Shown here: one piece after another, positions 1 through 64,000 of the stretch
Position numbering within the stretch: the first letter of the stretch is position 1
Layout of the letters: each line of letters opens with the position of its first letter
Source of the DNA: Parasitella parasitica NRRL 2501
Lineage: Eukaryota; Fungi; Mucoromycota
Direction: 5' to 3'
Length of the DNA stretch: 64,000 nucleotides
Assembly (NCBI GenBank): GCA_025201805.1
Contig: MU619286.1
Span: 145,970-209,969, forward strand
Notes under the pieces: model-generated
What the model was told of the DNA's origin: nothing
The model's input: only the letters and a program-made list of their open reading frames with translations
The model's database searches: none
Program-made: the position numbers and the translations under genes

Positions 1-824
1 TGGTTGAAGTGGAGGCTGGACGCAGGGTGTATACTTGAGCTTTGGCAACATTTTCTGCTCCTTGACAGGAATCCCAAAACAGGTGACGCTAGCTCCAGGT
101 TCGGTGTCTTCAATATTGCCATAACGTTGTAAACCTGTCGTGGCGACTTCCACTTCATCTACTTTTGACATGACAGCTGGCTGGCTGAAGACAGATTGAA
201 GAGAAAAGTTGGGAGCAAAGGGATTTGTAGCGGGTAGTTTCGTCGCAGGCACGCTTGACGATTGTTGGCGAGGATTACTATCTTTTAAAAACAACGAAGT
301 GAATTGTGCATCGTCTTTCAAGCTTTGTAGAGGTGCAGTCGGTGGTTGAACGACAGGTGCTGGTTGAGCTGGCTTGTTTTGAGAAGTAAGCTCGTTAAGA
401 AGAAATCTGAATATGTTTCTGGTGGTAATTAAGATTGGTCCAGATGCTATATCGTGATAATCGATCATTGTTTAATATTTAATTTGAATACGAGTATACA
501 TTAAGTTTACCAAACGCAATGTTTCCAAATGGTAGATTGATTTGGCTGAGAACCAGCTTTGTTACACTGTTTGAAGTGCACCAGATATTTGCAAGACCAA
601 CAAACCCCAAAACATATTCTACAAAGTTATTAGCATCAAATTGTAGCGGAGGGAGTTGAGCCAAAGTATTTATTACCTGCAAAGATAACCAAACGGAAAT
701 TCAAAATGTACCCAAGGAGCCGAATATTCAAGACATCTGTTACATAGTTTATGAATAACATGGCAATAATCATCAACAGATTTGATTGTACAACATATGA
801 ATCGTGTGATGAAAATGATGGCAT
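1..824 (-). CDS. Hypothetical multi-exon protein, 3' end runs off the window
   Basis: ATG at 824 (MPSFSSHDSY...), two GT-AG introns (about 743-677 and 508-445) join the frames into ...INYVINTLAQLPP...GNIAFASGPILITTRNIFRF..., open and P/Q/S-rich to base 1. No family recognised. Confidence 0.55.
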
Positions 825-964
825 ATTGATAAAATTAATTGAGAACAAAGCAAGAAGAACAACAAAAACTGTGCACGCGTTTGTTTACTTCCAAAAAAAA
901 TTAACAAGCATAGGGTGACTGGATATTCAGTTCAAATTGTGCCGCATGTGGCAAGTGGATGAGC

Positions 965-1140
965 CTCCAGTGTCACTGATGCATTGATTGCAAATTCTGG
1001 ATGTCAGAAATTCGTCAATCAGTACGGCCAGAAGGTCACCAGCAGCTTCTCTTTTCTTGAAGCAGCGCCACATTATTTTCCAAACATTCTATTCCCAAAC
1101 CCGATAAGAGAAATATGGGATCTGTTTGCACCTGTTTCCT
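965..1140 (-). pseudogene. Fanzor1/TnpB-like fragment (RuvC-II and first half of zinc finger)
   Basis: Manual minus-strand translation gives ISLIGFGNRMFGK, then after a frameshift/deletion KIMWRCFKKREAAGDLLAVLIDEFLTSRICNQC, matching the Fanzor1 pattern (FGxGMFGK...IDEFxTSxxCxxC). Not in the ORF track. Confidence 0.75.
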
Positions 1141-2099
1141 CACAATCATTAGGTATTCGATACTATATAAAAGGTTTTAAGCTTACTTTTTACATTGCTG
1201 TCATCTATTCTTTACTCTCTGAATGTTCCAAGATTAGAATGCTCATATTCACACTTGCTCGTTCAAAATATACTTTGAACATTTTTTTCACATTTTCGAG
1301 AGCAAAAGACAAAGAACGGTGCCTTTATTGCCAATTGGTCAATTTTACCCAAATTACGCTTTTGATTATATCTGTTCGCATCAACAATAAACATCAAAGG
1401 CCAAAACGATCGATACCACAAAGAGGTTCCATTGGCAAGCATTTACGAAAATGTTTACAATATGGTGATTAATGTTCCCTCAAGTATATATGGATCAAAT
1501 TATTAAAGATTAGACCACTTTTCCATACAACATACATGCAACCTTATAGAAAAACTAGAGCCCAAAATATTAGGATCTATCTATGACAACCTCAACTTGA
1601 TCATAAAAATGATTAGTATAAAAGAAATAGTTTTTTTACTGCTCAGTTTCACACAAATAACGCTAGATTTAGCCTTTTGAAAGCAAATATGCTGATGTAT
1701 ACCATCTTATTGCGATGTAGGTGGTTTCTGATGCTCTCTCCCGAGTAATCTAAATATTGATTTCTGTTCGTGCGCTACTAATCAAATTTTTAAATGTCTA
1801 ATTGAATACAGATTCGGACCAAGTCATTGGTGGTTGCTTCTTATTCATATTTTTTTGAACTATTGATTAAGGTGAGTGTAACCCGATATGGAAGTAGTTG
1901 ATTTACATACACAACTAGAGTGATTTTCTTTATGAACTTGCATTCTGATTTATATTCAGCCAAATTGTCAATGTTTTCAACGTTTTCTTCCAATGCGGAT
2001 GATGACTACGAAATAAAAACATCAGCACTAAATTCACCCTCATTTGATAAATGTTTATACCGCCGCACTGAATAAAGATTCAATGAATCACATATATAA

Positions 2100-4522
2100 C
2101 TTGAGTAATTTTGTCAGTTTAAAAAAAATAAATGTCGTTAGTAAAATAATGAATGTCGTTTGGCAAAAAAAAATGCCACTAACCTAAGAAAAATATCTGT
2201 TAGCTCATCAATTATTGTCGTTTAGGATTCAAGAGTACGTTCCTGCATTAAAAGCATTAACCTTGGTGGAAAGTTGTCCTGAGAAAATTGTCGGTTGTCT
2301 GCCTGTCTCCCTCAAGGAGATTAAAATCCTTCTGAAGTTTAATACAGCTGCAAGATCTCGATTCCATAGTCGGTTTTCATTGCTTGAATACATACTGCTT
2401 CGACATCTTGAAGAAGGTTAGTCTTCATGATCCACTGTTACGTGAGTATATATTTTTTCTTTTTACCTTGTTAGGCCATGACACTTTACAGTGGGCATTT
2501 TGTGCTGTTGATATGGGTATAGGGTTTCGGATTGTTTAAACTTTTAATCAAGCTTGCCACCACAGCTTGGGCAGAGGGTATATGTTTTGTATTCGCCAAT
2601 GAGATAAACTTTAAAACCATTCTTTTGCGGCATCTTGACTGGAGGCTCTTTTCGGGAGGTATCGCAGTTCTGTTTAATGATACGGGCACCAACTCCATCA
2701 GTTTCAAGAGTACCTTTGAAGCTTAAGGACCCTTGCTTTTTAAAAGTCTTGATTCTAAGATTGACTATAGATCCCCAGTTTTCGAGTTGACTTCTTGGCA
2801 TCAAAGGTTTCTTGCTTTGAATAATATGATAGTGGATAATCTTGTTATCCAACGTCATGTAGCAAGGAATAAACGTCGTTCTTAATGGGAAACAAAAAAA
2901 TTGCTTTAGCTGCACCGATTCAAACAATTCAGCAAGTTTAACAAAGGCTTTGAAGTGGTTTTCTGGATTAGCGTTTACATCGTAGAAGATTGAGACTATT
3001 TTAAACTTGTAATTTTCTAGGTATGCCGACAAGAAAGTTAGTACTTTTGGTTTTGATGATTCATTCAAAATATCAATGTTGGGCATGCCTTTTTTGGCTA
3101 CAGCATGTATAACTTGGTTACAGGGATTGCAAGCCTTTTGTCGTATCGCTTCTTTAATAGCTCCTTCACTAAACGCATTGGACGCCATTCCTTTACGGAT
3201 GGTATCCGCTCTTTCTTTTTTTTTTTTTTCACAGAGCTTATTTAGTAGAGTTCGCAATCTATTTCCAAAATGGTCTTGATGCACTCATATAGTGCTATCT
3301 GTTGAGCATTCACCAGTTTGATTGGAGTATATTTCGTGTATTCCAAGTAAGATTGTTGTTATTTTGCTATGAACTTCCTGTATTCCGCAGTCGTGTCTTT
3401 AAGCTTAACAGACCTGCGGGTAGTATTTTGGGCAATCAGAGATAAGTACAGTTCCACAAAGAAGTCTTTTCGTACAAATTCATTTTAAGTTGAAATTGCT
3501 GTTCGTAGCCAGCTCTTTCAAGGTTATGTATTTTGAAAAAGCAAATGCGTAGCCTTCTTGTATTTTACATACAAAACTTTGTAAAAAAATTCTATACTTT
3601 TACATTAAATATTAAGTCCTAGAATGTGTTAATATTAAGACTAAAGACCCGAAACCAGGTTATTTAATTGTAAATAGTTACTAATAACCTTTATTTTAAT
3701 TGTCCTGGGGAAGAATTGAACTTCTTCTGTGAGTGATAACTGCATGAGTAGTATTCACTAGATTATACAATGGCTGCAAAAATTCTGGTTTCCATATATT
3801 TTTGATCGTCGTTTTCACTGTCATCACCTTTTTTCTTGTTTTATCATCAAAGCTTTTCGTTGCAGAACCAGGCTTGATAGCAGTAGAGTCAGACTTGGAA
3901 GCAGTAACATTGGGTACATTCATGAAACTATCTGGTTGTGTAGTCTTGCTTGATTCACCTATCATTGGACCTTGAGCATTGGTGTTACGAAAGCCGATCT
4001 TGCTTGTGCTACCAATTTCGTCTTTGGCCCTCTTTCTTGCTTTGTTTACCTATGTAATGGGTGTTTAAAATGCTATGAATCTTCAGTACTTATGAATATA
4101 ATGTGCTAATACATACTTCTTTTTCTAAAGGTTACTGATGGCTGAAAACCATCGTCTGAATTGTCGGTTATAATTTTTTCATGTGTCTACCATCATAGCT
4201 TAAATTAGTAACGTTTTGATCAGAAATTAATATGTATCTTTACCGTTTCTGTTCTTAATAGACTCCTCTTCAGAGCAAGAAGTAAAAGAATCCTTCCGAC
4301 TTTTCGTCATATGTACTTTTCTAAAGGGAATAGACAAAAAATATTTATGGAGGATATATATGCAATGTAGGTACTTGTAACGATAATATGTGCTTTTGAA
4401 TATGGCAATTATTTTTGTCGAAATCGACATTTAATTTTGAGGAAACATCATTTATTTTTTTCCAATGGATGTTTATATTCAATAAACGCCATTTGTTTTT
4501 ACAAAATGGACAAAATTTACAG
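2100..4522 (-). mobile_element. Non-autonomous Fanzor-carrying element with long degenerate TIRs (Mutator/MULE-like architecture)
   Basis: Left end GTAATTTTGTCAGTTTAAAAAAAATAAATGTCGTT... aligns with the reverse complement of 4420-4520 (GTAAATTTTGTCCATTTTGTAAAAACAAATGGCGTT...) over about 100 bp, with AATGTCGTT-like subrepeats about every 21 bp. No clear TSD and no transposase seen. Confidence 0.55.
2229..4200 (-). pseudogene. Fanzor1 (TnpB-derived RNA-guided nuclease), degenerate and internally deleted
   Basis: N-terminal KVMTVKTTIKNIWKPE...THAFAFSKY, then GTLETDGVG, RuvC-II plus zinc finger GFKVYLIGEYKTYTLCPSC, CHGL, and RuvC-III RLWNRDLAAVLNFRRIL ending at TGA 2229-2231. The RuvC-I (DPG) region is missing; frameshifts and an insertion are present. 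Start position approximate. Confidence 0.85.
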
Positions 4523-4989
4523 GTTGCACTGTATACAATTCACTATTTACCCACGCACACTGGCTTTAGCCCCTTGATCTGGCTTCAAGCCCTATAGAAT
4601 GTTATTGATATATCAGGCTGCTGGCACTCTGTATGTCGAAGAGACAAGAATATTTCCGTATAAAGGACAATATTTCCTTGATTTCTACTTTTTCGAAGTT
4701 ATATGCCTCTTCGTTGAATGGGTTGGCAGGCAAAAATACGATATCAAGAAAACTGGCTACTTGTGCTTTGGAGACTATAAACATGCTCCTGGACCATACA
4801 GAAAGATTGCCTTTACTATTACCTAAACCCACTTGATTTTTCGTGCACACTTTTGTGATCTTCGTTATATGATTTTTTTTTCTTGATTGAATATCTTTTG
4901 TACAGTATATGAATGGGTAGGTATTAATTTTGTAGATGGAGATCACCTTTGGCTCCATAGGAGTCTCCTTGTAGAAGATCATTGAAGAA

Positions 4990-5780
4990 CATAATCCAAA
5001 CTCAAAAGGTAAAAAGTCGACAAATTACAAGTATTCAAAAAGCTCCAAAATGCAAGCAAAAGCTCCAATTGAAATATTCGCCTACTTGGCAGCATCAAGG
5101 GCAATATTACTTCCCAAACAGTAGATAACCAAGCAGTACATCAAGCAGCCTTTGAACAAACTGAAAACTTTGCAATTGTTGGATTTGCAACAGCAAATTC
5201 CAGGATTAAGAAGCCAGAAAATATACTTGGACTGCCAGCCAGTTTAAAATATTTAGAGAGAAAAGATGCTGAAGATGACAGAAGAACAGCCAATGCTACG
5301 AAGTATTATTCATCGGATAAACTACAGGAGCAAGATTTGAATCAAAGATGGTCGCAGCAGCAACAAAACCCTCATCAAAATGGCAAATAATCGAGAGGAG
5401 GTATAGTGAGAATATAAGATCAATCAGACTTGCAACCATACCTGAATGGAAGAAAAAAATTATGGAAAAAGCAGGCGTTGACGCTGTGGTCTTCAAGGCA
5501 TATTCAATCAGGTCTGCCGCATTTGAAAATGGGTTTGACATTGACGATATCAAAATACATGCAAATTGGTGTTTGAAGATAAACATTTTTGAGCGTTATG
5601 ACTCTAAGCCTACAATGAAGATGCATACAAGCACCAAGATAAAACTCTTTTTGTCAGAAAACTAAACCATATTGGAGGCCGGAACGGAACCAAACGAGAT
5701 TGCTTAGGCATGACAGGCAATCCAAGATGTTACCGAAGTGAAGTCTAAAAACGTGGTAATATCTGTCCCTGGTATCATCT
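4990..5780 (+). mobile_element. DIRS-like retroelement remnant (gag-like piece plus tyrosine recombinase C-terminus)
   Basis: ORF 5348-5665 contains IMEKAGVDAVVFKAYSIRSAA-FENGFDIDDIKIHANW...IFERY, the H-x-x-R...H/W...Y box of DIRS-type tyrosine recombinases (HSIR changed to YSIR). Upstream degenerate coding sequence resembles gag. Confidence 0.7.
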
Positions 5781-6064
5781 TTGGTGATTTTCCCCTTCCC
5801 AAAAAAAACCCCCAAGAGTCTTTCATTGCAGTTAGAAATAAGAAAGGGAAATATATAGTTTTTTATTATTATTATGAGAGCATTTACCACGGAGATTGTC
5901 TTAAGCAAGACATGGCGATCACAATTTTTTCAAACTTGAGTATATTTACGACCTCGTTATTCACTTTGACAAGCTTGGTACACTTACTCGTGAACTTGGC
6001 ATAACTTGTTGCACTTGGTAATCAAGGCTATTATCTCCAATTGTATTAGGGTATTAATGATTTA

Positions 6065-7169
6065 TTAGATTTTTTTTGACTTTTTCATTAAATTAGAGTT
6101 GGTTGCAGTAGTTTTTTCAATTGAAGCAAGGTTTTTACGAGGCATGATGGCAAGAGCAGTTTCAATTAGAATGAAGCGAGTGATAAATTTGAAAATAAAT
6201 GCTGCTCCGTACATGAAAATTCTGTATAGTGGTCCGAGATCTAACAAGAATTTAACTGGAAAAAGAATTGAGTTGCTCTCTAACTGGATGTCCAAAAAAG
6301 AAAAAGAAAACTTACTTGGAGGAGGGGCCCACATGTAATTCAAATTGTATCCCGAAGTCAGAGATATTAAATGAAGCAGGGGAGTGTGGAAGAAGCTATA
6401 CAAAAAGAATGACAAAAACAAGATTTCCTTGGATTTAGGTAGCACCACATATCGTCTGCTGTAGATCATATAGATTGGAACAACCAATAACAAAATGTGC
6501 TCTGATTTTTGCATTAGTCGCACATGTCAAATAGGAATCAAATAGAACTTACCAGCGAAAAAGTTAAATGTTTCACCAATCATAGTATGCTCTCTTAAGT
6601 CAGGAAATGCAAGAGCAGCTAAAGCACCCCATTGAAGATGCAGGTAGATGTTGAAGAATACATGTGGGATAGGCGATCTCTTATTAGGATAGACCAAAGT
6701 GAACAAGAGTAACACACCGCTCATATGACATGGCTGCATCATGAACCAAACTCTGTTGCGAATAACCTTGTGAGTCAAAGTCAACAAAAGGGAGAAGATT
6801 AGGGAAAGAGTCATCCCTCTTTCGGTCAATGAGGCCCTGCAAGGCACCTGGAATTCAGTCAAGAGCTTGTAATTTTTGGTTCCCGGCTTGAGCAGACGGC
6901 AAAACATGATGTATGTAGCAAATCCCCAGAAGCTGGCCAAGAACAACAGTTCTATACCATGCTGACGAGGTTCGTTATACCTATTTAAAGATAAATATTT
7001 ATTTGTATAGTGCCCAAAAGCCTTTTGATTGTTGTATGTATATGTACCATGAACCGAAAGAGGACTGAGCCCAATCTGTATCTGCAGGGACATCAGCAGC
7101 AATAGCCTTCACCCAAGACTCAAGCCTCAAAAGTGAAGGTTCAATGAATTCCAAAAAATGAGCCTTCAT
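6065..7169 (-). CDS. TMEM164-family membrane protein (4 exons)
   Basis: ATG 7169 MKAHFLEF...FGSW|YNEPRQHGIE, motifs FMMQPCH, LAFPD, EHILLLVVP, LNYM; multiple hydrophobic helices; three GT-AG introns. Confidence 0.85.
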
Positions 7170-7369
7170 AATAGCCACTGATATATGATAAAAAAAAAAA
7201 AAAAAAAAAAAAAGAATAAAAACAAATGATTCTATAATTTATACCTAATAGGGGGGCTGGATTTGGCCTACAAATTGAGACCCCCAAATCTTGATTGATA
7301 TGAAATTTAGAGTTTCTTTTCGCTCTTTTTTCTTTCTTTTCTACTCGATTCTGATAAAAATATTTTATA

Positions 7370-8868
7370 ATGTCCAGTTACAGACGAACATACTCCTCTT
7401 CTTCTTCGTCAAGAGACTCATTTTCCAGGCGAAGGTCTCGTAGTCCCACCCGCCCCAGACAAGATTACAACGAGCAAGAAGTACACGTGAAAGAAATATA
7501 GCTTGTATCAAAATCTAATCTTATTCCATTGTTAGAATAGAGCAAGACATACTAGACGAGATGACCATGATAGCCGTGGCAGACATTACGGTAGCCATGA
7601 CAACAGCAATAATAATAGAAGGAATTACCATCACAACAATGACTATCGCCAAGAGTCAAAGCTGGAGCCCAACATTAACGTTGTCTTGAGAAATTTGCCA
7701 GACAAAGCAAGAGAAGTCGATGTATATCTTGTTACAGTGAATATCGCAGCAAAGTCTAATCAATACTTGAACCAAGTAGATTGAGCAGAAATTAAACTCG
7801 ATGGAAGCAAGTATTGATGATGTGTCTTTGATAAAAGACCGTGATTCAGGCGAATCTAGAAAGTTTGCTTTCATTCGTTTCAACAGCGTAGGTCATGCCA
7901 TCCAATTTGTCGAAAAGCACCGCACCTTTGATATGGACTCCTATATTGTGCGCGTAGATTATTGCAAAAAAACCAATGTGGCGGACGACAAGGAGGAATG
8001 GCGTTGTACCAAGGTAAGTTTCGGTGGTTTTAGAAAGTCAAGTGTGTTAATGTGGTCTAGTGCGGAAATTTTAATCCTTCAAGCCGACGAAACTGCCTTG
8101 AGTGCAAGCAGTCTTTTTCATGTAAGTTATCAGCGTGAAGTTCATCTATGGAGGAGGGAAGGTGTTGAATCAGCTTTCTCCATTAGCCTCTGCCGCTGAA
8201 AAGAGATCATACGAAACAGAAACAATTGAGATCAACGATGGCACAAAAGATTCATCAACTGTACCCAGCAAAATGCTGCTTTTACGTCAACTGGATCACT
8301 TGTCAACCGAAGAATCTATTTATAATGCTGTGCATTCTCTTCACGGTGTATGCAGATCAATTTTGATTAGGGATAAATTGACAAGGATGTCGTGCGAATT
8401 CGCCTTTGTGGAATTTTCGGATATTGAGGTATGGACAGTCTAAAATACGATGGTAACTGTGATGTCTAACGACAAGGAGCACGCCAGTCTGCCAGATTAG
8501 CATTGGATTACTGCAGGGAACTTTTAACCATTGACGGCCGTAGAGCAACTGTGTCATTTGCCAACCCAGATAGCTTTATCCCAGTTTATGGCCAATCTGA
8601 ATGGTTCATTCCAGCAGATGCGATGGATGGTCTTTGGGCTTACTGGGATAAATCAGCTTATGCTTCCGAGTATTCATATGCTATTGTGCAAGAGAAACAG
8701 CGTAGAGAAGAAGAACTGAAAAGAAGCAAGGAGGAGGAGTCAAGGAAGGCTCAGCAAGTGAAGGAAAGTTTGGAGGATGATTTAAGTGCGTTTTACGCGG
8801 ATATGGGTGATCTTGTTGCTGATGAAGATGCCAATTCTGGTATTTTTGCAGTTCCCAAGTTAAAATAA
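7370..8868 (+). CDS. RBM5/RBM10-like RNA-binding protein (RS-rich N-terminus, RRM, RanBP2-type zinc finger, RRM), multi-exon
   Basis: RNP motifs SRKFAFIRF and SCEFAFVEF, finger W-R-C-T-K-C-G-N-F-N...RRNCLEC split by an intron, several GT-AG introns, stop at 8868. Confidence 0.85.
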
Positions 8869-9366
8869 ATGTATTTTCAATCCCTAAAGCTATACGTACT
8901 ATGATTTACATTCCCGTTGACCAAGGAACTTGAGTATCTGCAATGCTTCTAATTCTCAACCAAATAGACAACAGTAAAACAGGTGGTCGGTCATATGGCA
9001 AAATGTCAGTATTTGTAACTAATTTCGCAAGATGCTTGGCATGTAAAACAATCGTCTAGATATCCTTTTTCCTTGAAGCAAGTGTTTAGACCAAATGTCA
9101 TTAGATATTCTTTCACACCATTACCATTCACTAACAATTGAGAACATACAAGTTTAATTGAAGAAAGATAAAGCAAATTTATTGTTTATTTTATTTCTTT
9201 TTTTACAATGATATAATAAATTTGTTATGGCATGATTTAAAAAAAAAAAAAAGAAAAAAGAATTCTGTACAAATAGGAAGGGTAATGGGGCGAAAATGAG
9301 AGTGTAGATCTCTCATATTCGAGGTTGCTTGCAAGCATTGAAAGTGGATATTACACAGATGAGATT

Positions 9367-9720
9367 TTATTTGGAGCTAGTGTACTTGGTAACAGCCTTG
9401 GTGCCTTCAGAGACGGCGTGCTTGGCAAGTTCACCAGGAAGAATAAGACGAACAGCGGTTTGGATTTCACGAGATGAGATGGTGGAACGCTTGTTGTAAG
9501 CGGCCAACTTGGAGGCTTCAGAAGCAATACGCTCAAAGATATCGTTGACAAAAGAGTTCAAGATGGACATGGCCTTGTTGGAGATACCAGTATCGGGATG
9601 AACTTGCTTCAAGACCTTGTAGATGTAGGAAGAATAGGTTTCACGACGAGTGATCTTTCTCTTCTTGCTGTCCTTGGAAGCAGACTTCTTATTATCTTTG
9701 GTAGGGAGATCGGCAGCCAT
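9367..9720 (-). CDS. H2B: Histone H2B (copy 1), 117 aa
   Basis: [23 protein letters not shown]...[22 protein letters not shown]; ATG at 9720. Confidence 0.98.
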
Positions 9721-9894
9721 TTTCGTTGTAGGTGTAAACTTGTTTAATGAAAAGAAAAAGCAGAAATCCCAGAGATTTGCCAAATATATAGAACTTCGTG
9801 TCGGTGACTCGATTTCTATATACAGAAACTTTGAAGAAAAAAATTCTTTACAACCACAAAATCAGAAATAGAATGAAATCCAAGGAAGACGTCG

Positions 9895-9920
9895 TGAAAT
9901 CGCGAAACAAACGCGAAATA
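9895..9920. promoter_or_regulatory. Tandem CGCGAAA (SCB/MCB/E2F-like) boxes in the divergent H2A/H2B promoter
   Basis: CGCGAAACAAACGCGAAA at 9901-9918 in an otherwise AT-rich spacer, mirrored at 19487-19504; consistent with G1/S control of histone genes. Confidence 0.55.
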
Positions 9921-10175
9921 TGCTCGAATTATATACAACAGATTTCATTTTGAATAGAAAAAAAATTGCTAATTTTTGTTGGTATTTTTTTTTTTTTTTT
10001 TTTTTTTTTTTCGTTCGGCAACATTTGATGCCAATAACTCTTGAAGAAAAAACTTTAAAAAAAAAAAAATTGCTTCCGACTTTTTACATTAACCTTGAAC
10101 ATATATAAACTCGAATTTAAAATAGCACTTCTTTCTTCCTTCAACAACTTTTTTCAAAGAAATAAATATTATATA

Positions 10176-10571
10176 ATGTCTGGTGGTAAATCTGGTGGAA
10201 AGTCTGCTTCTGGCTCCAAGTCTCAAACTCGCTCAGCTAAGGCTGGTTTGCAGTTCCCTGTTGGTCGTATCCATCGTCTCTTGCGTCGTGGAAACTATGC
10301 TCAACGTGTCGGTGCTGGTGCTCCCGTTTATCTTGCTGCCGTTCTTGAATATCTCGCTGCTGAAATCCTCGAATTGGCTGGAAATGCTGCTCGTGATAAC
10401 AAGAAATCTCGTATCATCCCTCGTCATTTGCAATTGGCCATCCGTAACGATGAAGAATTAAACAAGCTCCTCGGCCATGTCACTATCGCCCAAGGTGGTG
10501 TTCTTCCCAACATCCACGCTTCATTGTTGCCTACCAAGTCCAAGAAGGCTGGTGCTTCCCAAGAACTTTAA
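10176..10571 (+). CDS. H2A: Histone H2A (copy 1), 131 aa, C-terminal SQEL gamma-H2A motif
   Basis: MSGGKSGGK...[12 protein letters not shown]...[13 protein letters not shown]. Confidence 0.98.
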
Positions 10572-10899
10572 AAAATGAGAAAATATAGCAAGACTTTATA
10601 TCTGCCAATATATTTCTAGCATTTTTTTTTTTTTTTCCTTCTTATTTGATATCCCAAACTCAACGCCTAATCGAAAAATCATTTATTACCTCCTTCATAT
10701 GTAGAATTGATCTCGTCTCCTTTTTTCTTTTGGCTTCTTGTAAATAAATAATAAAAAACAGGATAATAGCACAATACAGGATTAATAATTGAGAAAAATA
10801 ACAAGTTTTCCATTTTTGATTTATTGAATCTGATCATAAATAGTATAGAGAAAGTACATCCAAAAATATATTAATTTTGCTGTTGATTCGGCCAATAAT

Positions 10900-11600
10900 G
10901 CAATTATCCCAATGTATCTTCATTGCGGCAGAGGAGGACATTCACGTACAACTTAAAGAAAATGTTCCAGAGATCCAGCAAATTTGGATACTGCTCCAAC
11001 AGTCAACATTACATGAAATTGCACGTTGCCAGAAGTTACCAAGGCAGCGTTTGGGAGTCATAGAGACATTGTGCTCATTTTGTGGAGAGTACATGTGGGT
11101 TACAGAACGGAAAAGCAGATCCAGTACGTTGGTGTCTATTTACAAACATATTGTGGAGTGGAGCAAGCGAGCATAATTACAACTGCATCCAACAACCATC
11201 ATCGACTTACTTGCAAGAAACGATGCGATTGGCAAAGAGACGATGCAATTGGAAAGAAGTTTAAGCGAAACATCACGATGCATAACTCTGCTGTAAGCTT
11301 CACCCCCAATGAATGCTGACGAACAACATGGAGACTATGCTTTTCGTATTTACGGAGGCGTCCATTATTTAATAAATTCTATTCTAATTCCGGATGATAA
11401 ATCAGTGTAATCCAATGCTACCAAACATGTTAATTATATATCTTTTAAAATTAAACTTAACTTTTGTTGGCAAAATTATCCTCAATCTCAATCTTAACCT
11501 CTATTGTACTTTTTATTTTACATGTTTAACATTAGAATCACGAAAAAGGGAACTCTTGGATGACATTAAGCATTATCATAAGCAACATGGTAAATAGGGC
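10900..11600 (+). mobile_element. Helitron Rep/helicase N-terminal remnant
   Basis: Frameshifted pieces CSFCGEYMWVTERKSRSS, FKRNITMHNSAVSFT and GDYAFRIYGGVHYLI match Helitron motifs (CxxCxAxMWxxER; FxxNIRxYNxAxSFTS; GxYxFRIxGxxxH). Confidence 0.75.
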
Positions 11601-11845
11601 TTCTCTGTCACTAGCAATTAGCAACTTGCGAATTATTCACAAATAGCAAGGGATTACCACAGCGAAAACATTGGATTCAATAATTATCTTCTTCTGCTTC
11701 CAACTCGATGAGGCACACCTGTTTTATTATTTTACTATGAAGAAAGGTATACTTGTGGCATTAAAAATACTTACTTTATAGAGCTGTGTCATGTACTAGA
11801 ATCGATATTGACGTGATATCATTTCTAGATAGATATTTTTACAGC

Positions 11846-13363
11846 TTAAAAGCAAGAAATTTAGCTTTGTGCGCCATTTTTTGATTAATTTTAATAATCA
11901 AACGTGCCCTGAAAACGTCAGAAATAGTATCCATTGGGAAAGAACTATATTATATATGATTTTGGTGCAATCTGAGCATGATTTTTTTTTCGATGCAAAA
12001 TGACGGATTTTTTCGATTTTTTCCTTGTATCCACACATGCAAAATCATCGATTACGCATTATCCTCGATTTTGACCCCAAAAATACAACTTTTTACTATA
12101 GCATATATTAGAGGGAAATGATCGTAAAAGACCATTCCTTGATCTGAAAGACTGGAAATGCTCTTTGGTTAAACAAAATTTTGACTTTTCCCTCTTGATC
12201 TGTTTTGAGGTTTTCTCGAAATAACTCCTTCCATAAGCATACGAGAATTATAAAATAGTACCATCGTGTAAAGCGTCTAAAAATACAGCTATTATCATAG
12301 ATTGACAGCCGAGGTATGCATAGTATCGGGGGATGATATGTTGCCTTAAAGAAGTAATTTTGTTTTCTAATTGTACAAATGGAGTTTCTGAAAGAATTTC
12401 TCCTTCCTGATTTTGGACGCGTCCAATCTCCGCCATCAAAGAAAAATGGTATATTTTCCAAGAAAGCATGAGCTTTGAGAAGCCATAGCTTACCCAATTC
12501 AAGAGAAAAACAATTGCAACCTAGTTTGCTAAATGGTGTGCTTCTTGGCTTTCTAATGGTAGTACTTACATGTCTGTACCTGGCTTGACGATCTCACGCT
12601 CCGATTTTGAAAAATACTTTGCCGATAAAAGTCAGAAAAGTCGCTACTGTCATTTTATGTCAACTTAAAACGTACAAAATTTTGCTCTAAGCTATGCAAA
12701 TATGTTATCAAAAGGTGTCTTATAGTCTAATGCATTACTTTGTATTACTTTTTTTGTGTCTGAAATCTCTAAACATTGTTTTCTTGCAGTTTTTGTCTTT
12801 TTTCTGACAAAAGCACACTAAAGTTCACGTAGGCCAAAAAAAAAAAAAAAAAAGCCTAAAATTTACGCTTCACAAAGACCCAAACTTTTGAACCATTCCA
12901 ATATTATGGAAAAGATGGCACAGGTTTGGCTAGCTGTTCTACTGTGCAACTCGATATAGAAAACCTAGCTTGGTACTTTTCTGACAAGACTTTCTATACC
13001 AAAAGACGCCAGATCAACAGAAGTATAAGAAAATGCCAGAGAAAAGGAAACAATATGCCACCAGGATACCACATCCATTCATAAAATTTCATCTGTACAG
13101 AAATTTATGAAATCCCAAGGACATAAATAAAGCTTATCTTCAACCTTGTTCTTTGTTCCTGAATCCAATTAAAGGTTTTGATCCAAAGTCAACGGATACA
13201 CTTACACCCAGAATCACAGATATTTGTAATTAGACAACTGTAATTTTTTTAAAGACTAGCTTGAATTCAAAGATATGATATAAATAGCTTATTTCACAAC
13301 GTATTTTCTTGTATCTTCACTATAAATAAAACAAAGCAATTACTCTCTTCTCTTAAAAACTTC
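11846..13363. repeat. Dispersed ~1.5 kb repeat, copy A (inverted relative to 36134-37527), includes a Tc1/IS630-like transposase remnant
   Basis: Near-identical reverse complement of 36134-37527 (the 129 and 84 aa ORFs recur at 36872-37266). 12890-13280 on + translates with frameshifts to IHKISSVQKFMKSQGHK..QPCSLFLNPIKGF..SKV..DTLTPRI, a decayed YLPPYSPFLNPIE DDE motif. Confidence 0.85.
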
Positions 13364-15608
13364 AGAAACGATATAAGGACCGTATACTTTGTGCGCATGC
13401 ATTTAAGGTAAAAGTAATGCATCCTTATCACTAGCCCCCACTCCATGGATTATTAAACAGTGCTAGAAAAATTATCCATAAAAGTTGCAGCCTCAACGGC
13501 TACATCCTTTTTATCCTGCACCCTGATAATAGTAGCACTGCTAAAGACTGAATTATTTGGATTTATTCAACTCTACCTTGAATACCATTCCACCAAATCA
13601 ATAGCAACTCCAAATCACAGCGTTAGAAGTGTTTCTAAAAGCATCATGTCACTGACAACCACTAACAGAAAGGTACAATCCAGCACACCGAGAAGGAAAA
13701 TCATGCTGCTCACAGTAGACTCAAATTGCCTCTGGCCATTCAATATAATGGCATTCGTTATAGAACTTTTGCTGAGGACGATATGAATGGAACTGGTCCT
13801 CCCACCTAGTGGCAAAAGGCTATCTTTTGTATCCTCGCATTTTAAAAACGATAACTCTGTAGATTAATTATTCTAAATATGCTACAAACGCAGATATTGG
13901 CCACGATCAGCTTACATTTATTTATATGCAACCGGTTGATAGTAGACCAAGCTTGACATTGTCTGCGCCATACAATGGGAAATCGTTAATTCGGAGAGAC
14001 AGATTCATCCCACTTGCAAAAAGACGCAGCGCTTCATGGATATTATAGTTGCCAGACTGTAATCAAGACGAGAGCGCAATTATCAAGGCTATTATCGTAA
14101 TAATGTGCAAGCCATTGATCAGACAAACAATTTTAAAGATGACAAGCTGCACTACATCACTACGTTTGCCTAAAATATTGACTTCGCTTCTCTACAGTAA
14201 CTTTAGTTTCAAGCAGCTCGTGCTGCCGCAGCCCTGCTTTGCCTTTGAGTAATAAAAAGTTCATAACGCACTTGAAATTTACAAATAGGCACATGTATGT
14301 TTAAAGAACTTGTATGAGGGCTTTTCTTGGTATTTCCACGTAAGATAAGCTTTACTAAAATGGGTAGTACATACTGTATTGTTGAATTATTTAGTCCGTT
14401 GTCAGCAGTGTAGTTGATGATTTATTTTTGACTGAAGATTCAAGCAGAAGGTTATATTACACCTAGTGTGTAGTCAGATTGTGGTAGAGGATTTCATACA
14501 AAAAAAAAAGATTGTGGTAGAGGAAGATGCTTCTAAATATCATCACTATCATCTTCGTGTCAAATCATAAATGGATGAATTACTGCCTGGATCAAAACAG
14601 TATTCATAGAAGTAAACAAGCAGAATTATGCACTTTTATCTTCTGTTTTGAATCTTTTGCTCTAAGCGTCGTTATTTTTAATCAAGTCCACAATTCTTTC
14701 AGAAAATGGGTTTAATGGTTCAATTATACCCTTGTCCTGCTGCATAGCACATACAAAATCTGGGAGTTAACATACTAGAGCTAACCTCCATTCCACAGCG
14801 TTTTGGTTATGTCTATCATGCCACGCAATTTGCGCTTGTTCTTCTAGTATGACCGCATCTTCCACATGAACGGCATTGTTAAGTCCATGGAATACACTAG
14901 GTTCCCGTTATTTCACATCCGTCGTAAGGGCAACCGTTACCATAGCAACCGCTCCTGGGTCGGACCTAATGCTATACCGTTGTTGGACAACTAAATGTCA
15001 AATATGATCTGATTGTATTCATGTAGATTTAGTCAATATAAATACACAACTTCCTTTCACTCAACAAAATCTTTTAGCTCTATTATCTTCCTTTTTCTAT
15101 CAAATACAATTATCTGCTGAGCCCTTTACAAAATTTAGCACAACAGGCTTGGAATATCTACTACAGTGCTGGAATTGACTTGGTGACCATAAACTAAGCA
15201 ATTTCTTTATTTAAGCTCTTAATGCCCTGCCAACATTTAACAAAATAATGTGAGCCTTCCAAATATTAGCCAGCGTAGTGATGACAATTAACAAGAGCAC
15301 AGATTTTCGCAACCAAAGGTCTGTCAACTAGATCTTTCATAGCTCATAAAATTACGGATTCCTTACACGTCAAAGCACAATATACAATGTATAGCATTTT
15401 ATGTTTTATCACATTTTTTATTTAAAAAAATAATAGAAAAAAACTGTACAGGGAGAAAAAAAAAATCGTCTTGGATTTTTCTTTTAGTTCGTTCGTTGCA
15501 AATATTAAAAAAAAAAGCTCGAGTCGATTGGAGGTGATATGATATTGAAGAAATGGCGTTTGAAGAGAAATGGGTATTCTTAAATGATTAAAACAAGATG
15601 TCGACAAT

Positions 15609-16127
<519 letters not shown>

Positions 16128-16222
16128 TCAAAAAATCCAAATATGGACATGAAAAGCTATACTTTTTTTTTTTTGTTGTGTAAAAAAAAAAATATACATT
16201 TATTCTCTCCCTCAAAACCGTG

Positions 16223-16432
16223 NNNNNNNNNNNNNNNNNNNNNNNNNNNNNNNNNNNNNNNNNNNNNNNNNNNNNNNNNNNNNNNNNNNNNNNNNNNNNN
16301 NNNNNNNNNNNNNNNNNNNNNNNNNNNNNNNNNNNNNNNNNNNNNNNNNNNNNNNNNNNNNNNNNNNNNNNNNNNNNNNNNNNNNNNNNNNNNNNNNNNN
16401 NNNNNNNNNNNNNNNNNNNNNNNNNNNNNNNN
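16223..16432. other. Assembly gap (210 N) in the H3/H4 divergent promoter
   Basis: Run of N. Confidence 1.
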
Positions 16433-16536
16433 AAAAAAAAAAAAAAAGTAGACGCGCGATGGTATTCGGTTATTTAATTGATTATTGCGAACAATTTTTT
16501 TTGCACTTCCAAAAAAAAATACATTTGATGATATAA

Positions 16537-16965
<429 letters not shown>

Positions 16966-18833
16966 ATGTACTTCACTTGAAAAATATAATATCCCTCTTT
17001 TTATTCAAAAAGAATTCCAATCTTTATTTACGCATTCTATTCGTCTCCCTATTTTATCAATTACGATCCCCAAGCCTTTTTTCCTATTTCGTTCAACTCG
17101 GTGACAATCAACTCTCTTATTGCAAGTTCAGCATTCTGTATATAGCTTTACTTTAGCTTTTTGGTCTTTGCCATCAAAAACTTTAAAATAAATAAAATAT
17201 TTTAAAAAAATCAAATAAGCTGTTTTACCATTTTGATAATCTTGTCGATATGACACTGCTGATCCAATGATGCCAACAAAGTTTATTGACATCTATACAA
17301 TAGAAGGTTTTCTTTGCAATTTGGAACTGTTCTCTGAGATAACTGACTAGGTGGAAATGACCATAAGTGTATTCAGAACAACTTTCGTTACAAACTTGAT
17401 GATAATATTAGCGTATTTTCAAGTTTTCTGAATATTGCATCTGTCCCATTTATTACAGAAAGCCAGTTACAAGTATTTTCAAGTAGTAGATTTGGCACAC
17501 GAAAAAAAAAAAAAAAAAAAAAAAAAAAGAAGTTTTGAATGTGTCGCCTTACTTTTGAAAAAAATTGGTCAACACTCTCCATTCATCACATGTGCAAAGA
17601 AATTGTCTAATATGCAATTCAAACCTGCTGCATTAAATTTTTGACTGTGCAGAAAGATTTAATAAAAGGTTATCTATCCGCAGGCTTGCTTATGAAGTAC
17701 ATAGCCCGGATGCTACTCAAGTGTCCTTCTCAATATCCATAATTTCAAGGTACATTGTAGACAGCCAATAATTGAAGGCAATATTGCTAAAATATCCTTT
17801 TACTATTTATCAGAATTAGGTCAATCAGAACGAAATTAATGCTATAATTTACGAATCTATTTCATTAAATTTAATATCTGGAGCTAATTCCAAAGCTTTG
17901 CATTCTTTTGAATTGTTTTTCAGAGACATCTGGTATCCTGCTATCAGCTCACAACTGATAGATTGTAATACGAAGCAATTCGATCACCGGTATTTTTTGA
18001 TTTGATAAACAGAGGCCAGATTTGGATTTGTATGTCATTTTTTTTATATGTATTTCAAGCAAGATTCAGATCGAAATTTAGATTAATGTACGCCCAAAAG
18101 AAAGAAATTGCGACTTCAAAATCTAAAATTTCGTATATAATTACCTACAATGGTAATAATGCACCAATTCTTTTTTACTTTTTGGCAAAAACATCTAATA
18201 CCAACTACGACCCCTGGGAACCATTTGGTGTGGCTCTGTGTGCACTTGCATTGGTCAAGGCTGTGTGCATGACTGAGAAGCGTGATGTTTACTCAGTATT
18301 GCATTTTGTAATCCCTCTAAAGACAAAAGCATTTAGTAGTATAAAGCAAACATTTCCTTGCAAAACAAAATGATATTGAGATATTTGAGGCAGTAACCAG
18401 TTATTGAAATTGCCATGTACAAAAGTATCATGGTGCTCTATTTGAACAGATCGGAAGAAGGAACATTTTACACATTTCCAGGGAAACTTTAGTGCGGCGA
18501 GTTCAACATTGCATTTTAATAGGAACAAGAGGTCGCAGAGTTTTCAAGAGAAAAAAAAAAAAAGTATACCCAATATCTTATTCCCTAACGAAGGGTTGAT
18601 ATTTAAAAAAGACGAATCCATATAGTTGTTGTAATATTTGTACATAATTTCTTTTTATAGAGTTAACATTTGGAATTTTTGAATAAAGCAAGTGGAATAG
18701 ATTCGGGAGGGGGATAATTTAATGGATTATAAAAAAAGTTTCCAAAGCTAAACATTGAATAAAAAGATAATTTTTTTGGAGTATAAAAGTTATGAAATGA
18801 TGGATTTTGTTTGAGTGCGAAGTGTATACATAT

Positions 18834-19229
18834 TTAAAGTTCTTGAGAGACACCAGCCTTCTTGGTTTTGGTAGGCAACAATGAAGCGTGGATGTTGGGA
18901 AGAACACCACCTTGGGCGATAGTGACATGGCCGAGGAGCTTGTTTAATTCTTCATCGTTACGGATGGCCAATTGCAAATGACGAGGGATGATACGAGATT
19001 TCTTGTTATCACGAGCAGCATTTCCAGCCAATTCGAGGATTTCAGCAGCGAGATATTCAAGAACGGCAGCAAGATAAACGGGAGCACCAGCACCGACACG
19101 TTGAGCATAGTTTCCACGACGCAAGAGACGATGGATACGACCAACAGGGAACTGCAAACCAGCCTTAGCTGAGCGAGTTTGAGACTTGGAGCCAGAAGCA
19201 GACTTTCCACCAGATTTACCACCAGACAT
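18834..19229 (-). CDS. H2A: Histone H2A (copy 2), 131 aa
   Basis: Identical to copy 1 except the tail [13 protein letters not shown]. Confidence 0.98.
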
Positions 19230-19684
19230 TATATAATATTTATTTCTTTGAAAAAAGTTGTTGAAGGAAGAAAGAAGTGCTATTTTAAATTCGAGTTTAT
19301 ATATGTTCAAGGTTAATGTAAAAAGTCGGAAGCAATTTTTTTTTTTTTAAAGTTTTTTCTTCAAGAGTTATTGGCATCAAATGTTGCCGAACGAAAAAAA
19401 AAAAAAAAAAAAAAAAAAAATACCAACAAAAATTAGCAATTTTTTTTCTATTCAAAATGAAATCTGTTGTATATAATTCGAGCATATTTCGCGTTTGTTT
19501 CGCGATTTCACGACGTCTTCCTTGGATTTCATTCTATTTCTGATTTTGTGGTTGTAAAGAATTTTTTTCTTCAAAGTTTCTGTATATAGAAATCGAGTCA
19601 CCGACACGAAGTTCTATATATTTGGCAAATCTCTGGGATTTCTGCTTTTTCTTTTCATTAAACAAGTTTACACCTACAACGAAA

Positions 19685-20038
19685 ATGGCTGCCGATCTCC
19701 CTACCAAAGATAATAAGAAGTCTGCTTCCAAGGACAGCAAGAAGAGAAAGATCACTCGTCGTGAAACCTATTCTTCCTACATCTACAAGGTCTTGAAGCA
19801 AGTTCATCCCGATACTGGTATCTCCAACAAGGCCATGTCCATCTTGAACTCTTTTGTCAACGATATCTTTGAGCGTATTGCTTCTGAAGCCTCCAAGTTG
19901 GCCGCTTACAACAAGCGTTCCACCATCTCCTCTCGTGAAATCCAAACCGCTGTTCGTCTTATTCTTCCTGGTGAACTTGCCAAGCACGCCGTCTCTGAAG
20001 GCACCAAGGCTGTCACCAAGTACACTAGCTCCAAATAA
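19685..20038 (+). CDS. H2B: Histone H2B (copy 2), protein identical to copy 1
   Basis: [12 protein letters not shown]...KYTSSK; only silent changes near the 3' end. Confidence 0.98.
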
Positions 20039-20415
20039 ATTGAGCGTCCCAAATACTATATTAATGCTATTCCAAACGAAACAAACTTATTATCACCTTC
20101 TGACCCTCTTTTAAGCCTTTCTCTTCCTGCATTCAATATAATTCACCATTATATTACCCCCAAAAAAATCGTTATATATATTATTTTTTTTATTCCCTCC
20201 TGTTATATATTTTGGGATCCTTTCAAAGCTTTTTTTTAAATAAAAATTCATTGAATCATGCTATATTTGTATACGTTTGCAGAGAATCCATTAAATGTGC
20301 TGTGTATCATTATTAATTTTTCCAATTTATCGGTTGTTAACTTGACACGTAAATTTGATCAAACGTGTTGTATATTATTTATTTGCTTTGGAAAAGAAAA
20401 AAACGATCAATTTAC

Positions 20416-21056
20416 TTAGGCAATGAGCTCAACAACACCACCAGCTTCCTTGATTTTCTTCTCCGCAAGGCGAGAGACGAAACGAGTACGGACAATAACA
20501 GGTTGAGAAATAGTACCCTTGGCTAAAACCTTTCCGTAACCCTAATTATGCGCCCATAAGTGTTAATTACCTAAATCGATTGAACCATTGTTGACAATAT
20601 CCCATTTTACCTTTTGGAGAGCATCGATGACAGGAACCTTCTCAGTGTTCTTATATTGTTCACGAACGCCTTCACCAGCAAGGGTCCAGATTTTATCGAG
20701 ATTGACAATAGGACGCCAGTTGACGTTGTTCTTCAAGTGGAAATGTCGCATACCGACCTTACCAAAGTAACCAGGATGGTACTTATCCATGTTGATACGG
20801 TGATGATGTTGACCACCTGCAAGACCACGACCACCAGGATGTTTTCTGTGTTTACCTGAATATCAAATCCAAATAGTGTGAATACGTCTAGTAGGAATGA
20901 AATCATTGAAAACATACCAACACGACCGTGACCGGCGGAAACATGTCCACGCTTCTTTCTGTTGTGGTGAAGTCTAGTAGGCTATAGGTTCATCAAAAAA
21001 CATTGATCAGTACTATGTTGCATGGATGGATTGATGAATGGATTAAAATTTACCAT
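20416..21056 (-). CDS. RPL28: 60S ribosomal protein uL15 (L27a/L28), 4 exons, first coding exon is ATG only
   Basis: M|[22 protein letters not shown]|[10 protein letters not shown]...[18 protein letters not shown]...|GYGKVLAKG...AGGVVELIA*. Confidence 0.96.
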
Positions 21057-21350
21057 GGCTTAAAATGCTTTACTGGATAGAGAGGGATTATTAGAACTGC
21101 AGTGTGGGCATTTACTATGAGGTTATTGCGATTGAATTCCAGTAAAAAAGTGACAATCCGGGCCGAAGTAGCTAATGCTCGGCCACCAAGTCCAACCCCT
21201 TGGAAAAATATAGTTGTTTGCATGCAAATGTGTTTATTGATCTAGCAATTTATTTCATGATCAGGATAAAAATAAAAACCAAAAAAAAGGGATAAAAAGC
21301 AAGGTATATATGTATATATATACAGATAGTTTAGAGTGGTATTCTCAATG

Positions 21351-21391
<41 letters not shown>

Positions 21392-21434
21392 TTTTTTTTT
21401 TTTTTTTTTTTTTTTTTGCAAGGCAAATGGGTGT

Positions 21435-22477
21435 TCAATTTGAATCATTCTTGATGATACAGGGAGATGATGTTGCAAACCGTGTTCCACGCTTCAACTT
21501 TTCAAGTTCGATTTCTAATCTTAATTGTTCCAACTTCATTTCTTGCATTCGTTCTTGATGGTCCATTTTTTTGAGTTCAAGCTCCACATTCACCAACGTC
21601 AGTCTGCTCTCATCTGAATGGTCATTCAATGTGTATCTGCAAATTTGTTAATTGACGCGCAATATAAACAGCCCAAATTTACCTAGCATTATGGCCACTG
21701 TTCAGCGATTGCAGAGAAGATGTCGGCTGGCATCCTGCTACAATCTTGGCCAATGTGTGCTGATTTTGTCTTCTTTTCTTGTAGGAGGAGTCAGGGGCAG
21801 CCGTAGACCTCTTGCTAGTGGTAGCATGTCGTAGATCTGTATACTCTTGTTGCTGAGCGGGTAATGGAGTAGGATAAGGTGTTTCTGACCTACCGGGTGG
21901 CGAGGCGCTGTTTATCATGTGAAAAGGTTCAGGCTTCAAGATGGGCATTTCATCCTCATTTGATTTATGAGTACTATCAACATGCTCTGCAGGGGCAATA
22001 TTTTGATGAACGGAAGGGGAATCTGTAAAAGAACTTGCGAATATAGGTTTGCAGCGATCATAATATGGAAATTCTTTAAACATTTTCACTGAACAAATAA
22101 ACAAATAGGCTTGTTAGTATTGCTATTTCAGCATTTTTCTCACTTTTACCTCTTAGCTCGTTAATGGCAACTTGATCGTTTTCAACGTCAGGAGATGTCA
22201 ACTGTTCGTTCCACCGTTTAAAGCGAGATTCCAGCCAACGTACTTTAAACTTGATAGCTTCATGATTCATGGCGTTGTTGAATATTTGCTCTCCTACTCG
22301 TTTTGAATATCCAGATTTGTTCTCTCTCCACTTACTGTAACTGCCTGGCAGCTCCAGATCGTCGAGTAAAAGTTTGATATCTTCTTCTTTCCATTGAATA
22401 TAGCGCCTTGAAGGTTCGGGAGCAGAAGACACAGGCGGGGCAATTGTATCCTCAGATGTAAAAGACTGCGTGCTCAT
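21435..22477 (-). CDS. Myb/SANT (trihelix)-like DNA-binding protein with C-terminal coiled coil, 3 exons
   Basis: QWKEEDIKLLL...KW...IKFKVRWLESRFKRW...FPYYDRCKPIF pattern; C-terminal LKKMDHQERMQEMKLEQLRLEIELEKLK; two GT-AG introns join ORFs 22076-22480, 21679-22104 and 21435-21629. Confidence 0.7.
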
Positions 22478-23312
22478 CACTACAAAGCAGGTGCGTGTTA
22501 AACGAAAGTGTGTAAAAGGAGAAAGGGCGAAAGAAGAAGAAAGAGATAGAGAGTTTCAATTTTCTTTTTTGTAAATTGCGTAAAATCCACGCAGTTACCA
22601 TCCAATCATTTAATATACACACAGTGGAGAGTATAGTTTGGGGAAAGTGGTGCGTTCCTCGTTCATCAAAGCAACTATTATAAAATGTATATTAAACACA
22701 AGCATCCCTGTTTTATCGCGCCTGTAAATTTGGTAATACTATAGAAATGGAACTTTATCGATCTGCCGTTTTCGTTACGATAGAAAAACTCCAAGCATTT
22801 TCAGTGCGACACATCTCCCATTCTTATTGCAAAATACATACATTTTGACCCTGAGACGATTAATTGATGACTTTTGAGCAATTCAGGTACCGCAGTCGAG
22901 TACGTTATACGGTACATCTTTACCCAAATTAATAGATAACATGTATAAGAAAAAACATTTGGATGATCATCATTTGAATCTCTTTATCCAGCAGTTTACG
23001 TTAATTTAAGTTCTTTATTCTTCAAAAATAAAAGTTTGCTGTTTTTAACATTTGATATTTCGTACACTTTTTGATTAATGCTACAATTTTTTTTTGCTTT
23101 GTTTTGTTTTATGCCAGGCGAACAGCTTTATTGGTGGGCTGTAATAGTTACATATGGCTAATTACATGGAATAAATCTAGGAATTGCACAAGTATGGTTT
23201 ATATTGCGGTATTGTTCAACTGGTAATTCAACAATAAATAACATATTTTATGTCTTTATTAAAGGAAAATGTATATCAGAGTTACAATCAGAGCTTTTTA
23301 AGGATAAGAAAT

Positions 23313-24239
23313 TTAATCAAAGAGACCGAAACCCATATCATCATCCTCTTCCTCCTCTTCTTCGGCAGCAGCCTCGGCAGCGGGGGCAGAAGTGGTCTCA
23401 GCAGCAGCGGGGGCAGCAACAGCGAAAGCATCAGGGTTAGCAATGTATTCCTTGATTTGCTCAGAGCCGGGGAATGTGTAGTCGGAAGCGACAGAAACAG
23501 CCAACAAGTTCTTGTATCCGTTGATGACAGAGTGAGGAACGGAAGCCAAGGTAGGATAACCAACAGCAAGAGAGATGGAGGCAATCTCGCGGATAGCAGC
23601 CAACAAGTTGGCAACCAATTGGGACTCCTCAACATCGAGAACTTCGGCAGAGAAGAGAGATCCATCGTCGTAGATTTGAACGACACCCATACCGTAGGTG
23701 AAGGGAGAGATGTTCAGCATGTTCAAAAGGGTAGCCTCGGAAGGACCGACCTTGGTACCAGCGGCGACAAGCTTGACATCAGAAACAATTTCAATGGTAC
23801 CACGAGCAATCTTGGTGGGAATACCGAGAGCTTGGAAGAAAGAGGTCTTTCCTGGTTCCATACCAGTGTTACCACCGGGAACAGTAACATCATCAGGAGC
23901 AATGGCACCAGCACGAGCAGGAGCAGCGACACGGTTGGAGACGATCTTTTCACGGATAGCCTTGAGGTCACCGTTGGTAAAAACAAAACCAATGTTACCC
24001 TTAACGAAGCCGAGAAGCTTCTCAAGTTCGGGACGCTCAGCGATCAAACCCTTCAAGGCACGACGAACCATGGTGTTCTTACCCATGAGGACAACAGCCT
24101 CACCACGGAGGGAGAAACGGATTTGATGCATTTGGTTAGAGCTGACATTGTCAACGTTGACAATGAAGATGGACTTGTAGGTGTCCAAGTAGTTGGTCAG
24201 CTTTTGGAAATAAAGGGCCTTGTTTTCTCTCTTCGACAT
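23313..24239 (-). CDS. RPP0: 60S acidic ribosomal protein P0 (uL10)
   Basis: 308 aa, [14 protein letters not shown]-terminal [16 protein letters not shown]; a 5'UTR intron at 24349-24277 (GTAAGA...ACTAAC...TAG). Confidence 0.98.
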
Positions 24240-25239
24240 GTTGATATTTTACTGTTCGAGGACCTTTTTAAAGAAACTACATCATGATGGTTTGTTAGTT
24301 CATGATGGATGGATGGATGGATGGACTTGGTTTTCGTTCAAGTTCTTACCTTGGCAGATGAGGATGATTATGTTCATCGCGATTGTCAATGGCTCTGATA
24401 TTGCTTTCTTTTTTGAATAGATTCCCAGTCCGTTCCGAAAACTGTGACAACTGGCAAGTGTCTTTTAATGCAATGTAAATTCAGTCAAAACATTTACGGT
24501 GCTTCCCCACTCTTATATTGCCGACTTTATGAACCCCAATTTAAACCAGTATTTGGTGAAAATCACTACTTTAATCCTCAATTTTTTGGCGCAAATTGAG
24601 AGTGGAAGTACTCTAAACCAATTTTTAATACATAGAAGTATGCTATAATCTTTGCCTCGTAATCAATCGCAACTCTAATCAGTAATGTTTTCAATTTTTC
24701 AATTTTCGAATGTACCTTTTCTAGTCATAAGCATCAACCACCACGAGTAATGCTGTCCAACCAACCTGCTGGCAACAAGACCTCATGTTGAAAAGGGTTA
24801 ATTAGTAAACCTAAGTTGCAGTCGTACATTATGGCATTAGGATATGATGTTGGTCCATGTAAATACATCCCGAAGATGTATTTCTAATAAAAGGGCAGAT
24901 TCGAGGAAAGTGGTTAAAGTCAGCAAAAGTAAGCCTCACAGACTCTCTGATCAAAAGAGTATACAGCAATACAAGAGAAAAAGTACAAGTAAGAAGCCTG
25001 TATGCCTTGAAGGATGGATATTTAGGTAAGTCTGACTTTAGTTTGTATAAAGCATGTATTTATCAATTAATGGGTTTCAAGGTTTTTATTAAACAAATGT
25101 AATATATTACAAGGCTGTACAAGCGAATATGACTAATTAACAATTAAAGTTTTTTTTTTTTTTTAATTGATTCAAAGTGTGTATAAGGAGAATTGATGTT
25201 GGTCAAAGTGGTAGCATATTTAGTTGCAGGAGAAATACT

Positions 25240-28201
25240 CTAGTCAAATCCTTGATGTGCGGCCAATTTGTTAATCTTGGTGACCCAAACAGCAGTAGAG
25301 TTTGGCGTTGAAGGTAACTCTCGACACTCTTCATACACGCGCTGAGCGCCCTTGTGATCATTACATTCCAACATGGCCTTCATCACAGCATAATAAGATC
25401 TGACAAACAATACGATATTGTCAGGAGTGCGAGCTTGCCAAACTTTTTGAACCGTTTCGATGTCAGACACGCCATATGCACCCCAGATCATCAAATCAAA
25501 TGTGTGTGCATCGGGAGCAGCCATCTTTGAGTTTTGTAGCATTTCGTCGAATACCATCTTTGCTGCTGGATACCAGACCTTGGTGGTTGTTAAGCTTGCC
25601 AGTAAAGAGTTGTAGTGGAGCGTTGTCAAGGCAACTTGATCTTGCTTCAAGGTGTTCCATAATTTCCATGCTGCATCAGGGTTCTTCATGTGGCGATGTG
25701 CTGTTAGCAGGGTGGTGATTGCCTTGGCATCAAGCCATTGATTGTCATTGAGCTCGTGGTAAATTCTGTCTATTTTCTGTATGTAATTGACTTGACGTTG
25801 TTTGGAACCCTTAATCGTATAGGCTTTTGCCAGTAAAGTCAATGAGGCGGCATCCATGGAAATGCCAGCTTTTTCAATGCCTTCCAGCAACTCAATAGCA
25901 CGGCCTTCGTCGGCTCGTGGTGATTGCAAAAAGACAGAGGCCAGGATGGTGTAAATGACAAGATCGGCATTGATGTTGTTTGCTAGCATATCTCGAAACA
26001 GCTTGTACGCTCTATCAAACTCTGCGGATTCCGCGAATCCCTTGATGAGAGGTGCGTAGTGCACGGCTGTAGGATGCAACTGATAACTCTCCATGTGGTG
26101 CAGTAGTTCGCTTGCTTTATCCATTTTGCCCTGCACAACATGGCCATAAATGAGGTGCGAAAACACAAAATGATTGGGCTTTACGCCTGCATCCACCATT
26201 TCTTTATAAATCGATTCAGCCTTGGTCATATTACCAGCATATGCAGCATTGCGGATACCAAGGGCATAGGTATATACATCCGGTCTCAGATGCGACGTAT
26301 CCAAAGAAGCAATAATACTGTCGAGAGTCATGTTGAGGCGGTTCGAGTGCTTTGGTTTATAAAATTTGCCTGCCGTCTGCAAGATGGTATTATAGGTACG
26401 GGTGCTTATATCGGGTGCTTCGAATGTGCTCTGCAATACACTTGTAAATCGCTCGAAATTCGACTCTAGATCTTCCTTTTCCAGGTACTGAAATCGCGCA
26501 ATTGGGATTCGTGAAGAGATGCTATCCAGCGTGCTGCTACCATCTGCTATCATCCTGTAAAGATGCGAGGTGACTAAATGGGCCTCTTTGGGGTGCTTGA
26601 GAGAGTAATTCAAGAGTGTGTTGTAAATGTGATTGCTGCTGGGCATTCCCTTTCGCTGCATCACATCCACGTATTTCAGCGCTTCTGCGACGTTTCCTTG
26701 ATCAGCATAGTACCGCACAAAATTGCCATACGTGATTGTATCCGGTTCCAACTTTAAATTTACCATAGTATCGTACATTTGAAAAGCGAGTTTTGTATTG
26801 TTCTTGTCCAAGTGGTATTTGATCAGTATGTTGAATGTGTACGCATCTGGCTTCACCTTGAACTTTGGCTTTGCAGCAGCAGCTTTGCTTGCACATGCAC
26901 ATTTTTCACCACACCCCTTTTTCTCGTAAATCACCAGCAGCTCAATGATTTCCTCGATACGATCGATATCATCGGCAGCTGTGTAGCATTTGAGGAGGGT
27001 GTTGATTATTTCTGTGTCAGGCCGATGGCCCAATCGACGCATTGCCTGATACAAGCTGGAGACTGACTGAGCTATGTTTTGCAGGTCGTCGGTTTCCTGT
27101 AATCGAGCGCGTTGTACCGCTTGGCCAGCTAAACCGTCCATAATACTATTAAATGTCTTTCTGTTGGGAACAATTCCTGAATCAACCAATCTCTTCATCC
27201 ACTGCTGTGTGATTTCCTTGTCTGCGTTGTTTCTGTAGTCCTTGAGGAAGCCATTGAGCAAAATGTTAAAAGTGGTGCGGTCTGGCGAGGTGGTCATTTT
27301 CGAGTAAATAGCCTCTGCTCCTTGCAGGTCGTGCAGCTTGATTTTGGCGGCTAGCAATATATTATAGGACGATGTATCCGGCTGTAGGCCTTTGCGGATC
27401 ATCTCCTGTTCAAGTGTCTTTAGTTTGGAAAAGTAGCGCTTCTTTGTTGTATCGTCAACGTATTTGAATCGGCGGACGTAGACGGCCATCATCTGGTTGT
27501 ACACTTTGACATGTGGGCTAGTAAACGATGTGTAGTGCGATAGATTACGAAACAAGGATTCGGCGCGTTTCACTTGGCCCAATTTGCCGTACAGCTCGAG
27601 CACCATGCCGATTTCGTGTGCATCCCAAGAGATGTCTCTACTTTTACGCACAACATTTGATAGTGTCTCAAGTCGATTCAGGTACAACTGCTGTAATCTA
27701 GCAAAATCCAGAGAGAGATGAGGCAGATGTGTATGCACTTGGGTGTGTAGTGATTTCAACAGCGACTGAACTGTTATACGAGGTATATTCTGCTGCGTTA
27801 AATAAGAGGCGGATTTGTCGACGAGCCTCCAAGCGTTTTCGACATCGCCACTCTGTAAATAGCTCTGGATAGACATGGTCGTAGGCGACGGTAATTTCTT
27901 GTCAATGTTGGAGCTGATGTGAACAGGGATGCGTCTTTTTGCTATAGACTTTATCTGACGCAGATGCTCCAAAGAGTCTATTTCCTCTAGTAGCTTTGGT
28001 GCTGCATCACATTGCAGTCAGTACGAGGCGCTGGCAAACGGTCTGGCTATTCTTACCTTGCTTCGATCTTGTCACAACTGTAGACGCCTGTCTTGCTTGA
28101 CAGCTGTGGGCAAACAAAAAGGAACGCCATTGTTCCATGAGTCGTTGTTTGACGTTTTGTCTAATCTCTGACTGCAGGTGCCTACACCGCATATGGGCCA
28201 T
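25240..28201 (-). CDS. Pentatricopeptide repeat (PPR) protein, likely mitochondrial, 2 exons
   Basis: Many PPR repeats (PDTSSYNILL, PDRTTFNILL, PDAYTFNILI, PDVYTYAL). Intron about 28056-28002 joins the basic N-terminal exon MAHMRCRH...RSKQ in frame to the 910 aa ORF. Confidence 0.93.
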
Positions 28202-28558
28202 TGCTCTAAATTGCTGCTCAAATTACAGCGATAAAAAAAAAAAAAAGAGACAAGGATGCAGCCAAATGTCGAGTTGTTTAATAATAATAAAAAAAAAAAA
28301 AAAAAGTGGAGTAACAAAAAATGAATTGGCAAGGCTGTTTTGCTCTTTTCCCCCAATGAGATACCAAGCACCCCTAGGTCTCCTTTGCTTCCATGAACAA
28401 TCATACTCAAAAGACGTCACCGCTGCCGATCAGCTTGGCAAACTATGATGTTGTTACATCTGCATTTTTGCGCTCAGTTCAGCACAATCCTCCACAGATA
28501 AAGAATCAAAAGATAACTTTATTGATATTTGTTTGTATGTCTTATTTATGTAACCACC

Positions 28559-29526
28559 TTATTCAGGGCCAAGCTGCAAGCTATGGAATTGCTGTCGGAA
28601 TTGTATCGAGCCCACTCGTTGATGGCCATTTCTTGGCGTATTATCCGCCGCATCAAATGTATTGTGCACTGCATTTGGCATGTTTGGCGTTGCCATGTCG
28701 GGTATCAACTCACCACGCTTTGCACACTCGATCATGTACTCTAATTTTTTGATCTGCTCCTGGTAATTACTCACGTCTTCACGCAGCTCTTTGATGTGGT
28801 CAACAGAGAGTTTGAGTATCGTGCCCTTGTTGATGGCTCTTCCGTTAGAACCAACCTGGCCGTTGGAGACTGACATGACATTTGAACTGGTAGGAGCTGA
28901 ATCGAGCAATTTTTCGGGTAAAAGAGTGCATAGCTCTACACATAGGTATACACAAGCAAAGTTAGCCCTACACTCGCACTGTCTGCTTTCTATGTCACAA
29001 GCAACATGCATTTACCTTGGATGCGCTCATTGATGTTGTCTCTTCTTCGTCTCTCGACTGCGTTATGAGACTCTCGTCTCCGACGACGCTTCTCAAACAT
29101 CTCTTGAAGACTGCAGCAAACAAAAGGGACGGATCAGTATGCAAAGAATGCAGCAGACTCTCCACAATACAACACTTACTTTCTCTGTTGGCCATCGTCG
29201 TCATCGCCGTTCTGCGTGCTGCCAATCAGCTCCAAATGGCCACTGGAGGTAGAAGGAGAGACAATACCTCCAAATATGGGAGATTGGCCGAATGAAGAGC
29301 CATTCGAGTCCAAGCTTGTGCCAAACCAGTTTTGCGAATTGTTCTCGTTGAAGGCCATGCCGCCAGAATGGTTGGGAGGAGACATGGCAGACACTGCAGT
29401 GCCAAAGGAGCTTTGGCGTTGATGGTGGTAGGGAGGATTGAACAGCCGATTTCGTACCACAGGTACGGCTCCGACCGTAGTATGATCATTGTCCATGTTG
29501 CTGTTGTAATCTTGCTGCTGTGGAGG
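28559..29526 (-). CDS. bHLH-Zip transcription factor (RTG3/TFE-MITF/USF-like), 5' part lost in the assembly gap
   Basis: Exons give FEKRRRRRESHNAVERRRRDNINERIQ|ELCTLLP...INKGTILKLSVDHIKELRE. Confidence 0.88.
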
Positions 29527-29741
29527 NNNNNNNNNNNNNNNNNNNNNNNNNNNNNNNNNNNNNNNNNNNNNNNNNNNNNNNNNNNNNNNNNNNNNNNNNN
29601 NNNNNNNNNNNNNNNNNNNNNNNNNNNNNNNNNNNNNNNNNNNNNNNNNNNNNNNNNNNNNNNNNNNNNNNNNNNNNNNNNNNNNNNNNNNNNNNNNNNN
29701 NNNNNNNNNNNNNNNNNNNNNNNNNNNNNNNNNNNNNNNNN
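29527..29741. other. Assembly gap (215 N)
   Basis: Run of N, next to a (CA)n microsatellite at about 29787-29819. Confidence 1.
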
Positions 29742-29782
29742 TTTTTTGTATGTAGAGAAAAGGATAGTTACACATACACATA

Positions 29783-29823
<41 letters not shown>

Positions 29824-29866
29824 CTATAACTTTTACTGAAAATGTGCATAAACATGCATCCTTTAT

Positions 29867-30510
29867 TTACCAATGTTCTTGATTAGGATAATGCACAACT
29901 TGGATCCTTCTCGCTCGTTTCTCGTCTTGCCATTTGTCAAGATAGGCAGACATGGCTTGCGATTGACTGACGTTGACAGTGGGTATAATCTGCTGTATGT
30001 CCAGACTAGCAACAAAGGACGCCAGCTCTCTGAAGCTAGAGTGTTCGGAATAAGGCACCCCAAAGAGCTTGATGCCGTGTCTGTTGTAGTAGGGCTCCAG
30101 CCGAACTGCTCTATCTGCAGGCGGTATAATGATTTCAGACAATGGTGCCTGCTTCATGTCTGATGTCTGTGATGCCGTGGATTTGTATGTCCACCCCGAA
30201 GGCTTAAAGGCGATAAGCGACTTGAAATGGGCCTGGTGCTCCTTTAGATAATTTGACATGATCTATTACAGCTGTGTCAGGAACCCCCATGGTCTCTACT
30301 GGTATTACAGCACCCACTTACATCTGCTCGGATATCTCGCAGCGGGACAACATGGACTTGCGCTTCGAGCGGATTGCTCGTGAGCATGCTCTTTAATTCG
30401 TCGTCTTCCTGGCACTGCAGGATGCGCATCTTTTTGTAGGGCGTGTATACCTTGCACTTGAGCATGCGAGCAATGTCTACACAGTATCAAACAGTTAGAG
30501 GCCTCGTCAT

Positions 30511-30542
<32 letters not shown>

Positions 30543-31929
30543 CATACTGATGAATACTCGCTCCTTGCCAATGGTGTATGTGCCAACTACAATCAGCACT
30601 CGTGATGCTGTCGCCCTGCTATTTTGGTCCATCACCAATTTAAAGGCGTCATTGTTGGTCATGGGATCCTGTTCAGTTACAGCTGGCGTCTTTGCGTGGA
30701 TCCAGGCTTCCAAAAGAGAAGGTGTTTTGCTCTTGGGTGTCACTTCCTTCCGCACCAGGTCGCATACAGTCTGGATGCATTCCTCTTGTGCGGGAAACGC
30801 ATACTGCGGGCTTAGGTAAGTTGTATCGAGGTAGAGGTTACTAATAGGGGGGTTTTCGGGCTGTCTGATCAACGGATGTAAGCACATTCGCGGTGCAGCT
30901 CTGAAATCGCCCGTATGCAAATGTCGTTTTTTATTGTCCAACACAAACAAAAACAGAACAGACCCTGGGCAGTGGTTTGCATCTATCAGCGCAACTTGCA
31001 CGCTGGACCCTGGAATTGGATACAGCTGGTTCATCGGCAGTGGATGGACATGGCGTGGATCGACTCGCAATTCCTGTTTCACAAGGTTTGCTGTCACTTG
31101 GGAGCAATAAATGGGACCATGAGACCAGCTGGCTCTTAGGCCTCCAAAATGGTCAGTGTGGAAGTGTGTCAAAAAGTACCCGTCGCAGTCTGCTATCTTA
31201 CCATAGCTGAAAGCATCCACTGTAAATCGAGTGTCTATTCCACCAACAAGCAGTGTGAGTACAGGAGCTTCTCGGTATTGCCAGTATGGCGCACTTACCG
31301 CGAACTCGTTTGTAAAACGGACATGGCCTGTGCTTCTTTCTCGATGCTGGTGGCTTTGGTGGGACAATGGCATTAACATCTTTTGCTGCAAGCACACTAG
31401 CGACGGTCGTACTGCTAGCGAATGAGAACATGCTTTGCCAAAAAGACGGCTGTACGCTGCTCGTACTAGTGTCTTTTGTGCTACTCTTGGCATCTTGACT
31501 ATTGTTATCAGCGACAAGCTTGGGGCTATCAAGAGGGTAGCTGCAGCCTTCTTTGTTTTTTTGACAGCTTTGGTCCTCTACGCTGAAACTGTAGTCTTTA
31601 CATATGCTGTCCCCACAAGATGCTTTCTCTTCCAAGGGCAAGGGTGTGGGCGGTATGTTTTCCTTTTCTCTTTCCTGCTCTTCGTCCAGACATTGGTTGA
31701 CATGGACCTCCATCGAAACAGACTCAGTGTGTATCCATAGCTGACAGAGTGGGCATTGTTCCTTTTTCGCCTCTTGCTCCTGGATTGCCTTTTCAACTTG
31801 CAAATCAATTGCGCTTGGTTTTATCCTTTTGTTGGCATTGGCAGGCGTCTTGAAAAAGGTTTGGATGGAGAAATACTTTGACTTTACGGCCGCCGCTTCA
31901 TTCTCTTGTCTTGGCTGTTTCCTCATCAT
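29867..31929 (-). CDS. PSO2: DNA cross-link repair nuclease SNM1A/PSO2 (UBZ finger, metallo-beta-lactamase, beta-CASP), multi-exon
   Basis: CPLC...HVNQC, PCPFYK, FLTHFHTDH, DANHCPGS, LHTGDFR, YLDTTY, VPYSEHSSF. Confidence 0.93.
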
Positions 31930-32294
31930 AGGCGCGAAAGAAAAAGAAAGAAAAAGAAAAGAAAGAAAGAAAAAAAGGGATGGTAGGGCAAGAAGTTCCA
32001 CTGCCAAAACAGCCAATTCACTTCATTTTATGGGCGTCACAGACAACAAGCTCGTTGATGATGGCAGGCCAAGCTTGATTGTTACATCAAGTACGACCTG
32101 TGGATTGAGCAGTGAGACACGCATCAATTAGACTCTCAAGACGGCTGTCAAATATATAAATGAACAGGAGGCAACTCAATGATGGGAAATCCTCTAATAA
32201 CCGAAATAAAAATTTATTGCCATGTTATAAAAAGAAAATACATAAAGATGCTTGAAGGGTGAGCAAGCACTTTTACAGCGTATTACAAGCAGCT

Positions 32295-32680
32295 CTATTG
32301 CTGGTAGGAAAAGACGTTTTGCAAATCTAAACAAACAACACTTTAGCGTCATGGTTTACTAATGAAAGGACGAATCCACTTACAGCCGTCTTGTTGAGCG
32401 AGGCGATTGATGGCATCATCGCTCTCAGCTTCCTTACGAACAAAGCCGCAAAGGGCGTAGGTAGCAAAAGAGCTGGTGGAGCGGCCCTCAGCATCGACAT
32501 CAGCAACGTTGATTTGGACCGAGGAGTGGTCCTTGGCAGTGATCAAGCGATTAGTGGCTGAGCTACACACACACACACAATCGAAAAATCAGCAAGGATA
32601 CCATAACAGACTCGCATAAGCATTGCTTACCACTTGCGGGGGATGTAAAGATCGATAATTCTACCCTCTGAGTTCTCCAT
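32295..32680 (-). CDS. RPS21: 40S ribosomal protein eS21, 3 exons
   Basis: [17 protein letters not shown]|[18 protein letters not shown]...[14 protein letters not shown]|..QNVFSYQQ*. Confidence 0.96.
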
Positions 32681-32881
32681 TATGTTGGGTTTTTCCAAAA
32701 AGTTAAGGTAGGTTAAACCGGAAAGTGGATGTGAAAGAAAGAACTAGCACATCTCTTTGGCCTGCAATGCTGAATTAACGGCGAAAAAATTTCCAAATGT
32801 TTCATTTAATTGGCTCAAAATAGTAGTCAATCTGACAAATCTGTTTATTTTTATAACGAAAAACTTTGATGGCCATTCCGT

Positions 32882-35294
32882 CTATACTGATCCAACAATC
32901 TCGTCTGCTTTTTGTAATGCCTACAGAAGCGAAATTTCAGTATTAAAAAAAAAAAAAAAAAAAATTCTCCATATTCAAGCGATAATGCCATTTACCTCAA
33001 TCATCTTCTTGCATTCCTTTCTTCTTTGTCTAGTAGAGTCAGATTCCTGTAAAAGATCATCCAATACGTCATGTTTGTAGAGCTCTGTTAGTAGCTCACG
33101 CTGAAGTTCCTCTTTAGAATGGTTTACAAGGTTAAGCATAATCGCCTTGGGTACCATGTCAATCATGGTGCGCTTAACGATATTATAGTATGATTGAATC
33201 AGTAGCTCTAGTATCAAAAAAATGCCGTCAGACATTGCAGATTTCATGTTGAACAACGGCCTACTCACTAATGACCTCGGTTTCCATGAATTCGCGATCA
33301 GACAAAGCACCAGTAGCTTTCAAAGTTGTAGGTGGCTACCAATCAAAAATATAAGAAACGCTTCCAGCAATGCTGCAATACATGTAACTTACGGCATCCA
33401 TCATACTCGACACTGGTGACTTCTTAATAGTCTTTTTGTTGCCTGAAAAGAAGCTTCCAAAGAGCGAACCGTTGCCGTTGGTTTCCTCGGCACCATTTGA
33501 CGTGTTTGTTTGCAATGCACCCGTAGGGTTGTGCTGCTTTTTAGCTTCGCTCTGTGGCTGCTGCTGGTTATTTTTTTGATTTATGCGCTCTGTAACCGCA
33601 GCTATGGCTTGATGGCCATTCAGAAAGTCAGGATGGGCCGTATTAATATAGCACGATTCCATCGACACTAGATTCGTCACTAATTTAGACGTGGGTTGAA
33701 GAGCCTTCTTGAAAAACACCAACACGACCTGATAAAACTTGTCTTTAAGCGTAGGGAACCGCTTAAAGAATTGCTTGGTGAGCAACTGGCCCAAAATACG
33801 CACCAATTCGTCGTAAACCATGTTGATGCACTTGATACTAGGTTCCTCGAGACGCTTTATTTGCTGCTTGATGATAACTTCGAATGCAGTCGTTGCGACA
33901 AACAAGGCAGGCGATGAGCCCGACGAATTGTACAAGATGGTGCGAATATCGACGTCTTTGATTTGCTCCAAGGGATCAATGCTCTTGACGCCATTCGCAT
34001 ACAGTTCGTGGAACACAAAGCTGATGCGTGCGCCACCCGATAATTCAAAACTAGACAAGTCATTTGCATTACCATCAATGATTGTCCTGAATTCAGTGCA
34101 AAACTCGGTAATAATGTTTAGCACTATATTGGCCCGGTTCGCTGAGCTCCCATCTTCGTCCAAAGGCTCCCCCAGCGTTAATAATTCCTGCTGATACTTT
34201 AAAAGGGCAGACTGGATCTTGGCCTTGATTTCAGGTAGGGTATTGCGGATGTGGTGCATCAAGATTGTATTGAGTTTGCGAGCCAAAAAGGGAGTACCAC
34301 AGTACTGAGCCTTCAGCTTGTAAGCATCGTTGCTTTCAAAGTATTCCCGTTCAGCTTCCAATGCTTTTTTGATAGATTTGTTGTTTTCAATGTCACGTTG
34401 GCCACGATTAACGACAGGGACATAACCCAAACGCAGAGGTATCACACGACCAGCTAGGATATCAATGACATCCGTGCCTTGATCCATCAAATCGACTTTG
34501 GTAAGCACGCCAATCGTACGCAGTCCTTCAGGATCGACATCACGGGCTAATTTGAGACCATCTGAATTGGCCAGATCAGTGTTGGCTCCAGTCACAGCCA
34601 AGATGATCGAGTTGGGCTTTGTAATGTATTTTAAAATCATGTCTCTGATTTGCTTTTCGATATCCTTGGGCTGATCACCGACAGGCACCTTGGTGAGGCC
34701 TGGCAAATCGATCAGGGTCAACGTCAACACGTTGGGCGAAAAAATTCGCAGATTGATCGGCTGAGGAGAAATGCCCAAGTTTTTGCCAGTTTTGAGTTCC
34801 GTATCCTTGACAATTTCTTCGCGGATTTTGTTGAAATCGTGAAATTTTTGGCCAGGCAGATGCAGAAACTCGCCCCACTCATTTTGATTGTCCTTTCCTG
34901 CTTCCTCTTTAGCTGCTTCGCCCTTGTTGGCTTTATCTTCAGCGGGACGGTTGATAAGTTGCAGAATCTACAGGCGCTTGTAAAGTAAATATCCAGCTAT
35001 CCTTGCTTCTTCACTGTTATACTTTACCAAAGGACGACGGGTCACGATACCAGTTCCACGGGGAAGGAAATCACGGCCAACAATGTTCTCCAGAACCGAA
35101 CTCTTGCCGCTGGACTGTGAACCGATAACAGCAATCTGGGGCAAGTCGACCGGGTTATGTACGCCAACAGTAGCAAAAGCGTCCTGCAGCTTGTTGACTA
35201 GTTTTTTTTTTTTTCATGTTTAGGAGCAACATGAATCCCTTTTGGTGGTGTGCGTATCCTTACCTGTCTTGATAAGTTGTGAATCCATGCTCAT
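32882..35294 (-). CDS. VPS1: Dynamin-like GTPase Vps1, multi-exon
   Basis: [55 protein letters not shown] domain ending [12 protein letters not shown]. Start may be 35294 or 35288. Confidence 0.93.
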
Positions 35295-36133
35295 GTTGCC
35301 TGGCTACTGAGAATCAAAGAGAAAGATAGAAGTAAGGAAAGAAAGAAAGAAAGAGAAGAGAATCCATGAAATGAACCTATAATATTGAAAAAAGCATGAC
35401 GTGCATGGCCAACTATGATCAACGGAACTTTAATTGAATTGTAAAAGTAGCATCGTGTGCATTGATATAACCTACATTCAGTCCATACATTTTTTCTTTA
35501 GCTTGAGCTTGAGCTGCTTAATCCATTTCCAAATTTGGAATTCAGAAACTGTATGATACTGGATTCCTAACTTGATATTACTAGACATGAAGCAGTGACA
35601 TTGCCTATTTTATCAATAGATTTACAAATCATACTTGCCTCAGAGATCTTTATTATCTACCATTTAAAATATCCATGTTGTCCTTTTTGCCTACTACACC
35701 TAAATCTCCATCCATTGAGTCTAGGTAGCAACGCTCCTGTACAGTTGTCGCCGTACTCTTCAAAATGCATGTGGGGCAACTCTATGGTATATAACTAGAA
35801 ATAGATGATGATTTCAAGTTCTCAAATAGCGCTCCCTTTTTTTTTTTTTTTTTCACCATTCAACTGGAATAAAAGATAATGAATGATTGCTTTTTTTTAT
35901 ATATATAAGAATGACCAAGGAAAGAATAGTGATGAGAAAGGAAAAGATGCTATGGATTGGGAAAGTGATGTTGATACTTTTCACTTGGAAGTGAGCAACG
36001 TTGAGAGAATACACTAAAAACTCAGGATATAAAAGACAAAAAAAAACTAATCTAAGTAATAAAGGTCATGGTGGTTGTGATAATAAATATTAGGGTTTCC
36101 GGTAACAAACCTTTTATCCCTGATGAGAGCCAA

Positions 36134-37527
36134 GAAGTTTCTGAGAGAAGAGAGTAATTGCTTTGTTTTACTCATAGTGAAAATCCAAAGAGAATGTGTT
36201 GGGAAATAAGCTACATCTACATCATATCTAAACGCATTTATGTCCTTGGGATTTCATAGACTTCTATACAGATGAAATTTTATGAATCGGTGTGCAGATT
36301 GTTTCCTTTTCTCTGACATTTTCTTATACCTTCAGTTGATCTGGCGTCTTGAATTGTAAAAGGTCTCGTCAGAAAAGAACCAAGCAAAGTTCTCTATATC
36401 CAGTTGCACAGTAGAACAGATAGTCAGACCTGTGCCGTCTTTTCCATAATTTTGGAATGGTTCAAAAGTGTGTGTGTCTTGGCAAAGCCAGGGTCGTAGG
36501 TTTTTAGGTGTCTGATTTTTTTTTATTTTTTTTTTTGGCCTACGCGAACTTTAGTGTGCTTTTTGTCAGAATAAAGACAAAAACTGCAAGAAAACAATGT
36601 TTAGAGATTTCAAACACAAAAAAAGGTAATGCAAAGTAATGCATTAGACTATAAGACACCTTTTGATAACGTATTTGCATAGCTTAGAGCAAATTCCTGT
36701 ACGTTTGAAGTTGACATACAATGACGGAAGCGACTTTTCTGGCTTTTTTCGGCAAAGTATTTTTCAAAATCGGAGCGTGAGATCGTCAAGTCAGTTACAG
36801 ACACGTAAGTAATACCATTAGAAATCCAAGAAGCACATCATTCAGAAAACTAGGTTGCAATTGTTTTTCTCTTGAATTGGGTAAGCTATGGCTTCTCAAA
36901 GCTCATGCTTTCTTGGAAAATATACCATTTTTCTTTGATGGCGGAGATTGGACGCGTCCAAAATCAGGAAGGAGAAATTCTTTCAGAAACTCCATTTGTA
37001 CAATTAGAAAACAAAATTACTTTTTTAAGGCAACATATCATCCCCCGATACTATGCATACCTCGGCTGTCAATCTATGATAATAGCTGTATTTTTAGACG
37101 CTCTACACGATGGTACTATTTCATAATTCTCGTATGCTTATGGAAGGAGTTATGTCGAGAAAACCTCAAAACAGATCAAGAGGGAAAAGTCAAAATTTTG
37201 CTTAATCAAAGAGCATTTCCAGTCTTTCAGATCAAGGAATGGTCTTTTACGATCATTTTCCTCTAATATATGCTATAGTAAAAAGTTGCATTTTTGGGGT
37301 CAAAATCGAGGATAATGCGTAATCGATGATTTTGCATGTGTGGATACAAGGAAAAAATCGAAAAAATCCGTCATTTTGCATCGAAAAAAAATCATGCTCA
37401 AATTGCACCAAAATCATATATAATATAGTTCTTTCCCAATGGATACTATTTCTGGTGTTTTCAGGGCACTTTTGATTATTAAAATTAATCGAAAAATGGC
37501 ACATAAAGCGTATGTTCTTGCTTTTAA
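36134..37527. repeat. Dispersed repeat, copy B (inverted relative to 11846-13363)
   Basis: See copy A; this copy lacks about 150 bp present in copy A (about 13125-13275). Confidence 0.85.
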
Positions 37528-38572
37528 AATTTATGGCCCGTTCGTGATTGTTCAGTTTCAGGTTGTATTGAAAAATGGGATAATAAAAAACCCAAATAGC
37601 CATTCTATTGTAAGACACCTTTTGCTCCTGCACAATGGCTGTTTGATCAAAATAAACTAATTAGAGCGTCGCAATTTCGCATATCCTTATTAAATGTTCT
37701 CTACTCTTATTTCTTCTTTTCACTATTTCAAAATATTCTTGGGGAGACATTTCTCTTCTCTCAGAAACTTCTCAGCTTTTATCAGAAATAAAAGGTTTGT
37801 AATCAGAAATCTTACTATATATCACCACAAACACCGTGACATTTATCATTTTCTTGAAAGTTTTTTTTTTTTCTTTTTTTTTTGTCGGATACCATAAAAA
37901 TACTATAGAGTAAAATTCTACAATGCTACGAAGTCCTGGAAAATGATAGGGATCGCCACACGTACAGCCTAAACGTGCGCAAAGAAGCTTAAAGAGGAAT
38001 ATTTTTGTACGTTTTGAAGTAGTTAGGAGCATATTCGATTAATACATGATGTTATGAAGACCTCGTTTTTTGAGGTCAAAATTCAAAGAGTAGCAAATCC
38101 AAAAACTTTCCTTATACTGGATACTCATCAATGATTTTCTGCTGCAAATGCATCAGATGATAACTACGAGCTCTGAAAAGTTCTTTGAGTGCGGATCTGA
38201 AAACTTTGATGATCATGTCATAGTACCATTTAGCTTGCACTTTGCTGCAATATCACCAACTTACCTGTACTATTCTTGTCATGACACGAAAAGCCCAAGT
38301 ATTACATCATAAATTATATTGGACAACAATGATACCGGTACAGGGCATCTATTGCTGCACTAAATGTATGGTCTATGATACCTACATTATCAGAACTGGA
38401 TATCCATAACTGCAATGGAGGAGAAAAAAAAAATTTTTTTTGATCTGCATAGATGCTGCAATAGCAAAAAAAAAAAAAAAAAGGTATGGTATTTGGATGA
38501 TTTACAATCACCACTCATGATTGAATGATACTCATGATTTTCATTGATTTTATTTCATTTATACACCACAAC

Positions 38573-39775
38573 TCATCGAAGATCCTTCACCGAACTGTAC
38601 TTTCGAGTTTTTCCGTTAGGAGATGTTAGACTGCGTCCATAATATCCAGCGTTTGCATCATAGTAACTGTGATAGGGCTGGTTGTATTGAAGGTAGTCCT
38701 GCATTGGGTTAGCATTGTAGTAGTTGTGGGCTCCTCTTCTGTCGTACACGTGATGTGGGTATAGTTGCTGATGGTAGGGATAGGAATGGTTGTTTTGATA
38801 CACCATATTGTTGTTGTACATGTGCTGCTGCTGCTGCTGCTGTTGCTGTTGCTGGGTCAACATTTGTGCCAAGGATGATAGTGCCACTTGCTGCTGTTGT
38901 TGCTGTTGTTGCTGTTGTTGTCGCTGATGTTGCAACAATAGCTGCTGTTGCAACACCTGCTGTTGTAGCTGCTGCTGCTGCTGTTGTTGTTGTTGTTGTA
39001 TTAATAGATTGTGCGGCTGATGCTGTTGCTGTTGACCCAGCATGAGCATCATCATGAGCATTTGAGCTTGTTGTTGTTGTAGATGTTGGTTTTCCTGGTT
39101 AAACGGCATCATCATACCCATATTTGCTAACTGCTGCTGCTGTTGTTGTTGCTGTAGTTGTTGTTGTACTTGAGCCTGCTGTTGCTGTGCTTGCTGTGCT
39201 TGCTGTGCTTGTTGTGCTTGTTGTGCCTGTTGTGCCTGTTGTGCCTGTTGTGCCTGTTGTGCTTGTTGTGCTTGTTGTGCTTGTTGTGCTTGTTGTGCTT
39301 GTTGTGCTTGTTGTGCCTGTTGTGCTTGTTGAACATGGTGTCTGATAGCCATCTCGTCCATTAGAGGCGGCGGTCCACCTGGCATAGATACAGGTTGCGG
39401 CATTTGCTGTGGCAAGATGTTTCTTGCGTCTAAAGGCGGATATTTAGGTGCTAAACTTAGTCGTTCGAGAAGACTATCTAAAAAGCCTTTATTTTGCATT
39501 GTATAAGGACGAGGTTGTTGTCCCATCATGGCAGGGTTTTGCTGCATCATCATTGCTGCTGGAGGTATCGCTGGTTGCGGAGGTAGAGCTGCTGCTGCTG
39601 TTGCTGCTGTAGCTACTGGAGGCGGAGGAACTGCCGCTGGAGCGGGGGCGGAGATGGCAGCTGGGGCTGGAGCTGGAGCTGATGGAGCCTTTTCTGCCAC
39701 GGCCACATTTGGAGCTGAATCGGCAACAGGGGGAGGAGCAGCAGCGGAAGGTGTTGGAATAGCTTCTTCTGGCAT
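38573..39775 (-). CDS. Low-complexity P/A-rich and Q-rich protein, about 400 aa, unknown function
   Basis: Single open frame from MPEEAIPT; (QQA)n encoded by a 9-bp tandem repeat at about 39180-39330, poly-Q tracts, Y/N/H-rich tail. Confidence 0.75.
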   Translation of the reverse strand: MPEEAIPTPSAAAPPPVADSAPNVAVAEKAPSAPAPAPAAISAPAPAAVPPPPVATAATAAAALPPQPAIPPAAMMMQQNPAMMGQQPRPYTMQNKGFLDSLLERLSLAPKYPPLDARNILPQQMPQPVSMPGGPPPLMDEMAIRHHVQQAQQAQQAQQAQQAQQAQQAQQAQQAQQAQQAQQAQQAQQAQQAQQAQQQQAQVQQQLQQQQQQQQLANMGMMMPFNQENQHLQQQQAQMLMMMLMLGQQQQHQPHNLLIQQQQQQQQQQLQQQVLQQQLLLQHQRQQQQQQQQQQQVALSSLAQMLTQQQQQQQQQQHMYNNNMVYQNNHSYPYHQQLYPHHVYDRRGAHNYYNANPMQDYLQYNQPYHSYYDANAGYYGRSLTSPNGKTRKYSSVKDLR

Positions 39776-40000
39776 TTTTGTAGTCAAGATAAGAAGAAGA
39801 AATAGAAAGAGAAAGAGAAAGAAAGAAGAAACAGAAAGGGTCAAAACAAACAATACAGTCTAATTCTGGACAATGAATCTTGTGATGTGGAAGCCCTTTT
39901 ACGGTAAATTTATTTCATCTTCAGCATATATATGATTGTGTGATTTCCGTCCCCAGTTACCAAGTTCGCTCTTCTTTCAGTTTCCTTTCTAAAAAAAAAA

Positions 40001-41734
40001 ATGCCATTTGGGTTCTACCACGAGGTAGTTTGCACTGTGTCTCGAAGCGCACTGTGGTCCTTTTTTAGCGATATCAAGCTCGAGGACGTCGATAATGTTC
40101 CTCCAGAATCACAGCCATTGGTAGTGTAGGTTTCTTTGTTTTTCGCTGGTAACGCTGTATTAATTTTCTGTAAACAGTGCTGCCACTCACCATAATATGA
40201 TCATCGACCCTGCCGTCCTGTCGGTTACGTTCCCCAACAAGCGTCGACTGCACTACTGGGCAAAGGACAGCATGTTCAAGAACCTGTACGCTGCTTCGTT
40301 TTTGACCGACTGTGGTGTTGTGCCCGTTGATAGGAAAACGAAAAACAATTCTTTGCTTTATGCTGCTACATTTGATGTCTTGAAGCTCGGAGAAGCTGTG
40401 GCAGTCTTTCCAGAGGGAACAAGCCATACGCTGCCAAGATTGGGTGCCTTCAAAGACGGCACGAGCTTTGTAAGCGAATCTCATTATTGCTTGCTATTCT
40501 GTATGTAAATATTCATTCATCGCTTTACAACAGGCTGCTTTGGAATATGCAAAAATTAACCATGACGAGGGGCTCAACAAATGTGCTCCAATTTTACCGG
40601 TTGGCATCGTGTATCCCGAGAAGTCAAAATACAGAAGCGTGGTTATCGTAAAGTAAGTAGAAATGAGTGAAAATTGGAAAATTGGGATTTCGGTGACCAA
40701 GCGTTGTTTGTCCAGATACGGAAAGCCTATCCCCATCGAGCCTTACTTGCCTTTGTACTTGCAAGACCCCAAAAAGGCGGCTAAACTTTTAACAAAAGAT
40801 ACAGAACAAGCAATGGAGAAACTGACTGTGAATGCACCTGATTGGGAGAGTAAGTATGCTGCTGACATGGCCAGATGGCTGTTATTCCCTGGTGAGAATG
40901 GCCTAATGAAGGACTACATTCCAATAACTCAAAGGTAAGCTGATGAGTCTGCTGCTAGCAAGACGACTAACTGGGATACGTGTTAGTTTAATCAATGCAA
41001 TGCACACGCTGGGAGAAAAAGATGTCGAAATCGCTAAACTTCAAAAAAGCCTGGTTATATACAAATTAGAACTGGAATCGTTGCTATTAAATGATGCACA
41101 AATTGCTAAATACAACGAAAAGAACATTACGGCCATTTCAACAACCGTGCAACTGTTGCAACGTACAGCTGCTAGCTTGATAGATTTACCTTTATTTTTA
41201 CCGGGCCTGGTAGCCCATTTGCCACTTTATGTAGCTGGTTATATTGCTGGTCATATCGAAATTTACGAAGAAGTAAGAGCTCAGAACAAAATCTTCTTTG
41301 GAATGGCTCTTGTACCTCTCATCTACCTGGGTGCCTTTATTTGGGGTTGGTTTGCCTTATTTGGTGGTACCTTCTTTGGCTTCTTTACTGCGTTGGCTAC
41401 ATTGGGTGTATTTGTCTGGTACCATGTCACTTCTATTGACGAGCGTTATGAGAATTTCAAGGATTTGCAAGGTAGATGGCGTCTATTTGACGCTGTAGTT
41501 CTAGGACGAGGCATGTGGAGACGTAAAGATCGCATTTTAGGATTAAAGAAACTGAGAACTGAAAGCCTGGCTCGAGTTCGCAATATGATTACTACATATA
41601 AATCAACAAATGACGATGTTCATGTGATCTGGTTAGCTCTTCGTCAGCGTGTGAGACAGTTTGGTGAGGTTTCAAAGCTTCGCTCAAAGAAGAAGGCTTT
41701 GGCAAAACAGTATGAATGGTGTTTTGAAGGATAA
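40001..41734 (+). CDS. Glycerol-3-phosphate/DHAP O-acyltransferase (SCT1/GPT2-like, PlsC fold), multi-exon
   Basis: Motifs HHNMIID (HX4D), FPEGTSH, ILPVGIVY, YGKPIPI; C-terminal transmembrane helices; four GT-AG introns. Confidence 0.9.
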
Positions 41735-41902
41735 ATCGATTTGAATAAAGGAATATGTGTATCACCTTGACATGTGTTTTGTTGGCAGGTCCTGTGTAGC
41801 TCGGCCGGACCATTAAAAACTTTTTTTTTTTCTACTAGTATTGGAAATCAAACGCCAAGTGATAAACTCCTCCCTTTTCACCGAGCCCTTCGACACAACA
41901 AT

Positions 41903-42576
41903 ATGACCGTATGTACCAGAAAGATATATAAACGAGTGAATTGAATGATGGGACATATTATGATGATGGATGGATGTTATTAAGCTGACGGTTCATTTGA
42001 ATGGATGAATACCATGAGTGGATGGATGAATAGAGAGATAAATATGATATCTGGCTACTATTTTGTCAAAACAAAAGTCAGCTTACTACTCACCATCATT
42101 ATATGTTGTCAAATGCAATAAATTATGCCATCATTGGATCACTTTTCATATATCAATTTAATTCTGCATAATATAAATTGAGATATTAATGTGGTTTTTT
42201 GCTGTCTAGTTGGCTGTTGATCTTCTTAACCCCTCCGTTGAACACGAGAAGCGCTCTCACAAGCTCAAGAGACTTGTGCAATCTCCCAATTCTTACTTTA
42301 TGGACGTCAAATGTCCTGGTAAGTAAATTCGTCTAGCTTAGAAAGCTTGTTCTAATTGAATTACTATCTTTTATACAGGCTGTTTAAACATTAGCACCGT
42401 TTTTAGCCACGCTCAAACTGTCGTTTTGTGTTCTTCTTGCGCTACTGTCTTGTGCCAACCTACTGGTGGTCGTGCTCGCTTGACTGAAGGTAATTTTCTG
42501 TTTATACCTTATACCTACTCATCTCTAATTCTTCGCTTTTTTCGCAGGCTGCTCCTTCCGTAGAAAGGCCAATTAA
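41903..42576 (+). CDS. RPS27: 40S ribosomal protein eS27, 4 exons
   Basis: MT|LAVDLLNPS...[21 protein letters not shown]|[32 protein letters not shown]|CSFRRKAN*; not in the ORF track because the exons are short. Confidence 0.96.
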
Positions 42577-42876
42577 GCTTTTATTAATGAAAACTGTCTT
42601 GAAACTGCTTCATAATCTCTGCTTTATATGGCTCAACCCGGTGATGTTAATTCTTTTTTTACAATGTAAACTATCCACAACGTTTCTGTTTACTGTTTTT
42701 TCTTTTATTTTAACAATAAAAGCATAAAGAGCAAACAAAACCTATATATACATAACCATACATTTTGTGCTATTTTGTTAATAAATATAGGTAAATCTGA
42801 AAGCCGGAATAACTTTATCTTTCGATGCCTTCATTCGGGTTTTAACTTGCAATCCACTGAGAAAATTATGCATTAA

Positions 42877-44388
42877 GGGCATCTCCAACAGAGATGCTAA
42901 ACAAAAAACCATTTAAAGCGCCCCCCCCCCCCCTTTTTTTTTTCCAACCCGGAAATGTTTTTGCTTTTTTGTCTCTGAAGCTCTTTGAATTACTCCCTTG
43001 GCTCTTGAATCCATTGTATTCTCTTTTACTATTTTTTTCTTATCTTTTCTTCTTTATGCAAAGCCGTTCTACTTTCAAAACAGGAGCTGGTGCTCACTAC
43101 TTTTATTCAACCCATATTTATATATCTCATACTATAAACCTCACACTTCTAACATTAATATGAGCATTCAGGACAGAAATACTGGCCATTTTAAAAAATG
43201 TTAATAAAGTTTGTATAGTTAGTTAAACTTTATACAATGGAAAAAAGATCTTTAAGTAAGTTCATATCATATAGTTTTAATTTAGTAATGCCTTAGAACT
43301 TAACAAGTTATATTAGGAATGCTATCTACACGGATGGTTATTCAGTTTCTTTTCTCTTCTCAATAATTACAGCAAAAAAAAAGAAAGACTCTCTTCCCGT
43401 AAAGCCATCTGACCTGAAAACAGATATTGACAATGGGTGCCAAGTGTGGGTGGTAGACCCTGGAATTAGCACGGTTTTTACTATAGTTGACCAAGCTGGT
43501 AGAGTGAGATCACTTGATCAAAAGGAGTATTATCACTTGTGTGGGTTTAATGATGCAGCTCACATTCGAAAGATTCATCAAGCGAAGCACACAAACACTC
43601 ATAGAATGATAACAGAACTGGATTCATTAAAAACCGGAGAAGTTTCAAAATTCTTGATTGCTTGCATAAAGCGTATAGAATCCTACGATACAATGTATGA
43701 ATTTTATAACAGAGGCCTTTGGTAAGTGTAGCAAACTCTTGTACATATTTTAAAAATGTGTTAACCAAATGGAATAGGTCTTCAAAATTAAAGTTTAGAT
43801 GTTATAGAAAGAAGCAAAAAGCCTTCAGCGAAATAGTCAAGATGTTTACTCATGATAGCATCAAATGTCGTACGGGTGTGTCTACCAATGTGAAGACAAC
43901 AACGAGAAACAACAATTCTTACTCTCGCCCTCCACCACTTGATGGATCAGTGAAGGCAAATAAAACCATCATTGCCTATAGAGATGGAAGGTTTTCACCT
44001 ACCATGAGAGGCAAAAGATCTGGACCTACAAAGACTATCATAAAAGCTCTTCAAAAATGTAAAGAAAATCGTGGTGTTGCAGTCCAAATGGTAAACGAAT
44101 ACCTCACCAGTCATGTCTGCAACAACTGCAAAAAAGAATGGCTGCAAAAAACATCCTCAACAAGAAACAATGACGCTCGTCTTTCACCATTCCAGCGTTC
44201 TGAATCAAAAGAATAATTGCAAGCATTGTGTGTCATTGATATTACTCTTTGATACGCCATGGGTATTCGGCTTATCCTATACACCATTACAGGTGAGTAA
44301 AATTGTCCAAAAAAAAAAGAAAGTATCATCCTCTCACCAATTTTCTTTTGGAAATTTTGTAAAATTAGCACCTCCGTTGGAGATGCTC
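42877..44388 (+). mobile_element. Non-autonomous PIF/Harbinger-type element (1512 bp) carrying a Fanzor1 gene remnant
   Basis: TIRs GGGCATCTCCAACAGAGATGCTAA (42877-42900) and TTAGCACCTCCGTTGGAGATGCTC (44365-44388), 21/24 match; TAA directly outside both ends (42874-42876, 44389-44391). Confidence 0.9.
43310..44230 (+). pseudogene. Fanzor1 (TnpB-like) remnant with a spliceosomal intron
   Basis: IYTDGYSVSFLF, RuvC-I VWVVDPG (D codon 43456), EYYHLCGF, intron 43722-43777 splitting a Trp codon, IIAYRDGRF, RuvC-II VNEYLTSHVCNNC (E codon 44097). N-terminus and RuvC-III are missing. Confidence 0.88.
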
Positions 44389-45482
44389 TAAGCAGGCTGC
44401 CTTGAAAGTTTCAAGTTTTGACAAGCGTGCATTCATCCTCCGCTTACCGTATTTTTTTTTTTTGAGTTTAATTTACTCCATTGAATACCAAGAAATTAAG
44501 ATGATTCAGAATCTATTGGCAATCTACAAACTCCATAAATTCATAATTACGCCTTTTTGTAGTTTATTTCGACAAGCAAAGAATTTAATGCAGGCATCTT
44601 TGTACTAGATTAAATGCATCCGGATGGTATTTTGCAAGAGTAAATTGGTTGATCTATACAATAAGGTTTATTTGAGTTGCGAAGGGTCTTGAGCTTGTGA
44701 TATCCAAGGACAAAGCTTGACATTTGGGTGTACTGCGTCTTTAGTGTTAATTGACATTTTTCTCAGGATACAATTCGTGCGTTACGCTATACCAAAAACG
44801 TAAGAGCACTGGAGTACTATATTTGCTGTAAAGTCTGGTATGTATATATACAGTATATGCGTTTTGATTGTCTCACAAAGCGGAAAGAATAGCCTATTCA
44901 ACTTTCTGCTCCGCAAGGCAATTTCTCTTTGATTTGAAATTCGTAAATCAGTCTTTTTAGCATTTTATCAAGTTTATATCTTTGGTTCCGTGTTGAATTA
45001 CATTGCACTATTTTGCTTATGCCGTATATTGTATATACTAGACGCGTATGTTTTTTTTAAAGAAAATGTGGATATATTGTGTTTTGTCGTACGCCAGTGT
45101 ATGACAACAGCAATGATTTGTATTTCCTGTGCTAACCTTATTGATAAGCACGAAAACAACTTTGAAAAATGCACATGTATAATTTTCGCTGTTGTTCGAG
45201 TTATGCAATACAAATTTTGCCATATTGCCAAAAAGAGTGCTGCCCTGACGGATCTACATGAAAAAAGCCCATTTCGGATTTTTTGTATATAAAATCGTGG
45301 GAAAAAGTACTTGTTGGCCCTTCCGTTAAAGTATCATTTTATTTATGTATGTGTTACAAGAAAAACTTTTTTTTTTATAATGTTTATTTTATATAATTCA
45401 TGTCAACATGAAAATATTGGGGTTTATGGGTATTTTGTACAATAAAATAAGGATAAGAGAATAATATGTATAAGAAATAATG

Positions 45483-46784
45483 TTATGAAATGATAATGCT
45501 GTTATTGTTACTGTCAGAATAAATGATGGAGCGAAGAATAGCACATCTTCTTTCCAGCATGTTTAAAAAGCCTTCCATTTGCTGAGGAGACATGCGTCCA
45601 ATTAATGATTTGAATCTTGTATCGTCATTTTGTTGGTGAGTGTCTTGTTGCTGCGGGGCAATAGGAGATGTTGAGAGAGATTCCATTTGGATGCTGGCAT
45701 TCGGCATAATCATGGAAGGGAACACTTGGGGCTGCTGATACAGTCTTTGCATTTTGTGCGTTTCTTGAGCGTTATCTTCGATTAGAATAGCATCACATGA
45801 TTTTCTTTTTTGGCCAGTTACTGGTGATGAACTACCCGAGTTTGATGTAGGTTGCTGCATACTGGCGTAGATAGTGCAAGTACCACACATGGTTTGACCC
45901 AGAGAATTTAAATGCCAAGAAACAGCCTTGGTTTGGTAGCATTGATGGCAGCGTGTTTCTTCTTGAGGAGTAGGAGTAAAATCGTGGATATGTTGTGGAG
46001 AAGAATAAGTCAGTGTGTCTTGCTCGTTAGTAGGCGCAGGAGCAGACACAGGAGAAGAGGGTGCTGTATTATTCACACTACTAGTCGTCGTAGCAGCAGT
46101 CTGTTTGTTTTGATTGGACTGATGCTTTTGGCGAATATGAAGTGGACGATGCGTGTTGTACTGCTTGTAATAAAGTCCACAAGCGTTACAGAGTGAGTGA
46201 GCACGGTCAGGCGTACGACGCCATAATGGAGTCTTGGTGACATGGCAATTAAAGCATTCAAGTTGACGTGGTGTTTTGTTTGCTTTTGGGGCTTTAGATT
46301 GATTCTTCTTTTTTGCGGCAATCTTTTCCTTTAGATCATTGATATCGACGCTATTTTCTTCTTCATTATCATCTTCTACAATCAGTACATCTTCATCTTC
46401 TCCCTCTAGATTTTGATGCTGTTGCTGATCTGTGCGAAAAGAAGCATTGACTTGATCGAATTGAACAAATTGATCAAAGCCCTCTTGTGGGAAATGCGAT
46501 AGACTTTGAAGAAACTGTTGAGGGTCCAGTAAATTCACCGCAGGATTGGCAGAAGTAGGGCTACTGCGATTGGAATCGCTGGACAGCGTGGGGGAAGGAA
46601 AGTTACTAAAGACAGGGCCGCCAAGCGTAGAAGTAGGTGATGATTGCTGTGTCTGATATTGCTGCTGCAGCAAGAGATCAGAAAATCCTTTGTCATAAAA
46701 GCCAGTTTGCTGGTTGCCTTCACTACCGGAAGCGGTGTTTGTCTCCATATATTGCAACATGAATTCTTCGTTATCCATCATCAT
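45483..46784 (-). CDS. GATA zinc-finger transcription factor with a second divergent finger
   Basis: [31 protein letters not shown] and CHQC-X17-CGTC; intronless 433 aa ORF. Confidence 0.93.
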
Positions 46785-48269
46785 TTTTTGAAAGAGGATA
46801 TACGTGTAGATAGAAAGAGATAAAAGAGAGAGAAAAGATCTCTAATCAAGAGTCAAGAGAAAAAAAAAAGAGTATTAAATTCTATTCAGAGTAACAGAAG
46901 AAAAATAAGAGAAAAAGAGAAAAAGAAGGGCAAAATGATGTATCAGTAATTCAAATGTTTATATAGCTTTTTCTCATGTTACTTCCTGAACCCTTCCCCC
47001 CCCCCCAGTTTGTCTTTTGTACGCTTGAGAGCAGTTTAGTAAAAAAAAAAAATCCATTCAAACTCCAAAGATCACCCACCTTTTACCATACGAGATGGAA
47101 TATATAAATAAAAAAGTATATTATACTATATAGAGCACACTATATTCTGAATTATACACATATGAATGCAGAATACTGTGGTATAATATAGGGGTTCATC
47201 ATTCTTATTTGTGTCTGAGAAAGGGACTAGAAAGTTTGTGAAACAGAACATTGCTCTCGAACCCCCCATTTTGTACAACGAATTTTTACTGAAACAACAA
47301 ATCAAATAATACCTGAGGTCCGTGAACATGTTATGAGTCGATGTCTCAGATCAACAGTTAACCACATCCTATGAAAACCTTTTTACAATCTACATGTTCA
47401 TTATGTCAACCTGGTTTAAAAAGATATTGGTATACGAAGTAGTCACCGAGAGATGACTCAATTTTGGGTAACAAACCACCGGCTATGTATACTATTATAC
47501 AACATATTAGTCCAATCAAGACTTAACGACTAATCAAAAGAATCATTTCAAAAAGCGTTATTTTATCTTGAGCAGACATTTGATTGGCAGTAGATTAGGA
47601 AGGGTACACGTTTTATTGTCTTTGTTTTTGATAATCGAACCGTGTACACATATAAAATAACATTTTATTTATATAGTGAAATGTAAATTTCATTGAACCT
47701 CGATGTTGATGAGTTTATTTTTTGCATATCTCGTGATTAAAGTCAGAACAAGGCATTTTAATATTAGTAAAGCTTAGGTTTTACCGTCGGATTTCATGAA
47801 TTTTATTCCTTTAATAACCATAACATTTAAAAAAAATAAGGTCCCTATTTGTTATCACTTCGTAACTGACGACTTGAACAAGGGCAGTTGTTTGTATATC
47901 TTATATAATAAAATAGTGGTGTTTTTACGAATTATTAAAGTTGTGGTATATAGGGGGCATCCTTAAGGATTAGCGTAACCTATACTTTCTTTACAGTGAC
48001 ATTAAAAGAAAGTTTACTGCCAATGTCTAGTGCAACATTGCGAATTACAAACACCATATAAATGCCACCTTTCCTTCTCTCATTTTTTACCAACAATCCC
48101 AATTGGTATGAATAATAACATTTAAAGTTGATTCATGTGTTAAGCTAGAAATCACGGTCTACAATTACCTTCAAAAGAGACTCCTCAAATTACATCTTAT
48201 AATAAATCTTATAATAAAAGGACCTAAGGTTTGATCAAATTTTTAGATATCACAAGTGTTATAACAAAT

Positions 48270-49705
48270 AATAGTATGCCAAAGCGTCCTTTCCCTGATT
48301 CTTATCAAAATATAGCAGGCCCTATCCACCAGCAAACCAAGCGTTGTGCTTCATGCCATACCGTATATTAGGTCATTCAAGAAAATCACTTGATTCATGT
48401 CTTAACAATCCAAAAAACAGTGGTATTCCTACAAATGATACAAATGCGGACGCTCAATCTGTTGGAGAAAGTGACATAACCCCCCACACCTCAAGTCAGT
48501 GTAATTACATGTGCCTCATGTCAGCAATTAAGGCATTCAAGAAGTACCGTACGAACAGTTCTTGCCCTAATAACCCAAATCCTTCCGGAAGCACAACAGG
48601 CTCCGCAGACCCAACAATCCCAACAAACTCACGACGCCCAAGAGCAACAAATAATTTTGCATATGAAATATTGCAAAGGATCCCGCAAGATTGCGCACTG
48701 AGAGAGATGACCGTGGCCGTAAGAGCGTGGAGTATACTGGCTGTGGACCCCTGATGTGAATTGTTGAGAGGATCAAAACATCATTTAATACCAACCCTAA
48801 ATTTCAACTATGCTGTGCAAAACAGCTCTTTCAAGATTAAACCTCTTAAACCAACACCGCTTTTATTTGCTGCTTTGCTAACAGGATCAGCAAGCGAATG
48901 TAGGGAGTTCAGGAACAATATAAGGTCATATAACAGGGTGTTGAGTTTGTTTCAATGGGAGTTGAGAAAAAAACAAATCAGACTGCAAGAGAGCAAGAGA
49001 ACTCGGAGAGAACAAGAAACTCGAGGTGGTGGTGCATACACCTTTAAATTACACGGAAGTGCGTACCACTTAATGGGTAGCGGCTGGAGAACGCCCTATG
49101 TTCTCTCAGATTTACAGTTATAATGCTGGTAATGAGTTGGATAATCGTCATGCTCACGCGAGCCATATTACAATAAGTTTGTCAGAAAAACCACAAGCAT
49201 TGATGCTCGAGATAAATTCGTTTGTAGAGTATTAAATGTACATGTCCCAAATAGCCGATGAGATAGCAGACGAGCAGCAGATCAATAATGTGTGAATTCA
49301 GAGCCTTTCCAATCTCAAGCTAATCTTCCATGCGATTCAGATAGAAGGAGATATACAGATGAGCTTGCTTGTCAACTGCAAACTTTTGCGTGATGGTAAT
49401 GATGAGGTTCCACGATTCAGGTTTAATGGCAATGATTTTGCTCCTGCTGAGAAACATTAGTACAAAATTGATTATCGAGGCCCTTCTCCCAAATGCTATT
49501 TCTGCAAGAATCATCTCAGGTTCCAAAATTGGTGATGCGGTCCGTATTTTAAAAATCTCTTTAAATTCACCTGATGAGTCCCCTATTAACTTCCAAAGAC
49601 ATCAGCCTCACAGAGCGAGATGAGTCCCACGTAGACGAAGGTCGAATTTTACCGTAGCGTAGCGAAGGTGCAAAAATCACCAGAGTGGGCGGGGTGACCA
49701 GCTCG
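48270..49705 (+). mobile_element. Internally deleted Helitron remnant with candidate 3' terminus
   Basis: Zinc-knuckle-like RCASCH..GHSRKSLDSC, EFRNNIRSYN, GAYTFKLHGSAYHLMG..MFSQIY, Pif1 piece LLLRNI..LIIEALLPNAISARIISGSKIGDAVRILKISL..PINFQRHQ, then a GC-rich tail ending CTCG|T at 49702-49706. Confidence 0.8.
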
Positions 49706-49887
49706 TCAACAAATAAATATTCAGAAATGTTAGAACTGCAGGACGACGCTGTGGTTGATAGAACGGGTAGTTTTAAAAATGCGTTGGGTCGGACAAAAAG
49801 GTTGCGTGGCGTTATTTGCAAAATTTGCTTTTTCTTTTTTTCTTTTCGTATTTCATCTATAAAAGCAAAGAATAAACGCTCAATAGA

Positions 49888-50322
49888 CACCTGGTGGATG
49901 CTCATAACTAAGGTGATTGCATTGGGATGCCCCCACCGCAACGCGATACTTTGCATCAGCCTGCGCATTGTGTAATCTTTAGTCCTGGTTTTGACCCGAA
50001 GCCTTGTGGAAGAAACGTCATCTAAGCAAATGTTCTCAGTTTATTTACTTTATATTGGCGGCATTTTGTTACGGACGGCAAGCTGATGCGTTTCGCTACT
50101 GAGTAAGACAGGCACCTGGTGGATGCTCATAACAAAGGTGATTGCATTGGGATGCCCCCACCGCAACGCGATACTTCACATCAGCCTGCGCATTGTGTAA
50201 TCTTTAGTCCTGGTTTTGACCCGAAGCCTTGTGAAAGAAACGTCATCTAAGCAAATGTTCTCAATATATTTACTTTATATTGGCGGCATTTTGTTACGGA
50301 CGGCAAGCTGATGCGTTTCGCT
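49888..50322. repeat. Direct tandem duplication, 210-bp unit, period 225
   Basis: 49888-50097 and 50113-50322 differ at only a handful of positions; 15-bp spacer ACTGAGTAAGACAGG. Confidence 0.95.
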
Positions 50323-50723
50323 GTCTAGCTTGTAGATGTAGAGTAATTTCCTTTCAGTAAGCATTTCTATTTAGTAATTAGTGTAACAAATAACTAAATT
50401 ATGGTTTTGATCCGACACTTTGTAGAAGATGATGACCAAGAATATAGGCATAAGGAAGATAATTCCAGGTAAATTGTTATTCACGTAAAGGAAATAGGAA
50501 TTTATAACTTGATACAATGGTTAACAGCTATGGAAGGAATATCTTATCAACCCTGCGAATTTACGAATAATTAGCAGTTGTATTAAAGACCTTGCTAGAT
50601 CATACAGTAATTTATTCTTAGAAATTACGTGATTTGGAAAGAAACTTGTAAAAAATTGTGCATGTCAAATTATTACATCTCTTCCCCCCTATTACTATAA
50701 GAAGCAAAATAACTACTAACAAT

Positions 50724-51800
50724 ATGGACCGCAATATTATTGAAGATGATTTGATCCTTTTATTGCATGCTAGAAGTATGCGTGGACCTACCAAAAGACA
50801 AAGGGTAAAGTATAAACGTTTGATTTTGAGGGATTGACAGATCAAAAGTGCAAGGCAATGTTTCGCTTCACTCTTGGAGAAATCAAGCGTATCTGCAAAG
50901 CTTTAAAGCTCGATTCCATTGTCAGATTTAATGGTGTCCAAGCAGAGAATCGTTTTACGATGGCTATGCTTTTGTACACTCACGCCTCTCCTCGAAGATT
51001 TGTAGACATAAGCGAATACTTTGGTGTCTCTGAATGCAACTTATCTAGAATATTGAACGGGGCATTTGAATTAATTATTGAAAAAACCAAGTACGGTCTG
51101 GAGTTTGATGAATCGCAATTCTCAAAAGAAAACTGAGAGCGATTTTCAAAAGCAATTTTCAAAAGCAATTTTTGAAAGAGAAGCATACTATTCCCATATC
51201 GTTGGATTTATCGACGGTATTATGCAGCATATATGCCGACCCACTGGTAATACCGCGCAGAAAAACATGTACAACGACTGGAAGCACATCCATTGCAACA
51301 AGCTTCAGGCAACATCTACAACTGATGGTATTACTACTAGCTTGTGTGGACCATACGTTAAACGACGCAACTACCGAGGAATGTTGATCGAAAGCCAAAT
51401 AAGTGAAAGACTATCGGCCCACTTCAACAGCATTTCTCCTAACAAAAAGTCTGCTACATCTAGCGAAGAAGGATACTCTGGGGGTTGTAATATAGTTGTT
51501 CCGTACAGCTGGCCATTTACTAACGAACTTGAACAAGAAACAAACAAGTCTTTATCCAAAGTACGTGTAGCAATTGAAATGGAATTTGGCAATGTATCTC
51601 AGTACATCAATGGATGCAAATGGAAGTATGGAAATAAGTTAAAGCAAACAACACCTGAAAGAAAATACGTCCTTGCTGCGATTTTCATACTTGCATGAAT
51701 GGATAGCCCATTTCTGCAATGTTTAAGTTAACACCAGCGACTGTCGAAGTATATCTCGAACAACTAATGAGGCCCAGAAATAATAATAATTTTACAGAAT
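50724..51800 (+). pseudogene. PIF/Harbinger DDE transposase (HARBI1-like), frameshifted
   Basis: CKAMFRFT, IVGFIDG..HICRP, YNDWKHIH..KLQA..TTDG, CGPY, EGY, NKSLSKVRVAIEMEFG; stop/frameshift near 51136. Confidence 0.88.
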
Positions 51801-51886
51801 AAATGATCCGATTTGAAAAAACAAAAGGTAGTATGATGCAGTTTTATTTTCTGGCTACTACTTTCGAAAGAAAAATCAATAAATGG

Positions 51887-52740
51887 TCAAAACAAGCGTT
51901 CATTATCCTGATGCAGTTTTTCATTAGCACGAATGAATTCTTTCATATCACAATGATGTTGTTGATTGTCCCGATGTAGCCTCTCAAAACCGTCTACGAG
52001 CTCTTCTTGCTTTCTTGTTCGTAAAGCAAATGATTGCTGTAACAACTCAGCAAAGCCATCACCGCCTCTTTCAATGACTGGACTAGGTGAAGTGAAGACG
52101 GGAGTCTCCATTGTCTTACTACTAGTAGCGCCTACCAGAGTACTGTCATTTCCTTTGCCTTTATTCTTTTTTTTTTCTTTTCACTGTGATGAGTTTTTCT
52201 TTTCAAAGACATTTTTTGCAACATCTTGGCTATCTTTCAACTCTTGAGCTTTCTTACTTTTTTGGGCGGCAGTAGCAGCTTTATCATCGCTTCTCTGCAT
52301 AAAAATGTGAGAATTACTGTATTGCATTATTTGATAACATTACATTTACCGCCTCCTAAGCTTTGCGAGCTGCTTTCTCCATCTCAAGAGTATAGTTACT
52401 ACTAGCTGGCTTGCTGTTTTGAGCCTTTTCTGTAAACATTGGCTCAAAGGTGCTCATCAATTTTTCAAACCTTTCTTGAACAGCTTGTCTCCTTAAACTG
52501 TTTTGGTCGCTATCTATACTGTTCACATACTCAATAACCCTCTCCCGTTGTTGTACTTGCTACCGTGGACTATACCATATGGTCGAAACTTCACATAGGC
52601 CTGAAGAAGCTCTAGTGTTCTTGAACTTGTCATACACTTCTCTCTACACTAATGCGGCGAGGAGTCTTATTTGCCTTCTCTGATGTTGTCAACACATGGC
52701 TGCTAGTTCCTGATCTTTGACGTTTTGAGGGTCATATTTT
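51887..52740 (-). pseudogene. Harbinger Myb/SANT-like accessory protein, degenerate
   Basis: Convergent to the transposase; manual translation TLELLQAYVKFRPYG...VIEYVNS...VQERFEKLMSTF with in-frame stops, one intron and a coiled-coil tail. Confidence 0.65.
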
Positions 52741-53016
52741 ATGAAACTTGTTTTTGTTTTGTTCATTTTAGGGCACATATTATTGATTTTAGCTTTCAGT
52801 GTGGGAAAGAGAAAAATATGAATGCTTTTTCATCAAAATTCTAATTTCAACATTTCATACCATTTAGTTATTCATTTCTGAATCGTTTATTTTTATTATC
52901 ATATTATTATATGTATCCACTTTTTACATCAAAATCGGATAGGCTCCTTAGAAGGGGTTTTGATTCATATACGGTACACCTTTCTCGGTTTTATCAAAAC
53001 ATGTAATACTGTTTTT

Positions 53017-55028
53017 TTATGTCGATTTTTTACTTTTTCTCGAAAGGGTATGACTATCATATGAAAGCCATGAGAGAGGGGGGGTGGCAAGTCTTCGATG
53101 GGTGGTTTTAGCAGCAAATAATATCGATGATTCCGCCTCACTCACGGTTTCAACGGCAATGTTCTGTTTATAAAGTAAAATAATATATATAAGTAAAAGG
53201 GATCAAACTTTAAGTAAAATTATGTTTACCTTCAACTGCAATAGCTTTATGATGATTTTTGGAAGCAATATGTATTGTTCAATATTCTCATGCAAACTGA
53301 TTTCACTCAACTTGGTCATACGGTACATATTTGGGGAGGGCATGTCCATGCAGTAGGTTGTTAACCGAGTTCCTTCACTTCTTATTCCGCAGACAATAGG
53401 ATTTCCAAGGCGGTTATTTACCAAGTCATTGTATGTTGATCGCATTTGGCGGCCTAATTTAACCAAATCTGATTCTACTGCTGAGTTACACTTCGTTGGC
53501 TTGAACTCAGAGACAAGTAATACGCATTTAACATTGATAATTCGGGAGAAAAGTGTGAAATCTGGTTTGTACGTTTTTGATCCTGAACTTGTTAGCTCTG
53601 CGTTGGCCCTATAAATAGCATTGAGATAAGCTTGAGCTATTCACTTTCAAAAAAAAAAAAAAAAAGTACCATTGGATTTCAAATCTTTCGTCAGAATTGA
53701 ATATTGATTGTAATATTGGGGACAGTATTTGTTGTACGTATGTATCTTCAACAGTTGATAAAGGCGATCTTGATACAAACATAGGAAGACTAAACATATA
53801 TGATACAGCAAGTATTAATATTCATAAATATTGATGTTCCAGTTTTTGATTACGTTTGGACAAGTGTGTGTGCTGTATGAATATCAACTATATTTTTACT
53901 TGTGATAGCGTCAGACAATAAACCTGAAGCTTTTGTGATGGCACTGATCCAGTCTGTGGGAGGGTCCTTTAAAAGATAAATTTATTAGTTCATATTCAAA
54001 GTTGTTCTATTGATTTCTTACATTGCTGATTTCTGTACACCATACAGACGCCTTATCAGGCATTTCGGGTAGATTTTTATTGCACTTCAATTCAGCCATG
54101 ATTAATTTATGCATGCCATGGAGGAAATACTTGGTAATTGAGTTGTTGGGTTCATTTGAGAATAAGTATATATCATTCATCGCCCTAAGGGTATTAAAAT
54201 ATGCAATCTGTATTCAGCCAAAGTACTTTTTTCTTTCTTTTTTACATACATTATCTTGATATCTGAGAGGGTACTAGGATTGGCTTGGGATCGCAAGGTG
54301 TTATGCTTAAATGCATAGCATTCTTTGGAAATATTATATATTTTATCAACGATCCAGTCATTGTTATCCCCTTCTTCATTATCCTCCTCTTCTTCTTCGG
54401 CCTCTTCATCATTGTAGGATAAAGTGTGCTCATTGGTTCGGAGTGGCTGGTGGTTCATACTAAGGTCTGAAGGGAACTTCTCTTGGCTACTATCTGAGGT
54501 GCTTTCATCTGAGCTAAAATCACCTATATTACCTTCAAGTATATCCTGCACCTGGTCCCCAACTGTGTCCAATGAAGTGTCAATGATGTTGATGGCCTTC
54601 ATTTTACCTTTGTTTGCCAATGTACTGGCACCGTGATCCACCTCGGCCTTTTCAGCTATATCCTTCTTCGATGATGCAACTTGGATAAATTCACTTTTAA
54701 AAGATTCATTGGCAGCATATCTATAACACTTCTTCGCATAAGTTTTCACTTCAGTAGGGATACCAACAACATGCGAGAGTTGGTAAAAGTTGTCTAAAAC
54801 TTTGTTATACAGGTCTTCAACGTCGTATCTCAGTAATCTCTTGACATTAATCGAGTCCACCAATTCAGTTGGGGCTGTCCACGATTTTACAGGAGCAACA
54901 ATCAAGCCTTTGACTATGCCTGGGATTTTAACGGGGAGGACATACATAGCATTCTTGTTTGGTGCACGGGGTTTTCTTATATCCTTAAAAGTGTCTGCTC
55001 CTTTTTTAGAGCTTCTCGTCTGAGACAT
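53017..55028 (-). CDS. Putative PD-(D/E)xK restriction-endonuclease-fold protein, 6 exons, apparently intact
   Basis: Five GT-AG introns join an uninterrupted frame from MSQTRSSKK to KKST*; motifs EDTYV..ILSPIL, W|AN, YKPDF, VSEFKP, DLVKLG..M, VCGI, MYRM. Confidence 0.75.
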
Positions 55029-56422
55029 ACTATTAAGATCTTTCACTTTTAAAGTATGGTAAACAACAGCAGATGTTTTTTTTTGTTTTTGGCAATCAAA
55101 AAAAGAATACTTTTTGTTCCAAGTGACTTATCAAGGAGTTGCTAAAAGAGAGAGAGAATGATAAACGACTGCGCTTATTGTTTCGATTTCTTCATGAGAG
55201 CTACTAAACACTTTAAATATGTGATTCTAGTTGGTATTGTTACTCTAACTCAGAAATAACTCAAAAACTGTGATTGAACTGAAATCTAAACTATGGTAGC
55301 TCCTTTCCTTTGCAGACATCAGAAAAAGATACCACAACGGTTTAAAATCAATTTTATTTGCATCATGGTATGGATACATGGTCTCCTGGTAAAAAATAAA
55401 GAAAACGATAACTAACCTATACTCTCCCAAGAGCGATACCTATATCTTGAGGATATTTGGATATTTGAACCTAATATTCCTGGAAAAGTTCCTTTTTCAA
55501 CTTATAGTACAGAGTAATTTAGGATTTTAAAGAAGACTCCAATACAAAAATCAGTATTTGTAATGATCGAATGACTTCAGTGTCCTCATCAACACAGTAT
55601 AAATCTTCAAGATAAAAAATTCTATTATTTTATAGCCATTGAGTTAACGCATGAAAAATCAACTCTTTTTAGCCCCCGTTTCACCATTTGATGGTGAGAT
55701 TTCCGTTATGTCCATGTGCTCATCAAGATACCCAAATAGATACATCAATTTTATCGTCATCAATTTTGCAGTATTGATAAACAGACTATTAAATTGCACA
55801 AATGAACACAATAGCAGATGACGTTGGGATAAAATTGATTGAATTTTATAAGAATAAGTAAAACTACTGAAATAAACACAACGAGGCAATACATTTACTT
55901 TTTTGATTCAAAGAAATCTGAAAGAGAGGGTATAGTCTTGATTTTTATATTATGCATGTGATTTTGGTCTATTGTTACATTTAGCGGTGAGAATACCTCT
56001 TTTACAAGTACAAAGAAGAATGTCTATTTTTGACATTCTCAAATATAGGATACACCTGCAATCTAAATACAGTGGTCGAGTTCACAGTGCATTGTGTTAG
56101 TGTTTTATTCAAAACGTTTGTTTAGAAAGTACTTTTAATGGGTCTAAGATTCTTTTTTATTGCCCTTCTAGAGCAAAATCAAGTATTGTAAATACAAAGA
56201 ATGTCTGAATTGTGGTAGATTGTATTTTGATTAGAAGTGCAATCACTTACGATCGCTTTTAATGCAGTATCATGTAAAAAAAAAAATATAATATTTTATT
56301 CCTTCGTTATTATTAGAGCCCTGAAGTTAGAAATCATGTATAAACCTTCACATTTTCGGTTTATTTTATTAAAAAAACAATACATATCAACCACTATTTT
56401 GCTTGTTAATAATGTATCTTCT

Positions 56423-59400
56423 ATGTCATTTGCTTTTAATGGTCGCAAAAGACGCCTTATTGCTATTAATGATGAAGAAGAACAAATGTCAGATCAGTCG
56501 TGAGTCTTGCGGACAAATCAGCACTTTAACAGCCAATTTACTTTCATGATGCATGCACTCAACAACAATCATAACCAAGAAGTTGGGGATAACTCTCACC
56601 ACAGTTCCCTGTTAAATGCAACGTCTTTTCAACTACATCAGCAAAATCGACGACTAAAGACAAGACAGCAACGAGACATAATCAAACATTGAAAACAAGC
56701 CAGCGATTCCTGAAATTGCAGCTACAGCTTGCTTTGGCAGGCTAGTGATACGGTAGATTAATAAATTAAGAATTTGGACCAACAAAGTTAAAAACTGGTT
56801 GCAAACACGACATCCCACCCAAAACTAGCAACTTTTCTTTTCTTAGCTTTATTGTACGCCTGCCGCAAAACATGAAGTTCAAAAAAAGACAGTTAGAATA
56901 TTATGTTGCAGGCTCAACTATCATCAATCCTCCAGCTTCGTTTCTAAAGCCATCCAGTGGGCTTCGAAGCAAAGTTCAAGCATCCAAAGAGAAAACGGAT
57001 TACTGGAATGCCCTGCAGTTGCAATTTCGAATCTGCCATCTACGCTCAATTGTACATTGCAGAAAAAAAAATGGAGACTATGATGAGCTATATATCTCTT
57101 TATTAAAAAGTACTAGAATACCTAAAGGCGTACTGCAAGAAGCAGAAGCAAAAATCAAGAGTCCAGGAAAAATCACAACGATGTTAAGCACTGTGTATAC
57201 ACAGAATAAAAAGGCTGGAAGTCCGAAGAAGAATTCCAGTCTCTTTTGGATTTACCAGAAAAGGATGATGGTAGCAATGATGATAAATACAGTGAAAATA
57301 GCGAAGATGAAGACAGTGATGGAGCGACTCAAGATGACGCTGAGCAATTTCGTGCATGCTCAATTTCTTTGAGTCAAGTGCTCAGAGACGACTTGCCAAA
57401 CGACATCAGGTCGTTATTCGTCAATACAATCGGTGCTACCATGGAGCAAGTATCTAATTATACCTCTGACTTCAGCAAGCAGGTTCTCAAAGTCGCTCTG
57501 TTGTTTGCTGAGTATACATTTGAATCTAATGACGGCAACATTGAAATTGTCTACGATGGTGGAAACAGCATTGCGTCAATACTGCCAGAATGATATTTAG
57601 AGAAAGACATCACTGTACCAAAGCCATTAGATTCCAGCTCTCTCCAGAATAACGAGTTCAATGCTCACTATCAATTGCTGTTTCTACAACCCCCACTTGA
57701 AACAATTGCACTCAACTTACTATGATCAAGTGGGTATTGAAGAGTCTATCCTTGAAAAGTCGCCTCTCCACAAGGCAATTGTAAACGTTTTGGGCCGTGA
57801 TGAAGCCAAACCACATCAAAATCTGTCCTCGCACGTTGTGAAGATGGCTCGCCAACATTATTACACGAATCTTCGTATTATGTGGTCCGAAAATACTATT
57901 GTCAACAAGCTACCTAGAAAGCTCTTGAACTTCTTGCTGTTGATCCATTTATCTTCCGATCAAGGCCATGCTATCAAGGCGAAAAAACTGAAAGAGAATC
58001 GGCTAAGCTTCGAAAAAACCATAAAGGCAAACAGAGAGTGACAAATTTCAGTATCCCAATGGCAGAAATTTCAGTGCTGAACAAGACAAGAAATGGAAGA
58101 CGAAAGCTGTTTTCTGATGAAAGAAATTAAAAGCCGAGTACGAAGAAAAAGGGAAGCATGAGGCGGCAGACATGTGCCAGATGAGATTTGATATATGAGC
58201 AAGTACTGTATAGAGAGGTAGGGGTCGTCTGGTTTTTAAAGGAAGACAGTGTCATAACTCGGAAGAATGTATATAGCAAGCGGAAAGGGACAGAAATCCA
58301 AGACATCAGCAGCAGCAGAAGCAAGGAAAACGTCAAGAAAGCAATACTGATGATAGAGAGAACTATGAGAAAGAGAAAAATACCAATTTATCTAGAAAAA
58401 GAATTCATCAGTTAGTCAACATTGCAAGATCAGCGTTGTTTGCCACGCAAGATATCACAGACGCATACCTTCAAGATCAGGATGAACAGATCACCACACA
58501 AGGATCTGCAACAATCATCAAAATTACTAGCTTTATTCGACCATACATACCATCAAGCGAGACTTATCATCTCCTTCCATGCCAACTCAAGTTCATCTTG
58601 ATGGCAAACCAAGTACTGCGCTCTATCGGCTATGAAGGCCAAGTTGCTAAATTTATTCCAATAGTCAGACCCACTAGTTTGCATGCACTTCTTATTGACA
58701 CAACGACCCTGTATGCACTTTTTTGCTCGAGAAAACTTTCAAAACGGATGTTTCTTCGAGACTTTCAAGACAATTACGTAAAGCATAAAGACGTCAACGC
58801 TAAAAAAGATGCCATCTTTAGCAGTTTCTTTAACATTGACAAACTGAAAAGCGTGACATCAAGCAATGGTATGGAGTTTGTAAATAGAATACACATCTTA
58901 CCAGGATCGAAGACTGTCAGATTGTATGACAGCATTGGCCATTTCAAGTCTAGTCGCAGGAACCCAGAAACAAAAAGCAAGCTGAGCCATCATACAGATG
59001 ACGACCAGTTACGAGCTATGAAGGCTCAAAAGAAGGAGCTCGATAAGTCGCTCAGGGATCGCACAAAAGAATTGTATCAGTTTCTTCAAGACAACGACAG
59101 TGTTCGTGGTCTCAAGAGAGCTTGGAGAACCAACTTTGAAAAACAAAAACAATGTTATGAGAAAGTCGAAGATGCCCAAGAAAGAGACAAAAATTCTGAT
59201 CTTACAAAGACTTGGAAGGCTAAAGTCGAAGAAAAAAAGACGAGCGCTATGAGAATGTGGAAGCAGTAAAGTTAAGAAAGAGAGGAGTAATGGTGGCATT
59301 CGAGATGCAAAGGAGAGGCTTCATTCACTGCGGCGAGAGATTTATAAATATGGAAAACCTTTAGTGGATAATTTGAAAAATCTAATACCATTTAAGCCCT

Positions 59401-60525
59401 TCACTGTGGGTAACAATGGATGCTGTAGAAAGGTAGAGGAATGCAAGCTGGATGAAGACATGGATCTGACAACAGCCGTGTTCAGTGGCACGGATAATGG
59501 CATTATAAAGACTACTGAGACAGTGTTTTTTGATATCGATCGTTTCGCATCACACTTGAAGCTGTACAATAGGTTTCAGATCTTGGGTATGTAACTCAAT
59601 GCCGTTGAACACATATGTATATTGTTACAGAAACTGACTCTATATGTGTGTATGTGTGTGCCTACTATAGAGGATACCAAAGATGCAGACAACGCTGATG
59701 GTTCAAATACAGATGAGACTGATATTTTTGAACATTTGACTCTACCTCGCGCTCTCAATTTGGGCTTCAAGCAAATCAATCTGCTTGGCTATTTTTACAA
59801 ATTCGTTGACTCGAAAAAAGAAAACCACAGAAGACGAGCACAGAGTTTTGGAGATGGAAAAGGATCTTGGAAAAAATAGTCTTTATCAATGCTCAACATC
59901 TGATGGTTTGGAGCAAGCCCATTCGCATCACACTAATGCGCGCGCATTGTTGCGCTCATTCTATTACAATCAATCCATAACAAAAAGAAAAAAATGGTTG
60001 GAACTCTCTTACAGAAAAGGCTCTGACAGACTAGCAGCTTACGAGAGAAAAAGTTCTGGTGCAAAGAAGCCGATCATGTTTGTCGGTGATCGTGGACACG
60101 GATTCGGCTCTCGCATCAAGGGACACAGACAATTTGATGGGTTCTGGAAACAGCAGCGACACGGCCGCTATACACCAACGCTGATAACAAGTGAACCTAA
60201 TAAGTCGCAAACGTGTGCTTTCTGCTTCCACAAGCTTTTTCATCCTGTGGCTGCTCTCAATGGCAAAATACAACAAACAGCTGGTTCATTTCTTTGCTTA
60301 AATCCCGAATGCCCCAATGCTTTCAAGACAATGTGCCGCGACCAAGTCTCAGCACTTGCCATTGGTCTTGCTGGTCTTGGTTGCCTTTTGTTTGGAGTAA
60401 CTTTCCCCTGCTTCGACCCAAACCCCACCACTGCTAAGCACACACAATTCAACAATTTAGTCCTATCTTTTTTGTACAGAAAACAGATACTGGGATCGCC
60501 TTTCGATGGAGGCAATACTCTTTGA
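56423..60525 (+). pseudogene. Giant Fanzor/TnpB-like gene (about 4.1 kb), frameshifted
   Basis: Chain of + strand ORF pieces ending in RuvC-I VFSGTDNG (D 59493), intron 59587-59670, LRSFYY, IMFVGDRGHGFGSRIKG, RuvC-II ITSEPNKSQTCAFC (E 60193), CLNPEC, RuvC-III CRDQVSALAI (D 60340). The link to the N-terminal pieces is inferred from collinearity. Confidence 0.78.
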
Positions 60526-60956
60526 AGATTAGTAAACAAATATAAAACGTGGGGTAACTCAATATTAATCGAGCGCTGCATCTTTGATTTTGACCTTTTG
60601 ATACTATTGGGTAAGTGACATTGCGATATAAGTTGTTTATAAAAAGTAACCAAACTCATCTGTTTCTTCTTTCTTATAATACTTTAGACGCGATTTGTAG
60701 TCGTGTGCAGATAAATATGTTTTAGAGTAGATTTATAAGGAAGTATGTAGAATGTTATATATGAGATAAAAGATACCTTTATTATTTTAAGATACAATTG
60801 ATATTTATATACTAATTAAAATTGTTACACACAAAGTCTGTGAGCAACTGACAAGCAACTGACATTGTTTGTGAAGCGAAATCAAATGAAGCAACGTGCT
60901 TGGTAATTATAAAAGTGTAAATAAACGTCTCACTTAATAAAAAGTGATTAAAAAAT

Positions 60957-61029
60957 TGCCTGTTAACAGAATTGAACTGCTGACCTTCTGCTTACTAGGC
61001 AGACGCTCTGCCAACTGAGCCAAACAGGC
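60957..61029 (-). tRNA. tRNA-Thr (anticodon AGT)
   Basis: GCCTGTT TG GCTC AGTTGGCA GAGC G TCTGC CTAGTAA GCAGA AGGTC AGCAG TTCAATT CTGTT AACAGGC A: complete 73-nt cloverleaf, followed by a T6 Pol III terminator. Confidence 0.96.
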
Positions 61030-61759
61030 CTGAGTGTTAATAATGCGAGTGCAAAAGGCTTCTGTACAATTACCTTTTTTTTGGGATTTGAATTGAAAAT
61101 TACCATATTCCTGAACGGACTTTGCAAAAAATGAATCAATGTTTTCGATGTTATATATCACACCAAAACCGTTCTCAAGCCCATATTGCTTAAATAAAAC
61201 AGGGGCTTTTTTTCGTCTAAATAATTTATATCATACTTTATCTATTTGAATTATATTGCTGAGATTCTACACAAATCAATAATTTATATCAAGAACATTA
61301 TTGCAAAATACACTAAATATATTAGGTTGTTCCTCGTACACCTTGTATTTTTGTCAAAAAATAACCAAAATTTATCTATATATTTCACAAAAAAGCACCG
61401 CAGCGTATCATTGATATAAATTTCCCAACAAGCCGACGCGTTGATATAGATGAAGAATGCTTTTTTTAGATGTGCCTACTAGTAATCATTCCAGCCAAGA
61501 AGTTAACACCTCCCAATTACCACCCCAAATTGATGTTTATGGATACTGATCTGCCATAATTCTAGACATTATATCTGTTGGATAATAAAAACCAAAGGTT
61601 AACGAGATACGAAAACTTAAAGATACTTTATTTAAGATAGAAATTGCGTCTGCTATTTATATTTTTTACAACTACATAAATTTACGGTGACTTATTTAGA
61701 TTACTAACTGACAAGACTAATTCGCAGTGACAATCTACTTGACAGGTTACGATATGAGG

Positions 61760-63700
61760 TTGTACAACAAGGCTACATGCCTTTGATCTGACAGTGCCTT
61801 AACCTTTATCCTGGTGCTCAGATCTGTGTTACTTACAAGAATAACCTTCTTGATTTGAAACAGAGACTTTATTCTCCAATTTACACAGGCATATCACATC
61901 ACATCTTCAATTTAAGTACATTGCCATGATCTTCTGTTGATGATGTATTTCCACAGTGGAAAATAAAACAGAGAGTGTGGGTCAAAGAATTAAGCAAGAA
62001 GCCATTGATATCCACCAGCAATAATATGCAAAAAAAGGGACTGATGTGTCTGCCGCGGCCGAAATTGTAATGGATGATGTGAATTACTGGCAGTCTTTCA
62101 CACATCATATTGAATTAGTAAAGCAGATCTTAGTTCTTGACTAAGATCCTGAGAATAAAGCATTAATAATAAGAATTATACCATTAATATTATACATTTA
62201 AAGACGATTGTACAACTTGTACTCCACATTAATCAAACACTGCTTACTGCTTTCCCATGAAGCTTAATTTAATCAAGATCAAGTTATTACATTAGTAACT
62301 TGAATTCACTATATTTTACTTTACTATAAATAAGATGAAGTTCAAGGAGCTAACCAGAACTTCACTTACATTTTAACTTTAATAAACCAAGAAGAGTTAT
62401 AATTGTATTTTTCTAAGCTTTTTTTAATTTTTATAGCAATGGACCTTGGTTTACGCTCAATATTGGATTTGACTCACGAAGAAGACGTGTATCAGAGGTA
62501 TATTTTTTGAATCAACAATGGAAGACTATTTCAACAAGAAATACAAATTTGAAATAATAGCAACTTTTCCTACAGACTTTATTAATACTTGATCTACTGT
62601 TGCTCAACTTGCAATTAACAGGGGTACTTTTACTGTAGTATTAAAATACATATCAAAAATTCAAAGCCTCAATCAAAAAGCGAGGTGAATTATATATATA
62701 TTTTGAAATATTTAAGCATGTGGAAGTGAAGGAATAATCCGATAAACATTTAAAAATAAAAAAAAGCTCCCTTTATTTGGTGGGGTCCTGGTTCATCATG
62801 AGGATGCAAATTTATTAATTGTATTATTGAGAATAATGGTTCCATTTCAGAGCAAGAAGACGTATTCACCCTCTGGTTTCCCATCATCAAGAAGATTGTA
62901 TTACCTATAAAAAAATAATCAGAATGAAACAGGGAGAGACGATTAACCCATTTACCACCCGACGCAAACAGACCCGATGTTTGGATCATGGAAAAGTAAA
63001 AGGATTCAAAATCGATGTACGTTTACTGCTAGATTATGATGGAAGCGAAATCATTTCTGTGCTGGAGAGGTTGCGATAAATGCTTATGATGCGGATAAGC
63101 TTATTCATGATAGTGTTGTATCCATAGAATACCACGGCTACCTCTATTTCAACCCAGTTGTTATGGCAACCGTACTTGATCAGATCTAAGGTTAAATGGC
63201 ATCATCGATTATTCCATCTAGTAAATAAAAGTATTCAATAGAATGTCTTGTATAAGAAACCATCTATTTGGGTTCTACTCATTCTAAATTGCGAAGCTCA
63301 ACTTATCGATGAGTGATTCACATTCATAACGATTAGCTGATTAAGTATAGAAATAGGTCTTGCTCTGACTACTACTGTGTTATAATCTTGTTTGACAATT
63401 AAATGTCAAACATGACCTGATTGTATTTTATAGGGTGTTTCAGATAGATCTATTCTAGTATAAATAGACAGCTTCTTGTCAATTTGATCTGCCATAATTA
63501 TAGACAGAAGATCATGACAATGTACTTCAATTGAAGATTGAAGATTGTCCAATGATGTGATGTGATACGCTTGTGTAAATTGGAGAATAAAGTCTCTGTT
63601 TCAAATCAAGAAGGTTATTCCTGTAAGTAACACAGATCTGAGCACCAGGATAAAGGTTAAGGCTCTGTCAGATCAAAGACGTGTAGCCCTTGCTGCACCA
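61760..63700. repeat. Inverted repeat pair of about 175 bp (61760-61938 / 63503-63700) enclosing about 1.56 kb
   Basis: TTTGATCTGACAGTGCCTTAACCTTTATCCTGGTGCTCAGATCTGTGTTACTTAC... recurs as its reverse complement at 63540-63690, with a short indel; no TSD identified. Confidence 0.88.
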
Positions 63701-64000
63701 TGGCCAACTTGTGTGATAAAATCCTAACTACTGGTGATGCTTTAGCAACTAGGTGTCCAAAATAAGCACCAGTGATTAGATTTTACACATAAAATGTAGA
63801 ACTCAATCACTCAAACATCGTAAGCTTCAATTAGAACTCCCTTTTAGTTTTTCGCGAACCATTTTCCATTGACGTTATGCTCAAGAAATTGCAATCAGAC
63901 GTTTATTCATCACTAAACTTTAAAAACAATCACTAAAAATAGAATAAGTGATTGATTCATCACCAAGCATTTAAGAATATCACTGTGAATAAGAAGAGTG

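Follow-up and report, generated by a model that had tools for sequence, protein, structure and literature searches.

The segment of Parasitella parasitica DNA at 42877-44388 (1512 bp) of the window, that is, of the whole stretch of 64,000 nucleotides analysed, very probably belongs to a PIF/Harbinger-type transposon family with a Fanzor1 gene as passenger, of which it is a dead, non-autonomous copy that has undergone two deletions. Fanzor1 is a eukaryotic TnpB-like RNA-guided nuclease, and none of the ancestral Fanzor activity can remain in this copy. It is an ordinary relic, a known kind of thing, and by itself it is unimportant: inert debris beside RPS27.

The element is bounded by terminal inverted repeats (TIRs) at 42877-42900 (5' TIR, plus strand, GGGCATCTCCAACAGAGATGCTAA) and at 44365-44388 (3' TIR, minus strand, TTAGCACCTCCGTTGGAGATGCTC in plus-strand letters), which on direct reading are complementary at 21/24 positions; the repeat search, in which the adjacent A/T letters are counted, gives 25 nt at 88%. 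The 5' TIR is also an imperfect palindrome within itself. On direct reading a TAA stands immediately outside the repeats both on the left (42874-42876) and on the right (44389-44391), as a putative target-site duplication (TSD). The window matches Ribosomal_S27e at 42405-42491 (48.6 bits), and the last RPS27 exon ends with its stop codon at 42574-42576, 300 bp before the element. The 24-bp repeats, the TAA flanks, the length of the insertion, its position about 300 bp downstream of RPS27 and the lack of a transposase between its ends had all been described earlier from the letters alone (the sequence-only reading), and each of them was found again when the region was re-read. That reading had also called for a genome-wide search for other copies, which recovered the same termini about 65 times: the 22-nt terminus pattern has 65 occurrences in the genome and its reversed control has 0, and 70 matches with 76-100% identity were obtained with the element in BLAST. 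These counts are more than chance.

The passenger was identified by hmmsearch with a Fanzor1 profile of 608 positions (A1); all searches were carried out with single exons. The frame 43297-43722 corresponds to profile positions 291-432 (100.9 bits) and the frame 43710-44213 to positions 433-526 (100.3 bits). In the former lies the exon 43317-43721 (plus strand), whose TDG motif and RuvC-I aspartate (VVDPG) both fall on conserved columns of the profile; the latter contains the exon 43778-44135 (plus strand), shortened by a deletion, in which NEYLTS falls on the invariant E column of RuvC-II and is followed by the first CxxC (CNNC). A remnant of the C-terminal tail with the ancestral stop TAA (44214-44216) occupies 44136-44216, and the 5' non-coding part at 42901-43232 has its blastn homologues at positions 3-90 and 394-670 of the longest family copy (C70, 3655 bp); both parts are on the plus strand. 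The Fanzor1 remnant with TDG, DPG and EYLTS-CxxC proposed by the sequence-only reading is thus borne out by both exons, each at about 100 bits. The zinc-finger/TNB domain is incomplete in the window copy, where only the first CxxC is present; since the domain is truncated, its score with Pfam PF07282 (TNB) is 19.2 bits, below the cut-off of 26.3 bits. In the C70 sister copy both CxxC halves are present, Cas12f1-like_TNB scores 36.2 bits, above the Pfam cut-off, and the C-terminal piece matches GtFz1. RuvC-III is missing from the window copy and is found in sister copies as WNRDIMAAKNI.

The profile itself matches the solved Fanzor1 proteins SpuFz1 (E 7e-60), GtFz1 (3.5e-49) and PpFz1 (1.9e-44). 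A profile search was needed: phmmer against the PDB yielded nothing meaningful, whether the query was the RuvC-I exon of the window or P0022, an 863-aa protein of Rhizomucor pusillus and the closest intact homologue. P0022 aligns collinearly to the 3655-bp copy (E 9e-51), and the fold comparison was made on this homologue, not on the window fragment. In its AF2 model (pLDDT 69) the top seven Foldseek matches were SpuFz1, GtFz1 and PpFz1, with E values from 1e-19 to 2e-15, so the check for a TnpB/Cas12 fold, suggested with the sequence-only reading, brought up the solved Fanzor1 structures before anything else. A GATA gene adjoins the Fanzor gene both here and in Rhizomucor; since the match is limited to the zinc-finger domain, this apparent synteny was dismissed as a coincidence.

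Two deletions account for what the copy has lost. At the larger junction (43233-43236) approximately 1.76 kb are gone, including the N-terminus, WED and REC: by blastn the element positions 85-360 equal 394-670, and 357-1259 equal 2430-3285, of the C70 copy, and a contig of a relative carries 1795 extra nt at this point. At the second junction (44135-44136) 101 bp were removed together with the second CxxC and the RuvC-III WNRD motif; these 101 letters are present in contigs of relatives. The missing N-terminus and RuvC-III, which had already been remarked on, are explained by these two events, and with the N-terminus/REC, the second zinc-finger half and RuvC-III gone the earlier verdict that the copy is not an active nuclease holds. 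A third, small deletion, overlooked by the sequence-only reading, has taken 14-17 nt after 44160, where three runs have insertions relative to the window.

The large-deletion junction is common to four other copies, and one of these four loci also shares the 101-bp deletion and the GGG terminus; the 101-bp deletion is shared with C50:3785-5312. Because the four other loci share the large-deletion junction, the deleted form would itself have transposed, and therefore it would have spread without the need for a working Fanzor. Every family copy read or scored, in what was not an exhaustive census, has stops, frameshifts or deletions. The prediction of guide and target-adjacent motif (TAM), earlier called testable, is for this reason testable only after reconstruction. 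A full-length family element would be about 3.6 kb long, with one passenger gene coding for a Fanzor1 of some 830-860 aa and having at least two coding introns.

The assignment to the PIF/Harbinger type is supported by relatives with the same ends. A sister element (C71:10963-12821) has the same TIRs and frameshifted pieces of a Plant_tran (PF04827) transposase (33, 79 and 76 bits), which span model positions 2-203; it has the 5' 100 bp and the 3' 244 bp in common with the Fanzor element. At another locus (C98) the 3' end of the family comes after Plant_tran pieces on the same strand. The same TIRs, with TSDs that match, bound four MITE-like derivatives, each about 600 bp long. The 22-24-nt ends are thus common to Fanzor-bearing, transposase-bearing and MITE-like subfamilies, and 53 of 64 family termini adjoin TTA or TAA (TWA). 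However, the flanking triplets are identical in only 12 of 18 complete elements, where 9 would be expected if TAA and TTA were paired at random; a strict 3-bp duplication is therefore not proven. The earlier PIF/Harbinger claim has thus gained from the same-ended transposase-bearing sister and the TWA preference, but its target-site duplication stands on less firm ground. We suggest that a PIF-type DDE transposase would have moved the element in trans, recognising the 24-nt ends and inserting at TWA. Seven genomic DDE_Tnp_4 loci, including that at 51078-51698 of the window, were considered as the transposase partner and rejected, since none has a family TIR within 1.5 kb. No empty insertion site was seen; one other DNA run has the same insertion, and the DNA of two relatives does not align at ≥85% in the intergenic region of the insertion.

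It is improbable that the family is a TIR transposon of another superfamily or mechanism, with TWA as a preferred target or a part of the terminus instead of a 3-bp duplication. On this reading the palindromic ends would have acted as hairpins in an IS200/IS605-like manner; elements of that type are the ancestral home of TnpB. The reading draws on the 6 of 18 complete pairs that are not identical, 4 of which still have TWA on both sides, a kind of pair that point mutation rarely yields, and on the form of the ends, each of which is a palindrome with a 9-bp stem, AGCATCTCC-AAC-GGAGATGCT. In addition, no intact autonomous transposase with family ends was recovered among the copies read. However, about half of the copies have an imperfect palindrome and neither a Y1 nor a serine recombinase was seen in the family copies read, whereas Plant_tran remnants are found in the same-ended sister and a second locus has the same layout. 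Moreover, the ends are true inverted repeats across subfamilies with differing interiors, as in transposase-mobilised MITEs.

Family copies give rise to spliced transcripts. The intron noticed by the sequence-only reading (intron B, 43722-43777, plus strand, 56 nt, GTAAGT..ATAG) is real: its 56 nt, GT..AG, are skipped in an RNA-run contig, its removal brings together the adjacent profile positions 432|433, and 16-17 of 17 copies retain its splice sites. Two more introns had been overlooked. Intron A (43256-43316, plus strand, 61 nt, GTAAGT..TTAG) is skipped by an RNA-run contig with 101 nt on the shorter side, and most of 12 copies retain its splice sites. Intron C (44293-44368, plus strand, 76 nt, GTGAGT..TTAG) lies in the 3' UTR and has its acceptor inside the 3' TIR; 76-77 nt are skipped here by four RNA contigs and the DNA run beside them shows no such gap. 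Its donor is kept in 22/38 copies and its acceptor in 32/38. Unspliced contigs across the 3' region are present too.

The 3' UTR (44217-44388, plus strand) is the candidate omegaRNA region. It agrees at 95-98% with the family consensus, and the agreement ends exactly at 44388 plus the TWA. Within the genome no extra conservation of the 3' UTR over the neighbouring coding sequence was seen. For cross-species covariation of the 3' end the locus of the Rhizomucor pusillus homologue (L085) offered no basis, as neither a TIR of this kind nor nucleotide similarity is present there. The guide RNA of characterised Fanzor1 loci is derived from the 3' UTR and takes in TIR and TSD (PMC10711439, PMC10530073), and in published Fanzor1 reRNAs the TIR and the TSD are both within the scaffold (PMC10711439), which favours a guide starting after the TAA. 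By analogy with these loci, the predictions of an omegaRNA scaffold at 44230-44388, of the guide and of the TAM are reasonable. In the intact ancestor the omegaRNA would likewise have come from the 3' end, reading across TIR and TSD into the flank, and it would have let Fanzor1 cut empty ATTWA-type sites.

A less probable but still serious explanation is that the 3' region is a plain messenger 3' UTR with an intron, derived from the PIF backbone, and that an omegaRNA, if any, is not at 44230-44388. Intron C, a 76-nt GT..AG intron spliced in four RNA contigs, takes up most of the proposed scaffold, and the transposase-bearing C71 element has the same 3' end including donor and acceptor. The fold of the 3' region, computed for the unspliced form, is unremarkable on the plus strand (z-score -1.9) and better on the minus strand (-3.6), the latter value being largely the pairing of the TIR palindrome and of A/T tracts. 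An Rfam scan of 42800-44500 gave no family match, only a chance miRNA match. Against this explanation stand the 3' UTR origin of the characterised guide RNAs cited above and the unspliced contigs over the 3' region; besides, messenger-type RNA contigs cannot reveal small RNAs. We consider it a long shot that intron C is not incidental, and that its splicing decides between Fanzor messenger and guide RNA, or even builds the mature omegaRNA, in which a scaffold from upstream would be joined to the final 20 nt of the TIR. If this were true, it would be a eukaryote-specific layer of omegaRNA biogenesis, found where Fanzor1 and PIF/Harbinger would for the first time be cleanly paired, with a TAM expected to mirror the ATTWA site.

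Transcription extends beyond the element. A 916-nt RNA contig covers 44367-44837 with zero differences, bounded by the acceptor of intron C and a donor at 44838, and the unique flank at 44392-44837 (plus strand) is a low-level read-through exon followed by this GTATGT donor. The low-level plus-strand transcript, running from the element interior through the 3' TIR over 44369-44837 and spliced onward from 44838, could be taken to mean that the host has co-opted the copy, which adjoins RPS27, and uses it as promoter, exon or regulatory sequence. This is very unlikely: the contig depth is about 11 as against about 43,700 for the RPS27 exon, the flank has no evident open reading frame, and the copy has many private substitutions and no sign of constraint. 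Transposon insertions commonly give chimeric read-through transcripts.

As a dead copy of a PIF/Harbinger-type family the element points to a tidier case of a Fanzor1 riding such a backbone than MCi-5, described in 2013. The family has defined ends and a defined target (TWA, with a weak A at -5 and a weak T at -4), it includes sisters with a transposase as well as MITE-like derivatives, and the other Fanzor1 of the host species (PpFz1) is already characterised biochemically. With this family one could reasonably ask whether the TAM of a Fanzor follows the site at which its host transposon inserts, and the family could also reveal how one 3' end serves both an intron-containing Pol II gene and a guide RNA.

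The domain order in this family is that of the solved Fanzor1 nucleases SpuFz1 (8GKH), GtFz1 (9CER) and PpFz1 (9CF0, from the same species), and the RuvC-I D, the RuvC-II E, CxxC..CxxC and the RuvC-III WNRD are present in sister copies, whereas of the 608 profile positions the window copy keeps only 291-526. PpFz1 belongs to another family: the C-terminal piece of the present one has no phmmer match to PpFz1, and the published PpFz1 omegaRNA does not contain the TIR core of the present family. With PIF/Harbinger non-autonomous elements and Tourist-like MITEs it shares short TIRs, TWA as target site, common-ended copies that are either internally deleted or MITE-like and about 600 bp long, and autonomous relatives encoding a Plant_tran/DDE_Tnp_4 transposase. 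It differs in that its passenger gene codes for an RNA-guided nuclease, that the TSDs are identical in only 12/18, and that no Myb/SANT-like second ORF was seen, none being evident in the 1.86-kb C71 remnant. MCi-5 of Mucor circinelloides is also a Mucorales Fanzor1 element with a link to a DDE transposase of the PIF/Harbinger type (Bao and Jurka 2013, PMC3627910). Recognisable TIRs are absent from MCi-5, its putative TSDs are 6 bp long and the transposase is in the same element (PMC3627910); the Parasitella family, in contrast, has clear 24-nt TIRs and TWA flanks, and in the copies read Fanzor and transposase are in separate deletion derivatives. The Fanzor1 elements of SfAV and lepidopteran viruses are non-autonomous TIR elements with Fanzor1 only and short TSDs (Yoon et al. 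2023, PMC10711439). They differ from the Parasitella family by a TTAN TSD, an unknown superfamily and a reRNA whose expression was shown by experiment; this reRNA, which takes in the TIR and the TSD and extends about 15 nt further (PMC10711439), is the model for the guide predicted here.

The window copy reads on the plus strand from GGGCATCTCCAACAGAGATGCTAA at 42877 to TTAGCACCTCCGTTGGAGATGCTC at 44388, a length of 1512 bp, and its ends are inverted repeats of 24 nt that differ at three positions. TAA abuts it on each side (42874-42876 and 44389-44391). Upstream, a Ribosomal_S27e match (42405-42491, 48.6 bits) marks an exon of RPS27, which is followed by a short intron and by a stop at 42574-42576, 300 bp ahead of the element. 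Direct reading and this match bore out the 24-bp terminal inverted repeats (TIRs), the TAA flanks and the 1512-bp insertion about 300 bp 3' of RPS27 that the sequence-only reading had proposed. Each TIR (42877-42900 and 44365-44388), like all termini of the family, is itself almost perfectly palindromic (AGCATCTCC-AAC-GGAGATGCT, 9-bp stem), therefore each family end could fold into a hairpin when single-stranded, as DNA or as RNA; about half of the copies have an imperfect stem, with A or G at position 14 and C or T on the 3' side.

In the 32.8-Mb assembly the terminus pattern was found at 65 places and its reversed control at none, and the window element as query gave 70 matches in the genome at 76-100% identity, thus its membership in a repeat family is not due to chance. 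The longest copy (C70:62495-66149 on another contig, 3655 bp, matching TTA flanks) holds one frameshifted reading frame of Fanzor1 type, which spans about 2.6 kb, and lacks a transposase. Comparison with it confirmed the earlier claim that the window copy misses the N-terminus and RuvC-III: positions 670-2430 of the C70 copy, coding for the N-terminus, WED and REC, are deleted, as are positions 3285-3387 (101 bp) with the second CxxC and the RuvC-III motif WNRDIMAAKNI, and a further 14-17 nt are gone after 44160. A 3956-nt contig of a related organism has 1795 and 101 extra letters exactly at the junctions of the two larger deletions. The large-deletion junction is common to four other loci (C50:3785, C122, C86 and C74), and C50:3785-5312 (91% identity) has in addition the GGG terminus of the window copy and its 101-bp deletion. 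Since these junctions recur at other loci, the crippled form itself appears to have transposed, which points to mobility independent of a working Fanzor. Stops were found in every scored copy of the middle exon except that of C70, and no intact gene of the family was found among the copies read, which are not an exhaustive census. The window copy is dead.

In the runs of two related organisms (X8 and X11) the full-length family copy of the 3956-nt contig has about five times the single-copy depth. It is approx. 96% identical to the window copy, while identity between the organisms is about 94-96% in the RPS27 exon and intergenic DNA gave no alignment to the window at 85%; taken together, these values hint at a recent or horizontal spread of the family between species. 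Parasitella parasitica is a mycoparasite belonging to the Mucorales, for which horizontal spread is plausible. Elsewhere in the assembly (L078, G000:C32:227000-235800) roughly 8 kb separate a family 5' end (8583-8650) from the next segment of homology (564-191), an arrangement that resembles a nested insertion within a family member of the transposase type, the rest of which lies beyond the stretch examined.

TDG, VVDPG and NEYLTS-CNNC are carried by two open frames, 43297-43722 and 43710-44213. A Fanzor1 profile (A1) was built from 28 homologues, found with a sister copy's C-terminal piece as query, and all searches were run with single exons. The first frame matched positions 291-432 of the 608 in A1 (100.9 bits) and the second positions 433-526 (100.3 bits). 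Among solved Fanzor1 proteins A1 matched SpuFz1 (E 7e-60), GtFz1 (3.5e-49) and PpFz1 (1.9e-44); its matches to TnpB, TranC and Cas12f were far weaker. The closest intact homologue, P0022 of Rhizomucor pusillus (863 aa), aligns collinearly with the C70 copy (tblastn E 9e-51), and the first PDB matches of its AlphaFold model (pLDDT 69) were SpuFz1, GtFz1 and PpFz1 (E 1e-19 to 2e-15). The absence of a RuvC fold had been named as a refutation of the Fanzor1 assignment; since both the P0022 model and A1 match the solved Fanzor1 proteins, the predicted fold does not refute it. The family C-terminus is 84-94% identical to proteins annotated in Parasitella parasitica (KAI86..., locus tags BD408DRAFT). 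The characterised PpFz1 of the same species belongs to a different family: its omegaRNA lacks the TIR core of the window family, and it was not matched by the family C-terminus in a phmmer search.

Two other Fanzor-like sequences were noticed. On the minus strand of the window, 930-3284 is a second, much weaker relic, whose frames 2547-3284, 2232-2417 and 930-1088 gave E-values of 6e-6 to 4e-5 with the Fanzor1 profile. In L052 (G000:C25:19836-23333), a paralogous Fanzor1 of another family (1036-3223, plus strand, 33% identity, without the TIRs of the window family) has three long open pieces at profile positions 8-290, 292-398 and 430-581, and this gene may be intact.

The superfamily had been given as PIF/Harbinger with TAA/TTA target-site duplications (TSDs). 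An 1859-bp element (C71:10963-12821) has ends identical in kind to those of the Fanzor element, with the 5' 100 bp and 3' 244 bp (80% identity) in common, and its interior contains frameshifted PIF-type transposase pieces (Pfam Plant_tran, 33, 79 and 76 bits, model positions 2-203). On C98, Plant_tran pieces (81280-81880) precede the family 3' end (83070-83298) in the same orientation, and four MITE-like elements, each about 600 bp long (C37, C46, C112 and C116), combine the family TIRs with different interiors. TTA adjoins 27 and TAA 26 of the 64 distinct termini, and positions -5 and -4 weakly favour A and T, respectively. Because of these transposase pieces, MITE-like elements and TTA/TAA (TWA) flanks, the sequence evidence fits PIF/Harbinger, with one caveat. 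While the C71 pieces and TWA at 53/64 termini support the claim, the duplication is less clean than claimed, as identical flanking triplets were found in only 12 of 18 complete elements, all four MITE-like ones included, and strict TWA duplication is putative. Four of the six mismatched pairs still have TWA on both sides; the mismatches could stem from recombination between copies or from assembly chimeras. The genome has seven DDE_Tnp_4 loci, including 51078-51698 in the window; all were rejected as transposase partner, being without family ends. In the window, two overlapping plus-strand ORFs at 50834-51698 (DDE_Tnp_4, 39.4 bits, no family TIRs nearby) are either the remnant of a Harbinger-type transposase or a gene that was domesticated; by eye they resemble the MCi-5 transposase motif (NGWKH..TPDGIT) in the supplement of Bao and Jurka.

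Contigs of one RNA-type run, one DNA run and the runs of two relatives were compared over 42400-44900. The run guessed to be RNA behaves so: RPS27 exon depth is about 43,700, intergenic DNA is almost absent and the RPS27 intron is skipped. The spliceosomal intron claimed for the remnant (43722-43777, 56 nt, GT..AG) is indeed skipped in contigs of this run, as are a second coding intron (43256-43316, 61 nt, GT..AG) and, in four contigs, a 3'-UTR intron (44293-44368, 76 nt, GTGAGT..TTAG) with its acceptor inside the 3' TIR. None of the three splice joints occurred in the DNA run, and the splice sites are kept in most family copies. A 916-nt RNA contig covers the unique flank 44367-44837 without differences, bounded by the intron acceptor and a GTATGT donor (44838), therefore the window copy itself gives a low-level plus-strand read-through transcript. 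This transcript is spliced onward from the donor at 44838; the remaining 426 nt of the contig found no placement on 44838-44900. One RNA-run contig (depth 444) skips 44277-44337 (61 nt), whose CT..AC ends equal GT..AG on the minus strand, which points to spliced transcripts that run antisense through the 3' end of family copies. Over the family 5' non-coding part (42988-43155) the depths of the RNA contigs add up to about ten times those on the Fanzor exons (5,600-7,000 vs 300-1,200), perhaps because 5' fragments lie within strongly expressed transcripts elsewhere.

Fanzor1 guide RNAs come from the 3' UTR, overlap the TIR and reach about 15 nt past the TSD, TIR and TSD being part of the scaffold (PMC10711439, PMC10530073); known target-adjacent motifs (TAMs) are CATA, TTAA(N) and ATN (PMC11423790). 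By analogy, the family guide would start after TAA (GCAGGC... in the window copy), the second option of the sequence-only reading, with a predicted TAM that ends in TWA and is perhaps ATTWA. The spliced intron 44293-44368, unforeseen in that reading, fills most of the scaffold it had placed at about 44230-44388. Conservation ends at the element boundary, as had been expected, but the same is expected of any transposon. The Rfam search of 42800-44500 gave only a chance miRNA match, the plus-strand fold of the unspliced 3' region was ordinary compared with shuffles, and the flanks of P0022, the only intact relative, are unrelated to those of the family. RNA contigs are unable to show small RNAs. 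On the minus strand, 44200-44391 has a fold more stable than that of shuffled sequences (z -3.6).

The capture of Fanzor1 genes by diverse DNA transposons, Mucorales included, has been known since 2013 (PMC3627910), and Harbinger is among the Fanzor carriers in a 2026 review (PMC13565253). The Mucor family MCi-5 combines Fanzor1 with a Harbinger-type transposase, has no TIRs and has putative 6-bp TSDs (PMC3627910). The Harbinger-type link is common to both families, whereas the window family has 24-nt TIRs and TWA flanks. Thus Fanzor1 on Harbinger-type elements was already known, and the window family is an added, cleaner example than MCi-5 of the same kind of thing.

Follow-up and report, generated by a model that had tools for sequence, protein, structure and literature searches.

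The window (the whole 64,000-nucleotide stretch of Parasitella parasitica NRRL 2501 DNA that we analyzed) carries on its forward strand a decayed copy of a repeat of about 4.5 kb, in which coding pieces that resemble Fanzor1 nucleases lie collinearly. The features of this copy and its border are:

56264-56270, + strand: GCAGTAT, the flank-side copy of a 7-nt direct repeat, adjoining the 5' end of the element (ACAGTAT in young copies).
56271-60673, + strand: the decayed element copy, with homology to other copies across 56304-60673.
56271-56871, + strand: 5' leader, doubtful as coding, which includes an MSFAFNG start at 56423.
56872-58217, + strand: exon of the N-terminal helical block (about 461 codons in the family), broken here.
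57028-57069, + strand: a Cys/His motif, RICHLRSIVHCRKK, with no conserved metal site.
58218-58276, + strand: intron 1, GTAGGG...TATATAG (58 nt in sister copies).
58277-59586, + strand: exon of 438 codons in the family, encoding the leading part of the Fanzor1 core (the REC/WED region plus RuvC-I).
59484-59501, + strand: SGTDNG, the RuvC-I aspartate motif (D at 59493-59495).
59587-59670, + strand: intron 2, GTATGT..CTGAC..CTATAG (84 nt here, 76 nt in sister copies).
59671-60525, + strand: last exon (286 codons in the family), carrying RuvC-II, the zinc ribbon (TNB), and RuvC-III and closed by the stop codon.
60184-60216, + strand: ITSEPNKSQTC, the relocated, Fanzor-type RuvC-II glutamate beside the zinc ribbon, in a decayed form of the family's TNEynTSQTC.
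60214-60312, + strand: the zinc ribbon, CxxC...CxxxxC (CAFC at 60214-60225, CLNPEC at 60295-60312).
60337-60363, + strand: RDQVSALAI, the RuvC-III aspartate motif, which aligns with NRDMLS of SpuFz.
60526-60673, + strand: 3' UTR, running to the right end, which is truncated here; in young copies the UTR has 182 nt.
56770-57369, 57210-57590, 57631-58038, 58277-59266, 59253-59591, 59595-59876, and 59740-60522, + strand: the collinear stop-free pieces.

A prior sequence-only reading had put a gene at 56423-60640. The gene is there, but the repeat unit that contains it is slightly larger (56271-60673). The 5' terminus of the element is probably present in the window copy (it was placed by eye, as the MAFFT alignment is ambiguous there). 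Compared with other copies, the window copy has a deletion of about 125 bp after 56303 and stops 30 nt short of the end of the 3' tip; other copies extend 78 nt further on the 5' side and have GGAATTTAGCTTGATATACCGTTACAGTAT on the 3' side, and reads of sequencing run X1 continue beyond 60673 into this same 30-mer. In young copies (L013-L016), the 5' junction is ..ACAGTAT/CATAACTAAAAAAAA.. and the 3' tip is ..GTTACAGTAT/flank, while the 5' junction in the window is gcagtat/catgtaaaaaaaaaaa. ACAGTAT is found at both junctions of the element, with the same 7-mer on each side in all of the copies that were read. The ends of the element are CATAACTAAAA... and ...CCGTTACAGTAT; they do not form terminal hairpins, and a search for terminal inverted repeats found none, either in the window copy or in a young one. 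The element thus has neither the terminal inverted repeats and variable target duplications of TIR DNA transposons (Mariner, hAT, MuDR, etc.) nor the 5'-TC...CTRR-3' ends and 3' hairpin of Helitrons.

A search of the genome with the element gave 83 DNA matches, and the last coding piece matched 104 places in its own genome at the protein level. Long frames of 1,160-1,458 aa that came up in the protein-level search are artefacts: the DNA there reads as N and so seems open in several frames of both strands. Copies C55, C40, C25, C9, and C52 likewise read as N inside. There are 28 right ends in the genome, 11 of which are perfect. The tail of the window copy is 94% identical to the young copies; between one young copy and another, the identity is 98-99.4%. 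Also, the same internal deletion, from window equivalent 57012 to 60314, recurs at four or more loci whose flanks differ, which shows that a derivative with this deletion was mobilized. One gene fills the element: we found no transposase in it, the TnpA gene (Y1 or serine recombinase) and subterminal hairpins of IS200/IS605 or IS607 are absent, and none of the pieces matched a family.

The copy had been described as frameshifted. It is indeed broken by true indels and stops, but two of its frame changes (58218-58276 and 59587-59670) occur in all eight aligned copies and have GT..AG ends, so we read them as introns and not as damage. At intron 1, where the phase change is common to 8/8 copies, removing the 58 nt from the sister copy L028 restores one open frame; a JGI gene model (P0173) is spliced at this site (..VLYRE/QQKQ..); and a metagenomic relative (L030) and P0178 have a donor and then an immediate stop at the equivalent point. 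At intron 2, all aligned copies share a stop as well as the phase change, and one X1 contig lacks exactly the 84 nt, with GT..AG ends. X1 is the only public run with sequence from the element, and it consists of short contigs of uncertain kind. Its depth peaks (56419-56714 and 60267-60562) overlap parts that are kept by deletion derivatives and hence are not readable as abundant RNA.

The damage proper comprises at least 12 indels of a length not divisible by three, four in-phase stops, and the loss of the 3' tip. The window copy is dead, a fossil only. The lesions placed in the exons are:

Block exon, + strand: 34-nt deletion after 57233; stop at 57591; 1-nt insertion at 57690; 1-nt deletions after 57983 and 58119; 2-nt deletion after 58192.
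First core exon, + strand: 6-nt deletion after 58306; 2-nt insertion at 59232-59233; 1-nt deletion after 59297.
Last exon, + strand: 8-nt deletion after 59781, which shifts the frame.

The gene had also been thought to be coding from 56423. The MSFAFNG start is present there, but the first 450 nt or so (56423-56871) are probably leader: stops interrupt the reading phase at 56743, 56746, and 56767, and the conserved protein start of the relatives aligns with MKFKKRQ at 56872. In addition, a GTGAGT at 56499-56504 holds an in-frame TGA, both in the window copy and in L017 (the only young copy that is readable there). From the reading frames of the copies, the intact gene would have at least three exons and would encode a protein of about 1,185 amino acids. 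Residues 1 to about 460 would form an all-helical domain and an acidic linker, and residues from about 460 to 1,185 would form a complete nuclease core of the Fanzor1 type.

A search of 1.84 billion representative proteins with the last coding piece gave 384 matches at E ≤ 1e-3; these proteins, together with the 104 genomic places, put the homology far above chance. Similarity to Fanzor1 covers the C-terminal 724 codons (58277-60525 once an intron is removed). In an hmmsearch of the PDB, the family profile (alignment A1) has SpuFz (8gkh) as its best match (E = 1.7e-5, one 220-residue stretch). Single-sequence searches of the PDB by phmmer (the last piece from the window, P0024, and P0090) gave only chance-level matches or a weak match to Cas12f. 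Sequence features also lead to clusters from Mucoromycota and giant viruses in which PF07282 occurs (score 0.98). PF07282 itself (the Cas12f1-like TNB domain) does not match the window pieces, and it scores 18.2-20.1 bits on homologues, below the gathering threshold of 26.3 bits, which no tested member reaches; across Pfam, nothing was above threshold for any of the pieces or for the long homologues. We take the sub-threshold PF07282 scores to mean that the clade is highly divergent; they do not contradict the profile and fold results.

The AlphaFold model of P0024 (mean pLDDT of 73.4; residues 18-222 and 391-426 map to the exon at 58277-59586) has the REC, WED, split RuvC, and TNB parts of Fanzor1 and is closer to Fanzor1 than to Fanzor2, TnpB, or Cas12. 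The top six Foldseek matches are all Fanzor1 (E from 1.7e-6 to 1.4e-4), with Cas12 types and TnpB ranking next, and the structural match to SpuFz spans model residues 107-685. The Fanzor-like C-terminus that had been proposed from the letters is thus borne out by both profile and fold: it belongs to the TnpB/Fanzor/Cas12 RuvC family, with Fanzor1 first.

The three RuvC acidic residues and the zinc ribbon that had been noticed on the + strand are also conserved across the family, with the D/E/D and four cysteine columns kept in 79-98% of relatives. First, the RuvC-I column is D in 23/29 family sequences, its flanking glycines are kept in 26/29 and 27/29, and in the model the aspartate is the last residue of a beta strand, after which come a hairpin and a helix. 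Second, the RuvC-II glutamate is kept in 58/59 sequences and aligns with the E of LLDEYKTSSVC in SpuFz; a young copy (L017) encodes TNEHNTSQTC. In Fanzors this glutamate is relocated and the canonical position holds an inert residue (PMC10530073). The E of TNEynTSQTC matches the relocated position (PMC10530073), and, by our reading of the alignment, the upstream strand mFxGDRGxG has a G where canonical TnpB has an E. Third, the cysteine columns of the zinc ribbon are kept in 57/58, 56/58, 51/58, and 53/57 sequences, and the R and D of RuvC-III in 53/56 and 52/56. The Fanzor1 motif of Bao and Jurka, D-X(125,275)-[TS]-[TS]-X-X-[C4 zinc finger]-X(5,50)-RD (PMC3627910), is present in P0024 (D396, T600-S601, C604/C607/C640/C645, and R657-D658, with spacings of 204 and 12). 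The window copy has the D, KSQTC (the first T/S having decayed to K), CxxC...CxxxxC, and RD.

The frame of the long upstream block is unbroken in sister copies (355 aa are open in L027; also L026), and the block has homologues in P0178, in P0169 (which is ORF1 of L030), and in the N-termini of P0077, P0168, P0159, and P0106. The block model has 156 residues at pLDDT ≥ 90, nearly all in helices, and from this we confidently predict a real folded helical domain, although its fold matched no known fold when compared. That the block is a duplicate of the REC part of the core is ruled out (hhalign probability of 0.05). The block contains the Cys/His motif, which had been picked out as a feature of the protein. 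This did not hold up: sister copies have RICLLRSIVHCRKK and RICLLASIIHCRKK at the site (RICLLRS.. and RICLLAS..) and homologues lack Cys/His at these columns, which rules out a zinc site.

Block and core were searched and folded as separate exons, and their join is assessed by reading frame only. In L030, one GT..AG intron of 200 nt joins ORF1 to the core to give 1,235 codons without stops, and in Mucor hiemalis (L031) all three exons are intact and follow one another in this order, with a gene model of 1,129 aa. Gene models that run from block into core are found in P. parasitica, Rhizopus microsporus, M. fragilis, M. circinelloides, M. hiemalis, and Halteromyces. As the upstream block appears to belong to the same gene, the intact protein would exceed 1,100 aa. 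The very long N-terminus that had been described is therefore joined in frame to the core, but as a separate exon spliced via an intron and not by way of frameshifts. The ancestral size that had been proposed (over 1,100 aa) likewise agrees with L028, L030, M. hiemalis, and the six-species models, and the relatives L030 and M. hiemalis, by joining the two parts, speak against the N-terminal pieces being a gene of their own.

An unlikely alternative is that the element has two genes: the block (56872-58254) would be a separate accessory or partner protein of about 460-490 aa, with its stop just past the supposed donor, and the core would be translated alone from a start after 58277. Intron-blind gene calling does give separate ORFs, of 476-487 aa for the block (P0178, with 25 member sequences, and P0169) and 713 aa for the core (P0024), and P0024 has its own Met about 17 codons past the position equivalent to the acceptor. 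In Entomortierella, the block-like P0153 is annotated beside the core P0152 (GJJ78181 beside GJJ78180). Also, X1 has no splice joint for intron 1, in short contigs whose RNA or DNA nature is a guess. However, the donor followed by a stop and the frame-restoring acceptor recur in three lineages at only 25-35% identity (the window family, L030, and M. hiemalis), where the chance of each in-frame join alone is one in three; the gap between the ORFs has canonical GT, branch-point, and AG signals; and the gene models of six species join both parts. It is most improbable that the block is instead the missing mobility function (a new recombinase or DNA-binding targeting module fused to Fanzor, so that one protein moves and guards the element). 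In favor of this, the element has no other long conserved frame or inverted repeats and yet a deleted derivative has spread to several loci, the block is conserved with the core from Mucorales to Mortierellales, and its fold matches nothing known. Against it, no residue that looks catalytic is conserved in the alignment, where most conserved columns are hydrophobic or structural, the nearly all-helical model is unlike DDE, tyrosine, serine, or HUH enzymes, and elements that carry only TnpB or Fanzor and are mobilized in trans are common (PMC3627910, PMC10530073).

Overall, the best explanation, which we consider likely, is that the locus is a dead copy of a single-gene Fanzor1 transposon whose intact protein would be the long, spliced one. 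We propose that 56271-60673 is an aged copy, no longer active, of a DNA transposon that is present many times in P. parasitica and has a single gene and no TIRs. By homology with Fanzor1 proteins of solved structure and characterized biochemistry, the intact protein was most likely RNA-guided and able to cleave: it would bind RNA from the 3' end of the element and cut matching DNA beside a short motif, for which ACAGTAT is a candidate (as the target or as an adjacent motif). The nuclease activity would help the element to persist or spread, and transposition itself would be performed in trans by an enzyme encoded outside of the element. By analogy, the 3' UTR is where an omega RNA would be expected. 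Tests for one are weak and gave no signal: the folding energy of the 3' end is not in excess (z values of −0.16 and +1.02), RNAalifold found no covariation among 15 copies, and Rfam had no match except for a neighboring tRNA.

To our knowledge, Fanzors are the only RNA-guided DNA nucleases of eukaryotes, and they are being developed as compact genome editors. Published Fanzors have about 500-800 aa, and their growth has been ascribed to insertions within the REC, RuvC, and zinc-finger parts. We lean toward the view that the element belongs to a clade of Fanzor1 that extends across the Mucoromycota (Mucor, Parasitella, Rhizopus, Halteromyces, Lichtheimia, and Entomortierella) and has, on its own exon, a conserved N-terminal helical domain of 450-490 aa that matches no known fold; that these are the largest Fanzors so far (about 1,130-1,240 aa, the size of Cas12a); that the carrier in P. 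parasitica was recently active, lacks inverted repeats, and is always beside ACAGTAT; and that the domain adds a function absent from the Fanzors studied. The block is kept with the core across two subphyla. If this view is correct, then the role that we infer for the domain might be chromatin or target-site handling, for example, or recruiting the machinery that moves the element. The N-terminal addition of a whole, well-folded domain would be a further step on the road from TnpB to the large Cas12 proteins, here in eukaryotes, and the clade would offer a tangible way to learn how Fanzors serve their transposons. The genome also has near-identical copies of the element, which may be intact. 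The proposal is readily testable, since the PpFz1 protein of this host species has been purified before and its structure solved.

How does this family compare with known systems? TnpB of IS200/IS605 (ISDra2, PDB 8h1j) and Cas12f have about 400 aa, the glutamate at its canonical position, a TnpA partner, hairpin ends, and no introns, and none of these is true of the window family. The family had been suggested to be part of a poorly described Mucorales clade. The clade is wider than that, extending across the Mucoromycota, but Fanzor1 families of Mucor, Rhizopus, and Phycomyces were already catalogued in 2013 (PMC3627910). Compared by description, MCi-2 and MCi-5, two unclassified elements of M. 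circinelloides (PMC3627910), are like ours in being Fanzor1 without recognizable inverted repeats or a matching transposase, and they have a short constant flanking "duplication" (ATTTAT; ATAATTNNNN), which is the same picture as ACAGTAT here. Our family may or may not be one of the ten MCi families of that catalogue. A large N-terminal domain is not described there or in the other papers that we consulted.

Among Fanzors with solved structures, SpuFz1 of Spizellomyces punctatus (PDB 8gkh, 9ceu-9cez) has only 12-18% identity to the window family, whose motifs are GTDNG, TNEynTSQTC, and RDxxSAxAI. Most Fanzor1 proteins have about 600-700 aa (PMC11423790), and the reported maximum is about 800 aa (PMC10711439), whereas the intact protein of the window family would have about 1,185 aa, with a helical N-terminus of about 460 aa on its own exon. 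PpFz1 is from P. parasitica as well (PDB 9cf0, 9cf1), but we assign it to a different clade, as it was not matched in phmmer searches of the PDB at E up to 10 (the last piece from the window) or up to 1 (P0024 and P0090). PpFz1 has an insertion of about 100 aa inside RuvC that binds cyclophilin (PMC11423790). Thus, the extra feature of PpFz1 lies within RuvC, whereas that of the window family is its N-terminal domain.

In the + strand at 56423-60525, stop-free pieces in changing frames lie in a row, and the GC content is ~0.40 across 56500-60500 versus ~0.30 on both sides. This stretch belongs to a repeat family: in the genome of the same strain (32.8 Mb in 450 contigs), a 6-kb DNA query gave 83 matches, with homology limited to 56304-60673, and the last protein piece matched 104 places. 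The window copy is a fossil, ~94% identical to young copies of the family. (As to its neighbors, a 289-aa open frame with an acidic tract lies upstream on the opposite strand, 54177-55046 (−), and a tRNA-Thr (AGT) gene at 60957-61029 (−), found by ARAGORN and with 68.3 bits by Rfam, lies ~285 bp downstream of the truncated right end. Runs of N in the window are at 16223-16432 and 29527-29741.)

A sequence-only reading had taken the changes of frame as frameshifts. The window copy does have lesions of its own, but two of the frame changes are introns that are common to all eight of the copies that we aligned. When the phase of each copy's open pieces is compared, three phase blocks (~56504-58217, 58277-59586, and 59671-60522) are constant in all eight, with stops and restarts at identical columns. 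Both boundaries have canonical splice signals, and each length is that needed to keep the frame.

Introns and lesions of the window copy (lesions are relative to the family alignment)
Between 58217 and 58277, +: intron 1, GTAGGG...CATAAC...TATGTAG; 58 nt in sister copies
59587-59670, +: intron 2, GTATGT...CTGAT...CTATAG; 76 nt in sister copies, 84 nt here
After 57233: 34-nt deletion
After 56683, 57983, 58119, 58192, 58247, and 59297: 1- or 2-nt deletions
57690 and 59232-59233: insertions
59643-59650: 8-nt insertion; after 59781: 8-nt deletion
56743, 56746, 56767, and 57591: in-phase stops

Removing 58 nt from the sister copy L028 gives a single open frame that reads ...QVLCRE, then QAERDRN... 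across the junction. For intron 2, one contig from the only public sequencing run with this sequence (X1, which may be of RNA or DNA) skips exactly 59587-59670, with GT..AG ends.

The C-terminal part of the gene is a Fanzor1 core. An exhaustive HMMER search with 59740-60522 matched 384 proteins, the majority of which are fragments of decayed copies. The long relatives among them are of 713 aa (P0024, from a metagenome), 735 aa (Lichtheimia), and 705, 975, and 1107 aa (Halteromyces); further long relatives are from Mucor hiemalis (937 and 1129 aa), P. parasitica (757 aa), and Entomortierella (931-1626 aa). A sequence-feature search led to clusters in Mucoromycota and giant viruses that carry PF07282. 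With single sequences as queries, the PDB gave no Fanzor match, and the window pieces matched no Pfam family. A profile of 67 family sequences matched the Spizellomyces Fanzor 8gkh (E = 1.7e-5, 220 residues), with ..TNEynTSQTC.. of the family paired with LLDEYKTSSVC and ..RDklSalaI.. paired with NRDMLS; Cas12f came after it (E = 0.004). The structural models are of relatives' proteins, not of the window copy: with the AlphaFold model of P0024 (mean pLDDT 73.4), the best six Foldseek matches were all Fanzor1, followed by Cas12 types and TnpB. The RuvC-I aspartate is conserved in 23 of 29 sequences, the glutamate in 58 of 59, and the RuvC-III aspartate in 52 of 56, and the four zinc-ribbon cysteine columns are kept in 51-57 of 57-58. 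The glutamate adjoins the zinc ribbon, and relocation to this place is the defining position of Fanzors and their TnpB ancestors (PMC10530073). The Fanzor motif as defined in 2013 is also present, within its spacing limits (PMC3627910). The profile, Foldseek, and column conservation all agree with the sequence-only reading, which had described a Fanzor-like C-terminus with three RuvC acidic residues and a zinc ribbon; every motif that it quoted was found in place.

We also asked whether the N-terminal helical exon (the block, 56872-58217) belongs to the same protein; the earlier reading had named a separate gene for the N-terminal pieces as an outcome that would refute it. The short intact relative P0024 covers 58379-60480 alone, and a separate gene upstream of it seemed indicated at first. 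On the contig that encodes P0024 (L030), an upstream 487-aa ORF on the same strand is homologous to 57046-57921 of the window (E = 9e-16). This ORF stops three codons past a GTAAAC donor, and without the single GT..AG stretch at 2156-2355, the ORF and the core are in frame for 1,235 codons with no stop. (L030 is the metagenome contig ERZ27297397 k141_641928, of 4,819 bp, and is apparently an intact relative of the whole gene.) Intron content varies with lineage: L030 carries a single 200-nt intron, where block and core meet, and lacks one at the site of intron 2. In M. hiemalis (L031), the exon order is the same, with three exons, all intact, that total 1,129 aa, and the JGI model P0173 from P. 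parasitica is spliced between ...VLYRE and QQKQ..., at exactly the inferred site. These in-frame joins favor one gene. Also, in models from Rhizopus microsporus, M. fragilis, M. circinelloides, and Halteromyces, the block continues into the start of the core, and the block profile matches an Entomortierella protein that is annotated next to a core protein. The block and the core are kept together from Mucorales to Mortierellales, and an in-frame join is possible in three lineages with ~25-35% identity among them. The exons were searched and folded separately, and the join was checked by reading frame; we consider it quite likely that block and core form a single protein. The conserved start of the relatives (MRRRKRQLDVY.., MKFKKRQLE..) aligns with 56872, not with 56423, where the protein had been proposed to begin. 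From 56872, the family-phase codons are 461 + 438 + 286 = ~1,185 aa, which agrees with the proposal that the ancestral protein exceeded 1100 aa.

We modeled the block from P0178, an intact relative with 44% identity to the 355-aa open piece of the sister copy L027 (alignment n = 25). The model, with 156 residues at pLDDT ≥ 90, is all helical apart from a single beta hairpin and an acidic, disordered linker; this linker corresponds to the acidic tract that had been noticed in the sequence. A proposed Cys/His motif is not maintained: the histidine after the first cysteine is leucine in sister copies, and the homologues differ there too. Searches with the model found no match in Foldseek (best E = 0.41) and only TM ≤ 0.27 in an Atlas shape search, and Pfam has no family for the block. 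Comparing the block with the core showed no relationship between them (hhalign probability 0.05).

Homology in other copies extends past both ends of the window's matching region. The termini were read from the ends of four young copies, whose legible ends are 98-99.4% alike (pairwise) and whose interiors are N:

Left terminus: flank ...ACAGTAT, then CATAACTAAAAAAAATATTTTTAG...
Right terminus: ...GGAATTTAGCTTGATATACCGTTACAGTAT, then flank

Therefore the same 7-mer, ACAGTAT, is at both junctions; the DNA outside it is unrelated. The ACAGTAT at the left junction would be a natural candidate for a target or adjacent motif. No terminal inverted repeats were found in the window copy or in one young copy. 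Genome-wide, 28 sites match the 30-nt right end with at most 3 mismatches, 11 of the 28 exactly. The window copy probably retains the left terminus (gcagtat, then catgtaaaa, 56264-56279; read by eye, with an ambiguous MAFFT alignment). It lacks ~125 bp after 56303 and the final 30 nt of the right end; X1 reads run beyond 60673 with exactly the missing 30-mer. One internal deletion, which joins the equivalents of 57012 and 60314, is common to at least four loci whose flanks differ (on contigs C83, C81, C70, and C17), so a non-autonomous derivative was mobilized. As the element encodes no recognizable transposase, yet it and the deleted derivative have spread, its transposition is probably catalyzed in trans.

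Five copies with young-looking ends have 3.3-4.0 kb of N as interiors (C55:128451-132470, C40:137584-141368, C25:61618-65592, C9:383160-387124, and C52:108738-112077), and in four of the five the final 330 nt outside the N runs are 98-99.4% identical. The "open frames" of 1,200-1,450 aa from six-frame searches of these five are false and stem from the N interiors. The same genome also has more distant subfamilies of this Fanzor clade, with 38-46% identity to the C-terminal piece, at C29:218500-219237 (−), C166:7-588, C207:21542-22078, C48:196732-197145, C21:244952-245272, and C46:157959-158279.

The stop codon is directly followed by a good splice donor (60523-60535, TGAAG then GTTAGT, with GTAAGT in several copies; alignment A4 columns 128-142); the 3' untranslated region, the expected location of a guide RNA, may thus contain an intron. 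X1 showed no GT..AG joint at this donor. The 182-nt 3' untranslated region gave no folding signal (z of −0.16 and +1.02) and no covariation among 15 copies, and the only Rfam match was the neighboring tRNA. The summed depth of X1 contigs at 56419-56714 and 60267-60562 is 4-20x that elsewhere in the element. Each peak overlaps sequence that is retained in the internally deleted derivatives, and extra DNA copies may explain them; abundant RNA could also lie behind them.

Fanzor1 in Mucorales was already known: ten families were described in M. circinelloides in 2013 (PMC3627910), and PpFz1 of P. parasitica has a solved structure. A length of 600-700 aa is usual for Fanzor1 proteins (PMC11423790), with a reported maximum of ~800 aa via internal insertions (PMC10711439). 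The Fanzor papers that we read describe no conserved N-terminal domain of ~460 aa that has an exon to itself and brings the protein to ~1,130-1,240 aa. In its ends, the element is comparable to MCi-2 and MCi-5 of Mucor, which were left unclassified in 2013 and which combine a lack of inverted repeats with a constant short flanking repeat.
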